Of a stretch of 64,000 bases of DNA, positions 1-64,000 are shown piece by piece. The stretch is from a virus, in the IMG/VR virus record IMGVR_UViG_3300048033_001096, positions 64,001 to 128,000 of that record, one strand, 5' to 3'. The translations under genes were made by a program, and so were the position numbers. Below the pieces are notes generated by a model, which saw nothing but the letters and a program-made list of their open reading frames with translations, was not told where the DNA came from and searched no databases. Numbering within the stretch: position 1 is the stretch's first letter; every line of letters begins with the position of its first letter.

Positions 1-1489
1 GTTGATCATCAAATAGAATTAAGTCTGCGCCCGATACATCTGTTTCAAATTGCTTACTTGCAATAAAGCTGTTTGATATTTCAGTACGGAATTTCTTTTG
101 TAATGGCTGTTCGCCTGCTGGTAGCTGATTTCCTTGTCCGTCTTCGCCGTTATTAAAACCAGGATCTTGGAATGCGCCATCAAATTCAACAGGTACTACT
201 GTACTAACATCACCTTCCATAATAAATGTAGTACGTGATGTAAGTTTATCTGATTCTGTTGAGCGGCCGTCAATAGTTCCAGTTACCGTTCCAGTAACAT
301 CACCAAAGAATCGTTGTCCGTATATGTTTCTGTACTTATTTAATGATGTACCGATGTCTCTAATTGCATTATCATCTGGCGTAACATTTTTAGTTGTTAA
401 CAAATTAAGTAAAGTTGTTTCGCCGCCAATGTTTAAGTTTTGCTTAATAGCGGCGCCGCCTCTTACAATTAAAGCACCATTGTTAATTGTAGAACTTTGT
501 GTGGTTCCGTTTACTAATAAGCTGTCACTTGCTTGTATTGTCCCGACAACATCTAACGCTTGTTCTGGTGCTTCAGTATTAACACCAACACGTAAATTTG
601 AATCAACTCTAATAACTGTTTTTGTTTGATTTGCTGTTCTAACACGCATATCAATATTCGAACCGCCAACGTTATGTTGAATAATACCTGCTTGTCCTTC
701 AACACCAATTGTCAATTCGCTATTAATACCATAATTAATACCTTGGTTATTTTGAATATTTAAAGGAAAATTGGTTGTACTAGTTGTGTCACCTCTTAAA
801 AAGTCGCCAGCAGCAATGATTTCATTATTTACAATTAAATTTTCTGCCTTTTCAGCAGTACCAAAGAATTTAAAGTCACTTAATCCATCAGCATTTGTAT
901 CTCTTGAAATAACATTAAACCCTGGGCTTATTTGCGGAAATCCTGCTATTGTTGCTTTTGGAATAAAGCTGTTGTCTGCTCCTGAAATGATGCCAACTAT
1001 TGTACCGTTAACTTCAATTTTAAGCACTGTATAAGATACATTGTCTTGACCAATAATTTGATCTGCTCTTGCGCCTGTTGCTAATCCTTCACTAAACTGT
1101 GGTCCTACTAGAATCCAGCCACCACCAGTAAATAGATATAACTGCTGATTGTCTGTATCAACCCATAAATCGCCAGTATTTGCAAATGCCGGTGTGTCAA
1201 TTGACTTAAAAATGCCACTTGATGGAACCCAGTTTGTACCATTATACATATAAAGCGTTTCTTCAGCCGGATCATTATTGTACCAAATTTGTCCTTCTGT
1301 TGGATTAACTGGTTCTGCTGAAGCTGCAAAGTTTTCTAACAGATGTAAAAAGTTTCCTGCAATAACCGCACCGTAAGCTGTAGTGTTTCTTCCAGGAAGA
1401 GGTAAGCTAGTTACATTATTAATAGTACCATCTTCAATTGTAATAGTACCTTCTTTTGATATATCAGTGTAATTAATCGTATATGCCAT
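1..1489 (-). CDS. Tail fibre/collar-like virion protein, 3' end beyond window (>496 aa)
   Basis: Not in the ORF track because it runs off the window. ATG at 1489 reads MAYTINYTDISKEGTITIEDG...NFLHLLENFAASAEPVNPTEGQIWY...YVYNGTNW; the same frame is still open at position 2 (..DVSGADLILFDDQ). 'P..GQIWY/GDLW' motifs are typical of phage fibre proteins. Confidence 0.75.
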   Translation of the reverse strand, partial: MAYTINYTDISKEGTITIEDGTINNVTSLPLPGRNTTAYGAVIAGNFLHLLENFAASAEPVNPTEGQIWYNNDPAEETLYMYNGTNWVPSSGIFKSIDTPAFANTGDLWVDTDNQQLYLFTGGGWILVGPQFSEGLATGARADQIIGQDNVSYTVLKIEVNGTIVGIISGADNSFIPKATIAGFPQISPGFNVISRDTNADGLSDFKFFGTAEKAENLIVNNEIIAAGDFLRGDTTSTTNFPLNIQNNQGINYGINSELTIGVEGQAGIIQHNVGGSNIDMRVRTANQTKTVIRVDSNLRVGVNTEAPEQALDVVGTIQASDSLLVNGTTQSSTINNGALIVRGGAAIKQNLNIGGETTLLNLLTTKNVTPDDNAIRDIGTSLNKYRNIYGQRFFGDVTGTVTGTIDGRSTESDKLTSRTTFIMEGDVSTVVPVEFDGAFQDPGFNNGEDGQGNQLPAGEQPLQKKFRTEISNSFIASKQFETDVSGADLILFDDQ

Positions 1490-1493
1490 CTAA

Positions 1494-2108
1494 TTACCCC
1501 TCATTAAAACCGGTTAAACTTTGAATTCTTACTGTATAGTCAATTTGAATTAACCTATTCAGTGATTTTTGTACAGGATGAAAAATTACGTGTGTTAAAA
1601 GCCTACCGTCGCCATCGGGCGAGTATCCTTTTAATCCTAATTCATCAAATACATACAAATTGTTTGAATTAGATGCTGTGTCAAATGCATCTTGTCCGTT
1701 TGGCTCGCCGTAATCTAACAAACAAGTTACTAAAATGTCTGTATAATTAGTACCGCTTACGTGTCTTATTTCTGTTTTGTTTCTACTAGGATCAATATTA
1801 TTAACACTTCGATCATCTACAACTTTTGTAAATGTTTGATTATATAAACTAGCGTTAGTGCCTGTGCTGTTTGGTGTTAGATATGTAATAACACCAGTTG
1901 GATCGACTGATGTACCTCCATTACCAAAGCTCATTTCATTAATCCAACCTTGTCCTGCATTACTCAAACTTTCTGCAAGAGCAATACTCATGTTTTCATA
2001 ATGAATAGCGTTACGCTTATTTACAATCACTTCGCCAGATTCAGGATCATGAATCTTTATGTGTCCTTGTAACATTATTCCTTGTGTGTCTTTAAAATTA
2101 TCAGCCAT
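1494..2108 (-). CDS. Baseplate/tail-fibre attachment-like structural protein (204 aa)
   Basis: C-terminal 'FDELGL...LLTHVIFHPVQKS...IDYTVRI' resembles fibre-attachment N-terminal domains. Lies between the giant baseplate gene and a fibre gene, with its own late promoter. Confidence 0.55.
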   Translation of the reverse strand: MADNFKDTQGIMLQGHIKIHDPESGEVIVNKRNAIHYENMSIALAESLSNAGQGWINEMSFGNGGTSVDPTGVITYLTPNSTGTNASLYNQTFTKVVDDRSVNNIDPSRNKTEIRHVSGTNYTDILVTCLLDYGEPNGQDAFDTASNSNNLYVFDELGLKGYSPDGDGRLLTHVIFHPVQKSLNRLIQIDYTVRIQSLTGFNEG

Positions 2109-2126
2109 TTTCTGTTCCTGTCAATG

Positions 2127-2134
2127 TATTTATC
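2127..2134 (-). promoter_or_regulatory. T4-type late promoter (GATAAATA)
   Basis: Reverse complement of tatttatc. Contains the stop codon of the 5287-aa gene and lies about 20 nt upstream of the 204-aa ATG. Confidence 0.65.
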
Positions 2135-5100
2135 GCGGTAGATTAATTGTCTTTCCACGTAAGAAAGTTGCAACTTGTGTATTTGAATTTCCAAGTGGTT
2201 TAAACTGGTTTTCAGATTCACCGTCAAGTTCTCTCCAATCTGACCCTAGTTTTCTAACTATAGTTAGTGTAGTTTCTGGTTCAGGCGGTGATGTTAGACG
2301 AACATATGCACCTTCGTTTTTATTTACGGCAAATTCTGCTTCTAAATCAACGTCACCGTCTGGGCTATATTGACCTTTAGCTGCATCGTATACCTTTATT
2401 GGATTTTTACGAAGCCTTCTACCATTTGAAAATACTTCAATATTAAGTGCTTGCCAGTATTCGTTCGGTATACCGCCTTCATCAAATGGTGCTTTATACC
2501 AATCTCCTGTAACAGTAGGATTCTGTACAACATCAGTAAACGCTTCTGGATTATAATCTACTAATATTTGTACATACGGTAAGAACTTAGGCATTACTAA
2601 ATAGCTCTCTGATCTTAATGCCGGTACAATTTCTTTTGGATTATATAAAACTAAGTCGTATGCTCCAACCGGCATAGTTTCTGTATAGAATTTAATCTCA
2701 GTAGTAGTACTAGATATTTTTTCTAGTTCTCTTATTTTACCATTAGCGTCTTGCATTAGTGCTTTAATTTCAGGCCTAAATCCTGTTCCAACAACAGTAG
2801 CAACTTGATCGTATGTTCCTGGAACACGTACTGGGAATACCGTGTTATTATTAAAACTATATGTAATACTTTCAACACTCATATCAGGCGAAGAATTAGG
2901 ATATATTGTTGAAGTATCTGTATAAACACCACTCTTAACAGTAAATCGATCTTCCTCGTCTTTATAAGGAATTATACTATCGCTTCCTTGATTATAAAAA
3001 TATGTACCAGCCGGGTGTTCGTCTTTAATTCCGGTCCCCATTGTACCTCTACGAAGTTGTTTTAAAATATTACCTTCTCTTCGGAAAAATTCAATACGCT
3101 CACCATTAATAAAAATAACACCTGGATTTTTACTATCTGCTGTAACACTAGGCAATCTTTCAAATCCGTCTGCAACTTCAATAGTCCTATCGTACCAGCG
3201 CAACGGTGCTGCTAATTGATGTTCGTCTTCTGCTGACAATCGTAAATAAGTTGTTCTATTTAACATGTCTTTAAATTGACGCCATCCAAACCTATTTGAC
3301 ACCGGTGGTGCTGCAAAATGTATTATATCTACTACGTCATATTGTGTAAGACTTGTAATCAATTTAATAGTTTTTTGATTATCAAGTAATACATAGTCTG
3401 CTGTTGGAGTTAATAATTTATTATTAATAGCAACCCATACATAATTTATACCAATAGTCGGTGTTTGTAAATCGATCATGTTGTTTCTTAGTAATCTTGA
3501 TTCATAATAACCATCAGTGTTAGCTGTCATAGTAGTTTTTTCAACAACGTCATATTTTTGACGTTCGATCCCAAGTCCGTCGTGATTACTAAACTGATAT
3601 AACTTAATAATATCGCCAGGAGCAAAAGTTTCGTCAAAATAGACTACTGCTGGCAACGGTACAATTTCAACATTTATAGTTGTGTTAGTATCATAATCTC
3701 GTCCGCCATTAATTATTTCTACAGTTAATATTCTTCCTAGATCATCAACAGTTAATGAAAACTCTGCGCCTTCTCCTACATCGGAGTTTGCTGTAATACC
3801 CGATGTATCATTATATCCTCGTCCTGCCGATACAACTGTTACTTCTGTAATTACACCATCTTCGATTATTGGCAATAATGACGCTGCTATTTGTTTGCCG
3901 CTAGTATCAATAAAATTACTATCGTCGTCAAAATAACCAAATCTGTATTCACCGCTAGACATAATGAATACTTTTAGTTCGTCTCCAGTAGTAGCAACAC
4001 CTCTATTTAAGATAATAGTACTTCCCGGTTGTGCATCATCTGCAATATATTCATTAAATGAGCCTGCACCTTCATAAGTCCATTCTTGCAAGAATTCTAA
4101 TTCTCTGTCATTTAAGAAAACTTTAATTTCTTTACCTTCAGTACTTCCTACCGGAATTTGCCAAACTTTCATTTTGTATTCAAGTGTATTATCTTCAATA
4201 ATAAATTTTTCACTGTATCCAGCATTAAGTATACGTTCGTTATTTACAGTAGCTATTGTGTAATACGAAGACGGCTGTTGCGAAAACGGTGTTTTTGCAA
4301 GTTCGTAACTTAAAGAACTTCCGTCTGAAATAATTGTATCAATATCAACTTTACTAAATGTTTCAACCAACGAATCAAAAATTCCATATTGTACAATTCT
4401 ATTAACTGCTGGTATTTCTACAAATCTAATATGTGCAATTCCGTCAATATTATCAATTGTAAATGGTATTTCGGAACCATTTACAGTTACATATGCTGTT
4501 AACTCTTCAGTATACGGAATTGCAGTTTGATATAGCTGTGTATCTGTAGTTATAAACTCACCATAATCTAATAAGTTTGTGCCACCGAGGCCGATAACAG
4601 TAATAGCAACATTGTCTCCTTGCTGAGGAGTATCATAAATTGTAACATTATTATTTTTAAAATCAACTCTATATTCAGCTAAGTCTAAAATTTTATAGTT
4701 TACTTTGACTATTACACTTTCTCTTGAAAATGGTTTTTGCGAAATAGTAAATTGGTTAGTTGTCCCGTCTCCTCTAAACGAGTTAGTCTGTATAGTTCCA
4801 GTTCCGCTATTAGGACGCTCATAAACAGTAATATCTAATGTATCCATAAGCTGGCCTGGAACAATTTCTTCTGGACCTTTTGAAGTAGTAGGAGTTACAA
4901 ATCCATCACCGTCTATATTAATATCTTCAGCATTAATACCTGTTGCTGTAGTATATGCCAAATCACCGCCAGTTATAGCTGTATCAAATGCTGCTTCGCT
5001 AATTGCTCTACTACCGTCTGAAGTACTACGTCTAATAGTAATAACTAGTCCAGGAGGATTATTAAACGTTCCGTTGCCATCGCCCGGATCTAGTTCTTCA

Positions 5101-8100
5101 GCTACTTGTCTATAGCCTATTTCATTTTCAAATGTAAATGTATTTGTAACTCCGTCGCCGACAAGTGGTGACATAATTGCATAAGGATTTTCAACAGTTG
5201 ATGTACCATCCCAATCATCGTCATCGATCCTAACGTTGTTTATGTAAACGTTATATTTTACACCGTTAGCTAGCGGTTTTGCTAAATCAAAAGTAAGTGT
5301 TGATCCATCAGTTTCAAAGATTTCGTCATCAAATTTGTCGTCATACACATCCCAAGTATCAGTATACCATTCTCCAGTGTCCCAACCAGGAGGTGCACCA
5401 AATTCAAAACTCTTAACTTCAACGCCACCGTAGTCGATACCGTCCATTAACTGACTAATGTCTTTACCAATTTGACCATCTTCTGGATTATAAAAAAGAT
5501 TAATTCGATCTTGTGCATCTAACAAGTTGATTGATTTTTTGTAATTAACTTCAACTATTGCTTCATTTGCTGGCGGATCGATAAATTCAATTCTTCCGTA
5601 AAATTTATCGTATTCAGCAGTATTATCAATAATATTATCATATGAATAATTACTACCCAATACTAATTCTCCATTTACAGTAACTTCAACTGTTGTAGTT
5701 CGTAAATCCATTGGCCATTTTAATTGGAACTCAGTTTTTGCTCCAGTTGCTGTAAAAAATTCAGTTTCGTTTAGTTGAGTAATAAGGAATGTTCCTGTTA
5801 CTCTATCAAATTTAACTGTAGTGTGCATATTTCTAACTGGAGAGTCGCCCAATACTACCGAAACTGCTGCTTCTCGGCCGTCTTCTCCTAATGTACCATT
5901 AATAGTAATGTTAGGAGAAGTAATATAGCCGCTGCCAGAGTCAGTAACAACAACACTATTAAGTTTTCCATTAGTGCCTAACGATGCTACTGCTGTTGCA
6001 TTCCCGTCTATTATAATTTCAGGTGCTTCAGTGTAACCGTATCCCGGATCACTAATTTTAATATCAACAACTTTGTAAGATATATTATTAAGCCATTGTT
6101 TATTAATACCTGTTAATGAGCCAGTTCCAAACAATACTCCATTTACTACTTTAGCGTCAGTTGGGGTAATTTTTGAAGTTTCTGTACTATAAACTGGCGG
6201 TGAATCAAAATCTGTTATTTCACTTGATACAGATTCAACTTTTGTGTAATTAGATATATATTCTCTAATTGTAGTTTTATATGGTTTAACTTCGTTAATA
6301 TAATCTTCGTAGCTTTCAAGATTATCGTTTTTAAATGTTATACGCTGTTGTAGATTGCCAACATTGTGTTTTGCTTTAACAAAACTTGTTTTAAATGCCC
6401 AGTCAACATAACCTTGCTCAGCAAATACATAACGCAAGCATAAGAAGAATAATGCATTAAATTGTTCTGCTAAATCTGCTACAAAAATATTATTTCTAAG
6501 AGCATTAAAAATAATACGCAATTCTGTTATAGGCTGTTTATCAAAGAATTGTGTATCAAACGTTTGATTATCAAATCCTACTAAATTATCAACATAGCTG
6601 TAAAGTGCTGTACTTAATTTAATTGTTCCATTTTGCTTACCTACTGTTTTATAATTTATAGTATAATCGGTTGTTACTTGATTATCAATTTTTTCAAGTA
6701 ATAGCCAGCCTTCGCCACCAGTATTAAGTATTTTTACAATGTCTCCAAGTTGATCGTCTAAAGACTGTAGGCTATAACTAAAATCTACCACATGATCTAA
6801 CTGTGTAAACTCGTTATAACCAGTTTCGTACCAATCTACATAATCCCAATATTGCTGTACATCGTAAGACTGCGACGATACTCGTGACCAGTTAACGCCT
6901 TGTAATTGATATATTCCCCAATTATTATTAACTGTTTCGTCTGCATTAACTAGTACTGCAAAAGGTCTTACATTAATAACTGTATTATCGTTATAATTAT
7001 ATCCTGCATTCTTTACAATTACAGAATCTACTTGCCCTAAAACATTAATAGTTAATTCTAACTCTGCTTTTGCGCCTTGGCCTGTAATTACATAAGTTGG
7101 CACTACCTTATATCCTCTACCCGGATTAGTAATGTCAACTCGTACAATTTTACCGTCTTGTACAACTGGAGTTAAAATTGCAGGCTGCGCTCTAACTGTA
7201 CTCACAAATTGCAAATCAACATAATTGTCAATAACAGTATCATATAATCCTGTATTAATAGACGGTATTTGATCACTATCTAATAACGGTGTAATATCTT
7301 TTTCATCAACTATTAGATTTTCTATAAAGATAGAATTAATTCTAGAAATTACCTGTTTTAACACTTCTTGTCTATTAATAAACCATCCCTGTCTTGGTTT
7401 ATTTAAAATACCATAACGTTCGTTTGGAGACAAGTTAGGATCTGGTACAGGTCTATCGTTAATGTCGTATCCGATAAGACTATCAATTAATTTATTAACA
7501 ATAGCTTCGTTAGGAATACTTGTTGCTAATCCTTCAGTAACAATTTGATATTGATTATGAATATTAGCATATTTGTCACCGGTTGTATAATATTGGACAC
7601 TTAATACAATATCTTTATCTCTAATTAAATCTGCGCAGTTATATAATACCATTGATGACGAATCAGCAAAGTTAATAAATTTATATTTTTGTCCTGCTGG
7701 ATCTTCAATTAATTTAGAAACGTTATCTGCAGATATTGTTCTTCCGGAAATAAGTGGAACTGTTGTTTTTCCTTTAACCCAGTAATAGTAATAATTAATA
7801 AATCTTTTAGAAATATTATCATAAACTCGTCTTATACTATATGCATCTCTACCGTATTTTGTTTTTCCAGTAATGTTATTAGCATTTCCTCTTGGAGTGC
7901 CTGATGTCGAATCCCACTCTTCTGGGCTAAGTGTACTTTCTACCCATTCGTATACATCAATCGACGCTCCTGGATACAATGTATTAAAATTATTAGATTT
8001 ATAAATTAAATTTCCTTGATATACATTGTAGAATTTAGCTGTTGACAAATCCCACCATAGTCTACCAATTTGTTCGACACCCCAGCTTCGGTTTTCGTCA

Positions 8101-11100
8101 ATTAATATGTTACCTTCTGAATTACCAAAGCTAAACACTGCTGGGTCAATTGGAGTTTTGTATCTTAATTCTTCGTCAGCGTGTCCTGCTATTTTACCTT
8201 GTAATGGATCAATGTAATCTAAATTAATAATAACTTCATTTTTAGATTTGTCGTAGATCATTACTTTCTTAATTTTTGTTACATCAACCGGAGGTTCGTA
8301 CTCTCTATGCACTTCCCATATTCGTTGATTGTCAGTTCTTCTATAATCTAAAATTAGTCCTTGTCTGCTATTTTGATTTTTATATTCTGGAACCGATACA
8401 TACAAATGATTATTCTTAGCAAGAATGTTTCTTCCAAAATAATCTATTTCTGCAATATTATCTCTATTGACATATGTGTGATAGTCAAGCGTTTGTCCAA
8501 ATATTAAGGATTCGTCAATTCTTTCGTAAACGTAAACTACGCCATTTGTTGCAATTTCATTTTTAAATGTAGTAAATTCATTATCAAAACTTGTAATACT
8601 ATTATCAAACGTAGTAATATCATCACTCGAAGCGTTGACTGCACTTACATATAAAGTTTTACCGTCAAAATCTAAACTTGTTCCGTACCCTTCTCCTTGT
8701 TGTTGATTTGTACTTTCTAACGTCTGTGTTAATTCAAATACTCCATTTATTTGAGTATAAACATATACAAATCCTACGTCAATACCGGTAGTCGAATCGT
8801 CAGCACCAGGAGCGCCAATAGCAATCATTTTGCCATCTTGACTAATACTTAAAGATTTAGCAAACTCAATATTGTCATCTATTTTAAACGAAGGTGCTAC
8901 AATCTCTTGTGATTTTTGATAATTACCATTTATACTTCTATATACAATGACTTTAGTGCTGTTATCAGTATACGTTGCTGTTGTAATTAATATTTCACCG
9001 TTGTCGCTTACGTCAAACTTTCTTCCAAACTCAACTAAATTAGATGCATCAAGTTTTAAACTATAATCTCCGCCAGGAGTAAAGTTGGTTAGTTTCCAAT
9101 CTTCTTGAGGAACTTCAATAGTTCCATCGTTATCAACAAATCCGTTATAATTTAAAGGTATGCTTCTTTGAGCTTTATAATATTTTCCGTCTAGGTATTG
9201 TACAATCTCATCAACAATATATGTTGAATCTGTTGAAAACAGACCTTTATAATCAAAGTCTTCTGGAACAATGTTTGTATTATTAGGAATATATCCTAAA
9301 TAATCAATGCTACGAATTTGATCGTTTGTAATTAATTCCCATTCTGTTTCAACAAAAGCTGTACCATCGCCTGCAATGTTTGTCAAGGCTTTGTAAAAAT
9401 AACCTAAATAATACACATAGTCATCAATTAAATAAAGAGAATTTATATCAAATACACCCTTGTATCTTTTATCTTTTGCAAATTCCCAGTTATAATTAAT
9501 TCCTTCGTCGTCTACCCCGTTATTAATAAAATATATTCTACCAGGATTTTCAGTTGTACTATTTCCTTTTGCATGCACAAACACTTTATACAGATCATTG
9601 CGTTTTGCAATTTTAATTTGATTACCGACTTTTAAATTAGGCGTAATGTCGGGTACAATTAAAGTATCCACAACATCAAATGTAGACACATTTTGTCTTT
9701 GGTAAATTGTAAAGTATCCAAGATTGTCTGCATTTAGTGCAGGACCGTCTGGATTAACTGGTATTTTAAATACTTGTTTGTAGTCTAAATTAGTTGATCC
9801 AGGAATATTTGGTTCTCTTGGTAGTCCGAGAATTGGAAAGTCTCTGTAAATAAGATATTCTGCTCCAATAACTGTACTTTGCTGAGGAACTTCTTCTAAC
9901 TCTGCTGACAACTGCATTACACACAATTTACCAATATTTAAATCGGCATTACCTAATGCAACTGATCTTACGTCACCTAAGTCTTGATCAGCTGAATATA
10001 TAGGACTTGGATCTAAAGGATCTCCAATCATTTCTATATAGCGACCATCATTACCGATGCCCCATGAGCCTTGAACATCAGTTACATAAATCCTTGCACG
10101 ACTGTTATTAAATTTTTGGTAAAATGCAACCTTAGCTGTTGCACCCGGAGCCGGAGTCCTTTCTCGAACAAATTGACCAATTCTAGGTTCGAATGGCTGG
10201 CCTGTATCCGAGTCTGTATTATCTAAATCAAAATCAATATATCCGTCCCATAGTCCAAATAATGTATGTTTTTTGTTAGTGTCTTCGTATGTTAATCCTG
10301 TAACAGTAATGTCAATAAAGGAGTCATCGTTAGAAAAGTCCGGAAATCTAACTACTTCAAAACCAATTTCGTCCCCTACGTTAAGTTTATCTGTAAGGGT
10401 TTTTGGAGCTCTTGCTACAAACAAATCACTCGGTATAACTTCTAAATTTCCTGCAGGTCCCGGAGTACCTTGATATACTAATGTTCTAATATAACTATTA
10501 ATTGATGCATCGCCAATTGTTGTAACATCATTGTTTAAATCCCATATGTTACCGCCAGCTCCGCCTGGGTCAGCCTTGCCTGTTGGAATAATGTTATACG
10601 TTGCTAATGCTCTAGCTTCATCTACATTGTTTTCTGATAGCACAAGAGGGTTATCAGAATTTGGTAGATCAAAATACCAATATCCGCCCAATTCTTCGCT
10701 TACATCGATAATATCTGACGGTGCTACTTTAGTATATGCACCTACAAATTCACCCGATTCCTTAAATAAATTTTCTGAATTAGGCCAAATACCCGAAGTT
10801 CTTTCAATGTATATAGTTGCTCTATTATCATCAACATATACATAATTTACATATCCAAACACACCGGTTGCTTCAACTTGATCTCCAATATTTGGAATTG
10901 TTGAAATAGCATTAGTAAACAATACTACGTCTACTTTTTTCTGTATTATTAATCCACTTTCTAACCATTCTTCAGTTAAACCATAATCTTCGTAGCCGTT
11001 TGGCATGTCATCGGTTTGAAACGGTTTACGTGGAGTATAAGGATCAAATTGATTTGCTGTAGTAGTAGCATACCAATCAAGGAATACTTGATCACCTACG

Positions 11101-14100
11101 CCTGAGCCCGAATACTGATCAAGAGATGCTCTAATTAATACATGGTCTGTTGTACCTTCATCGAACGGAAAATTGCCTAATAGCATATTTTGGAAAAATG
11201 CTTCATTTTGAAAAATACTATTATTTTGTAACACTTCAATATTAGCACCAAAGCTACCAAATAACTGCTCAGCTTGTGCTCCTTGAATGTCTACTACAAC
11301 TTCCCAAAGTTGGCCTGCATAAAAAACAATATCTCCATTGTCATAATTTTCAGATTCTTGATAATTGCCTCTATATCTAGTTTTAATATTAGATGCAGCA
11401 GGTGCTCCGACTACCAAATACTTTCCATCTAAACTAAATGCTTGTCCTGTACCAAATTGATTTCCAGGTGTTGTGACGCCCGAAGTAGGAGGCTCAACAA
11501 TTTGAGCAAATTGATAATTCTGGTTGTTACCGCCTCTATTGTATACAAACAGTTTTCCATTACTTCCTGAAGCAGGCGAAGCTACTGATAACAGACTATT
11601 TCTTCCGTCAGCAATAATATTTTTACCAAACCCTAAATCTTCATTTGAGTCTTCTTCTGCTTCTAAAAGTTGCAATAGCGAATAGGCTTGAGTATTTTTT
11701 AATACTTTCCAATTTTCGTCATTATTTTGTATCCAAATTAATGAGTTATTAGTAACTCCGTCTTGTGCTAATTTGTTAGCTTCTTTATAATCAGAAACTT
11801 TTACACTAACAAACTTTGACAGTAGACCCGAACATTCATTAATAGTATCGAGTTGGTCGTTAGATCCAACAATTACTTTATTAAGTAACTTTTTAGTAAC
11901 CTTATAAAATCCTTGCAAAGGAATTAATATAGTATTAACTGTATTAAATTCAGTTGAATCATCATTTTCGTCGTCAGGTACTTGTAAATTATGTATTCCT
12001 ATGATATCTCCTTCTTTAATATCGTTAGGAGAATTAGATAAAGTAAATTCAACTTCATATGTGTATTCAGTATCTGTTACTTTTGTTGGTAAAGTAGTTA
12101 AACTTATTAAATTTGTATCAATACTTTGATATTGTAAAACGTCCCATTTATTGTATTCCGAACCAGTCCAAACATAATCTTTATTATTAATAAGAGAAAT
12201 GTCTAAATTTAATAAAGAATTATAATTTTCTACAATATTTGAAGTATCTTCAATATTAACAAATCCTGGAGACCGTGTAAATTGTTTATAATTGTTTAAT
12301 TTTGGAAACGGAGTATTAGTATAATTTTTTGATGCTTTGTAAACTTCGAAATCTTTTATTTTATAAACTAATCCAATATCCTCATCAGAATTTGTTAACT
12401 TAATAGGCTGAGGATTTAATTTAAAATTCTTTTCATCTAAGATAAATTCAACTTCTTCAAATCCTTCGCTAGCACCATATTGTCCTTGTTTAATTGCCCA
12501 CTCTTCGTAAAAATCTAAACTTTCTTGTCCAGCAGCACTTAATACATCAAATAATTTAGTTAAACTGTTTTTTGATCCTTTTTCACGAATCATTCCTTGA
12601 TAAAATTTATATTGGCTTACTTCGTCATTTATAATATTTTCTAAATAAGTACGTTTTTGATATCCGATTAAATGTTGAGCAAGCTGCTGTTGTTCGACAT
12701 CAAAATTGTCAGTATCTAAATCATAGAAATCAGCAAATTGATTAGTCTTATATTCAAAATTTGGTATTAATTTGCTTTCAGGAACATTATCTAGTCTTTT
12801 CCATTGATTATTATTAAACACATTAGATCCAGGAATCTTTGAATCTGCACTATAATAAAATTCTTTATATTTTACAATATCACCGACGCTATAATCAGTC
12901 CACTGTTTCCATTCTTTAATGTTAACTTCGGAATATATAAATCCAGGAATATTTAAACTTCCATCCCAGTCTGACACTCGATATCCAATTGTCTTAACAC
13001 GTTCTTGACGATAACCTGTTGTAGGTTGATATATAACATCTCCAAATACAGAAGTATTATCTATTAATACAATATGTTCGGTTTGCACTACTGGCAGTTT
13101 AATAGAATACACTCCGTCAGCTGTAGTCGTAGGAACTAATTTAAATGTGTTGCTATCAATTCTATCAATACTAATATCTGTACCGTTTAACATTTTTCCA
13201 TCTGATTTTGCTAAGCCGTAATCAAAGAATGTGTTAAACACATTAGAAACTGTTGAATATTCAGATTCAAACCATACTTGCTCGGCAGCCGGACTTAAAG
13301 ATATTAAAGAGTCTTCACCCCATTCGTGCAAACTCCAAAACATAAATTCTCTAGCAGAGTTTTTCCAGTCTGCTATAATTTTTTGGGTGCCATCATAATG
13401 CTCAAACTTAAATCCTTGCTCTATTAACCAAGCTTCGTATCCTAGCAAAAAGTCAACTACATCTTGAACTGTTTCTAAAACAGATCCATATGGCAAGATA
13501 TTAACCGATTCTTTAATAAATTTTTGTTTAAAGACAGTTTCAATGCCTCCTTCAACAGGTAGTCTTGCTAATTTAATTAACGAAGTATCGTCAAAATTTT
13601 CTGTAGATGTAAACGTGCTCTTTGCTCGATAGTATGCACCAGAATTTTCGACAACTAAATCTTTAACGTAAGTTTTATTTGGTTCCCAAGTAGCAAAACT
13701 TTCTGAAATACCGCCGACATTTACAGTAATGTCTCTTGTTGAAGTAATTGGACTGTAATATTTAAATGACGGTAAATTACTATCATACCCTCTTATAACA
13801 AATCCAAACCCTTGTCTTTCAACTATTACTCCGCTATATGTAATTGCCTTAATTGGATAGCTAGTGTTTAAAAAGATTTTATAATTTTCTTCTGGTACAA
13901 AAACATTACCTTGATTTAACGGAGTTCTACTATCTAACACAAGTTTAAACTTATCTTTATCAGTGTAACCGCCTAATTTAAATGCAAGGTTATTCTTAAT
14001 TTGTTTTAGATTATTTTTGTAATTGTTAAACTCATCTGTTAAGTTATAAGACATATATCCTTGTATGTAGTTTATAATACCAGAAGTTAAACACACTTCA

Positions 14101-17100
14101 TTAGTTTCAACATTACTCGGAAATTTTAAATCCTGTAATCTAATATGTGTGTTAGTTTCAGTATATACTATATGCCCTAATATATCTCTAACTTGTCTTG
14201 ATCTATCATAACCAGTAGCAAGCAATGTTGTTGGATTATTAATCATCCAACTTGCTAATATTGCAAATGGATATTCAGAACTGTTAAGCCAAGCATCTTC
14301 AATTGGAGATCCGTCTCCAAATACAAAACTTTCATCGATATTTGATGTATCAAATTTTAAAGGTAAATTACAATCAGACGGTCCAAGTAACTTTCCTTGA
14401 TTATCAACCGGAATAAATTTTGACAACCCTGGGCGAGAATAGAGCTTGTTAATTTTAAATCCAGTATTTGGTTCTCGAATAATACCAGCTTCTAAGTCTT
14501 CCCACAACAACGAGTTATTTCGTGTGTATGGAGCAGGACCGTATTGTTCTTCCCACCAAGTCGGTTTAATACTAAATCCTAACATTTCCCAAGGAGTTAA
14601 ATGCGGAGTTACAGTATCAAAATAATATCTAAAGATGCCGCGCCACCAACCTGGCATTTTATCACCGTTTTTATCTTTAAGTGATTTATAGTTAAATGTA
14701 AAACTATTAGTTCTATCAAAATATTTGTTAACAGTATAATCTTCATCTACTAATGATAACCATTGAATAAAGTCAACAATCATCGGAGCATAAACTTCAT
14801 CTCTAGTAAATGCTGTATCTCTGTTTAATCCAGGACTATAAGAATCAATATTAAATAAATTAGGATCATAAGTTACTTTAATATTATTAAAGATTCGTTT
14901 TTCTAATTCTAAAATAAGATCGTCTCTAAAATCTCCATATGCTCTTACAATACTACCGTCATGTCCTTTAATAAGAGTAGTCGGAGTACTAAATGTGCTG
15001 TCAGTATATAAAGTAGGCTTATAAAGCGGATACAATCCTAATTTAGTTGGTGTTGGCGGAATATAAGATCCGTTTGTAGTTTCATATTCGTTAATTTCAA
15101 GAATGTCGCCAAAGTTTTTATCTTTAAGGATTTCAACAAATCCTTCTGCATTAAATATATAATCAGTATTATGGAGAAGTTGTACACCATTTAAATAAAT
15201 CGTAACAGCATTAGTACTAAGACTATCCATTGTAAACGGAGTGTTTAAAGCAAAGAATTTTGCATCTGCATCTTCAATTGTTATTTTATTTGTAACTGTT
15301 GCACCAAATGGTATCATGTCTGAGAAGTAAAATGGCATAATGTTTGTTTTACTTTTTACTATTTCAGCCATAATTGCATCTACGTGTTTTTTAGTTGAAC
15401 CTTGAAATCCTAAAGTTTCGGCTGTTTCTAAAAATATTCTTTTAAATTTACTATATTCTTTACGAGCATATCTAATAGAATTTACAGCATTTGATTGTTT
15501 ATCGAGTATACTATACATTGATAAATTCAACGGAGAACTATGCTTTATAAACTTTTTACCATAAGCACTTAAATTATGAATATCTCTTAAATTACTTGGT
15601 CCAGGAAACACTCCATCAAAATTTGTTAAATTTTCAGTAATAGACAAAACATGATCAGTAACTTCACCTAGTGTAAATGTTTCAATATCTTGATTTAGAG
15701 GATTTCTTTCTAAATTAGCAGCTATTTCGTAATGTCCATTGTTATTTTTAGCTTTAGATGAAAACGCTTTTATTATAATGTTTGCATTTTTAGGTAATGT
15801 ATTTAAAAACTTAACATTTTTAATTCTATCAGCAGTATTAACTAACTCATAATCAACATCTAGATACTGTAGCGTATTGTCAACAGTAATTAAGATTTTT
15901 AAATCTTCTAGTTCGGAACTTTTATCATAACAATTGATTGGATATAATGTTTTTGTATTGTCGTTGACATATTGTAGTATTACTGGTTGCTCACTTAATT
16001 TAATTGCTTTTGTAAATGCACCTAATACAGTGTATTCATTTCTGTTATTATATTTTCTTATATAACCTTGTTTAACAGAAACTTGCGAAATGTCATTTCC
16101 AATTTGATACTGGAAGGAATCTGAGTTGAAATTAAAATCAAAAACAATGTCGCCTACATTTTCAATACTCCTGTAAGATATCCCAAATCCTAATTCAGTG
16201 TCAGAACTTAAACTGTTTTCTTTATAACTAAATATTTTTGTTCCTCTAAACGTAGACGCAGGATATTTTTCTGTATTAGAAAAACTAATATCATCGACGT
16301 CAAACACATCAAAGATCGGTGGCTGATTAACTCCAATTTTTTCTTGTGCGAGTTTCCAAATTGTTCCGTCATAATACCAAATCTTGCCGCCTGTTTCGTT
16401 ACCTCTTTTTACAAGAACGCTTTCGCCTGCTATTGGATCTGAATCAGTAGTCTCTTCTAATGTTATTTGTCCATTCGTTCCACTGCCTTTAAAATTAATA
16501 AAGTTTACTTTAAATATTTTACCATTAACTAACGGATCAGTGTCTGCTGTAAATAAAATACGCATGCCTTCTGATAGTTGTATGCCGTCTACATTGTAAC
16601 CAAGACTACCTTCAATTTCGCTAAACGCATCTTTAGTAAAATTATCTAAAACATCAACCGTTCCTTTAGAACGAGTACCAAAGTTATAAATTTTTAATCC
16701 AGAACTAAATTCAATAATAGGTCGAGATGCTCTGGCAGACTGATCTAAATTAGTAGTATTTTTATTAATAGTATCAGATAATTCTAATACACTTTTATGA
16801 AACCATCTATTATATCTTGACCAAAAATTGCCGTCATTGCTTGATCTATTAATAGTAATATAATCTTTATCTTTTGGATAGCCTGTTGCTAGTGAGAACG
16901 GAAAGTTATCAAAACCTTCTTCAGTATCAAAAGGAATTTCTAAATCAATGCCAACTGGAAAAGATACTTCAACATCTAAACTAGACACTAATTTAATTTC
17001 ATGCCCAACGCCCTCAATATACCATTCGGAATTACTATATATTGCAGGAATTACATCGCCTTTAAAGTTAACTTTAAGTCCATTGGACAATGACCAGCCA

Positions 17101-17993
17101 TCTCGCGATGTGTATTCTTTTTTACCAATAATTTCACTTTCTACATCAATAACTGTTGCATCTTCTTGATTAGCAACTTTAATTAGCCCACCAATATTAA
17201 TATCAGTACTTGAAACATAAAATAATTCATCCGGAGCATCTGATCCTAACTCTAACTCAATAACTCCATCTTCTACTTCTTGTGCAGAAACTTCATCCTT
17301 CAATAAAAATTGATCATCTAATATTCTTTTAGTTCTAAAAGTTAAAGGTATTCCAGGCGTATCAATTTCAAATCGATATTTTACACCTCTGTACAATTTT
17401 AATATAGGATTATTAGTTAACCCGTCTGGCGTAAAAATATAAGAATAATCGCCTAATGCTTCAGTAAGTTTAACAGTATATGTACTTTTAATTTCTTTAC
17501 GCTCGCCCGGAATGGTTACTGATTGAGGACCGTTTGGTACCCAGTAATATTCACGGAAGTTAGTAAACTTGTCCCAGTCAATATGAGGATCCCAAGAATA
17601 AAATTCTTCCTTTGTATTTCTACCATGGTTTGTACTTGTTCCGCCTAGTATATTAATTTGGTTAATAAAATCTCTATAATCTGCATAATAATCAACATTG
17701 CCTACAGAGTCAGTAATTACACTAACAGGTTCAAATTGGTAGTCAGTTCTTTCTTTTGAAACATCCGCTAAGTAATTGTCAGAAACATTATAAGATTTTG
17801 CTGTTTTTCGTCCTACATATGCATTAACCTTTTCAGCTACTCCTGGTTGTAATATTTGATCTAATGTCGATTTTAAAAACTTTTGGTTTTTACTAGTTCT
17901 AAAATACTTAGGTAAATGCCTTGCACTTTCTCTTTTATTAGAATCGTTTTCACCTGATGGTAATGGATATTCGTTCTGATTTTCGTTAGCCAT
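2130..17993 (-). CDS. Giant baseplate/structural protein (5287 aa; gp7-like position) with CBM-like and beta-propeller repeats
   Basis: 15.9-kb uninterrupted ORF, start overlapping the gp6-like stop. Contains W..Y..GD.V.Y...YY repeats, FG-GAP-like repeats (FGTGQAFSLDGKYLVVGAP, FAKSLSISQDGKMIAIGAPG) and 'V.I.NPG.GY' repeats. Confidence 0.75.
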   Translation of the reverse strand: MANENQNEYPLPSGENDSNKRESARHLPKYFRTSKNQKFLKSTLDQILQPGVAEKVNAYVGRKTAKSYNVSDNYLADVSKERTDYQFEPVSVITDSVGNVDYYADYRDFINQINILGGTSTNHGRNTKEEFYSWDPHIDWDKFTNFREYYWVPNGPQSVTIPGERKEIKSTYTVKLTEALGDYSYIFTPDGLTNNPILKLYRGVKYRFEIDTPGIPLTFRTKRILDDQFLLKDEVSAQEVEDGVIELELGSDAPDELFYVSSTDINIGGLIKVANQEDATVIDVESEIIGKKEYTSRDGWSLSNGLKVNFKGDVIPAIYSNSEWYIEGVGHEIKLVSSLDVEVSFPVGIDLEIPFDTEEGFDNFPFSLATGYPKDKDYITINRSSNDGNFWSRYNRWFHKSVLELSDTINKNTTNLDQSARASRPIIEFSSGLKIYNFGTRSKGTVDVLDNFTKDAFSEIEGSLGYNVDGIQLSEGMRILFTADTDPLVNGKIFKVNFINFKGSGTNGQITLEETTDSDPIAGESVLVKRGNETGGKIWYYDGTIWKLAQEKIGVNQPPIFDVFDVDDISFSNTEKYPASTFRGTKIFSYKENSLSSDTELGFGISYRSIENVGDIVFDFNFNSDSFQYQIGNDISQVSVKQGYIRKYNNRNEYTVLGAFTKAIKLSEQPVILQYVNDNTKTLYPINCYDKSSELEDLKILITVDNTLQYLDVDYELVNTADRIKNVKFLNTLPKNANIIIKAFSSKAKNNNGHYEIAANLERNPLNQDIETFTLGEVTDHVLSITENLTNFDGVFPGPSNLRDIHNLSAYGKKFIKHSSPLNLSMYSILDKQSNAVNSIRYARKEYSKFKRIFLETAETLGFQGSTKKHVDAIMAEIVKSKTNIMPFYFSDMIPFGATVTNKITIEDADAKFFALNTPFTMDSLSTNAVTIYLNGVQLLHNTDYIFNAEGFVEILKDKNFGDILEINEYETTNGSYIPPTPTKLGLYPLYKPTLYTDSTFSTPTTLIKGHDGSIVRAYGDFRDDLILELEKRIFNNIKVTYDPNLFNIDSYSPGLNRDTAFTRDEVYAPMIVDFIQWLSLVDEDYTVNKYFDRTNSFTFNYKSLKDKNGDKMPGWWRGIFRYYFDTVTPHLTPWEMLGFSIKPTWWEEQYGPAPYTRNNSLLWEDLEAGIIREPNTGFKINKLYSRPGLSKFIPVDNQGKLLGPSDCNLPLKFDTSNIDESFVFGDGSPIEDAWLNSSEYPFAILASWMINNPTTLLATGYDRSRQVRDILGHIVYTETNTHIRLQDLKFPSNVETNEVCLTSGIINYIQGYMSYNLTDEFNNYKNNLKQIKNNLAFKLGGYTDKDKFKLVLDSRTPLNQGNVFVPEENYKIFLNTSYPIKAITYSGVIVERQGFGFVIRGYDSNLPSFKYYSPITSTRDITVNVGGISESFATWEPNKTYVKDLVVENSGAYYRAKSTFTSTENFDDTSLIKLARLPVEGGIETVFKQKFIKESVNILPYGSVLETVQDVVDFLLGYEAWLIEQGFKFEHYDGTQKIIADWKNSAREFMFWSLHEWGEDSLISLSPAAEQVWFESEYSTVSNVFNTFFDYGLAKSDGKMLNGTDISIDRIDSNTFKLVPTTTADGVYSIKLPVVQTEHIVLIDNTSVFGDVIYQPTTGYRQERVKTIGYRVSDWDGSLNIPGFIYSEVNIKEWKQWTDYSVGDIVKYKEFYYSADSKIPGSNVFNNNQWKRLDNVPESKLIPNFEYKTNQFADFYDLDTDNFDVEQQQLAQHLIGYQKRTYLENIINDEVSQYKFYQGMIREKGSKNSLTKLFDVLSAAGQESLDFYEEWAIKQGQYGASEGFEEVEFILDEKNFKLNPQPIKLTNSDEDIGLVYKIKDFEVYKASKNYTNTPFPKLNNYKQFTRSPGFVNIEDTSNIVENYNSLLNLDISLINNKDYVWTGSEYNKWDVLQYQSIDTNLISLTTLPTKVTDTEYTYEVEFTLSNSPNDIKEGDIIGIHNLQVPDDENDDSTEFNTVNTILIPLQGFYKVTKKLLNKVIVGSNDQLDTINECSGLLSKFVSVKVSDYKEANKLAQDGVTNNSLIWIQNNDENWKVLKNTQAYSLLQLLEAEEDSNEDLGFGKNIIADGRNSLLSVASPASGSNGKLFVYNRGGNNQNYQFAQIVEPPTSGVTTPGNQFGTGQAFSLDGKYLVVGAPAASNIKTRYRGNYQESENYDNGDIVFYAGQLWEVVVDIQGAQAEQLFGSFGANIEVLQNNSIFQNEAFFQNMLLGNFPFDEGTTDHVLIRASLDQYSGSGVGDQVFLDWYATTTANQFDPYTPRKPFQTDDMPNGYEDYGLTEEWLESGLIIQKKVDVVLFTNAISTIPNIGDQVEATGVFGYVNYVYVDDNRATIYIERTSGIWPNSENLFKESGEFVGAYTKVAPSDIIDVSEELGGYWYFDLPNSDNPLVLSENNVDEARALATYNIIPTGKADPGGAGGNIWDLNNDVTTIGDASINSYIRTLVYQGTPGPAGNLEVIPSDLFVARAPKTLTDKLNVGDEIGFEVVRFPDFSNDDSFIDITVTGLTYEDTNKKHTLFGLWDGYIDFDLDNTDSDTGQPFEPRIGQFVRERTPAPGATAKVAFYQKFNNSRARIYVTDVQGSWGIGNDGRYIEMIGDPLDPSPIYSADQDLGDVRSVALGNADLNIGKLCVMQLSAELEEVPQQSTVIGAEYLIYRDFPILGLPREPNIPGSTNLDYKQVFKIPVNPDGPALNADNLGYFTIYQRQNVSTFDVVDTLIVPDITPNLKVGNQIKIAKRNDLYKVFVHAKGNSTTENPGRIYFINNGVDDEGINYNWEFAKDKRYKGVFDINSLYLIDDYVYYLGYFYKALTNIAGDGTAFVETEWELITNDQIRSIDYLGYIPNNTNIVPEDFDYKGLFSTDSTYIVDEIVQYLDGKYYKAQRSIPLNYNGFVDNDGTIEVPQEDWKLTNFTPGGDYSLKLDASNLVEFGRKFDVSDNGEILITTATYTDNSTKVIVYRSINGNYQKSQEIVAPSFKIDDNIEFAKSLSISQDGKMIAIGAPGADDSTTGIDVGFVYVYTQINGVFELTQTLESTNQQQGEGYGTSLDFDGKTLYVSAVNASSDDITTFDNSITSFDNEFTTFKNEIATNGVVYVYERIDESLIFGQTLDYHTYVNRDNIAEIDYFGRNILAKNNHLYVSVPEYKNQNSRQGLILDYRRTDNQRIWEVHREYEPPVDVTKIKKVMIYDKSKNEVIINLDYIDPLQGKIAGHADEELRYKTPIDPAVFSFGNSEGNILIDENRSWGVEQIGRLWWDLSTAKFYNVYQGNLIYKSNNFNTLYPGASIDVYEWVESTLSPEEWDSTSGTPRGNANNITGKTKYGRDAYSIRRVYDNISKRFINYYYYWVKGKTTVPLISGRTISADNVSKLIEDPAGQKYKFINFADSSSMVLYNCADLIRDKDIVLSVQYYTTGDKYANIHNQYQIVTEGLATSIPNEAIVNKLIDSLIGYDINDRPVPDPNLSPNERYGILNKPRQGWFINRQEVLKQVISRINSIFIENLIVDEKDITPLLDSDQIPSINTGLYDTVIDNYVDLQFVSTVRAQPAILTPVVQDGKIVRVDITNPGRGYKVVPTYVITGQGAKAELELTINVLGQVDSVIVKNAGYNYNDNTVINVRPFAVLVNADETVNNNWGIYQLQGVNWSRVSSQSYDVQQYWDYVDWYETGYNEFTQLDHVVDFSYSLQSLDDQLGDIVKILNTGGEGWLLLEKIDNQVTTDYTINYKTVGKQNGTIKLSTALYSYVDNLVGFDNQTFDTQFFDKQPITELRIIFNALRNNIFVADLAEQFNALFFLCLRYVFAEQGYVDWAFKTSFVKAKHNVGNLQQRITFKNDNLESYEDYINEVKPYKTTIREYISNYTKVESVSSEITDFDSPPVYSTETSKITPTDAKVVNGVLFGTGSLTGINKQWLNNISYKVVDIKISDPGYGYTEAPEIIIDGNATAVASLGTNGKLNSVVVTDSGSGYITSPNITINGTLGEDGREAAVSVVLGDSPVRNMHTTVKFDRVTGTFLITQLNETEFFTATGAKTEFQLKWPMDLRTTTVEVTVNGELVLGSNYSYDNIIDNTAEYDKFYGRIEFIDPPANEAIVEVNYKKSINLLDAQDRINLFYNPEDGQIGKDISQLMDGIDYGGVEVKSFEFGAPPGWDTGEWYTDTWDVYDDKFDDEIFETDGSTLTFDLAKPLANGVKYNVYINNVRIDDDDWDGTSTVENPYAIMSPLVGDGVTNTFTFENEIGYRQVAEELDPGDGNGTFNNPPGLVITIRRSTSDGSRAISEAAFDTAITGGDLAYTTATGINAEDINIDGDGFVTPTTSKGPEEIVPGQLMDTLDITVYERPNSGTGTIQTNSFRGDGTTNQFTISQKPFSRESVIVKVNYKILDLAEYRVDFKNNNVTIYDTPQQGDNVAITVIGLGGTNLLDYGEFITTDTQLYQTAIPYTEELTAYVTVNGSEIPFTIDNIDGIAHIRFVEIPAVNRIVQYGIFDSLVETFSKVDIDTIISDGSSLSYELAKTPFSQQPSSYYTIATVNNERILNAGYSEKFIIEDNTLEYKMKVWQIPVGSTEGKEIKVFLNDRELEFLQEWTYEGAGSFNEYIADDAQPGSTIILNRGVATTGDELKVFIMSSGEYRFGYFDDDSNFIDTSGKQIAASLLPIIEDGVITEVTVVSAGRGYNDTSGITANSDVGEGAEFSLTVDDLGRILTVEIINGGRDYDTNTTINVEIVPLPAVVYFDETFAPGDIIKLYQFSNHDGLGIERQKYDVVEKTTMTANTDGYYESRLLRNNMIDLQTPTIGINYVWVAINNKLLTPTADYVLLDNQKTIKLITSLTQYDVVDIIHFAAPPVSNRFGWRQFKDMLNRTTYLRLSAEDEHQLAAPLRWYDRTIEVADGFERLPSVTADSKNPGVIFINGERIEFFRREGNILKQLRRGTMGTGIKDEHPAGTYFYNQGSDSIIPYKDEEDRFTVKSGVYTDTSTIYPNSSPDMSVESITYSFNNNTVFPVRVPGTYDQVATVVGTGFRPEIKALMQDANGKIRELEKISSTTTEIKFYTETMPVGAYDLVLYNPKEIVPALRSESYLVMPKFLPYVQILVDYNPEAFTDVVQNPTVTGDWYKAPFDEGGIPNEYWQALNIEVFSNGRRLRKNPIKVYDAAKGQYSPDGDVDLEAEFAVNKNEGAYVRLTSPPEPETTLTIVRKLGSDWRELDGESENQFKPLGNSNTQVATFLRGKTINLPR

Positions 17994-20900
17994 TAGTAGG
18001 TTGTTCCTCTGTTAGTATTATTAATTACATTAGATGTTGAAGTAATCTTAGATGCAGTATCGTCATATGACGAACTTTGGATGCCTGCATTAACTGTTGT
18101 AACTTGGGTTAGTACTGCGCCGTCTGATTTTAGTCTAGATGCTGTTATAGCATCTATTATTTCAACATCTGCTACCGTTGCTCCGCTAATAAACACTTCG
18201 TCAGCTTCGGATTTGATTTCGTATAAGCTACCAAAACTTTGACTTTCTTGATTTGGTACAATAACAAATGTCGATAAATCTGGTGTCATTTGATACATAA
18301 CATAATTTGCAAGTTCTGAAAAGTAAAATGTTTCGCCAAATTCCCAGTTTTCTAGTGCAAAAAACTGGTTAATCGCAGTAACAATACGTGATTTAATATC
18401 ATTATCATTTAAGACTTTGTCTTTATTTTTAACAACTTTAAAAGTAGCTTGCAAATCTTCTTGTGCCTCATTTCCAAATAGTATCTTATACTTAACTGGA
18501 TGATATATAATTTCATCTGTAAGTGATTTTATTTGATTTAGATCGTTAGCATATGCTATAAACAAATCGTCGCTGCTCGGAGGCAAAGGTTTGTTAATTG
18601 TTTTCTCTTGTAGCCACAATCTGTAGTTATTATCATAATTTCTATCGAGTAAAAACATATCAATAATATTACTTGCACTAGGATCAATTCTAGCTTCAGC
18701 ACTTGCTGCATGATAATATCTAAATTTAAGATTACTTCGACCTTGACGTGCTTTATAATTGGCACTTATATTTAATTTTAAAGTAGATTGATCTAATACT
18801 TCAAAAATATCTAAATCAATATAATAAAAAACTTGTCCATCATTGTATTCACTAAACGGACGTAATTCTGATTTAGAATTTAATATTAAAACCTTGTCAG
18901 TAGAATTATCAACATAATTAAAGTCTTCTACTCCGTCAATTGATGTTATTTTTTCAAAAATAACATATTTTTGTTTAGTGTTAACATCTGGATTAACAAT
19001 TTCTTCAAACAAATCAGCATCGTCAACAATGCCGTCTTCGTCAGCATCATAAAAACTTACTTCTATTTTTTTACTATCAACATAACCTTCAGCATCTTTA
19101 TATGCATCAACAATTTCCCAATCAAAATCTTGGGTAAATGCTGATATACTATCAGGAGATGGATTAATACTTAAAATAGTAATAGCATCTTTAATAATTT
19201 TTCCAGTTTTACTATCATAAATTTTTTCTAAAGGATCATAATAAAACTTTATTTCTTTATCACTTTCAAACACATATCTCATCGAACGATATGTAATAGT
19301 AAAACGCTCGTTATCGTTTTCAAAAAGTAATAACCAACTTGCATCTAATTGTTGATTAGTAGTATCGCCTGTTTTACCAGTACTAAAATCTGTTCCAACT
19401 GATAAGTTATTTTCGGTTACTAGCCTCCATTCGCTACTAGTTTGATCAAAACGTAGTCCAAACGTCTTATATGCAAAAATTTGATCGATTACCTGTTGCT
19501 TAACACTCGCCACTAAATTATTAGAAACGGCCGGTTTAATTTCTTTTAATATTGCACCTGTAGGTATTTCGTCATTAAGATAAACTGACCCAGTTCCGTC
19601 TTCTCTGTCTTCAATTCCAGTACCGTTAACAGATAACACTTTAACCCATTTATAAGTTAAATCTCCAAGGTCGTTTGCAGGACCATTTACTATTTCTAAT
19701 TTACTATTAAAATGTTTTCCAGTCGGTGGAATAAATTTAATAAGTACGCCTGGTTTTATTAATGAAAGAATTGACGAAGTAAATGATCCAAGTTTAGACG
19801 GAATTCCGTCTACACTTTTAAAATATCCTGTAACTAAATTAGTTTCTGCTGTAATGGTTGCCCAATTGATTAACAAGTCTTCTGTTAATATTTTAGGAAA
19901 TTGATCAAAGTAAAAATTTCTTACTTTCTTGTCATTTAGTATTGGCAATAATGTATTTTCAATTGCACCTTCAATATCAGTTTTTGTGTTAAATGATATA
20001 TTTGCAAGTTTATTATTATATTCTTTATAAACAACTCCGTCATTACCGTACAACGTAGTTTGACTATATTTTCCAGTAGCGTCAATTAAATCAAAATATC
20101 TACTAATGCCACTAGATGTTCTGTTTACAGACTTTGCTTTTACAATGTTTTGACTTATGCCCAATGGTCCAATTTGATAATCTTCACCAGTAACCATTCG
20201 ACTTTGTGTATAATATGTACTTGGTGCATTAAATCTTACACTGTCAGTTGATTCAGACTCAGCACCGTTATCTACAGTATACTTTAAATTGTATGTAAAT
20301 GTAATTGCTTCATTTTTTCCTGATTTTGATGTATAAGGAAAAGTTAGTAAAATATTAGTAAAATCTTTTGGGACAACTTTAATTGAATTATTTGCACTTG
20401 TTCTATAATAAACCCTAAAAGACCCTTGCGGTAAGTTTCCAAAAATTCCGTCACTAAACATTAAACTTATTCTATCGTCGACCCTTGTTAAGACAGAATA
20501 TATGTTCTTTTTATCTTTATTTAAATTGTTGTAAATTATGTTGTTGCCTTGCATTGCTTGTACTTTTGACCATAACTCACTTTCAAATCCATTAGTATCA
20601 AGTTGATAAAGCCAAACATCAGTATCGTTGATATCAGGTGATTCAACAGTAATAGATTGATTCGAACTAGGATTAGATACAGTAAACACACCTTGCTCTA
20701 AATTGCCCTGTCTAAAGTGTGAAAAGAATCCAGTGTTAGGACTTGAAATTCCTTTACCGTCATCTTTATATATAAATGCAAATTTATTTCCTGGAAATGG
20801 TGCTTCTTCTTCAACTTCTGTATCTGTTACATCGGTTGACACGATCTCAAACGGAAAACTTGCTCCGTCAATAACTTTGTTAAATTTATATACAGGAATA

Positions 20901-21484
20901 TCATCGTTTAAACTATTAAGTCTGTATTGTTCTGTTGATACTCCTGATATTATTTCTTTTTTTGTTGGACGACCAAATGTGTTGTTTGACGGCATTGCAG
21001 AATTCATTACTTTTATAAACTGCTCATACCAGTCAGTGTTCGTTGAGTCGTTCCAAACAATTGTTTGTCCAGATAAATTGTTTCCGTTAGAATCAAAAAT
21101 TTCTTCTGTTGTCTTAATACCTTCAAGTTTTAATAATCCGTTAGTTGCTTGATTTCGTTTTGGATTGTATGACAACAGCCGCGCTAAACGTAGTACACTT
21201 TCTCTTCTATCAGCTAGTTCTAAATAGTTTTCTCTAGCATTTAAATCGACACGGAAAGCAATGTTTTGTCCTAAAAATGCAATAAGGTCAACTAGTGCCA
21301 AATACTCACTTGATTCAATGTAATCGTTAAAATCTTCAGGATAGTTATCTCTAAGATATTGTATCATTGTGCGGCGAAGATTATCAAAATCATAAGATTT
21401 AAAATCTGCATTACGGAATGACTGGTAAACTCGTTTCCAATCTTCGGCTAATAATAGTCTATTTTGTCTATCTGTAGATGACAT
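17993..21484 (-). CDS. gp6: Baseplate wedge subunit, gp6-like (1163 aa)
   Basis: N-terminal 'DFDNLR..MIQYLR...DFNDY.ESS...ALVDLIAF...ARENYL..A.RRESV..LA.LLSYNPKR' and 'RMVT.EDY' are gp6/baseplate-J hallmarks; adjacent to gp25. Confidence 0.85.
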   Translation of the reverse strand: MSSTDRQNRLLLAEDWKRVYQSFRNADFKSYDFDNLRRTMIQYLRDNYPEDFNDYIESSEYLALVDLIAFLGQNIAFRVDLNARENYLELADRRESVLRLARLLSYNPKRNQATNGLLKLEGIKTTEEIFDSNGNNLSGQTIVWNDSTNTDWYEQFIKVMNSAMPSNNTFGRPTKKEIISGVSTEQYRLNSLNDDIPVYKFNKVIDGASFPFEIVSTDVTDTEVEEEAPFPGNKFAFIYKDDGKGISSPNTGFFSHFRQGNLEQGVFTVSNPSSNQSITVESPDINDTDVWLYQLDTNGFESELWSKVQAMQGNNIIYNNLNKDKKNIYSVLTRVDDRISLMFSDGIFGNLPQGSFRVYYRTSANNSIKVVPKDFTNILLTFPYTSKSGKNEAITFTYNLKYTVDNGAESESTDSVRFNAPSTYYTQSRMVTGEDYQIGPLGISQNIVKAKSVNRTSSGISRYFDLIDATGKYSQTTLYGNDGVVYKEYNNKLANISFNTKTDIEGAIENTLLPILNDKKVRNFYFDQFPKILTEDLLINWATITAETNLVTGYFKSVDGIPSKLGSFTSSILSLIKPGVLIKFIPPTGKHFNSKLEIVNGPANDLGDLTYKWVKVLSVNGTGIEDREDGTGSVYLNDEIPTGAILKEIKPAVSNNLVASVKQQVIDQIFAYKTFGLRFDQTSSEWRLVTENNLSVGTDFSTGKTGDTTNQQLDASWLLLFENDNERFTITYRSMRYVFESDKEIKFYYDPLEKIYDSKTGKIIKDAITILSINPSPDSISAFTQDFDWEIVDAYKDAEGYVDSKKIEVSFYDADEDGIVDDADLFEEIVNPDVNTKQKYVIFEKITSIDGVEDFNYVDNSTDKVLILNSKSELRPFSEYNDGQVFYYIDLDIFEVLDQSTLKLNISANYKARQGRSNLKFRYYHAASAEARIDPSASNIIDMFLLDRNYDNNYRLWLQEKTINKPLPPSSDDLFIAYANDLNQIKSLTDEIIYHPVKYKILFGNEAQEDLQATFKVVKNKDKVLNDNDIKSRIVTAINQFFALENWEFGETFYFSELANYVMYQMTPDLSTFVIVPNQESQSFGSLYEIKSEADEVFISGATVADVEIIDAITASRLKSDGAVLTQVTTVNAGIQSSSYDDTASKITSTSNVINNTNRGTTY

Positions 21485-21507
21485 TGCTGTTCCTTATCTT
21501 ATTGTAA

Positions 21508-21515
21508 TATTTAGC
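21508..21515 (-). promoter_or_regulatory. Late promoter (GCTAAATA) for gp6-like gene
   Basis: Reverse complement of tatttagc, followed on the minus strand by an AAGGA SD and ATG at 21484. Confidence 0.55.
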
Positions 21516-21539
21516 AGTTTTAATAAACTACGTATATAA

Positions 21540-21995
21540 TTATTCAGTTAAAAATCCAGCATTTTCGTCGAATTGAAACTGTAGTTTTTCTGTTATAGCG
21601 TATGGCAAATATACAAGCTCGCACGATATTTGTAAGCCGTTTTCGTAGCTGTCAACGATAATTTGATTAACACTTACTCTAGGATCATAGTTAATAATAG
21701 AAGACACATCTTGTGTTACTAAATTTCTAACCTGTTCAGTTAATGGTTCAAAAAGTACATCCCATATAATAGTTCCAAATTCAGGATCACTAAGTTTTTC
21801 GCCTTTTCTAATATGAAAATGATTTACAATATTTTGTTTAATTAATGAAATATCATAAAGTGTACTGCTTTCCGAATCAGATTCTAATCCTACTGTACTA
21901 AACCCTTTGTAAGTTGGACTTTTTGTATATAGTTGATCTTGTTTTCCTGATTTAACATTAATTTGTTTATAAAGAGATTTTTCAGTTGTACTCAT
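21540..21995 (-). CDS. gp25: Baseplate wedge subunit gp25-like
   Basis: 'LIKQNIVNHFHIRKGEKL.DPEFGTIIWDVLFEP...I.YDPRV' is the gp25/GPW signature. Confidence 0.9.
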   Translation of the reverse strand: MSTTEKSLYKQINVKSGKQDQLYTKSPTYKGFSTVGLESDSESSTLYDISLIKQNIVNHFHIRKGEKLSDPEFGTIIWDVLFEPLTEQVRNLVTQDVSSIINYDPRVSVNQIIVDSYENGLQISCELVYLPYAITEKLQFQFDENAGFLTE

Positions 21996-22004
21996 AGTTT
22001 ACCC

Positions 22005-23759
22005 TCACTTCTTAAATGTATCTGGTATTGTTGGAAATTTAAATTCTGACTCTTCGGATTCTTGTCGCCTTGTTTCTTCAGATCTAGTTTCGTCTGGTAT
22101 ATACGTTAATGGGTCAAGATTTTCGTGGTCCTTCCAAGGCTCGTGTTGCGGGACTCTTTTTGGATAAAATGCTTCATCTGCATCTTCAAAATCATCTGGT
22201 TTTTCTGCGTCAGTAAATTTTAAACTTGCTCGTTTATATGAAGGAGTATTAGCTGTTACAGAGCCTTGAGTTATAGGTCTACTAGCTCTAATATTATTTC
22301 CTCCTAAACCTAAAGTACCCTGTGCGTATGTATTAATATTTCCGTTTGAATTAAATTCAATTCTTCCTGCACGAATGCCCGCTGCTTGGAAAATTCTAGC
22401 CATCCATTTATCTCCTACAAAACTAAAATTTTGGCCACTAAAGTTTGTATCAATTGTCGACTGCGAATTAAGTTCTTTCTGTTGTAAATCTAATTGAAAA
22501 TCTGTTCTTAAAGATGTATTTCCTGCTACTGAAAAAGTTAAATCATTATCTGTTTTTAGATTATCATTATTTTTTACAAATGTTTTTCGATCTTTATTTA
22601 CTGTTACTAACATATTTTCATCAACACTTATTTTATAATCTAGATCAATTTTCATTGTTGTATTTTCTAAAGAATGCATTTTTATATTTTTATCTGCAAT
22701 AATATTAATATCTTCTTTAGCCGAAAAATTAATATCACGTCCTGCATTAAAATTTAAATCATTATCGGTGTTTACGCTTATACTATCTTCTGCGTAGATG
22801 TCAATTTTTCCGTTAGCAGACATTTCAATCCAACTTTTTCCACTACCATGCGAAATATAAATTAAATCTTCTGAGTTATGTAATAAAATTTGGTGACCGT
22901 TTCGTGTTCTTAATCTAATTAACTCATTAGCAGGAATTTTTGTATTACCGCTCCGATCACCGCGTTCTAAATTAGCATATTCTAACGGGCCTGCTTCGTC
23001 GCCGCCTGCTGGTTTTTTTCTAAACAACGACATGTCACCGTCGTCCATTACAAATGAAGACCCGCCTAAACGATTAAAAGGAGCATTAATTGAAGTTCCT
23101 GGAGTTGGTCCGTATGAATGAGTTGGTCCATCTAAATCATGCGGCCCTGGCGTACTTATACCAAATACCATACTCGGTGCTTCTCTTCTAGCACTCGATG
23201 TGTTTGATCCTCTAATGTGATCTTCTAATAATCCAGCATCTCTAAGTTTATCTCGCCTGTCAAGATCGACTGGTTTTTCAATTTGTGTCACATCTTTACC
23301 GTCAACATTATCAGAACGTTTATTATACTCTCCAACTGCTATTGCTATTGACGGGTCAGCTGAGTTGTATGTTGTTGCTGCATTGCCTGGGGTCATAAAA
23401 TTCATTCCAACATCAGGAACACATCCTACCCAGTATGCATTACTAAAGTCACCTTCAGGCATTAATACAAGTACTTGTGTTCCTATATCAGGAGGAACTG
23501 CCCAAAATCCGTAACTTTTTTGAGTGCTTGCATAATCACTATTTCGACTAGATCCCGAATATGGTGTTTGACCATAAAAGGGACTTGCATATTTACAGTT
23601 TACTGTTTCGCCTGCAAAACTTCCGCTTGTTGACCTTCTTAATATTTCAACTTGCAGACCTCCCATAAAAGTAGTGTCTAAGTGACTTACTACTTTTCCG
23701 AGAAATACTCCAACAGTATTTCTTTGTTGATTTGGATTACTTCGTTGTTCTGTTGCCAT
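22005..23759 (-). CDS. gp5: Baseplate central spike, gp5/VgrG-like (OB fold + beta-helix, no lysozyme domain evident)
   Basis: 'G.VV...D....G.LQV...W/YASPF.G...GFWAVPPDIGTQVLV...G....YWVGC' OB fold; 'IRLRTRNGHQILL....IYISH.SG.SWIEM..NGKIDIY' followed by short beta-helix repeats. Confidence 0.8.
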   Translation of the reverse strand: MATEQRSNPNQQRNTVGVFLGKVVSHLDTTFMGGLQVEILRRSTSGSFAGETVNCKYASPFYGQTPYSGSSRNSDYASTQKSYGFWAVPPDIGTQVLVLMPEGDFSNAYWVGCVPDVGMNFMTPGNAATTYNSADPSIAIAVGEYNKRSDNVDGKDVTQIEKPVDLDRRDKLRDAGLLEDHIRGSNTSSARREAPSMVFGISTPGPHDLDGPTHSYGPTPGTSINAPFNRLGGSSFVMDDGDMSLFRKKPAGGDEAGPLEYANLERGDRSGNTKIPANELIRLRTRNGHQILLHNSEDLIYISHGSGKSWIEMSANGKIDIYAEDSISVNTDNDLNFNAGRDINFSAKEDINIIADKNIKMHSLENTTMKIDLDYKISVDENMLVTVNKDRKTFVKNNDNLKTDNDLTFSVAGNTSLRTDFQLDLQQKELNSQSTIDTNFSGQNFSFVGDKWMARIFQAAGIRAGRIEFNSNGNINTYAQGTLGLGGNNIRASRPITQGSVTANTPSYKRASLKFTDAEKPDDFEDADEAFYPKRVPQHEPWKDHENLDPLTYIPDETRSEETRRQESEESEFKFPTIPDTFKK

Positions 23760-26125
23760 TATGTTGTATCATCCGGTCCTTGTGTTCGATTGCCAATTCT
23801 ATTAAATTGGGATCCTTGTGTAAGTGTTGCGCCGCCGCCGCCAAGAAGTTTGTTAATAAGTGCGCCAGCAACACTTTCAATAGATATATCTTGATTTCTA
23901 TTTCTGGCAAGCTCTAATGTTTGAGTAAACTGGCCATTATCAAAATTATTTTCAACTTTTATAACTCTATATATTCCGCTAAACATTGCAATAGGCAAAA
24001 ATCCACCAAGGGGATATTCGACAAATCCGTCACTTTCGTTATAATCAATTGGTGTTTTAAAGTTTAATATAATATAAACTTCTCCGTCCATTGGATTCAT
24101 GCTGCCGTCGATTGTAACTGGTAATAAAGGAGAACTTGGAAGTCCTAAATAATTTCCAATTCCTACATCACATATAAAATACGGATCTCCGTGTATTTTT
24201 AATTTTGCTTGGATCATATCGTTTGACGAATTAATCATCATTTCGTTAAAATATCTAGCCGACCCAGTTAATGCATCATCAAAACCATTACCACCGTTTG
24301 CGCCTGTATTTCCTTGTGTTGATGTTCTAGCAGTGTCTTCAGTTCGTCCTCCGCTTGATGCAGAAGTGTTAACAGAAAGATTGTTACCAGTTGTTACAAC
24401 TGTATCAGTTTGTTTTTGTCCAAGACCTAATTGACTACCTAGTCTTTGTAAAATTTGTTTTTGAGATCTAGCAGCATTTACACCTGTAAAAAACATTTGA
24501 TCAAACTTTAAATCAAAATCGATAACATCTTTATTTTGTCCAGTGTAAATGTAGCTATATGCTTTTGGTGTTAATAACTGTTTAATAAATGTTTTTGTAA
24601 AAGATCCATTGTTTGGTGCAGAATAGTTAGATCCGTCTGATATCCATTTTCTAACCCTATATACAAAGATTTTTGGATCTCGACCAGTTATTAGTCCTCC
24701 AAACAAACTACCAGCATTATATGTCTGTGCTTCAATTCTAAACCATTCTATTCCGCCTGCCATATTTGCTCGCATACGTGCATAGTTTCTTCCATATTCC
24801 GAAGAAATTATAACCTCTTCAATCATTTGAGGGATTGTTGTTCCCGATTCAAATGTATAAACGTTTGCTTCAGGATCGTACGAAATAGATCCTCGTTTTA
24901 GCCTTCCAGGGTTGGCCGGATCTTCTGCAAAAGAAGGATATTGGTAAGGTGTATCGCCAGCGTTAAACGTGCTGCCTGGCTCAATTAACGGTGACCGTCC
25001 GATAGCATTCATGTCAGCAATAGCTTCGGCTTTTAATTTGTCACCTAATATAGATCCTAAACTAAAAATATTTGTGTTTTCTGCTAATCTTTCCATAACC
25101 CGAGGAGGTAGGGCACCTTGATCACCAACTAAACCTTGATACCAGTCTTGTATTCCTGTTCCTATTGAGCCTAGCGAACCATTAATTGCACTTGCTACAG
25201 AATTAATAGCGCCGCTAACTGCTCCGAGATTATTTGAATTTGGAAATTGAATTACATACTTGTTTGCAGCGCCACCAGTTTGTCCGGCACTGTCTTGATC
25301 ATCAGCAATTCCGTTAAGTTCTGCTGTTAAACTTTGAGCTCCTGTTTGTAAAACTTCTCCAACTGTGCGTCCTTTTATAGCAACATCAATAGGTATTTCG
25401 ACAGTGTTATTAGTAAGTGCTCTATCAGAATAAGGAGCTGCTTGTACGTGATATACTGCGCCGCCTTCAGAAACTTCCATTTCAACTTGTACTAGCTGTA
25501 TAGGAAAATGTCTTTGACTTAATAAAGACGATGACACATTTCCTTCGTCATCATATCCTATAAATGCAACACTTATTAAAAACGGTGCATCTTGATAATT
25601 TGGATGTCCTGTTACTAAAGAAGCACTTCGCAAGTTGTGAAAGAATTGGCCCATTGAATACGGCTCAATAACTTTAAATGTAATACTAGTAGCATTAGAG
25701 TGTCTTGATCTTGGATTAGGTGCAACTGTGTTTTCAATCATTACATCTTCAATAAAAAATTCTCGTTTTCCACCTAGATCATATAATGACGGAATTGTTG
25801 GTCCGCCTCGGCCACCGCTTCTGATAATTTTAACAAGTGGGCCAAGTATTCGATACGATAAAGGAAAGTTGTATTCTAAATTAGTTAAACACCCTAAGGT
25901 AAAAATAGGAGCATAGCTAGCAAATTTATCTAACTCATTCCTAAATGGAAATATATCTGCTCCGTATAATGCCGACGCTCCGGCCAAACTTGGGTTTTGT
26001 AAAAAGTTATATGCAGTAGCAACTGTGCTACGGTCTTTAACTGTAGACCTATTATTACTACCTACTTCGCCAACGCCAGGGTCTCCAAAAAATATATTAT
26101 TTGAATCATCAGGTACATATGGCAT
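23759..26125 (-). CDS. Baseplate hub protein (gp27/VgrG-N-like), 788 aa
   Basis: C-terminal 'KIHGDPYF...SGIYRVIKVENNFDNGQFTQTLELAR' is typical of hub proteins; located between gp53 and gp5. Confidence 0.6.
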   Translation of the reverse strand: MPYVPDDSNNIFFGDPGVGEVGSNNRSTVKDRSTVATAYNFLQNPSLAGASALYGADIFPFRNELDKFASYAPIFTLGCLTNLEYNFPLSYRILGPLVKIIRSGGRGGPTIPSLYDLGGKREFFIEDVMIENTVAPNPRSRHSNATSITFKVIEPYSMGQFFHNLRSASLVTGHPNYQDAPFLISVAFIGYDDEGNVSSSLLSQRHFPIQLVQVEMEVSEGGAVYHVQAAPYSDRALTNNTVEIPIDVAIKGRTVGEVLQTGAQSLTAELNGIADDQDSAGQTGGAANKYVIQFPNSNNLGAVSGAINSVASAINGSLGSIGTGIQDWYQGLVGDQGALPPRVMERLAENTNIFSLGSILGDKLKAEAIADMNAIGRSPLIEPGSTFNAGDTPYQYPSFAEDPANPGRLKRGSISYDPEANVYTFESGTTIPQMIEEVIISSEYGRNYARMRANMAGGIEWFRIEAQTYNAGSLFGGLITGRDPKIFVYRVRKWISDGSNYSAPNNGSFTKTFIKQLLTPKAYSYIYTGQNKDVIDFDLKFDQMFFTGVNAARSQKQILQRLGSQLGLGQKQTDTVVTTGNNLSVNTSASSGGRTEDTARTSTQGNTGANGGNGFDDALTGSARYFNEMMINSSNDMIQAKLKIHGDPYFICDVGIGNYLGLPSSPLLPVTIDGSMNPMDGEVYIILNFKTPIDYNESDGFVEYPLGGFLPIAMFSGIYRVIKVENNFDNGQFTQTLELARNRNQDISIESVAGALINKLLGGGGATLTQGSQFNRIGNRTQGPDDTT

Positions 26126-26126
26126 T

Positions 26127-26441
26127 TTAAACTCCTAGCGTTCTTGATAACGCATCACCTTGAGGAAGATATATCTTGACACCTGCAACTAAATCATAAA
26201 CTGGATCTTTTAATACATCCATATTACGTTGTGCAAATACCCACCATAAATTTTTTGTTCCATATAAATCATGTGCTAACAAATCCGGTCTATATGTATA
26301 TTGTGTTTGTACTTCGTATAAAATATCGTCAGTACTTTCCGGAATAGGACGTATAGATAATACATCTAAATATAGATTATTAGTTACATTAGTATTAAAC
26401 CAAGGACTATTAGTTTCGTACCTTACATCAACCTTTCTCAT
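26127..26441 (-). CDS. gp53: Baseplate wedge gp53-like (LysM-like)
   Basis: 'YRPDLLAHDLYG..NLWWVFAQRN...DP....G..IYLP' motif. Confidence 0.85.
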   Translation of the reverse strand: MRKVDVRYETNSPWFNTNVTNNLYLDVLSIRPIPESTDDILYEVQTQYTYRPDLLAHDLYGTKNLWWVFAQRNMDVLKDPVYDLVAGVKIYLPQGDALSRTLGV

Positions 26442-27202
26442 TAAATAAATCCTTTTTTACCAACGTATCCGCCGTTTATAAATTCGTCCATACTAAACTT
26501 AGTTATTGATTTTCTGCTGTATGTAGGCTGTACTTGAATATTAATTTGACTTCTTACTGGAACCCAAGTTCCGTTTTCACCAATATCTGTTTGTATATAA
26601 TCAACGTCACTTGGCAAATCAACTGTAAAGTATGTTACTGTTACAGGAATATCTTTAAAGACAAAGTCTCCGTAGCCATTTAATTTTACAACAGGGGGCG
26701 GTGATCCAGCATTAGAAGTTTTTCCGTATGCCATTTTAGTTATACTTCTTAAATAATGAGTTGCTGCAACCCAATATTCTGCTTCTTTTGCATTTTCAAC
26801 AAAAAATTCTCCAATAATACTTATAGCATTCACTTGGCTATTTTGATAAGACGGAAAAGGATAATTACTATGTGTAGGGTGTAGAGAATTATAATTAGCT
26901 GAATGTTCTAATGTAATTTGAGGAGTGTATGGAAACATAAATCCGTCAGTTTCGAGAAGCGGCTGTAATATCGAACTGTTTAAATAATTTGGAGGTAAGG
27001 AAAGTCTAACACGCCAATCTAAATCTGTTTGAGAGCCCCAGTCAGCTTGTACAAAGTTTAAATCAGTCGACGACACTGCTCCTAAAGGAAGATTTCCTCT
27101 ACGCCTTGCAGAAGGATCTGCTATTACATTTGAAACTTGTGCAGGAGTTGACCCAACATTTGGTTGACTTCCACTTAAATTTTCATTACTCGAATTAGCC
27201 AT
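26441..27202 (-). CDS. Tail-tube initiator/baseplate cap, gp48/gp54-like
   Basis: 'FPYTP.I...HSANY....PTHSNY' and 'PPPVVKLNGYG...F..IPV.V..F.V' tube-fold motifs; AGGAG SD; first gene of the baseplate operon. Confidence 0.65.
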   Translation of the reverse strand: MANSSNENLSGSQPNVGSTPAQVSNVIADPSARRRGNLPLGAVSSTDLNFVQADWGSQTDLDWRVRLSLPPNYLNSSILQPLLETDGFMFPYTPQITLEHSANYNSLHPTHSNYPFPSYQNSQVNAISIIGEFFVENAKEAEYWVAATHYLRSITKMAYGKTSNAGSPPPVVKLNGYGDFVFKDIPVTVTYFTVDLPSDVDYIQTDIGENGTWVPVRSQINIQVQPTYSRKSITKFSMDEFINGGYVGKKGFI

Positions 27203-27221
27203 ATTTGTTCTCCTATACTAT

Positions 27222-27229
27222 TATTTAGT
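27222..27229 (-). promoter_or_regulatory. Late promoter (ACTAAATA) for baseplate operon
   Basis: Reverse complement of tatttagt, about 20 nt upstream of the ATG at 27202; abuts the -35 box of the divergent gp55 promoter. Confidence 0.6.
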
Positions 27230-27257
27230 TGACAAAATTAACCGAGTATATTATAAT
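27229..27257 (+). promoter_or_regulatory. Consensus sigma70 promoter for gp55
   Basis: TTGACA (27229-27234), 17-nt spacer, TATAAT (27252-27257). Confidence 0.9.
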
Positions 27258-27279
27258 GTTACTAACAACTGGAGAAATT

Positions 27280-28113
27280 ATGCGAAAAGTAAACTATCTT
27301 AACAATAAAGATTTATTAAAACAAATACATATATCAAAGTCAAAATTTTGTAGCTACGTTGAATCAGATTATAACCAATATGATATTATATTACCAAGTG
27401 TAGATAAAATTCATGTAAGGACTATTGCTGAAGCAAAAAGAAATAAAGCTAAACGCCTCGGCGATGCTGACTATCAAGCAAGAAAACTCAAAGGCGAAAA
27501 GGTTAAACAAGCCGATTGTGAAATCGACTACAAGTCTATTACAAAAGAAGAACTTATCTTTCGTATTATGACATTTGATCATATTCCTGACGAACCAGGA
27601 CGTAAAAAAACTCCAAAGACTGTTGCAGATACAAAAGTTAAACTAAATTTTCCACCTTTTCAGCACTACAAGTTTAACGAAGAAGGCGAATTAGTATGTG
27701 TAGGTAAGAGTCACTGGACAGGTGGCATGGAAAACGGACATTTTAGTATGAAACATGCTAGAGCTACTAACGAATTAGCTCGCATGTGGATGAAACTAGT
27801 AGATCGCTATGCTACAAGAGGTAATGTTCGCGGTTATACCTATAATGACGAAATGAAAGGTCAAGCAATACTACAATTATCACAAATTGGCTTACAATTT
27901 GACGAATCAAAGTCAAATAACCCGTTTGCATACTACACTGCCGCTGTTACTAACAGTTTTGTTCGTGTTATTAATTTAGAAAAGCGTAATCAAAACATTA
28001 GAGACGATATTTTAGAAATGAATGACCTAAGTCCTAGTTATACTAGACAACATGCAGGCGAGTGGGAAGCTGCTGTCGAAAGAGAACGAAAAGCAACAGA
28101 GAAAAAATCTTGA
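27280..28113 (+). CDS. gp55: Late-transcription sigma factor gp55-like (277 aa)
   Basis: 'NYLNNKDLL' and 'GYTYNDEM...A......FD..KS.NPFAYYT....NSF.R.I..EK' are gp55 motifs. Start moved to ATG 27280 (GGAG SD at 27271) because the track's TTG start is the -35 box. Confidence 0.88.
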   Translation: MRKVNYLNNKDLLKQIHISKSKFCSYVESDYNQYDIILPSVDKIHVRTIAEAKRNKAKRLGDADYQARKLKGEKVKQADCEIDYKSITKEELIFRIMTFDHIPDEPGRKKTPKTVADTKVKLNFPPFQHYKFNEEGELVCVGKSHWTGGMENGHFSMKHARATNELARMWMKLVDRYATRGNVRGYTYNDEMKGQAILQLSQIGLQFDESKSNNPFAYYTAAVTNSFVRVINLEKRNQNIRDDILEMNDLSPSYTRQHAGEWEAAVERERKATEKKS

Positions 28114-28138
28114 CAATACTGTGTTATGACTATACAAT
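28110..28138 (+). promoter_or_regulatory. Sigma70 promoter for gp47/gp46
   Basis: TTGACA (28110-28115), 17 nt, TACAAT (28133-28138). Confidence 0.8.
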
Positions 28139-28166
28139 AGTATTGTTAGAATAGAGGAACTATAAT

Positions 28167-29177
28167 TTGTTTAAAAAAGCAGCAGTGTTTACCGATATTC
28201 ACTTCGGATTAAAAGGTAACAGTCGTATTCACAACGAAGATTGTGAAGAATTTGTAGATTGGTTTATAGAACAAGCAAAAGCTAACGGTTGTGAGACTGG
28301 AATCTTCTGCGGAGATTGGCATCACAACAGAAATAGCCTAAATCTTACAACTATGGATGCTACTATTCGTAGTTTAGAAAAACTAGGTGCTGCATTTGAC
28401 AAGTTTTATATGTTTGTCGGCAATCATGACTTATATTATAAGGACAAGCGTGACGTAAGCTCAACTATATTTGGAAAACATATTCCTGGCATTACTATTG
28501 TAGACGAAATGACAGAAATTGAAGATGTTTGTATGGTTCCGTGGCTTGTAGGTGACGAATGGAAGAAGATCGAAAAGATCAAAGCCAAATATATGTTTGG
28601 ACACTTCGAACTTCCTAGTTTTTATATGAATGCCATGGTTCAAATGCCCGATCACGGCGACTTGCGTCCTAGTCACTTTGCTAATCAAGAATATGTGTTT
28701 AGCGGTCACTTCCACAAACGTCAGGTACAAGGCAAGATTCATTACATCGGTAATGCGTTTCCGCACAACTATGCCGATGCGTGGGATGACGAACGTGGCA
28801 TGATGATACTAGATCGTGAAAACAACAAAGAGCCCGAGTACATCAACTGGTGGAACTGTCCTAAGTATCGTACAACTACACTAAGCAAGTTATTAGATCC
28901 TGACGCAAACATTATTAAACCTAAAATGTATTTGCGTGTTACTATTGATGTGCCTATTAGTTACGAAGAAGCACAATTTATTAAAGAAACTTATATCAGT
29001 ACACACAACTGTCGTGAGATTACATTAATTCCACAAAAACAAATTGAAGAAATTACAACAGATGTAGATATTTCTGTGTTTGAAAGTGTTGACGAGATTG
29101 TATCTAAAGAAATTACTGCAATCGATAGTGAAAACTTTAATAAAAAAACATTATTGGACATTTATAACGAGCTATGA
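28167..29177 (+). CDS. gp47: Recombination nuclease subunit gp47 (Mre11/SbcD-like)
   Basis: Metallophosphoesterase motifs DIHFG, GDW.H, GNHD, GHFE, SGHFH; TTG start with GAGG SD. Confidence 0.93.
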   Translation: MFKKAAVFTDIHFGLKGNSRIHNEDCEEFVDWFIEQAKANGCETGIFCGDWHHNRNSLNLTTMDATIRSLEKLGAAFDKFYMFVGNHDLYYKDKRDVSSTIFGKHIPGITIVDEMTEIEDVCMVPWLVGDEWKKIEKIKAKYMFGHFELPSFYMNAMVQMPDHGDLRPSHFANQEYVFSGHFHKRQVQGKIHYIGNAFPHNYADAWDDERGMMILDRENNKEPEYINWWNCPKYRTTTLSKLLDPDANIIKPKMYLRVTIDVPISYEEAQFIKETYISTHNCREITLIPQKQIEEITTDVDISVFESVDEIVSKEITAIDSENFNKKTLLDIYNEL

Positions 29178-30943
29178 TTAAAATTAAAGACTTAACAGTT
29201 AAAAACTTTATGAGCGTGGGCAATCAAACTCAAGCTGTAGACTTTAACAAAGAAAAACTAACACTTGTGCTAGGTGAAAACTTAGATCAAGGTGGCGATG
29301 ACAGTGGATCACGCAACGGCACTGGTAAGACTACCATTATCAATGCATTAAGTTATGCGATGTATGGCAAGGCTCTTACAAATATTAGAGCAAACAATCT
29401 TATCAATAAAACAAACTCAAAAGGTATGGTTGTTAGTTTAGATTTTGAAAAAGACGGTAATCAATACCGCCTTGAGAGAGGACGTTCGCCCACTTTCTTT
29501 AAGTTTTATATCAATAACGAAGAACAAGTAGAAGACGAGTCGCAAGGTGACAGTCGTAAAACACAAGAATACCTAAATGATTTGTTAGGTATGTCGCATG
29601 ACATGTTCAAACACATTGTTGCACTTAATACCTACTCAGAACCGTTCCTTGCAATGCGACAAAACGATCAACGTGCTATTATTGAGCAGTTGTTGGGTAT
29701 TACTATACTGTCTGAGAAGGCAGAAAACTTAAAAGAACAAGTTCGTAATACAAAAGATGCTATTACACAAGAAACTCTTAAGATTGAAGCAATACAAACT
29801 GCTAATAGTAAAATTGAAACTACTATTGCAAGTTTGCAAAACAATCAACGTGCTTGGGTTGCTAAAAAACAGCAAGATATTGCTAAATTACAGCAAGGAA
29901 TTAACGAATTAGAACACTTAGACATTGATTTAGAGCTTGATTTACATGAAAAATTAACAAACTGGACCGAATTAAACACTGCAATTACGGCTCTTAATAA
30001 AGAAAAAAGCACATTAGACTCTGCACTATTACGTGCCACCAAGAGTGTCGAAAAGGCAGAAAAAGACATCGCAAATCTTGACGATGCAACCTGCTACACA
30101 TGCGGACAAGAGCTTCATGCAGACAAAAAAGCTGAAATTGAGACACGTAAAGCTAAAGAATTAACTGATGCAATGGCATATCAAACAGAAGTTGCTGGTA
30201 AACTTGAAGAAGTACTAAAGGCGTTGTTAGAAATTGGCAACATTAACGGACGTCCTAACACTTTTTATGAGACTGCTAAAGAAGCATACGAACATAGGCA
30301 GAATGTTGATAGTTTGAAACAAGCATTAACTTCAAAGCAAGAAGAAACTGATCCGTATCAAGCACAGATTGACGAACTAAACACTAGTGCTATGCAAGAA
30401 ATTAGTTGGGATTCAATTAACGAGCTTACAAACTATAAAGAGCACCAAGAGTTCTTATTAAAACTGCTTACAAACAAAGATAGTTTTATTCGCAAGAAGA
30501 TTATCGAACAAAACCTAGCATATCTAAACAACAGACTTACATATTATCTAGATAAACTAGGCTTGCCGCATCAAGTAGTGTTCCAAAACGACTTAAATGT
30601 TGAAATTACACAGCTAGGACAAGACTTAGACTTTGATAACCTGTCACGTGGCGAACGCAACAGACTTATTTTAGGATTGAGTTTTGCATTCCGTGACGTT
30701 TGGGAAAGTCTATATCAAAATATCAACTTGTTGTTTATTGACGAGTTGATTGATAGTGGTATGGACACTGCTGGTGTAGAAGGTGCGCTGAGTGTTCTTA
30801 AGAAAATTGCACGTGAGCGTGAGAAAAATATTTTCTTAATCTCACACAAAGACGAACTAGTAGGTAGAGTAAATCATATTCTTAAAGTTGTAAAAGAAAA
30901 TGGGTTTACAAGTTACGAAAACGATTTAGATGTTGTAGAATGA
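29174..30943 (+). CDS. gp46: Recombination ATPase gp46 (Rad50/SbcC-like)
   Basis: 'KNFMSVGN', Walker A NGTGKTT, coiled coil with CYTC zinc hook, signature LSRGE, Walker B LLFIDE, ISH loop. Confidence 0.95.
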   Translation: MIKIKDLTVKNFMSVGNQTQAVDFNKEKLTLVLGENLDQGGDDSGSRNGTGKTTIINALSYAMYGKALTNIRANNLINKTNSKGMVVSLDFEKDGNQYRLERGRSPTFFKFYINNEEQVEDESQGDSRKTQEYLNDLLGMSHDMFKHIVALNTYSEPFLAMRQNDQRAIIEQLLGITILSEKAENLKEQVRNTKDAITQETLKIEAIQTANSKIETTIASLQNNQRAWVAKKQQDIAKLQQGINELEHLDIDLELDLHEKLTNWTELNTAITALNKEKSTLDSALLRATKSVEKAEKDIANLDDATCYTCGQELHADKKAEIETRKAKELTDAMAYQTEVAGKLEEVLKALLEIGNINGRPNTFYETAKEAYEHRQNVDSLKQALTSKQEETDPYQAQIDELNTSAMQEISWDSINELTNYKEHQEFLLKLLTNKDSFIRKKIIEQNLAYLNNRLTYYLDKLGLPHQVVFQNDLNVEITQLGQDLDFDNLSRGERNRLILGLSFAFRDVWESLYQNINLLFIDELIDSGMDTAGVEGALSVLKKIAREREKNIFLISHKDELVGRVNHILKVVKENGFTSYENDLDVVE

Positions 30944-31143
30944 TAGATGACGACACACATGATAAATTAGTAAAAGCATACATGACATATTTTAAGGCAA
31001 ATGAAAATTTTGAATCAAGAAATAGTGTTCGTACGCATAGAGAAGCAAGGAGATGTCTCAGAGAAATAAGAGATCTTGCTAAACTTCGTATGGACGAAAT
31101 ACATAACTCATTTCAAACCAAAAAAGAAAGCGATAACAACTAG
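30940..31143 (+). CDS. Small basic helical protein, possibly Hc1/histone-like (67 aa)
   Basis: Overlaps the gp46 stop (ATGA). 'NENFE.RN....REARRCLREI..LAK.R..EI' resembles short Hc1-like phage proteins. Confidence 0.5.
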   Translation: MIDDDTHDKLVKAYMTYFKANENFESRNSVRTHREARRCLREIRDLAKLRMDEIHNSFQTKKESDNN

Positions 31144-31160
31144 GCACAGGTAAGTAACTG

Positions 31161-31610
31161 ATGCAGTGGACTTACCAAGGAAAAACAATTGACACAATAC
31201 CAGATGAGTATGAAGGCTTTGTTTACCTTATCACAAATACCACTACAGGCCAAAAATACGTAGGCAAGAAACTAGCAAAATTTAAAACTACTAAGCCACC
31301 TCTAAAAGGCAAGAAAAACAAAAGACGAGGCTACAAAGAAAGCGATTGGAAGACTTACTGGGGTTCCAGTGATAGGCTAAACGCAGATGTAGCAGCACTA
31401 GGCGAAGAAAACTTCACAAGAGAAATATTATACCTATGTAAAGGTAGGGGCGAAATGTCCTACATAGAGGCAAGAGAACAGTTTGATAGGCGTGTACTTG
31501 AAACAGACGAATACTATAATGGTATTATTAATGTTAGAGTAGGCGGATCAGACAAACTCAAACAGGCATTGCTAGAACATCACATCCAGGCAAAACAATC
31601 CAACACATAA
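31161..31610 (+). CDS. Stand-alone GIY-YIG endonuclease (149 aa)
   Basis: 'GFVYLITN...GQKYVGKK' GIY-YIG motif, 'W..YWGSS', 'F.REIL', catalytic-type E in 'YIEAREQ', 'YYN'. No evident C-terminal DNA-binding modules. Confidence 0.85.
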   Translation: MQWTYQGKTIDTIPDEYEGFVYLITNTTTGQKYVGKKLAKFKTTKPPLKGKKNKRRGYKESDWKTYWGSSDRLNADVAALGEENFTREILYLCKGRGEMSYIEAREQFDRRVLETDEYYNGIINVRVGGSDKLKQALLEHHIQAKQSNT

Positions 31611-38938: not shown

Positions 38939-39649
38939 ATGGCAAAATTAGATAAATCAAAGTATTCTAAAAAACAAATTCAAACATTATTAGCAGAACG
39001 TAGAAGACAAAAAGAATCTGTTAATATTATTCCTAAAAAAATAAACGAACATACAAACAAAAGCTATGCATTTGTTCTTGGAAACGGAACATCGCGAAAA
39101 GGTATAGATCCTGCATTTTTACAATCTATAGGAAAAGTATACGGTTGTAATGCACTTTATAGAGAGTTTGATCCTGACTACCTAATTGCTGTTGATGCAA
39201 AAATGATACTAGAACTAGATAGAAAAGATTATATTAGCAAGCATAGAAATGTATGGACAAATCCAAATAAAGCATATAAAAACATAATAGGTTTGAATTA
39301 TTTTAAACCTAGTAAAGGTTGGAGTAGTGGACCCACAGCATTACACCTAGCAAGTCAACATGAGAATAAAAATATTTTTATTTTAGGCTTTGACTATAAA
39401 GGTTTAGAAAACGGCAAACGTGTTAATAACATGTATGCTGGAACACCAAACTACAAAAAAACTACTGACTCTGCAACTTACTATGGAAATTGGCTTAAAC
39501 AAACACAACGAGTAATAAAAGAAAACGCACATATAAACTATTATAGAGTTATACAGCCAGAAAATTTCAAACCGCCGGAACTAAATAGTATTAGTAATTT
39601 ACGCACAATTACTATCATAGAATTCCAAAAAATGTTTGGAATTTCCTAG
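38939..39649 (+). CDS. Maf/DUF115/sialyltransferase(CstII)-like glycosyltransferase-fold protein (236 aa)
   Basis: 'AFVLGNGTSR', 'YGCNALY...PDYL.AVD' and 'SSGPTALHLA......IFILGFDY' parallel the GNGPS / CN / TSG..A / I.L.G.D motifs of this fold. Confidence 0.65.
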   Translation: MAKLDKSKYSKKQIQTLLAERRRQKESVNIIPKKINEHTNKSYAFVLGNGTSRKGIDPAFLQSIGKVYGCNALYREFDPDYLIAVDAKMILELDRKDYISKHRNVWTNPNKAYKNIIGLNYFKPSKGWSSGPTALHLASQHENKNIFILGFDYKGLENGKRVNNMYAGTPNYKKTTDSATYYGNWLKQTQRVIKENAHINYYRVIQPENFKPPELNSISNLRTITIIEFQKMFGIS

Positions 39650-39705
39650 CATTTTTAGTAAATGGTCCGTTTTGGGCCTATTTCTACGTATATTTCTCTC
39701 TAATG

Positions 39706-39758
39706 GTTAAATACAAATGACAGCCTTACCATAGGTAAAACATTTATAGGAGAAAATA
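39706..39758 (+). promoter_or_regulatory. Late promoter (GTTAAATA) and hairpin leader
   Basis: GTTAAATA at 39706-39713. Leader has AAATG/CATTT and TTACC-ATA-GGTAA pairings just before the AGGAG SD. Confidence 0.55.
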
Positions 39759-40757
39759 ATGGCAGATTTAAAGAAATTTGAAGAAATGCTTGAAAAACTT
39801 GTTAATGAAGATAAAGCAGGTGCAGAAGAGCTTTTCCATGAAATCGTAGTTGAAAAATCACGCGAAATTTATGAAGGACTACTTGAGTCAGAATTAGACG
39901 ACGAAGTAGATGAAGCTACTGATGAAGAAGTAGATGAGTCAGACGACGAAGAAGTAGATGAAGCTACTGATGAAGAAGTAGATGAGTCAGACGACGACTT
40001 AGAAGAAGGTTTTGACCTAGACGAATTTGAAGTCGAAGCAGATCCAATGGACATGGCTATGGGCGGAGACGCAGGCGATGACATGATGGGTGACATTGAA
40101 ATGCCAGCTGACGGTGAAGAAGGCGACATGGATATGGGCGACGAAGAAGGCGACATTGAAGACCGTGTAATGGATCTAGAAGATGCTTTAGAAGATTTAA
40201 AAGCAGAATTTGATTCAATGATGGGCGATGACGACGACGAAGCACCTGCAGACGACGATGCTGAAATGGACATGGATGTAGATATGGACATGGATAGCGA
40301 AGAAGAGCCAGAAGAAGAAGCAATGGCTTTTGAATCAGACGACGAAGAAGTTGACGAAGCAGAAGAAGAAGCTGACGAGTCAGAAAAAAGCGCAGGCGAA
40401 ACAATGCGCGAATATGTCGAAAAAGTAACAGCATCGATGGGCGACACAGGTACTAACGGTACTAAATCGGCAGTTGCTGGTAAAAATGACATGGGTGGAA
40501 CTGCAGGAAATATTGCACAAGCTAATACAGGTGAAACAGCCGAGGCTGGCAAAGGCGGAACAGTAAAAGGTAACGCACTAAACAGTCAAACAGCTAAAGA
40601 AGACAATGCAGGTAACATCAATGTTCCAGGCGGAAAAGCGGCAAAGGCAGGCAAGAATGAGCCAGCTGGTCATGGCGCTGAGAAAAAAGGAAAGCCTGAG
40701 ACTGCTGACAAAGGTGCAGGGAGTATGCTAAACGGCGCTCCAAAACGTGCTAAATAA
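39759..40757 (+). CDS. Highly acidic prohead core/scaffold-like protein (332 aa)
   Basis: Extremely D/E-rich centre and G/K/A-rich C-terminus; located between portal and protease, where T4 has gp67/gp68; strong SD. Confidence 0.65.
   Translation: MADLKKFEEMLEKLVNEDKAGAEELFHEIVVEKSREIYEGLLESELDDEVDEATDEEVDESDDEEVDEATDEEVDESDDDLEEGFDLDEFEVEADPMDMAMGGDAGDDMMGDIEMPADGEEGDMDMGDEEGDIEDRVMDLEDALEDLKAEFDSMMGDDDDEAPADDDAEMDMDVDMDMDSEEEPEEEAMAFESDDEEVDEAEEEADESEKSAGETMREYVEKVTASMGDTGTNGTKSAVAGKNDMGGTAGNIAQANTGETAEAGKGGTVKGNALNSQTAKEDNAGNINVPGGKAAKAGKNEPAGHGAEKKGKPETADKGAGSMLNGAPKRAK
39903..39998 (+). repeat. 48-nt tandem duplication (EVDEATDEEVDESDDE/D x2)
   Basis: 39903-39950 and 39951-39998 are identical at 47/48 positions. 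Confidence 0.9.
40749..40756 (+). promoter_or_regulatory. Late promoter (GCTAAATA)
   Basis: Overlaps the end of the 332-aa gene, about 30 nt upstream of the gp21 ATG with GAGG SD. Confidence 0.55.
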
Positions 40758-40787
40758 TAGTATAGCAGTATAATAGAGGAAGTTTGA

Positions 40788-41420
40788 ATGAAAAACTTAC
40801 GAGAGCATTTGACATTTGACCAGGCAGGAATGGTTGTTGAATCTACCGATAACGCTACAGGCGGAAAAGACCTTTTTATGAAAGGCATCTGCATACAAGG
40901 CGGTGTGCGTAATGCTAACCAACGTGTATATCCTGTAAATGAAATTGGCAGGGCTGTCAAAACTCTCAACGATCAAATATCTGGAGGATATAGTGTTCTC
41001 GGAGAAGTTGATCATCCAGAAGGCCTTAACATTAACTTAGACCGTGTAAGTCATATGATCACAGATATGTGGATGGATGGCGCAAACGGTTATGGTAAAT
41101 TAAAAATTCTACCAACACCGATGGGCAACCTAGTTAAAACGATGCTTGAAGCAGGCGTTAAACTAGGTGTCTCGTCACGTGGAAGTGGAAATGTGTCAGA
41201 AGACGGCGATAACACCGTGTCTGACTTTGAAATAATCACCGTGGACGCAGTGGCTCAGCCTAGCGCCCCTGGTGCATACCCAACACCAATCTACGAACAT
41301 CTTATGAATGCTCGCGGAGGGTATAAGGCATATGAATTAGCACAGGCAACAAAAGAAGATGCAAAGGCACAAAAATACTTAAAAGAATCACTGATTAACA
41401 TAATCAGTCGACTCCAATAA
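40788..41420 (+). CDS. gp21: Prohead protease gp21
   Basis: 'GICIQ...RNANQRVYP', 'LGEVDHP', 'INLDRVSH.I', 'GKLKIL.TP.G', 'GVSSRGSG', 'D.VAQPSAP.A'. Confidence 0.95.
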   Translation: MKNLREHLTFDQAGMVVESTDNATGGKDLFMKGICIQGGVRNANQRVYPVNEIGRAVKTLNDQISGGYSVLGEVDHPEGLNINLDRVSHMITDMWMDGANGYGKLKILPTPMGNLVKTMLEAGVKLGVSSRGSGNVSEDGDNTVSDFEIITVDAVAQPSAPGAYPTPIYEHLMNARGGYKAYELAQATKEDAKAQKYLKESLINIISRLQ

Positions 41421-41434
41421 CAGGAGAAATGATA

Positions 41435-42538
41435 ATGTTGGATGCACTAAAAACACTTTTTGAAAACGATGTAGTTTCCGAAGAAGTGCGCCACGAAATC
41501 GAAGAAGCGTGGGAATCGAAGATTAAAGAAAATCGTCGAGCTGCTACTGCTGAGCTTCGTGAAGAATTTGCTAAGAAGTATGAGCACGATAAAGCAACTA
41601 TGGTAGAGTCAATTGATAAACTACTAGAAGAGCGTCTTGCTTCAGAAATTCAAGAATTTGCAGAAGATCGTAATCAACTAGCTGAAGCAAAAGCGAAGTA
41701 TGCTGTTGCGCAACGTGAAAATGCAAAATTAATGAAAAACTTTGTTTTAGAATCACTAAAGAAAGAAGTTAGCGAATTACACGAAGATCAAAAAGCAGCA
41801 GCAACAAAATTTTCACAGCTTGAAGAATTTGTGGTAGAAGCACTTGCTAAAGAAATTGCAGAGTTCTACGAAGATAAAAAAGACTTAGCTGAAACAAAGG
41901 TAAAACTTGTACGTGAAGCTAAAGACAAATTTGCAGAAGTTCAAAAGACTTTTGTACAAAAAAGTGCCGCATTAGTATCCGAAACAGTTGGTAAAAATCT
42001 TAACAAAGAAATGAAACAACTTAAAGAAGATATTGAATCAGCACGTAAAAACGACTTTGGTCGTAAACTATTCGAAGCATTTGCTTCAGAATATGCTAAC
42101 AGCTACTTAAACGAAAAATCAGAAACTGCTAAACTTATGAAAGTGCTTGCACTTAAAGATCAGCAAGTTAATGAGGCAAAAGCGTTAGCTGTTAAGGCTA
42201 AGACTCTAGCAGAGACAGCTGCTTCTGAAAAGAAAGCACTAGTTGAATCGGCTAGAAGAGAAAAGAAATTACACGATTTAGTTTCACCGTTAGGTAAAGC
42301 TCAGCGTGATATAATGACAGACTTACTGGAAAGCGTACAGACTGATAGACTTCAGTCATCGTTTGACAAGTATCTACCAGCAGTTATTGATGGTAACACT
42401 CCAGCTAAGAAGAAGGCAGTTTTAGCAGAAGGCAAAGAAGTTACAGGCAACCGCGAAGAATCTTCGCAAACTAACGTTAGTTCAAAAGCAGGCGTAGACG
42501 GCAATGTCGTTGACATTAAACGTCTAGCTGGATTATAA
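41435..42538 (+). CDS. gp22: Prohead scaffolding protein gp22-like
   Basis: Long charged coiled-coil protein between gp21 and gp23, with 'GRKLFEAF..E'. ATG 41435 is better spaced from the AGGAG SD than ATG 41429. Confidence 0.8.
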   Translation: MLDALKTLFENDVVSEEVRHEIEEAWESKIKENRRAATAELREEFAKKYEHDKATMVESIDKLLEERLASEIQEFAEDRNQLAEAKAKYAVAQRENAKLMKNFVLESLKKEVSELHEDQKAAATKFSQLEEFVVEALAKEIAEFYEDKKDLAETKVKLVREAKDKFAEVQKTFVQKSAALVSETVGKNLNKEMKQLKEDIESARKNDFGRKLFEAFASEYANSYLNEKSETAKLMKVLALKDQQVNEAKALAVKAKTLAETAASEKKALVESARREKKLHDLVSPLGKAQRDIMTDLLESVQTDRLQSSFDKYLPAVIDGNTPAKKKAVLAEGKEVTGNREESSQTNVSSKAGVDGNVVDIKRLAGL

Positions 42539-42554
42539 TATAGGAGAAATCAAA

Positions 42555-43733
42555 ATGTCAGAACTATTAGAAAGTCGCTGGCAGGACACTAAAACTGCAC
42601 TTGTAGAAGGTCTTAAAGGCAACAAGAAAGCTGTTATGGAAGCGACACTAGAAAATACTCGCAGGTATTTAAGTGAAACTGCAACAGCTGGTGCAACTTC
42701 TGCAGGTAACGTAGCTACACTTAACCGTGTTATCCTACCAGTTATCAGACGTGTAATGCCAACAGTGATCGCAAACGAGTTGGTTGGTGTTCAGCCAATG
42801 ACAGGCCCAGTGGGTCAAATTCACACACTAAGAGTACGTTATAGTGACGCATTCGACAGCACAAACGGTACAGACGTAGCTGCTGGCGAAGAAGCACTAT
42901 CACCATTCAAAATTGCTGAAGGTTATTCAGGGGACGCTGCTACTGATCGTGCATCAGCTACAGCATCGCTTGAAGGACAAGCAGGCAATAGAATGTCAAT
43001 CCAGATCTTGAAACAGACTGTAGAAGCTAAAACACGCAAACTAAGCGCACGTTGGACCTTCGAAGCTGCTCAAGATGCACAATCGCAGCATGGTATTGAC
43101 GTAGAAGCAGAAATCATGGCAGCACTTGCTCAAGAGATTACTGCTGAAATCGACCAAGAAGTTCTTGGTTCATTAGCTTCACTAGCAGGTAATGCTACTG
43201 AAACATACGATCAAGCAGCCGTATCAGGTACTGCTACTTTCGTTGGTGATGAGCATGCTGCACTAGCAGTACAAATCAACCGCGTAAGTAACTTGATTGC
43301 ACAGCGTACACGTAGAGGCGCAGGTAACTGGGCAGTGGTATCACCATTTGCACTAACTATCCTACAGTCAGCAACTACATCAGCGTTCGCTCGTACAACA
43401 GAAGGTACGTTTGAAGCACCAACTAACACTAAAATGGTTGGTACACTAAACAACGCAATGAAAGTATATGTTAACACATATGCAAACGATGCGTCACCAA
43501 TTCTTATTGGTTACAAAGGTTCAAGTGAATCAGATGCAGCGGCATTCTACTGCCCATACATCCCACTAATGAGCTCAGGCGTTGTACTAGATCCAAGCAC
43601 ATTCGAGCCAACAGTTTCGTTCATGACACGTTATGGATATGTTGAGCTAACGAATACTGCTTCGTCTCTAGGTAACGCAGCTGATTACCTAGGTAAAGTT
43701 GCTATTACTAACGGTAACGTTAGCTTTAGCTAA
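42555..43733 (+). CDS. gp23: Major capsid protein gp23 (392 aa)
   Basis: 'RRVMP..IA.ELVGVQPMTGP.GQI..LR..Y', 'VEAKTRKL.A.WT.E.AQD....HGID.E.E....L..EI..EI.QE', 'FYCPYIPL', 'F.P...FMTRYG'. Strong high-expression codon bias. Confidence 0.97.
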   Translation: MSELLESRWQDTKTALVEGLKGNKKAVMEATLENTRRYLSETATAGATSAGNVATLNRVILPVIRRVMPTVIANELVGVQPMTGPVGQIHTLRVRYSDAFDSTNGTDVAAGEEALSPFKIAEGYSGDAATDRASATASLEGQAGNRMSIQILKQTVEAKTRKLSARWTFEAAQDAQSQHGIDVEAEIMAALAQEITAEIDQEVLGSLASLAGNATETYDQAAVSGTATFVGDEHAALAVQINRVSNLIAQRTRRGAGNWAVVSPFALTILQSATTSAFARTTEGTFEAPTNTKMVGTLNNAMKVYVNTYANDASPILIGYKGSSESDAAAFYCPYIPLMSSGVVLDPSTFEPTVSFMTRYGYVELTNTASSLGNAADYLGKVAITNGNVSFS

Positions 43734-43754
43734 GTTTTACTTAGAAAGCAAAAC

Positions 43755-43783
43755 AAAAAAGGCGGCTTATGTCGCCTTTTTTT
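43755..43783 (+). terminator. Rho-independent terminator after gp23
   Basis: AAAAAAGGCGGC-TTAT-GTCGCC-TTTTTTT. Confidence 0.9.
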
Positions 43784-43805
43784 ATGACTTTTTTTAAAAA
43801 AGTGG

Positions 43806-43833
43806 TTGACTTTTATTGTAGTGATGCTATATT
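43806..43833 (+). promoter_or_regulatory. Sigma70 promoter with extended -10
   Basis: TTGACT (43806-43811), 16 nt, TG-c-TATATT (43825-43833); A/T tract upstream. Confidence 0.7.
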
Positions 43834-43839
43834 AATAAT

Positions 43840-44050
43840 ATAACAAGACGTTGTTATATGGGTTGGCGCTAATAATTTCCGCTCTAGAGGAGATAAGCGC
43901 ACTTGGTTAGGGGTAGTGCCCGGCGTAGAGTTTGGAGACAAGCAGTACGCACACTGCGATACTAAGCAGAACTGAGGTTCTAGGCGATAGATGAAACGGT
44001 ATCTGGACGCTTAGTTGGAGGTAAACCCAAGTCCTTCACCCACCTTTATT
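43840..44050 (+). ncRNA. Candidate ~200-nt structured small RNA
   Basis: Own promoter and terminator; GC-rich relative to flanks; at least 6 hairpins; no ATG ORF longer than a few codons near its 5' end. Confidence 0.7.
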
Positions 44051-44052
44051 AT

Positions 44053-44090
44053 AAAGCCCGATGCTTAACTGTGTCGGGCTTTTTCTTTAT
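44053..44090 (+). terminator. Rho-independent terminator after the sRNA
   Basis: AAAGCCCGATGC-TTAACT-GTGTCGGGCTTT followed by TTCTTTATTT. Confidence 0.88.
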
Positions 44091-44092
44091 TT

Positions 44093-44196
44093 GATAAATA
44101 CTATTGTCAGATAGTGTGCCGCAAGGCGGACTTATGCTGTACCCACAGCGTAGCTCATAGAACGGGCATAGGACTACTTTTTATAGGAGAAAACAA
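44093..44196 (+). promoter_or_regulatory. Late promoter (GATAAATA) and structured 5' leader
   Basis: GATAAATA at 44093-44100; leader hairpins GCC-GCAA-GGC and TATGCTGT-ACCC-ACAGCGTA; AGGAG SD. Confidence 0.65.
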
Positions 44197-44652
44197 ATGG
44201 GAAGACCACTCAATAAAAGATATTTCGGAACGCCAACAGCCGGCGGCAACGAAATTAAAGTACAGTTTTGGAACGGAACTGCATCAGTAAACGGCTGGAT
44301 TGTAAAGCAACTTGGAAGTAAAAAGTTTCGTTGCACAGACGGCACAGAAGTAGTAGATTGCTACCTAAGTACAAAAGCATCAGCTGACTTAGACGGTTCG
44401 CATGCTACAGTACCTAGTTTAGCTGAAATGTCTATTACAGTTAAAGACGACGGAGGCACTGCACAGCAAGTAACTAAAATTTCAGGACGCAAAGTAACAC
44501 TTGAAGACGGTACAGTGATCCAGTGGAACTTCAGTGATGCTACAGATGATGGCGCAGTTGAAATGGAAGAAGCAGGCGATGATGCAGTTATGGATAACGA
44601 CGATCTTGCACCAGATGCAGATGACTTCGAGTCAGACGATCCAACGGATTAA
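44197..44652 (+). CDS. Probable abundant virion protein (151 aa)
   Basis: Own late promoter, strong SD and downstream terminator; MGRPLNKRYFG N-terminus; acidic tail. Confidence 0.65.
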   Translation: MGRPLNKRYFGTPTAGGNEIKVQFWNGTASVNGWIVKQLGSKKFRCTDGTEVVDCYLSTKASADLDGSHATVPSLAEMSITVKDDGGTAQQVTKISGRKVTLEDGTVIQWNFSDATDDGAVEMEEAGDDAVMDNDDLAPDADDFESDDPTD

Positions 44653-44664
44653 GATAAAAGATAA

Positions 44665-44693
44665 AGTAGGGGAGAAATCCCCTACTACTTTTT
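44665..44693 (+). terminator. Rho-independent terminator
   Basis: AGTAGGGGA-GAAA-TCCCCTACT then ACTTTTT. Confidence 0.8.
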
Positions 44694-44705
44694 AAGGAAT
44701 TATAA

Positions 44706-45992
44706 ATGTCAAAGATAGTAAGAACTACTGGTACAGATTATCGTATAATAACAGGTCAAGGTGGAGAAATAATACTCGACACTACTAATGGTTCTGACGA
44801 TTTAAGCGGAAAAGTTATTGTTCGTGGCGATTTACAAGTAAAAGGTGGAACGTCTACTATTGAATCTGTTGTTACTACTATTAATGATAATATAATAGTT
44901 TTAAGCGCAGGTAATGACCAACCTGGACTTCCACCAACGTTAGATAGACCTAGAAGTTCGGGTATTGAAATTGAAAGAGGATCTTTAGCAAATTCTCGTT
45001 GGGTATACGATGACGGAATATCTTGGGATTTAGGCGGACTTACTGGACTCGGTGCTTGGATAGGAACACAAGGCGATATTAACGCAGAACAAATTATTCC
45101 AATAAAAACTACAGGAATTATATCCGACGGAACATTATATGTTGATACAAATGACGGAGTTATAAGTGTTGCTGGCACAAATAATTATGAATTAAAAATT
45201 TGGCGTTATGCAAACGGAGTAATTACTCCTGATCCTGTAACAAACGAAATTATTCAAGACGATGACAATATTCCAAATACTAAAGCGGTTACAGATTTAT
45301 TAGATTATAGATTATCTACTATTAATATTGATACTATTAGAGAAGATAATTCGTCAGTAGAAGTTACTGATAAAAATAATATTATTAGTTCTATTTTAGA
45401 AGTTGGTACTAGAACATTGCTTAGTACACAAAACAGTCACGGTTATGCTATTAATGACACTGTTGTTATAACTGGTGTACAAAGTAGTCCAAATGATGCA
45501 ATCATACAAGGACTTTTAGGCAGTTGGACTGTTACTGATGTTCCTTCTGCTACTTCATTTGAAATTGATGCTAATTCAATCGGTGCAAACATAAACAACT
45601 ATGTATTAAATTCAGGAAGAACTGTATCAACTGAATCAGAAATAAAAGTAACTGTTGAAAGTACTGAAATTGCAAGTTTCTTTAATAATAGAATAAATTT
45701 AGCTGATATTGAAATTAGAGGAACTGAAATATTTACAGCGTCGAGTAACGACGATTTAATATTAAATGCAAATGGTGCCGGATCTGTTAAAGTTAAAGAT
45801 ACATTAGAGATAACAAAAACTCCAGGCGATGACGATATTTTAATAAATCCAAATGCACCTTTAGATGGAATTAAGATTTATTCAAAAACACAAGGAACTG
45901 GTAAAACTGGTTTGTACTTCGTTAATGAAGATAACTATCAAGACGAAATAATAAGTAAAAGTAGAGCATTGCTGTATAGCATGTTATTTTAA
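44706..45992 (+). CDS. Virion structural protein (428 aa)
   Basis: Beta-rich; 'GDLQVKG.T.TIES....INDNIIVL..G......SGIEIERG' fibre-like motif; shares the 'DLILNANGAGSV' repeat with downstream fibres. Confidence 0.65.
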   Translation: MSKIVRTTGTDYRIITGQGGEIILDTTNGSDDLSGKVIVRGDLQVKGGTSTIESVVTTINDNIIVLSAGNDQPGLPPTLDRPRSSGIEIERGSLANSRWVYDDGISWDLGGLTGLGAWIGTQGDINAEQIIPIKTTGIISDGTLYVDTNDGVISVAGTNNYELKIWRYANGVITPDPVTNEIIQDDDNIPNTKAVTDLLDYRLSTINIDTIREDNSSVEVTDKNNIISSILEVGTRTLLSTQNSHGYAINDTVVITGVQSSPNDAIIQGLLGSWTVTDVPSATSFEIDANSIGANINNYVLNSGRTVSTESEIKVTVESTEIASFFNNRINLADIEIRGTEIFTASSNDDLILNANGAGSVKVKDTLEITKTPGDDDILINPNAPLDGIKIYSKTQGTGKTGLYFVNEDNYQDEIISKSRALLYSMLF

Positions 45993-46002
45993 GGAAAACA
46001 AT

Positions 46003-46350
46003 ATGGCTTTAGAAAACGCAACATTAACAAATACACAGTTAGATGTACTTGTTGTACCTGCAAATAAAATATATGCTATAACAAGTATAATGGTGTGTAA
46101 TACATACTCTCCAACTGGCACAGATCCAAATTTAGAAACTGCTAATTTTGATATGCATTTTTGTAAAGATAATCAACCAGTTGCTAACAGTCAAACAACA
46201 GTAATTAGAGAATTAGAATTGCCTGCAGGAGAAACATTTACATTTGACAGCGAAAAGGTTGTTTTAGAAGCTGGAGAAAAGTTATCATTTGTTGGCGATA
46301 ATGTAAATGCAGCTAATTTGTCAGTATCAGTGAGTTATTTGGAAGTTTAA
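46003..46350 (+). CDS. Small virion structural protein (115 aa)
   Basis: Co-linear in the late operon; paralogous pattern to 56684-57013. Confidence 0.6.
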   Translation: MALENATLTNTQLDVLVVPANKIYAITSIMVCNTYSPTGTDPNLETANFDMHFCKDNQPVANSQTTVIRELELPAGETFTFDSEKVVLEAGEKLSFVGDNVNAANLSVSVSYLEV

Positions 46351-47046
46351 ATGAGACTATTAAAAGCCCAAAACACCAATCTAAGAAATATTTACGGAAA
46401 AGGTGTAAAGTATGACGTAAATGGTCAAGTTATAATGGACACTACAAATGTTATGCTTGTTCCTAAAGGAAATACTGATGAGTTTATTACATCACCTGTT
46501 GACGGGCATATAAGATATAACACTGATTTAAATGAATTACAAGTTGTTTCTGAAAACGAATGGCGTAGTGTTAGATATAAAGAACCTAATAACGATCCGG
46601 GTATTATACAACAACCTTTAGGTAATGGTGCTGGAATTGGTACAGGAATAGTTTTATTTGGACCACTAGACAGCCAAGATCCTAATTTAGAATATACTGC
46701 TCCAGCAGCAGCGCAAAACATACTGGTGTTTGTTGAAAATGTATTTCAAATATCAACTACAAACTATACATTAGTACAAAATCCTAGCTCGACTGGAACA
46801 GGACAAGAAGTAGAATCAGGAAACTTTATTATAGGCGAACAATATATTATTACTGCAACTGGAGTAACAGATTTTGTAACAGAACACGGTGCAGCAGACA
46901 ATAATCCTGGAACAACATTTACAGCAGCAAGTGCTGGAACAAGTGATGCTACTGGTCTTGCAAGACTAACTGGGTATTACTTATCCTTTACTTCAGAACC
47001 TGATCTAAACAAACCTGTAACAGTGCTACATAACTTCGATAAGTAA
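46351..47046 (+). CDS. Virion structural protein (231 aa)
   Basis: 'VPKG.T......G.IRYNTD...L' motif shared with the fibre C-termini; 'NILVFVENVFQ'. Confidence 0.6.
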   Translation: MRLLKAQNTNLRNIYGKGVKYDVNGQVIMDTTNVMLVPKGNTDEFITSPVDGHIRYNTDLNELQVVSENEWRSVRYKEPNNDPGIIQQPLGNGAGIGTGIVLFGPLDSQDPNLEYTAPAAAQNILVFVENVFQISTTNYTLVQNPSSTGTGQEVESGNFIIGEQYIITATGVTDFVTEHGAADNNPGTTFTAASAGTSDATGLARLTGYYLSFTSEPDLNKPVTVLHNFDK

Positions 47047-47050
47047 AATC

Positions 47051-47058
47051 AATAAATA
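47051..47058 (+). promoter_or_regulatory. Late promoter (AATAAATA)
   Basis: 20 nt upstream of GTG 47079, with AAGGAG SD. Confidence 0.65.
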
Positions 47059-47078
47059 CTGTGTCAAGGAGAACATAA

Positions 47079-50000
47079 GTGGCACAAGTAGGTAGAATAT
47101 CCGGACCATTACTAACAGAAAATCTAGAACGCAATGGTATAGATTTAGCATTTCGTAATGATTTAAACACAACCCAATTATTATATTTTGATGTTAATAA
47201 CGGTAGAATTGCCGTTAATCATGATGTGCCGTCATACGAGTTAGATGTTATTGGGACTACCCAAACAACTAATTTAATTTCAAATTTTTCTAACGTTGCT
47301 GGCTATACTATTTCTAACTCGACTTTAAGTACGATAGGAAACTTAAATCTTAATGCAGCAGAAGCTATTGTTATGGCTAATATGGAAAATGGAACCATCC
47401 GTATTAGTGATAATACTATTAGCACTATAATTTCAAACGCAAATATTGATTTAACTCCTAACGGAACTGGAACTACTGAAGTAATCAATGACTTGAATGT
47501 GTTTGGCAACATTTACACACCAGGAAATATTACATTCGATGGCACAATTACTTTAGGCGATGCAGATACAGACGATGTAACTTTTGAAACAGATGTAAAC
47601 AGTGATATCATACCGGATCAAAATAATACTTATGCTTTAGGTGCTGAAGACAGGCGCTGGGCAACTCTTTACACAAATCTAGTTAACGGTAGATCAGCAA
47701 GTGTTGACGGCTATATTCTTAATGAAGTCGATCTTTTAACTAGACACGGCGGAATTATATATGTTGCACAAGAAGGCGATGACGCACACAGCGGCGACCA
47801 TATTTTAGATCCTCTAGCAACTATTTCTGAAGCACTTTCTCGTGCAGAAGCAAGTGGTGATCAGCCATTTACAATTTTAGTAGCAGCAGGCGATTATCAA
47901 GAAGCACTTCCGTTAGTAGTACCTAACAATGTTAGTGTTATTGGACAAGATATACGTAATACTGTAATTACACCAGATACTAGCAGTCAAAGCGAAGATG
48001 TATTTCACCTAAACGATAAAACATTAATTGCAAATTTAACTATTAAAAATCATTACTATGATAGTGTAAATAACACAGGTTACGCTTTCCGTTTTGCACC
48101 AGATGCAATAATGACTGAGCGTTCACCGTATATTCAAAACATAACAGTAATAACAAGTGAAACAAGCGACGGAGACGGAGATGCAGGACGCGGTGCGTGG
48201 ATCGACGGTGACGAGTTAAATGCAGCAACAGTGAATAAAACAATGCTGTTCCATAGTTGTACTTTTATATCTCCAGGCGCTGATGTAATTAATATGACAA
48301 ACGATGTTAGAGTAGAATGGCTCAACTCGTTTACATATTATGCTAATAGAGGATTATATGCATTTGCTGGAGTAAGTGGCGGCGCAGAACTACGTTCAAT
48401 TGGCTCAGCCAACGTATACGGTACATATGGTGCTGTAGCAGACGGTGCTGACACATTAATGTATCTAATACAACACAATTTTGGGTATATTGGTGCAGGT
48501 AATAAAAGCGACAATAATCAAGAAGATGCAATACAAGCAAATGAAGTTGTTGAATTAAATTCAGGACAAATACATTTTGTTAGTACAGACCAAAAAGGCA
48601 ACTTTAGAGTTGGAGACAATTTCTTTGTAGATTTAGAATCAGGAAATTCTAGTATTAATATTGATACTGCTGATATTGAAACTTTAACAGGACTAATTAT
48701 AAACACTCCTACCGGAACAACGGTTATTGATGCGTCTTATATTACTACAGGAAATATAAGAATTTCAGATAATGAAATTCTTAGTTTTGTAGGAGATTTA
48801 AATTTAGAAGGTGCTACTAATACTATTAATATTAGTAGTAATACTAATGTTAGCGGATCTCTTAATATTATAGATAACTTTAGTTTTGGCGGCACGTTAA
48901 ACATTGCAGGAGATCAACCTGGGCGAGACACAGCTTCAGATAGGTTAATATTCAATGTTCAATTCGAACAAAATTTTAATCCAAACTTACATTTAAAATA
49001 TAGTTTAGGAGAAGTTCAACGACCGTGGCTCAATGCTTGGTTAAACAGGTTAGAAGTAGGAGACATTACTGTTGATGAAAACTATATTACTACTGATGTA
49101 TCGAATGCAGATTTAGAACTACTTGCAAACGGCACTGGTATAATTAATATTCCAAACAACAATTTTGTAATTGACAATGCTCTATCAGTAAGCGGAACTA
49201 CTAGTTTACAGGATGTTCCACTTACAGGAACTTTAACTCAAACAGACGATTTTAGTATTACAGGAAATCTATTTACTACAAATGTTAATATTACAGGTAA
49301 TTTAACTGCATTGTCACAACAACAATTTGAAGAAATACGGTTCGACGGCAATGTAATTACAACTACTACCTCTGATAGTAATTTAGAATTACGTGCTAGC
49401 GGGATTGGTCAAATATTATTACCTAATAATAGTGTACAAAATAATAACAATCTAAGTGCAGATAATATCTTTAACAATAGTAATATTAATATTACTTTAC
49501 AAACAGAATTTGGAAGTGCTACTGTAAGCGACATTAATATTATAGGAAATTATATTTCTACAAATAATAGCAATGCAGATTTAGAATTACGAGCCAACGG
49601 AACTGGTATTATTAGTGTTAACAATAATGTTAATATAGACAACAACTTAACTATTGGATCTAAAACATTTTTACAAGATGGTAATACAACATACGAATAT
49701 GGTCCTGAGCTAGTAACTAACGGAACTTTTGATAGTAACTTAAATGGTTGGGCACAATCAGGCGGAGGTACTGCTACTGCTACTAGCGGAAATTTAAGAA
49801 TTAATTCAACAGGTGCAGCAAGAAACGTTTCTCAAGAAATTGCAGTAGTGCCGGGTAAAACATATGACTTTGAAGCACAATTTAGAAGCGTATCTAATGG
49901 AAATCCTTTTTATCTAAGAATATTTGAATCAGGAGTAGGTACATTACAGGAGTGGAACGAAACTACAGGTCTAGTACCAGATCAACTTTTAACTTTTAGC

Positions 50001-52049
50001 TTTGTACCGCAAACTACATCAATTGATATTATTTTTCGTTCAGTAGATAATGTTATTGAATGGGATAACATATCTGCATTTGAGGATATTGGATTTGTTA
50101 CTGCATTTACGCCTGTCGAAGTTGATGTAACAGATATTACACAAACAGGAAATACTGTTAAAACCGGTGATATTGTACAAACAGGTAATACTGAAATTTT
50201 TGGAAACTTTACAGCAAATAATGATTTTTTCGGACCAGTAATTGATATTGACAATAACAAAATTATTAATACTCAAGAAGGTCTAAGAATGTCAACTAAT
50301 TCTAGCGATGAATTTTCATTGCCAGAAATTGTAAAAGCTATTGTTAATGGTGCAACAGTTAATGACTATACTAATCAGCAAGAAAAAAATCTAGTAAACT
50401 TTTTAATAGATAATAATTATGTTGATGTTAATCAAAGCGGAACACTTACAACTACAGATTATATCGCTTGGCTACAATATATAGTAAACGGATCAACTCC
50501 GGATGATAATTTTAATAATTTTTTAAAGCCAATTATTGATGAAATAATTGCTTTAGAATATGAAACTCCAGGGTATTTTAATTTTATTTTATTCTTTGGT
50601 GATTACAATAATCCTAATTTAGAATTACGTGCTAACAGTTCGGGTCAAGTATTATTTCCAAACAATAACATCTTAATACAACAAAATTTATTCGCTTCAA
50701 GAATTATAGCACAAGACATTAATGTTGGAAGAGATTTAAATCTTAATGAAATTGTTATAACCGACAGTATAATAGAACTTGATGATAATTTTATTAGTAC
50801 AACAATTTCTAATGAAAATTTAGAATTAAGGGCTAGTGAAAATAGGAATGTTACAACAAGTAATTTTTTAACTGTTAATAATACTCTAACAGTTAACAAT
50901 AACAGTACAATTAAGAATTTAGATATTTTGGGAAATGTTATACAGACAGGGGACCGAAATCAAAATGGAAATTTAGCTGTTATAGGTAATGTAACAGTTA
51001 GTTCAACAAATATTGAAAGTGAAATACAATTTGACAATATTCTATTTAATGACAACTATATTACAACAACTGATTCGAATAGTAATTTAGAGTTAACAGC
51101 TAATGGATCAGGCGTTATTGATATAAATGGAACTATTAATATTGATAACAATTTAGATGTTTTTGCAATAAATTCAGACGATATTAATAATTCATTAAAC
51201 TTAGATTTTAAAAATGCCTTGATAAGTTCAAATATTGAAATATTTGATAATGTTATTAGGACTACTGAAAGTAATTCTAATTTAGAATTAAGAACTTCTG
51301 ACACTAGTAACATAAAATTATCAAATTTATATTTTAATTTAGACACAATGTCTACACTAACGGATAATATTGTTATAACTAAAGACACGGTTCTTACGTC
51401 AAATAATAGTTTACAACTTCCAATCGGCACAATTATTGATAGACAAAATACACCTGGTGGGTTACGATTTAATAGTGATACACAAGCATTTGAAGGGTAT
51501 TATCAAAGTAATATTTCTTTAGGAGGAGTGTATTCCGACGATAGAAGAACTAGTATTACTGCACATCCTACTAATAATACATTAATAGGTAGAACAAATA
51601 ATGTTCAACGAATTGTTATCAACGATACATCTTTAAGAACACACGGATTGCAAGTTGACGATATATCAATACAAAATAATTTTATTAGTACAAATGTTTC
51701 TAATGCTGATTTAGATTTAAAAGCAGACGGCACAGGAAAATTAATCTTAGACGACATTACAATTACAAATCAAACTATACTTAATAATTCTAATTCTGCT
51801 ATTATTGTTAAAAATAATTTATACGGCAAAGCTAAGATTGCAGGTAATGCTGTTAAAATTCCATCTGGTACTGACGCTGAGCAACCGCCCTTTACTCCTG
51901 AAATTGGTATGACAAGATGGAATACTGAAAACAATATTCTTGAAGCGTGGGATGGAAGTACATTCATAAGTGCAGCTGGTACTAGTGCATCTATCAGTGC
52001 AGAAGAAATGGACGATCTTATTTTAGAATACACTCTAATCTTTGGGTAA
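47079..52049 (+). CDS. Large repeat-rich fibre-like virion protein A (1656 aa)
   Basis: N-terminus VGRISGPLL..NL.RNGIDLAF; beta-helix-like domain (IYVAQEGDD...SPYIQNIT); many 'N.I.T..SN..LELRA.G.G' repeats; inserted CBM-like and dockerin-like segments. Confidence 0.75.
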   Translation: MAQVGRISGPLLTENLERNGIDLAFRNDLNTTQLLYFDVNNGRIAVNHDVPSYELDVIGTTQTTNLISNFSNVAGYTISNSTLSTIGNLNLNAAEAIVMANMENGTIRISDNTISTIISNANIDLTPNGTGTTEVINDLNVFGNIYTPGNITFDGTITLGDADTDDVTFETDVNSDIIPDQNNTYALGAEDRRWATLYTNLVNGRSASVDGYILNEVDLLTRHGGIIYVAQEGDDAHSGDHILDPLATISEALSRAEASGDQPFTILVAAGDYQEALPLVVPNNVSVIGQDIRNTVITPDTSSQSEDVFHLNDKTLIANLTIKNHYYDSVNNTGYAFRFAPDAIMTERSPYIQNITVITSETSDGDGDAGRGAWIDGDELNAATVNKTMLFHSCTFISPGADVINMTNDVRVEWLNSFTYYANRGLYAFAGVSGGAELRSIGSANVYGTYGAVADGADTLMYLIQHNFGYIGAGNKSDNNQEDAIQANEVVELNSGQIHFVSTDQKGNFRVGDNFFVDLESGNSSINIDTADIETLTGLIINTPTGTTVIDASYITTGNIRISDNEILSFVGDLNLEGATNTINISSNTNVSGSLNIIDNFSFGGTLNIAGDQPGRDTASDRLIFNVQFEQNFNPNLHLKYSLGEVQRPWLNAWLNRLEVGDITVDENYITTDVSNADLELLANGTGIINIPNNNFVIDNALSVSGTTSLQDVPLTGTLTQTDDFSITGNLFTTNVNITGNLTALSQQQFEEIRFDGNVITTTTSDSNLELRASGIGQILLPNNSVQNNNNLSADNIFNNSNINITLQTEFGSATVSDINIIGNYISTNNSNADLELRANGTGIISVNNNVNIDNNLTIGSKTFLQDGNTTYEYGPELVTNGTFDSNLNGWAQSGGGTATATSGNLRINSTGAARNVSQEIAVVPGKTYDFEAQFRSVSNGNPFYLRIFESGVGTLQEWNETTGLVPDQLLTFSFVPQTTSIDIIFRSVDNVIEWDNISAFEDIGFVTAFTPVEVDVTDITQTGNTVKTGDIVQTGNTEIFGNFTANNDFFGPVIDIDNNKIINTQEGLRMSTNSSDEFSLPEIVKAIVNGATVNDYTNQQEKNLVNFLIDNNYVDVNQSGTLTTTDYIAWLQYIVNGSTPDDNFNNFLKPIIDEIIALEYETPGYFNFILFFGDYNNPNLELRANSSGQVLFPNNNILIQQNLFASRIIAQDINVGRDLNLNEIVITDSIIELDDNFISTTISNENLELRASENRNVTTSNFLTVNNTLTVNNNSTIKNLDILGNVIQTGDRNQNGNLAVIGNVTVSSTNIESEIQFDNILFNDNYITTTDSNSNLELTANGSGVIDINGTINIDNNLDVFAINSDDINNSLNLDFKNALISSNIEIFDNVIRTTESNSNLELRTSDTSNIKLSNLYFNLDTMSTLTDNIVITKDTVLTSNNSLQLPIGTIIDRQNTPGGLRFNSDTQAFEGYYQSNISLGGVYSDDRRTSITAHPTNNTLIGRTNNVQRIVINDTSLRTHGLQVDDISIQNNFISTNVSNADLDLKADGTGKLILDDITITNQTILNNSNSAIIVKNNLYGKAKIAGNAVKIPSGTDAEQPPFTPEIGMTRWNTENNILEAWDGSTFISAAGTSASISAEEMDDLILEYTLIFG

Positions 52050-52071
52050 TCAACCTATTTTTTAATTAATC

Positions 52072-52194
52072 GATAAATACTATTAATGCAAAGTATGACC
52101 AATACTTGCAGGGTCAAACTGTGGTTAGCCAGCAAAGAACCTTAGGGGTGAAAATTCGGCTAGAGGGACAGGATCCCCGTATTGAGGAGAAAAG
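52072..52194 (+). promoter_or_regulatory. Late promoter (GATAAATA) and ~110-nt structured, pseudoknotted 5' leader
   Basis: Promoter at 52072-52079; three stems plus a loop/downstream TGACC-GGTCA pairing; GAGGAG SD. Confidence 0.65.
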
Positions 52195-55100
52195 ATGGCT
52201 GTTGGTCGCATATCCGGTCCGCTCTTAAAGTCCAATCTCATTCGTAATGGGATTGATCTAGCTTTTGAGACGGATCTACTATATCTAGATGTTAATAATC
52301 AGCACATCGGCATCAAGAATGCAACACCTCAATACGAGTTAGATGTCCTTGGAACCACTAAAACTACAGATTTAATTGTTACTAATAGAGCAGACTTAGC
52401 AGATATTACTGTTGAAGGTAATACTATTAGTACTACTCAACCTTATCTTAACCTTGCAACACTTGATACCGTAGTTGCACTTAATAAAATTAGAATTGAC
52501 AGCATTGATATTGAAGGCAATGCTATCACAACAAACGATTCAAACGCAAACCTAGAATTTCGTCCAAATGGCACTGGCAGTGTAGATATACACAGTGATT
52601 TAAATGTTGACGGAAATATTTACGCAAGTGGTAATATTACAGCAGACGGAAATATTACACTAGGTGATGCAGATACAGACAATGTTATCTTTAATGCAGA
52701 TGTTGCATCAAACATTATTCCAGATATTGACGATAGATATACATTAGGTAGTGACCCAGACGCTGGTGGAAAACAATGGAATGATGTATGGGTTAACAAC
52801 CTACGTGCATCTAGTCTTATTGTTAGTGAAGAATTAGATGTTGGTGATATTGATTTTACACTAGTACACGGTAACACATACTATGTTGCAGTAAACGGTG
52901 ACGATGCAAACGTCGGAGATCACTTCTTTGATCCATTTGCAAGTGTAAAGCATGCACTAAGCGTAGCAGTTGTAGGCGACACTATTCTTATTAGTCCAGG
53001 TGTTTATACAGAAGAATTTCCATTAACAATTCCAGCAGGTGTTACAGTTAAAGGCGAAGGAATTCGTTCTGTAACAATAGAACCAACCTTAGCTACAAAT
53101 ACAAACAATGCATTTTTGCTTAATGGCGAAACAACAGTTGAAGAATTAACAGTTAAAGGATTTTATAGTCCAGGATACGCATTTAGTTATGCACCAGGTT
53201 ACACAGCAACAAGTCGCTCACCGTATATTAGAAACATTACAGTAATTACAGAAGGTAGCACAACAACAGCAGAAGATCCAAGAGGATTTAATGCAGGCGA
53301 TGCAGGTAAAGGTGTGTTTTTAGATGGCGCAGTAGCAACAAGCACATCAGTTAACACAGCATTACTATTCCACTCAGTAACATTTATTACTCCAGGTGTT
53401 GATGCAGTAACTCTTACAAATGGTGCTAGAGTTGAGTGGCTAAACAGCTTTACATACTTTGCTAATCGTAGTATGTATGCATATGACAGTACACAAGGGC
53501 GTAGAGGCGCTGGTAAAACTAAGTTAACACTAAGTGGTATTACAGGAACCTTTACTCCAGGCAACACACTTACAATTACTTCAGCAGATGCATCAACTGT
53601 ATTAGTAGGAACAATTGATAGTGTTGACGGTAATGATGTTTACGTTAGTAGCTATTTAGATTTTGACGGTTTTGATTTAACACCACAGAGTATTACAGAT
53701 GGCACAGCAACAGCAACTACAATTGATAGTTTTGATTTAAGAGAGTTTGGTGCTGAAGTTAGACTTATTGCAAGTGCAAGTGTCTATGGTAACTTTGGGC
53801 TTGTAGGCCAAGGCCCGGGTGTTATTATGTATGCCATTGGACACAACTTGGCATACATTGGTAACGGAAAAGAAGTTACAAACGATCCAAATACAGTTGT
53901 ACAGGCAAACGAAATTGTAGAAACAGAAAGTGCAAAAATACGTTATAACTCAGTTGATCACAAAGGTGATTTTAGAGTAGGCGATTTGTTCTATGTTAAT
54001 CAAGAAACAGGAAGTGTAACATTTGCTGTAAGTGATTTTGAAATTAACACTGAAAACGGTGTAACATTTACTACCGGCAGTGATACTACATTTGTAGATG
54101 GTACGAAAGTTGAAACTGGTGATTGGCGCATTAGCGGAAACACTATTGAGACACTAACACAAGATGCTAACTTTGCAGGCGGAAGTGGAATTATTAATCT
54201 TAATTCGGATGTAAATGTAACTGGTAGTTTAGACGTAACCGGAAATGTTACAATTGGTGGTAATATTACAATCGGCGACGAAGCAACTGATACTATACAG
54301 ATTATAGCAGGAATTGATTCAGACATTATTCCAAAAACTGCAAGTACTTATAGCTTAGGTACTGCAACAAAAACTTGGGCTAATTTGTTTGTTAACGAAA
54401 TTAATGCAGACGATATTACTATTCGTGATAATTTTATCGAAACAACATTATCAAACTCAGATTTAGAACTACGTGCTAACGGAACTGGTAATATTTTAAT
54501 TCCAAGAAACGATGTTGTAATTAATAACGACCTTGATGTTAATGGAACAGCAACACTTGCAAATACAAATATTACAGGAACACTTACACTCCTTGGAGAT
54601 CTTAATCAAACAGGCGATTTTACTGTAACAGGTGATGTTACGGTATCACAGGATTTAGATGTTACTGGATCTGCGCAATTCGAAGAACTACTAGTTGACG
54701 ATAACTTTATAACAACTACAACAAGTAATACTGATCTTGAATTACGTGCTAATGGAACTGGTAATATTTTAATTCCAAACAATGATGTACAAATTACAAA
54801 TGACTTAACTGTTGATAAAGATATTACTTCTAATAATTTAACAACTTCTGGCTTAGTTACTGCTAACAGTTTTACAACTGGCAATATTGTTATTAATGAC
54901 AATTTTATAGAAACTACAGAATCAAATAGTAATTTAGATTTACGTGCTAATGGTACAGGTAATATATATGTGCCGAACAACAATGTAGTAATTGACAATG
55001 ACCTAACTGTAGACGGATCAACAAGTTTACAAGATGTTGATATCCAAGGTACAATTACACAAACTGGTAATACAACACAAACTGGTAATATTAATTTAAC

Positions 55101-56679
55101 TGGTAACTTTGGAATTACTGGCAATATTACTATTTCAGATACAGCACAATTTGAAAATATTAAAATTGAAGATAATTTTATTACAACAACTACAAGCACA
55201 TCGGATTTAGAATTTCGTGCTACAGAATTTGGTGATATTGTTGTTCCTACTAACGATATGGTTGTATCAAATGATTTAATTGTAAGTGGAACAATTACTG
55301 TAGGAGATATTAATTCAGCAGGCACTATTACTGCTAACAGATTTAGCACTGGTGATATATTAATAGACGATAACTTTATTACTACTACTTTAAGTAATTC
55401 GGATCTTGAATTACGTGCTAACGGAACTGGCAAAATATTAATTCCGAGTAATGATTTTGTTATTGATAATAATTTATCTGTTAACGGAAGTACAACATTA
55501 ACTAATACCAATATTATAGGTGATATAACTCATGTTGGTAATGTTACTCAAACTGGCGACATTAATTTAACAGGAAATTTAGATGTTACTGGTGAATTAG
55601 TTATTAGTGCTAGTGTTATACAATTTGAAGACATTCAAGTTTCGGGAAATAAAATTACTACAACAGATAGTAATTCAAATCTTGAATTACGTGCAAACGG
55701 CTCTGGCAAAATTTATATTCCTGAAAATAATGTTGTAATTAATAATGACCTTAATGTTAGCGGAATAATTACAGTAGAAAATATAGTTAGTACTGGAACA
55801 ATAAGTTCTAATAGTTTTAGCACTGGTGATATATTAATAGACGATAACTTTATTACTACTACTTTAAGTAATTCGGATCTTGAATTACGTGCTAACGGAA
55901 CTGGTTCGATTATTATCGACGAATTTGATATTAATGGATCAACAATAACAACTGTAAATGATTTAATATTACAACCAGGCAGCGGCAATGTTATAATAAA
56001 CAGTACAGGGTCTTTAAAAATTCCAACTGGTGATACTAGCCAACGTCCTGTAGGACAAATAGGTCAAGTTAGATTTAATTCGCAACTAGAAAGATTTGAA
56101 GGGTACAACGGAACTAATTGGATTAACTTAAAAGGTGTAGAAGACCTAGATGGTGACACTAAAGTAACTGCCGAACTAACTGAAGGTGCAAATGACGGAA
56201 TAATACGTTTTGATATTCAAGGTTCAACAATTGTAACAATTAATGATACTGAATTAACAGCACCTAAATTAGTAGTTGACGATATACAAATTGACGGAAA
56301 TGTTATTTCAACAACAACTACAGATACAGATTTAATATTATCAGGTAACGGCACCGGAGAAGTAAGATTTAATAGTCTTTCTTTTAAAGGCTCTACAATT
56401 ACTAACACAACTAATAACGGTATTACATTATTTGAAAATACCGGAGACGGTTATGTTAAATTTGATGGGTCGTATGGAGTAGTAATACCGTCAGGTGCAT
56501 CAGGTGATAGACCTCCAGCAGGATTTGTTGAAGTAGGACAAATGCGTTTTAATACAGACGACAGTCGTGTTGAAATTTTTGACGGAAGTAACTGGGTATC
56601 TGTTGCAGGTGCAGGTGCAGGTATTACTCGAGGCGATGCAGAAGAAATTGCACTTGCAACAGTATTGGTATTAGGATAA
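52195..56679 (+). CDS. Large repeat-rich fibre-like virion protein B (1494 aa), paralog of protein A
   Basis: Same N-terminus, same beta-helix-like domain (YYVAVNGDD...SPYIRNIT, RVEWLNSFTY.ANR), 'DNFITTT.SN.DLELRANGTG' repeats, similar C-terminus. Confidence 0.78.
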   Translation: MAVGRISGPLLKSNLIRNGIDLAFETDLLYLDVNNQHIGIKNATPQYELDVLGTTKTTDLIVTNRADLADITVEGNTISTTQPYLNLATLDTVVALNKIRIDSIDIEGNAITTNDSNANLEFRPNGTGSVDIHSDLNVDGNIYASGNITADGNITLGDADTDNVIFNADVASNIIPDIDDRYTLGSDPDAGGKQWNDVWVNNLRASSLIVSEELDVGDIDFTLVHGNTYYVAVNGDDANVGDHFFDPFASVKHALSVAVVGDTILISPGVYTEEFPLTIPAGVTVKGEGIRSVTIEPTLATNTNNAFLLNGETTVEELTVKGFYSPGYAFSYAPGYTATSRSPYIRNITVITEGSTTTAEDPRGFNAGDAGKGVFLDGAVATSTSVNTALLFHSVTFITPGVDAVTLTNGARVEWLNSFTYFANRSMYAYDSTQGRRGAGKTKLTLSGITGTFTPGNTLTITSADASTVLVGTIDSVDGNDVYVSSYLDFDGFDLTPQSITDGTATATTIDSFDLREFGAEVRLIASASVYGNFGLVGQGPGVIMYAIGHNLAYIGNGKEVTNDPNTVVQANEIVETESAKIRYNSVDHKGDFRVGDLFYVNQETGSVTFAVSDFEINTENGVTFTTGSDTTFVDGTKVETGDWRISGNTIETLTQDANFAGGSGIINLNSDVNVTGSLDVTGNVTIGGNITIGDEATDTIQIIAGIDSDIIPKTASTYSLGTATKTWANLFVNEINADDITIRDNFIETTLSNSDLELRANGTGNILIPRNDVVINNDLDVNGTATLANTNITGTLTLLGDLNQTGDFTVTGDVTVSQDLDVTGSAQFEELLVDDNFITTTTSNTDLELRANGTGNILIPNNDVQITNDLTVDKDITSNNLTTSGLVTANSFTTGNIVINDNFIETTESNSNLDLRANGTGNIYVPNNNVVIDNDLTVDGSTSLQDVDIQGTITQTGNTTQTGNINLTGNFGITGNITISDTAQFENIKIEDNFITTTTSTSDLEFRATEFGDIVVPTNDMVVSNDLIVSGTITVGDINSAGTITANRFSTGDILIDDNFITTTLSNSDLELRANGTGKILIPSNDFVIDNNLSVNGSTTLTNTNIIGDITHVGNVTQTGDINLTGNLDVTGELVISASVIQFEDIQVSGNKITTTDSNSNLELRANGSGKIYIPENNVVINNDLNVSGIITVENIVSTGTISSNSFSTGDILIDDNFITTTLSNSDLELRANGTGSIIIDEFDINGSTITTVNDLILQPGSGNVIINSTGSLKIPTGDTSQRPVGQIGQVRFNSQLERFEGYNGTNWINLKGVEDLDGDTKVTAELTEGANDGIIRFDIQGSTIVTINDTELTAPKLVVDDIQIDGNVISTTTTDTDLILSGNGTGEVRFNSLSFKGSTITNTTNNGITLFENTGDGYVKFDGSYGVVIPSGASGDRPPAGFVEVGQMRFNTDDSRVEIFDGSNWVSVAGAGAGITRGDAEEIALATVLVLG
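55342..55904 (+). repeat. Exact 89-nt direct repeat within fibre B
   Basis: 55342-55430 equals 55816-55904 (tttagcactggtgat...gctaacggaactgg); offset 474 nt = 158 codons. Confidence 0.9.
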
Positions 56680-56683
56680 AGAT

Positions 56684-57013
56684 ATGGCAACAACATTTAA
56701 AAATAAAGTAGTACCTAGTGTAGGAACAGAAAGAACAGAAGTTCTTGCTACAAATGAAAATGCAAGAGTAACTGTTGTAGGATTTAGTTTAGCAAACACT
56801 ACATCAGGAACAGTACTTGTAGATGTAGAATTACAAGATTCAGATAGTGTATCAGGTTATTACGCTAAAGAAATTGTAGTACCACCTAACTCAAGTTTAA
56901 GAGTTTTAAACGGCGGTGAAAAATTAATTTTAACACCAGAAAATAACCTATATGTAACATCAAATGTTGATGACAGTATTGACATTATTATGAGTACAGT
57001 AGAGATTGTATAA
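56684..57013 (+). CDS. Small virion structural protein (109 aa)
   Basis: 'MATTFKNKV...G...ANTT...VPPNSSL.VL.GGEKLIL' pattern; paralogous to the 115-aa protein. Confidence 0.65.
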   Translation: MATTFKNKVVPSVGTERTEVLATNENARVTVVGFSLANTTSGTVLVDVELQDSDSVSGYYAKEIVVPPNSSLRVLNGGEKLILTPENNLYVTSNVDDSIDIIMSTVEIV

Positions 57014-57023
57014 GGAGAAGTAA

Positions 57024-57398
57024 ATGGCATTTTATGTAGGCGCACAGCCAAGTATAACAGAACTATTAGGGGTTGGACAGCCAAGATACTTTTATGCTTT
57101 AAGAAGAACTGAGGACGGAACTTTATTTTTTGCTAAAATTGATCAGCTAAAAGATGTTGATTCGATTACAGTAAACAATCCTGGACCGTCTAGAGATGAC
57201 TTTACAGAATTTGAATATGGTGTTGACTTCTTTGACGGAAGATTAGAAGAAGACCACAGTCGTCCATTTACAAACTTACAGTGGGATCAATATCGCTGGG
57301 ATAACAAAAACATGTATTATTACGTAAACGATGAGGGCGAACTAGTTGTTAGAATTAATCAAGCATACAATTATTTGCCATCTCAAATAGTCGAATAA
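57024..57398 (+). CDS. Hypothetical virion-associated protein (124 aa)
   Basis: AAGGAG SD; 'RYFYALRRT.DG.L', 'QYRWD...YY.N..GELVVRINQ'; located in the late operon. Confidence 0.6.
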   Translation: MAFYVGAQPSITELLGVGQPRYFYALRRTEDGTLFFAKIDQLKDVDSITVNNPGPSRDDFTEFEYGVDFFDGRLEEDHSRPFTNLQWDQYRWDNKNMYYYVNDEGELVVRINQAYNYLPSQIVE

Positions 57399-57401
57399 AT
57401 A
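57394..57401 (+). promoter_or_regulatory. Late promoter (AATAAATA)
   Basis: Contains the TAA stop of the 124-aa gene; 28 nt upstream of ATG 57429. Confidence 0.55.
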
Positions 57402-57428
57402 TGTAAAAGAATTTAGGAAACCGCATAA

Positions 57429-60400
57429 ATGTCAGAATTTAAAATTAGTAGATTAAGATTTAGTTGGGTAGGCGAATGGAAAGACCAGTACGTTTACAAT
57501 AAAGACGAAATTGTACAGTTTGAAGGTAAAGCGTATGTATGTTTAATACCTCATACATCAAACGGGTTTTACGCAGATTTAAGTAATATTGAACCAAAGT
57601 GGGAGTTAATGATGACTGGCCAGACTTGGAAAGGTCCTTGGCAACAGTTTACAAATTACGCTTTAGACAATATTGTAATTTTTGGTGGTGTTGTTTACAA
57701 ATGTAACGAACAGCACCTAAGTGCAAGTATTATTGATCCAGACATTGACAAGTGGGACGTTTATGCGGAGTCTAAAACTTGGAAAAGCGAATGGACATCT
57801 AATACAACATACGGTCCTGGTGATATTGTAAACTATGGCGGCTCAGCTTACGAATGTATTATTGCTCATATATCTGCAGAAACAGATCTTTTAGGGTTAG
57901 AAGCTGACTATACTGATATTGACGATAGCACAGAAAGATATTGGAAACTATCAACATACGGAGTCCAGTACAGGGGCGATTATTCTACATTTTCTGAAGA
58001 CAGTACATATATTAGATATAAGTTAAATGATGTTGTAAAATACGGGCCTAGCTTATATAAATGTATATGGGGACATTCTCCAGGCATTGCAATTGAAGAT
58101 TTTTCGACTAATATGGAAATGGCCGATTCGTTTGTTCCAGAATATTGGGAAGAATGGCTACCTGGTTTAGACTTTGATAATGTATGGGATGTTGATACTT
58201 TCTATCAACCCGGTGATGTAGTACTATACGGTGGCTACTTATTCCAGAGTAAAATTATTAATAATCTTGGAAATAAACCTTCAACTACATACGGTGAAGA
58301 TTCAACAGATGCTTGGGAAATTATATCAGAAGCATATAGTATTGACGGCGACTGGATAGTCGATTCTGAATATAAAGTAGGTAGTGTTGTTAGATACGGA
58401 GGCGACTTATATGTTGCCCTTACTGACAGTATAGGTCAAAATCCAGGAAGTTTTGAAGTAACAATACCATACGAATCGGAAGGTTCGTCGGGTAATACTA
58501 TCATTCTAAATGCTGAAGACTCTGTTCCGCTCGATGCAATTACTGTAGGTATGACAGTTACTGGTGAAGGGTTTGCTAGAGGTCAACAAGTTGAAGTAGT
58601 TGAAGTTGATGCCGAAACAAAACTAATTACAGTTACATTAAACTATCCGCCCGACGGAGCAATTAACGACGAAGCAGTTCTTACTCTAGCAGGAACAAAT
58701 TATGCATTTTGGGAATTATTAATTCCAGGATTCCAGTATGAAGGAAGATGGAGTGAAGGGCGTACATATAATGCAGATGACGTTGCATATTTTGGAAATG
58801 CAACATATAAGTGTACTAGAGAACATACATCTGCTCTTGTAAATAGACCTGATTTAGATTTACAAAATAATTATTGGATTATTTATTTACAGCACGATCA
58901 AAGAAATAGTCTTACAACTCCTGGGCAAATGATTGTTTTTGATAAAGACGACGGCAACATACCTTTAGAAATCGGCGACGAAGCATCTATTTTAAAAGTT
59001 ATTAACGGACTGCCAACTTGGAGTGATATTGACTTTACACCAAATGTTTATTATGTTGCTACGAATGGTACTGATTTACCTGATAGAGGGACAACCCCCG
59101 ATACAGCATGGGCATCGATTAAGTATGCATGTGAAATTATTAAAGAAGGTACTTTACAACAGAATGCTAAAGAATTAATTCAAAAAAACAAAGAGTGGAT
59201 TGTGCAAGAAACATTTTATTGGTTCTTGTATCAGCAAAATCAAGGTATAGCACCATTTGGTGACTCTTTTAATTTTGATAATGAAAAAGTTATAAGAGAT
59301 TCTAGACAAATTGTAGATGCAGCAGTTAAAGATCTTACACGCGGCGGCAATGCACAAACTGTTGCAGCAGCATTATCCTACTTTGATTTAGAAAGTACAA
59401 ATAGATTTACAAATGATGAAATTGCAGCACAGGCTATATATTTTAAAATATTCTTTGTAAAACTATTTGAGCATATCGAATTTGCATTAACTAATACACC
59501 TTCAGGTACTAACTATCAACAGCTAGAAGGCGACAGACTTGGCGGCGATTTAAAACCCGGAATGATTCCATTTGCTACACAATACTTTAACACAAACTTA
59601 GTGTTGGATAGTAATACTTTAACAATAGTTAGAGCATTTGAAAGAATATATGTAGAATCGTTTACACTTGGATCACCAAATACAATTCCTCCAGCTAACG
59701 AATCAGCATACTCAACAATTAACATTAAAGCAGGTACTTATTTAGAAGAATTACCGATTGTTGTTCCTTGTAACTCAGCACTAAACGGTGACGAACTGCG
59801 TGGTACAACAGTACAGCCAGCTAATCCAGTTAACACATTATGTACAAAAACAACAGGCGATATAAATTTATTTACTGTTGGATCTACTGTTAATATGGAA
59901 CATAATACTCCAGTGCAGTTTGTTTCATTAAATCCAATAAACGAAATTAGTACCATTATTGGTGATGTAATTGCCGGACAGACATATTATGTAATTGGAG
60001 ATTCAATTACGCCCACAGCATTTGCAGTTAGTGAAGAACCAGACGGTGTACCGTTTGAAATTAGAACTAACATTGGCGGAATGTATGTGTACGGCGGCAA
60101 CGCACTAAGAGATATGTTCTATGTACAAAATGCTACAGGCATACGTAATATGACTGTTAAAGGACTACGAGGAACACTAACAGTAGAAAACGAATACTTA
60201 ACAAGACGCCCAACTGGCGGAGCATATGTTAGTTTAGATCCAGGCGAAGGACCGGATGACACAACAGCTTGGATTACTTATAAATCTCCATATATTCAAA
60301 ACGTAACAACATTTGGTAAAGGCTGTGTTGGCCTTAAAATTGATAGTGATTTACATAATGGCGGTAACACTTCAGTTACATCTAATGACTTTACGCAGAT

Positions 60401-63400
60401 TATATCTGACGGAATTGGTATTTGGGCTAAAGGCGGCGATGCATTAACAGAAGCAGTTTCGGTGTTCTCGTACTACAATTATGCAGGTTATTTTGCAGAA
60501 GATGGCGCAAAGATACGTGCAACAAATGGTAACAGTTCTTATGGTACTTTTGGTGTTATTGCTGAAGGATTTGATGTAAATGAAGTCCCGGCAGTCGGAG
60601 TTGTAAACAACAGAGATAACGAAGCTACAGCAGAAGCAGTATCAGCATTAGGCCAAAACTCGGAAATTTTAAAAATTCAATATACACATGCAGGTGAAGA
60701 ATATTACAACACTACAACAAATTTATTACGTTACTCTAACGATTTACTTGCTGATACGTTATGGCTTACTGATAGTAATTTGTCTATTACTAGAGCTGCA
60801 ACAACGCCGTACGAAAACGAAGTAGCTTGGAGAGTTGTTGCAAATACATCACTTACTGATTCTTCTTACTTTTATCAAACAAGAGAAATATCTCCACAAG
60901 GAAGAACATATACTAATGTATCAGGATTTAATATATCAGGTTCGGGTATTGAAGCTACATTTGATGTAACAGTTAACTCTGACGGATATGAAGTTTCAGT
61001 AAATAATGGCGGCAGCGGTTATGTTATTGGAAATCAAATACAATTAGACGGTAGAAGTTTTGGAGGAAGAAATCCAGAAAATGATATTATTATTACTGTT
61101 GAAGATCTAAGTATTACTTCGATATCGCAAATACAACATGAAGGAATAGTTCCAGAAGGAAGTGCTTTACCTTATAATGTAAGTATTCATGCTAAGAAAG
61201 GTGATACACCGTATTTTGATTTAGTTACTGAATTTTCAGGTGGCCCTACATCACAAACAAATTATGTAAGATATAATTTTGAAACTGATTTAGCTACTAC
61301 AACATTTAATGGTAATACATATCCGCCTACGAACATAAAAGCTGACTTTTTAGAAGACGGATGGTATAGAATTTCTTATACAGTATTTGACGAGTCAGCA
61401 TTAAACAATTTAATTACCTTTAAAATTTATCCAAGAGGTACAGATGGTATTGAAGGATTTACTAATTTTTATGGAGCTCAAATTACTATTGGTAGCGAAG
61501 ATAAATTCTTTGTTAACACTAAAGATGACACTTCTAGTGTATACGCAAATTTAAATATTTCAGGCGCAGGAACTGGTGTTGATGCTCGTGCAAACGAACT
61601 AAGAACAGGGTCAGTTTTTCAAGCAAGGCTTTTAGAAAGCGAACAGGTACGTTTAGGTGGATTAGGATATAATCTACAAACTAACAACGCACAAGCTGGT
61701 AATACTGAATATTTAACATTGGCACAGTCAGAAGTTGCAACAGCAGCTGAATACGAAGGTATGCGACTAGTTGTTAATTCTGGTAAAGGTGCAGGACAAT
61801 ACGGTATTATTTCAAACTATGACGAAACTACTAAGTTTGCGTACATTGTTAAAGAATCTTTTGATCAACAAGAACTTGTTGCTGTTAATCCTGTAGAAAA
61901 TTCATTAGTATTAGGATTAGATTCTGATTTTCATGGAGTTTATATAGGACAAAAAATTCAAGTTACTCCAACTTTCTACGATATTGGAGTGTCAAGTACT
62001 TCGCAAAGCGGTATTGATGTAACAGGAACACTAGGCGATTTAAATAATTATATGTTTGTATCTAGTACAGACAGATTGCGTGTAGGACAAAAAATTAATT
62101 TTAGTGGCGTTCCTTTCGGCGGAGTTATTATTGGATTTGACTATTATATTATTGACATCATTGACGAAAGATCAATACAGATTTCTACATCATTAGGTGG
62201 TGCAGTTTGGCCACTTACAAATGTCAATATTGAAGACCCAGATGATTCGCCAATTGTATTAACTGGAGAGGTTCCTTCGTTTACTTTAAATTATCCAGAC
62301 GACACTAGCTATCTTACAGCAGATACAACTGATAACATGCAAGTTACTTTGCCAATACAATTTACTGGTAAAGCTATTGGCGGAATTGAATTAGGTAGCG
62401 TTTATTACATTCAAGAAGTATTTAATGACACGCAGTTTTCAATATCTGAATTTATTTTAACAGAGGACGTAACAGCAACTAACGCAGCTAACAATACTTT
62501 AATTACTCTTGATACATCAGGGCTAAATCCGTTAACTCCGATTATATTTAAAGAAGGCAATGTTTTAGGTGGGCTACAAGAAAAAACAAAATACTATGTT
62601 AACTCAATTGTAAGTGGTACTGAATTTACATTAGCAAGTGATGTTATTACTAGAACTGCAACAGCATCAGAAGGAATTACTAACCTAATTACTGTTGATA
62701 GCACAGCAGGATTTATACCAAATTCTCCAATAACATTTACTGGAGTAACATTTGGACAAATTGATAATGACAAAGTATACTATATTCAGGTTGTTAACGA
62801 TGCAACTTCTTTTACAATCTCTGAAGCACCGGGCGGTGCAGCAGTTCCGTTAACAACAGCAGTTGGTGAAGTTTTTGTTAGGACTTCGTTAGATGAAGTT
62901 GTTATTAGCACTGATACCGGAACAATGGAATTCCAAACAACAGGTACTAAATTTGTGTTAGATTCTGGCAGAGATATAATGGAAGGATCGTTCTTTACTG
63001 AAATATTTGCCGGACTTGAAACTGGTGTAACTTATTATGTTGTTGATAAGTTTGATACAAATTCGTCAAAAGAAATTAAGATATCTGAAACAGAAGGTGG
63101 CGCAGCAATACTATTAACAGAAGAGTCGGGATCAATGCAAGTTAACGAAGTTGGTTGGGATCACATTAACGCAGGAACTCCGTTAGTTACGACTTTTGAT
63201 TCAACATCTGTTTATCAAATAGAACCAAGAATAACATTTGATGCACCGCCATTTTATACAGAACTAATGCCTACCGTATCATTTGGTAACGGTAATGGTT
63301 TCTGTACAATTGTTGACGATAACGATAGTCAAATTCTTGCAATACCTAATGACGGCGACACTGTGCTCGGAACAACTGATTTTACAGATTGGGACGTTAC

Positions 63401-64000
63401 ATACAGATTGCCATTTGACGGTAATGACGGTACAAATGGCGGATGGGTTGATGCTACCTACGGTAATAATACTTTCTTTATTATGTCAAAAGACGGTAGT
63501 GATTCTTTATATAGTAACTCAGCTGGGTTAACTTGGCTTTCGGTTGATATGCCTACATTGCCTGAGGCCGGCCCTGGAGAAAAACAAGGTATTTGGAAAT
63601 CAGTTGCATACGGTAATGGAAGATTTGTTGCTATTGCTAATAATGTAGAGAATAGTGCATATTCAACTAATAATTGTAATTCATGGACTGAAGTAACAGG
63701 TCCTATAGATATCGAAGGCGAAGAAGATTGGAGAGATATAGCATACGGTAACGAAATATTTGTAGCAATATCTGGATCAAGCGATACTGCAAAATATTCA
63801 ACAGATGGCGGAGAAACATGGAACGCTACTGAAATCACAGGAACATCAACTGTTGATAATTGGAGAGCTATTGAATTTGGCAACGGAAGATTTGTTGCAA
63901 TTTCAGAAGACGATCGTCCAGCAGTTTACAGCTTTGACGGCATTACATGGTATCCGTCAAATGTTGATGTATCTGGTAATATTTTAAAATATGCACAAGG
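57429..64000 (+). CDS. Very large virion/fibre protein, 3' end beyond window (>2190 aa), with CBM-like repeats, beta-helix domain and propeller repeats
   Basis: Not in the track. Starts MSEFKISRLRFSWVGEW..; the same frame reads ..NVDVSGNILKYAQG at the window end. N-terminal 'W....Y...D.V.YGG..Y.C...H' repeats; YYVATNGTD / SPYIQNVTTFG domain; C-terminal 'W..VAYGNGRFVAI' repeats. Confidence 0.8.
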   Translation, partial: MSEFKISRLRFSWVGEWKDQYVYNKDEIVQFEGKAYVCLIPHTSNGFYADLSNIEPKWELMMTGQTWKGPWQQFTNYALDNIVIFGGVVYKCNEQHLSASIIDPDIDKWDVYAESKTWKSEWTSNTTYGPGDIVNYGGSAYECIIAHISAETDLLGLEADYTDIDDSTERYWKLSTYGVQYRGDYSTFSEDSTYIRYKLNDVVKYGPSLYKCIWGHSPGIAIEDFSTNMEMADSFVPEYWEEWLPGLDFDNVWDVDTFYQPGDVVLYGGYLFQSKIINNLGNKPSTTYGEDSTDAWEIISEAYSIDGDWIVDSEYKVGSVVRYGGDLYVALTDSIGQNPGSFEVTIPYESEGSSGNTIILNAEDSVPLDAITVGMTVTGEGFARGQQVEVVEVDAETKLITVTLNYPPDGAINDEAVLTLAGTNYAFWELLIPGFQYEGRWSEGRTYNADDVAYFGNATYKCTREHTSALVNRPDLDLQNNYWIIYLQHDQRNSLTTPGQMIVFDKDDGNIPLEIGDEASILKVINGLPTWSDIDFTPNVYYVATNGTDLPDRGTTPDTAWASIKYACEIIKEGTLQQNAKELIQKNKEWIVQETFYWFLYQQNQGIAPFGDSFNFDNEKVIRDSRQIVDAAVKDLTRGGNAQTVAAALSYFDLESTNRFTNDEIAAQAIYFKIFFVKLFEHIEFALTNTPSGTNYQQLEGDRLGGDLKPGMIPFATQYFNTNLVLDSNTLTIVRAFERIYVESFTLGSPNTIPPANESAYSTINIKAGTYLEELPIVVPCNSALNGDELRGTTVQPANPVNTLCTKTTGDINLFTVGSTVNMEHNTPVQFVSLNPINEISTIIGDVIAGQTYYVIGDSITPTAFAVSEEPDGVPFEIRTNIGGMYVYGGNALRDMFYVQNATGIRNMTVKGLRGTLTVENEYLTRRPTGGAYVSLDPGEGPDDTTAWITYKSPYIQNVTTFGKGCVGLKIDSDLHNGGNTSVTSNDFTQIISDGIGIWAKGGDALTEAVSVFSYYNYAGYFAEDGAKIRATNGNSSYGTFGVIAEGFDVNEVPAVGVVNNRDNEATAEAVSALGQNSEILKIQYTHAGEEYYNTTTNLLRYSNDLLADTLWLTDSNLSITRAATTPYENEVAWRVVANTSLTDSSYFYQTREISPQGRTYTNVSGFNISGSGIEATFDVTVNSDGYEVSVNNGGSGYVIGNQIQLDGRSFGGRNPENDIIITVEDLSITSISQIQHEGIVPEGSALPYNVSIHAKKGDTPYFDLVTEFSGGPTSQTNYVRYNFETDLATTTFNGNTYPPTNIKADFLEDGWYRISYTVFDESALNNLITFKIYPRGTDGIEGFTNFYGAQITIGSEDKFFVNTKDDTSSVYANLNISGAGTGVDARANELRTGSVFQARLLESEQVRLGGLGYNLQTNNAQAGNTEYLTLAQSEVATAAEYEGMRLVVNSGKGAGQYGIISNYDETTKFAYIVKESFDQQELVAVNPVENSLVLGLDSDFHGVYIGQKIQVTPTFYDIGVSSTSQSGIDVTGTLGDLNNYMFVSSTDRLRVGQKINFSGVPFGGVIIGFDYYIIDIIDERSIQISTSLGGAVWPLTNVNIEDPDDSPIVLTGEVPSFTLNYPDDTSYLTADTTDNMQVTLPIQFTGKAIGGIELGSVYYIQEVFNDTQFSISEFILTEDVTATNAANNTLITLDTSGLNPLTPIIFKEGNVLGGLQEKTKYYVNSIVSGTEFTLASDVITRTATASEGITNLITVDSTAGFIPNSPITFTGVTFGQIDNDKVYYIQVVNDATSFTISEAPGGAAVPLTTAVGEVFVRTSLDEVVISTDTGTMEFQTTGTKFVLDSGRDIMEGSFFTEIFAGLETGVTYYVVDKFDTNSSKEIKISETEGGAAILLTEESGSMQVNEVGWDHINAGTPLVTTFDSTSVYQIEPRITFDAPPFYTELMPTVSFGNGNGFCTIVDDNDSQILAIPNDGDTVLGTTDFTDWDVTYRLPFDGNDGTNGGWVDATYGNNTFFIMSKDGSDSLYSNSAGLTWLSVDMPTLPEAGPGEKQGIWKSVAYGNGRFVAIANNVENSAYSTNNCNSWTEVTGPIDIEGEEDWRDIAYGNEIFVAISGSSDTAKYSTDGGETWNATEITGTSTVDNWRAIEFGNGRFVAISEDDRPAVYSFDGITWYPSNVDVSGNILKYAQ

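Follow-up and report, generated by a model that had tools for sequence, protein, structure and literature searches.

A manA RNA with its own predicted promoter and terminator downstream of the capsid gene of an uncultured T4-like jumbo phage

The manA motif has been classed as probably cis-regulatory. It was found in potential 5′ untranslated regions of sugar, nucleotide, ibpA and photosynthesis genes, in sequences from marine metagenomes, cyanophages and Photobacterium (Weinberg et al. 2010, PMC2864571), and the Rfam type of the family (RF01745) is Cis-reg. Among cultured phages, cyanophage S-CREM1 carries a manA RNA (PMC9964418). More recently, manA RNAs were described that form pentamers through intermolecular L5–L7′ and L8–L9′ (or L3–L8′) kissing contacts, the pentamers closing into 8-, 10- or 60-mers (Ren et al. 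2026, bioRxiv 10.64898/2026.07.01.735769). In that account manA_A0F1 is the 60-mer and also uses an L1–L1′ contact; five of ten screened RNAs gave structures, the remaining five being given as 'not determined', and assembly was seen in vitro at ~3 mg/mL. Other phage RNAs are described as working in similar ways. ROOL and GOLLD are phage-encoded, non-essential or accessory ornate RNAs whose loop contacts assemble them into RNA-only cages (Kretsch et al. 2025, PMC12286853), but at 600–800+ nt they are unrelated in sequence and fold to the RNA of ~210 nt considered here, which has no Rfam match to either. The phi29 pRNA is likewise a short phage RNA that multimerises by intermolecular kissing loops (PMC4201828, PMC5066667).

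The RNA considered here lies in a window of 64,000 nucleotides, bases 64001–128000 of a 169,231-base viral contig estimated to be 46% complete, whose source is an uncultured T4-like jumbo phage. Positions 43841–44047 of the window (plus strand, as are all features below unless stated) match the full manA model, positions 1–192 of RF01745, and score 85.7 bits where the cut-off is 55.2 (E 6e-22). The stretch is a real structured RNA and a further representative of an already catalogued family; a match this clear is what an earlier note on this DNA had itself named as counting against its proposal. manA is single-copy in the 169-kb contig, and at the Rfam cut-offs the window contains only this RNA and a freshwater-2 motif. 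The window copy has the P1–P9 architecture, the L5–L7 and L8–L9 complementarity and the phage origin in common with the published motif. It differs in having an apparent promoter and terminator of its own and in lying after a capsid gene whose product is closest to those of Phosso/PA5oct/BF-like jumbo phages. A coding role for the stretch was considered and rejected, the sole overlapping ORF being a 42-aa minus-strand ORF with a TTG start; in the homologues the longest open frame on either strand has a median of 44 codons.

The fold of the RNA is supported both by its own sequence and by its relatives. The folding z-score is −4.3. Searches with the capsid protein and with DNA patterns supplied homologues, of which 54 diverse ones were aligned, giving the covariation check that the earlier note had called for. 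Compensatory change occurs at 59 of 72 pairs of the family structure in these phage homologues, and 74.6% of pairs can form, compared with 37–48% for slid controls. Re-alignment to a model of our own raised this to 79.5% in an alignment that itself leans towards structure. RNAalifold, run on the 20 closest copies with no structure given, recovered the same helices save P8b.

The RNA begins with the P1 hairpin (43838–43859), capped by a GACG loop, L1, at 43847–43850. The closing helix P2 pairs 43860–43863 with 44038–44041; it is 93% paired in homologues, with compensatory change at five of five pairs. P3a/P3b (43866–43900) carries loop L3 (43881–43888), which contains a palindrome with a CTAG core. 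A junction domain (43902–43976) is closed by P4, 43902–43908 with 43970–43976, and holds P5 (43910–43921; L5, 43913–43918), P6 (43923–43950; GNRA loop, 43935–43938) and P7 (43954–43969; L7, 43958–43965). P8a/P8b (43980–44014; L8, 43993–44000) and P9 (44017–44037; L9, 44022–44032), the latter 98% paired, complete the fold. Several of these helices had been picked out in the earlier note, namely the GACG hairpin, P3, P6 with its GAGA loop, P8 and P9, whereas P5, P7 and both kissing contacts had been missed. Two of its other stems did not hold up. The CTTGGT/ACTAAG stem has a pair probability of 0.009, is 55% paired in homologues and shows no covariation, CTTGGT pairing instead with 43970–43976 in P4; an AGAAC/GTTCT hairpin reaches a probability of at most 0.023 and is 52% paired, again with no covariation. 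Pairing of the last loop with ACTTGG likewise lacks covariation. Its proposed pairing with the 5′ TGGGTT was rejected because it is 42% paired, no better than slid controls, and competes with P2 for the same strand. The 5′ P2 strand did score above shuffles with L9 in a test of own against cross pairs; we attribute this signal to relatedness, and a minor fold in this subtype is possible.

The two kissing contacts are those used between molecules in the cage-forming RNAs. L5–L7 pairs 43914–43918 with 43960–43964 in 5 bp, one of them G-U, and is 88% paired in homologues with A-U/G-C compensation. L8–L9 pairs 43998–44000 with 44025–44027, a contact of 3 bp in the window copy, and homologues replace it with at least seven different pairs (GGU/ACC, UGAU/AUCA, AGGAU/AUCCU, GAGAG/UUCUC, GUGG/UCAC, UGCU/AGCG and GCUUA/UAAGC). 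L8 and L9 of one copy match each other better than loops taken from different copies in each of 2000 shuffles, a test that leaves kinship in. Covariation of both contacts fits pairing within one molecule and pairing between molecules equally well. With the cage RNAs manA_A0F1 and manA_67AA the window copy has in common the GACG L1 (of A0F1), AAUAA/UAAG elements in P3 and complementary L5–L7 and L8–L9 loops. Its loop code (UAGUG with UACUA) differs from theirs, its P6 is longer and ends in a GNRA loop, its L3 is palindromic, and its L8–L9 contact is weaker, 3 bp compared with the 4 bp readable in the A0F1 sequence.

Other members of the family vary these loops further. The L3–L8 pairing of the Photobacterium type could reach 5 bp in the majority subtype and has 2 bp in the window copy, where we reject it for that reason. 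In most of the majority subtype (for example L003:4427–4638) ACC recurs in L3, L7 and L9 and GGU in L5 and L8, so that either L9 or L3 could serve L8 as a partner, with up to 5 bp; these alternatives correspond to the two contact modes observed by cryo-EM. Variants in L099 (3123–3358, minus strand), L138, L171 and L185 have a P6 longer by ~20 nt, and the L8–L9 loops of L099 and L185 are recoded.

Evidence of a different kind comes from L1. The window copy retains all three loop types, L5–L7, L8–L9 and a self-complementary L1, which is GACG as in manA_A0F1. GACG occupies L1 in 60 of 100 homologues. Of the remaining 40, 27 have one of four 6-nt palindromes there, UAAUUA, UAGCUA, UUAUAA or GAUAUC, compared with 5.6% of random 9-mers. 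Independent changes are nevertheless few, about three or four, since GAUAUC, which also overlaps its stem, belongs to a separate clade and P1 modules have been shuffled among cores. Several of the palindromes sit in 9-nt loops laid out as 2+6+1, the layout of the retroviral dimer-initiation site. In retroviral RNA, GACG tetraloops and 6-nt palindromes within loops are both established dimer contacts (PMC5874298). Replacement of L1 by four different palindromes suggests selection for a contact between copies, and because a palindromic loop pairs only with another copy, this candidate two-fold L1–L1′ contact would be the best sign here of selected oligomers. The available portions of the published manA accounts make no mention of such an exchange. 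L3 of this subtype has a CTAG core in 38 of 38 copies (TCTAGA in 34), and its flanking stem covaries. The L3 palindrome, so far without compensatory change, is a possible extra two-fold contact of a kind undescribed for the solved manA RNAs, as far as their published account extends.

The palindromic L1 loops also bear on whether the RNA could act as a monomer. The earlier note had seen in its ends a loose likeness to a tRNA and suggested a tRNA, tmRNA or Y-RNA mimic. A related reading would be a monomeric decoy, in which P2 and P9 stand in for an acceptor stem and T-arm and sequester anticodon nucleases or other tRNA-binding defence proteins; pairing of the kissing loops would then be intramolecular and the cages a by-product of conditions in vitro. 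P9 does have conserved T-arm-like GGU...ARUCC ends and does adjoin P2, so this part of the resemblance is real, and some homologues adjoin tRNA genes (L050:4286–4570 is followed directly by one and L256:7764–7986 lies between tRNA-like sequences). The P9 loop, however, is a kissing loop with L8, the 5′ end of the RNA is P1 rather than an acceptor end, and the L1 palindromes pair only with another copy. ARAGORN found no tRNA or tmRNA genes in the window or in the whole 169-kb contig, no tRNA, tmRNA or Y-RNA family is among the Rfam matches up to E 10, and a CCA acceptor end is not conserved, CCA lying near the 3′ end in just 26 of 100 homologues. We consider a tRNA-like decoy improbable, and the mimicry first suggested is superseded by the manA match. 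A protein sponge or an anti-defence decoy, also put forward in the earlier note, may still apply.

The setting of the RNA distinguishes it from the published motif. Upstream is the gene for the T4 gp23-like major capsid protein (42555–43733; 392 aa; PHROG 138, E 1.6e-99). The best cultured matches of this protein, at 67–72% identity, are in the jumbo phages Sinorhizobium phage Phosso, Vibrio phage 2.275.O, PA5oct and Serratia phage BF, and it is 82–94% identical to the capsid proteins of many uncultured IMG/VR contigs. Outside the window, at ~12000–57000 of G000:C1, runs a long series of ORFs that resemble radical-SAM proteins and glycosyl- or methyl-transferases, as judged by their first residues. 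The capsid gene ends in an intrinsic terminator (43755–43790), which reads as a terminator on the minus strand too and would insulate what follows, as the earlier note had proposed. The RNA stands out from its surroundings in composition as well, with a G+C content of 47.6% compared with 34.9% for the window, in agreement with the GC-rich contents reported there.

Signals for separate transcription flank the RNA. A promoter-like site of the sigma70, early type at 43805–43833 consists of TTGACT, a 16-nt spacer and a TG-extended TATATT (10 of 12 matches), with a transcription start predicted at about 43838–43841. By itself such a site is no commoner than chance predicts (11 found, 10.9 in shuffles), and motifs like it stand before several ORFs of this genome. 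Its conservation is what sets it apart. Across 100 distinct homologue contexts, which are related to each other, were gathered with patterns from this lineage and are not independent, a promoter lies directly upstream of the RNA in 82, compared with 10 of 400 random sites; the −10 box ends a few bases before P1, and the promoter is found in all 30 contexts of the closest subtype. On the other side an intrinsic terminator (44053–44090), with pair probabilities of 0.72–1.0 in the full transcript, has counterparts after P2 in 71 of the 100 contexts, compared with 5 of 400 random positions. Promoter and terminator occur together in 67 of 100 (1–3% in controls), and about one-fifth of contexts have no promoter. 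The promoter and the strong terminator that the earlier note had identified are both borne out, and this conserved context supports its reading of an independent, early-type phage ncRNA gene, where 'early' refers to the type of promoter only. We infer from these signals that manA here is a free-standing gene, probably producing an RNA of ~210 nt (~250 nt with the terminator).

This layout bears directly on the cis-regulatory label. An orphan riboswitch at this site would let a ligand decide whether transcription passes the terminator into the 151-aa ORF downstream (44197–44652) and the structural genes that follow. Such a leader would agree with the Rfam type and with the potential 5′ UTRs recorded for the motif (Weinberg et al. 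2010, PMC2864571), the ORF does lie on the same strand, and a minority of homologues have no terminator and lie immediately ahead of a start codon (among them L105, L129, L203 and L220). The terminator, however, begins past the closing helix and forms with a probability near 1 alongside the family fold, and within the closest subtype terminators that differ in sequence are freely exchanged behind near-identical RNAs, so no riboswitch expression platform coupled to the aptamer, either an antiterminator or a sequestered ribosome site, was found. The next ORF, moreover, has signals of its own. A TAAATA motif at 44093–44100, which by analogy with T4 may be a late promoter, has counterparts 30–95 nt past P9 in 69 of 100 homologues and also precedes several structural genes of this genome. 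It is followed by a freshwater-2 RNA motif (44115–44199; Rfam RF02980, 68.6 bits, cut-off 49.9), a separate unit that forms the leader of the 151-aa ORF and is found in many relatives, whether they carry manA or are free of it. With a terminator, a late motif and a separate leader between it and the next ORF, manA does not occupy a potential 5′-UTR position in the window. Because the terminator forms beside the family fold and the next gene has its own motif and leader, there is no expression platform here for a riboswitch to act on, and a regulatory leader is distinctly unlikely. The stand-alone layout argues against the Rfam cis-regulatory label for this lineage; having its own promoter and terminator, the RNA would act in trans and would not control the next gene. 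In some relatives a different hairpin leader takes the place of freshwater-2. A perfect 9-bp hairpin (44665–44686), terminator-like on both strands, lies between the 151-aa ORF and a 428-aa ORF.

The RNA is not a constant feature of these phages. The interval between the capsid gene and the next conserved gene is complete in 52 relatives; 18 of these, some of them near-duplicates, have manA at the post-capsid site and 34 do not. Since most close relatives are without manA there, the RNA is accessory. The interval ranges from 155 to ~2000 bases and is a general insertion hot spot, which different manA subtypes fill and which also takes ORFs, glnA-type riboswitches and a tRNA. The glnA-type riboswitches (RF01739) in the post-capsid interval of related phages are at L013:3972–4021, L016:4234–4281, L025:4233–4280, L048:4236–4282 and L058:4666–4713; in L013 and L058 the glutamine riboswitch precedes a short basic ORF. 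In many relatives manA scores below the Rfam cut-off (36.6–53.3 bits). Searches with RF01745 and our own model R1 found no manA in five complete cultured, more distant relatives or in four other, incomplete contigs of 63–186 kb, and blastn against cultured phages gave only short chance matches to the promoter region and one 38-nt piece. These searches yielded no cultured host system. A pattern scan of bacterial genomes returned four true matches, on MAG contigs of three unrelated taxa (L324, L360, L369 and L384). They carry near-identical manA RNAs in marine MAGs labelled Verrucomicrobiales, Neomarinimicrobiota (153-kb and 335-kb contigs) and Gammaproteobacteria, and the contigs may be mis-binned jumbo phage DNA.

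Two further readings turn on this distribution. In one, the RNA would serve virion assembly as pRNA does in phi29, a kissing-loop pentamer that binds at a five-fold vertex of the prohead; its position next to the capsid gene would then make sense. Published manA RNAs form pentamers through intermolecular kissing loops (10.64898/2026.07.01.735769), pRNA too uses kissing contacts to multimerise within the packaging motor (PMC4201828), and in 25 of 30 copies of the closest subtype, which a DNA pattern alone had retrieved, the capsid gene lies at the same locus. Yet pRNA is described as essential in the phi29 packaging motor (PMC4201828, PMC5066667), whereas the window RNA, which has no Rfam similarity to it, has no counterpart at the site in the 34 relatives, nor was one found in the four other incomplete contigs or the five complete cultured relatives. 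The site is a hot spot for insertions of several kinds, the promoter is of the early type, and manA has also been reported from Photobacterium (PMC2864571). We give this reading the smallest chance of those considered. In the other, promoter, RNA and terminator would form a near-neutral mobile cassette that recombines at the post-capsid hot spot and confers little benefit. Its patchy presence (18 of 52), the different subtypes at one site and the shuffling of P1 and terminator modules all fit such a cassette, but helices and kissing loops alike show extensive compensatory change and the promoter is conserved, which implies selection on the RNA, and we regard near-neutrality as very unlikely.

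The explanation we favour, and consider probable as a whole, is that manA in this lineage is a stand-alone, early-type, accessory and self-assembling RNA. With its own promoter and terminator and with the linking loops retained, it looks like an independent self-assembling RNA and not like a switch for a neighbouring gene. The manA RNA has the P1–P9 fold. Host RNA polymerase would transcribe it from its early-type promoter to its own terminator, as the conserved signals indicate. Copies would then join into pentamers through L5–L7′ and L8–L9′ kisses, and L1–L1′ two-fold contacts would close these into 10-mers or larger shells, a step suggested, like the pentamers, by covariation and by cryo-EM of other members. 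The final step is a guess that we think is rather unlikely to be right in this form: that an abundant, nuclease-resistant, multivalent RNA particle acts as an accessory decoy or scaffold in host takeover. By analogy, we infer an early, accessory, self-assembling RNA comparable to ROOL and GOLLD.

The RNA itself is not new, but two things add to the published picture. One is the independent-gene layout in this lineage, which would explain why no ligand is known for manA, a long-standing riboswitch candidate, and redirects attention towards a trans-acting role. The other is that L1 stays self-complementary through different sequences, which supports the biological relevance of the cage contacts that Ren et al. 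(2026) observed only in vitro. The natural variants with different loop codes are ready constructs for working out the rules of assembly. A bolder proposal, to which we incline less than to its opposite but which we take seriously, is that manA has been misfiled as a riboswitch candidate and is a jumbo-phage gene product that forms closed RNA-only shells in infected cells. If true, the switch of L1 from GACG to palindromes would be genomic evidence of a selected two-fold contact of the 60-mer, and the cage would be the working form of the RNA, produced early in infection as a compartment, decoy or scaffold.
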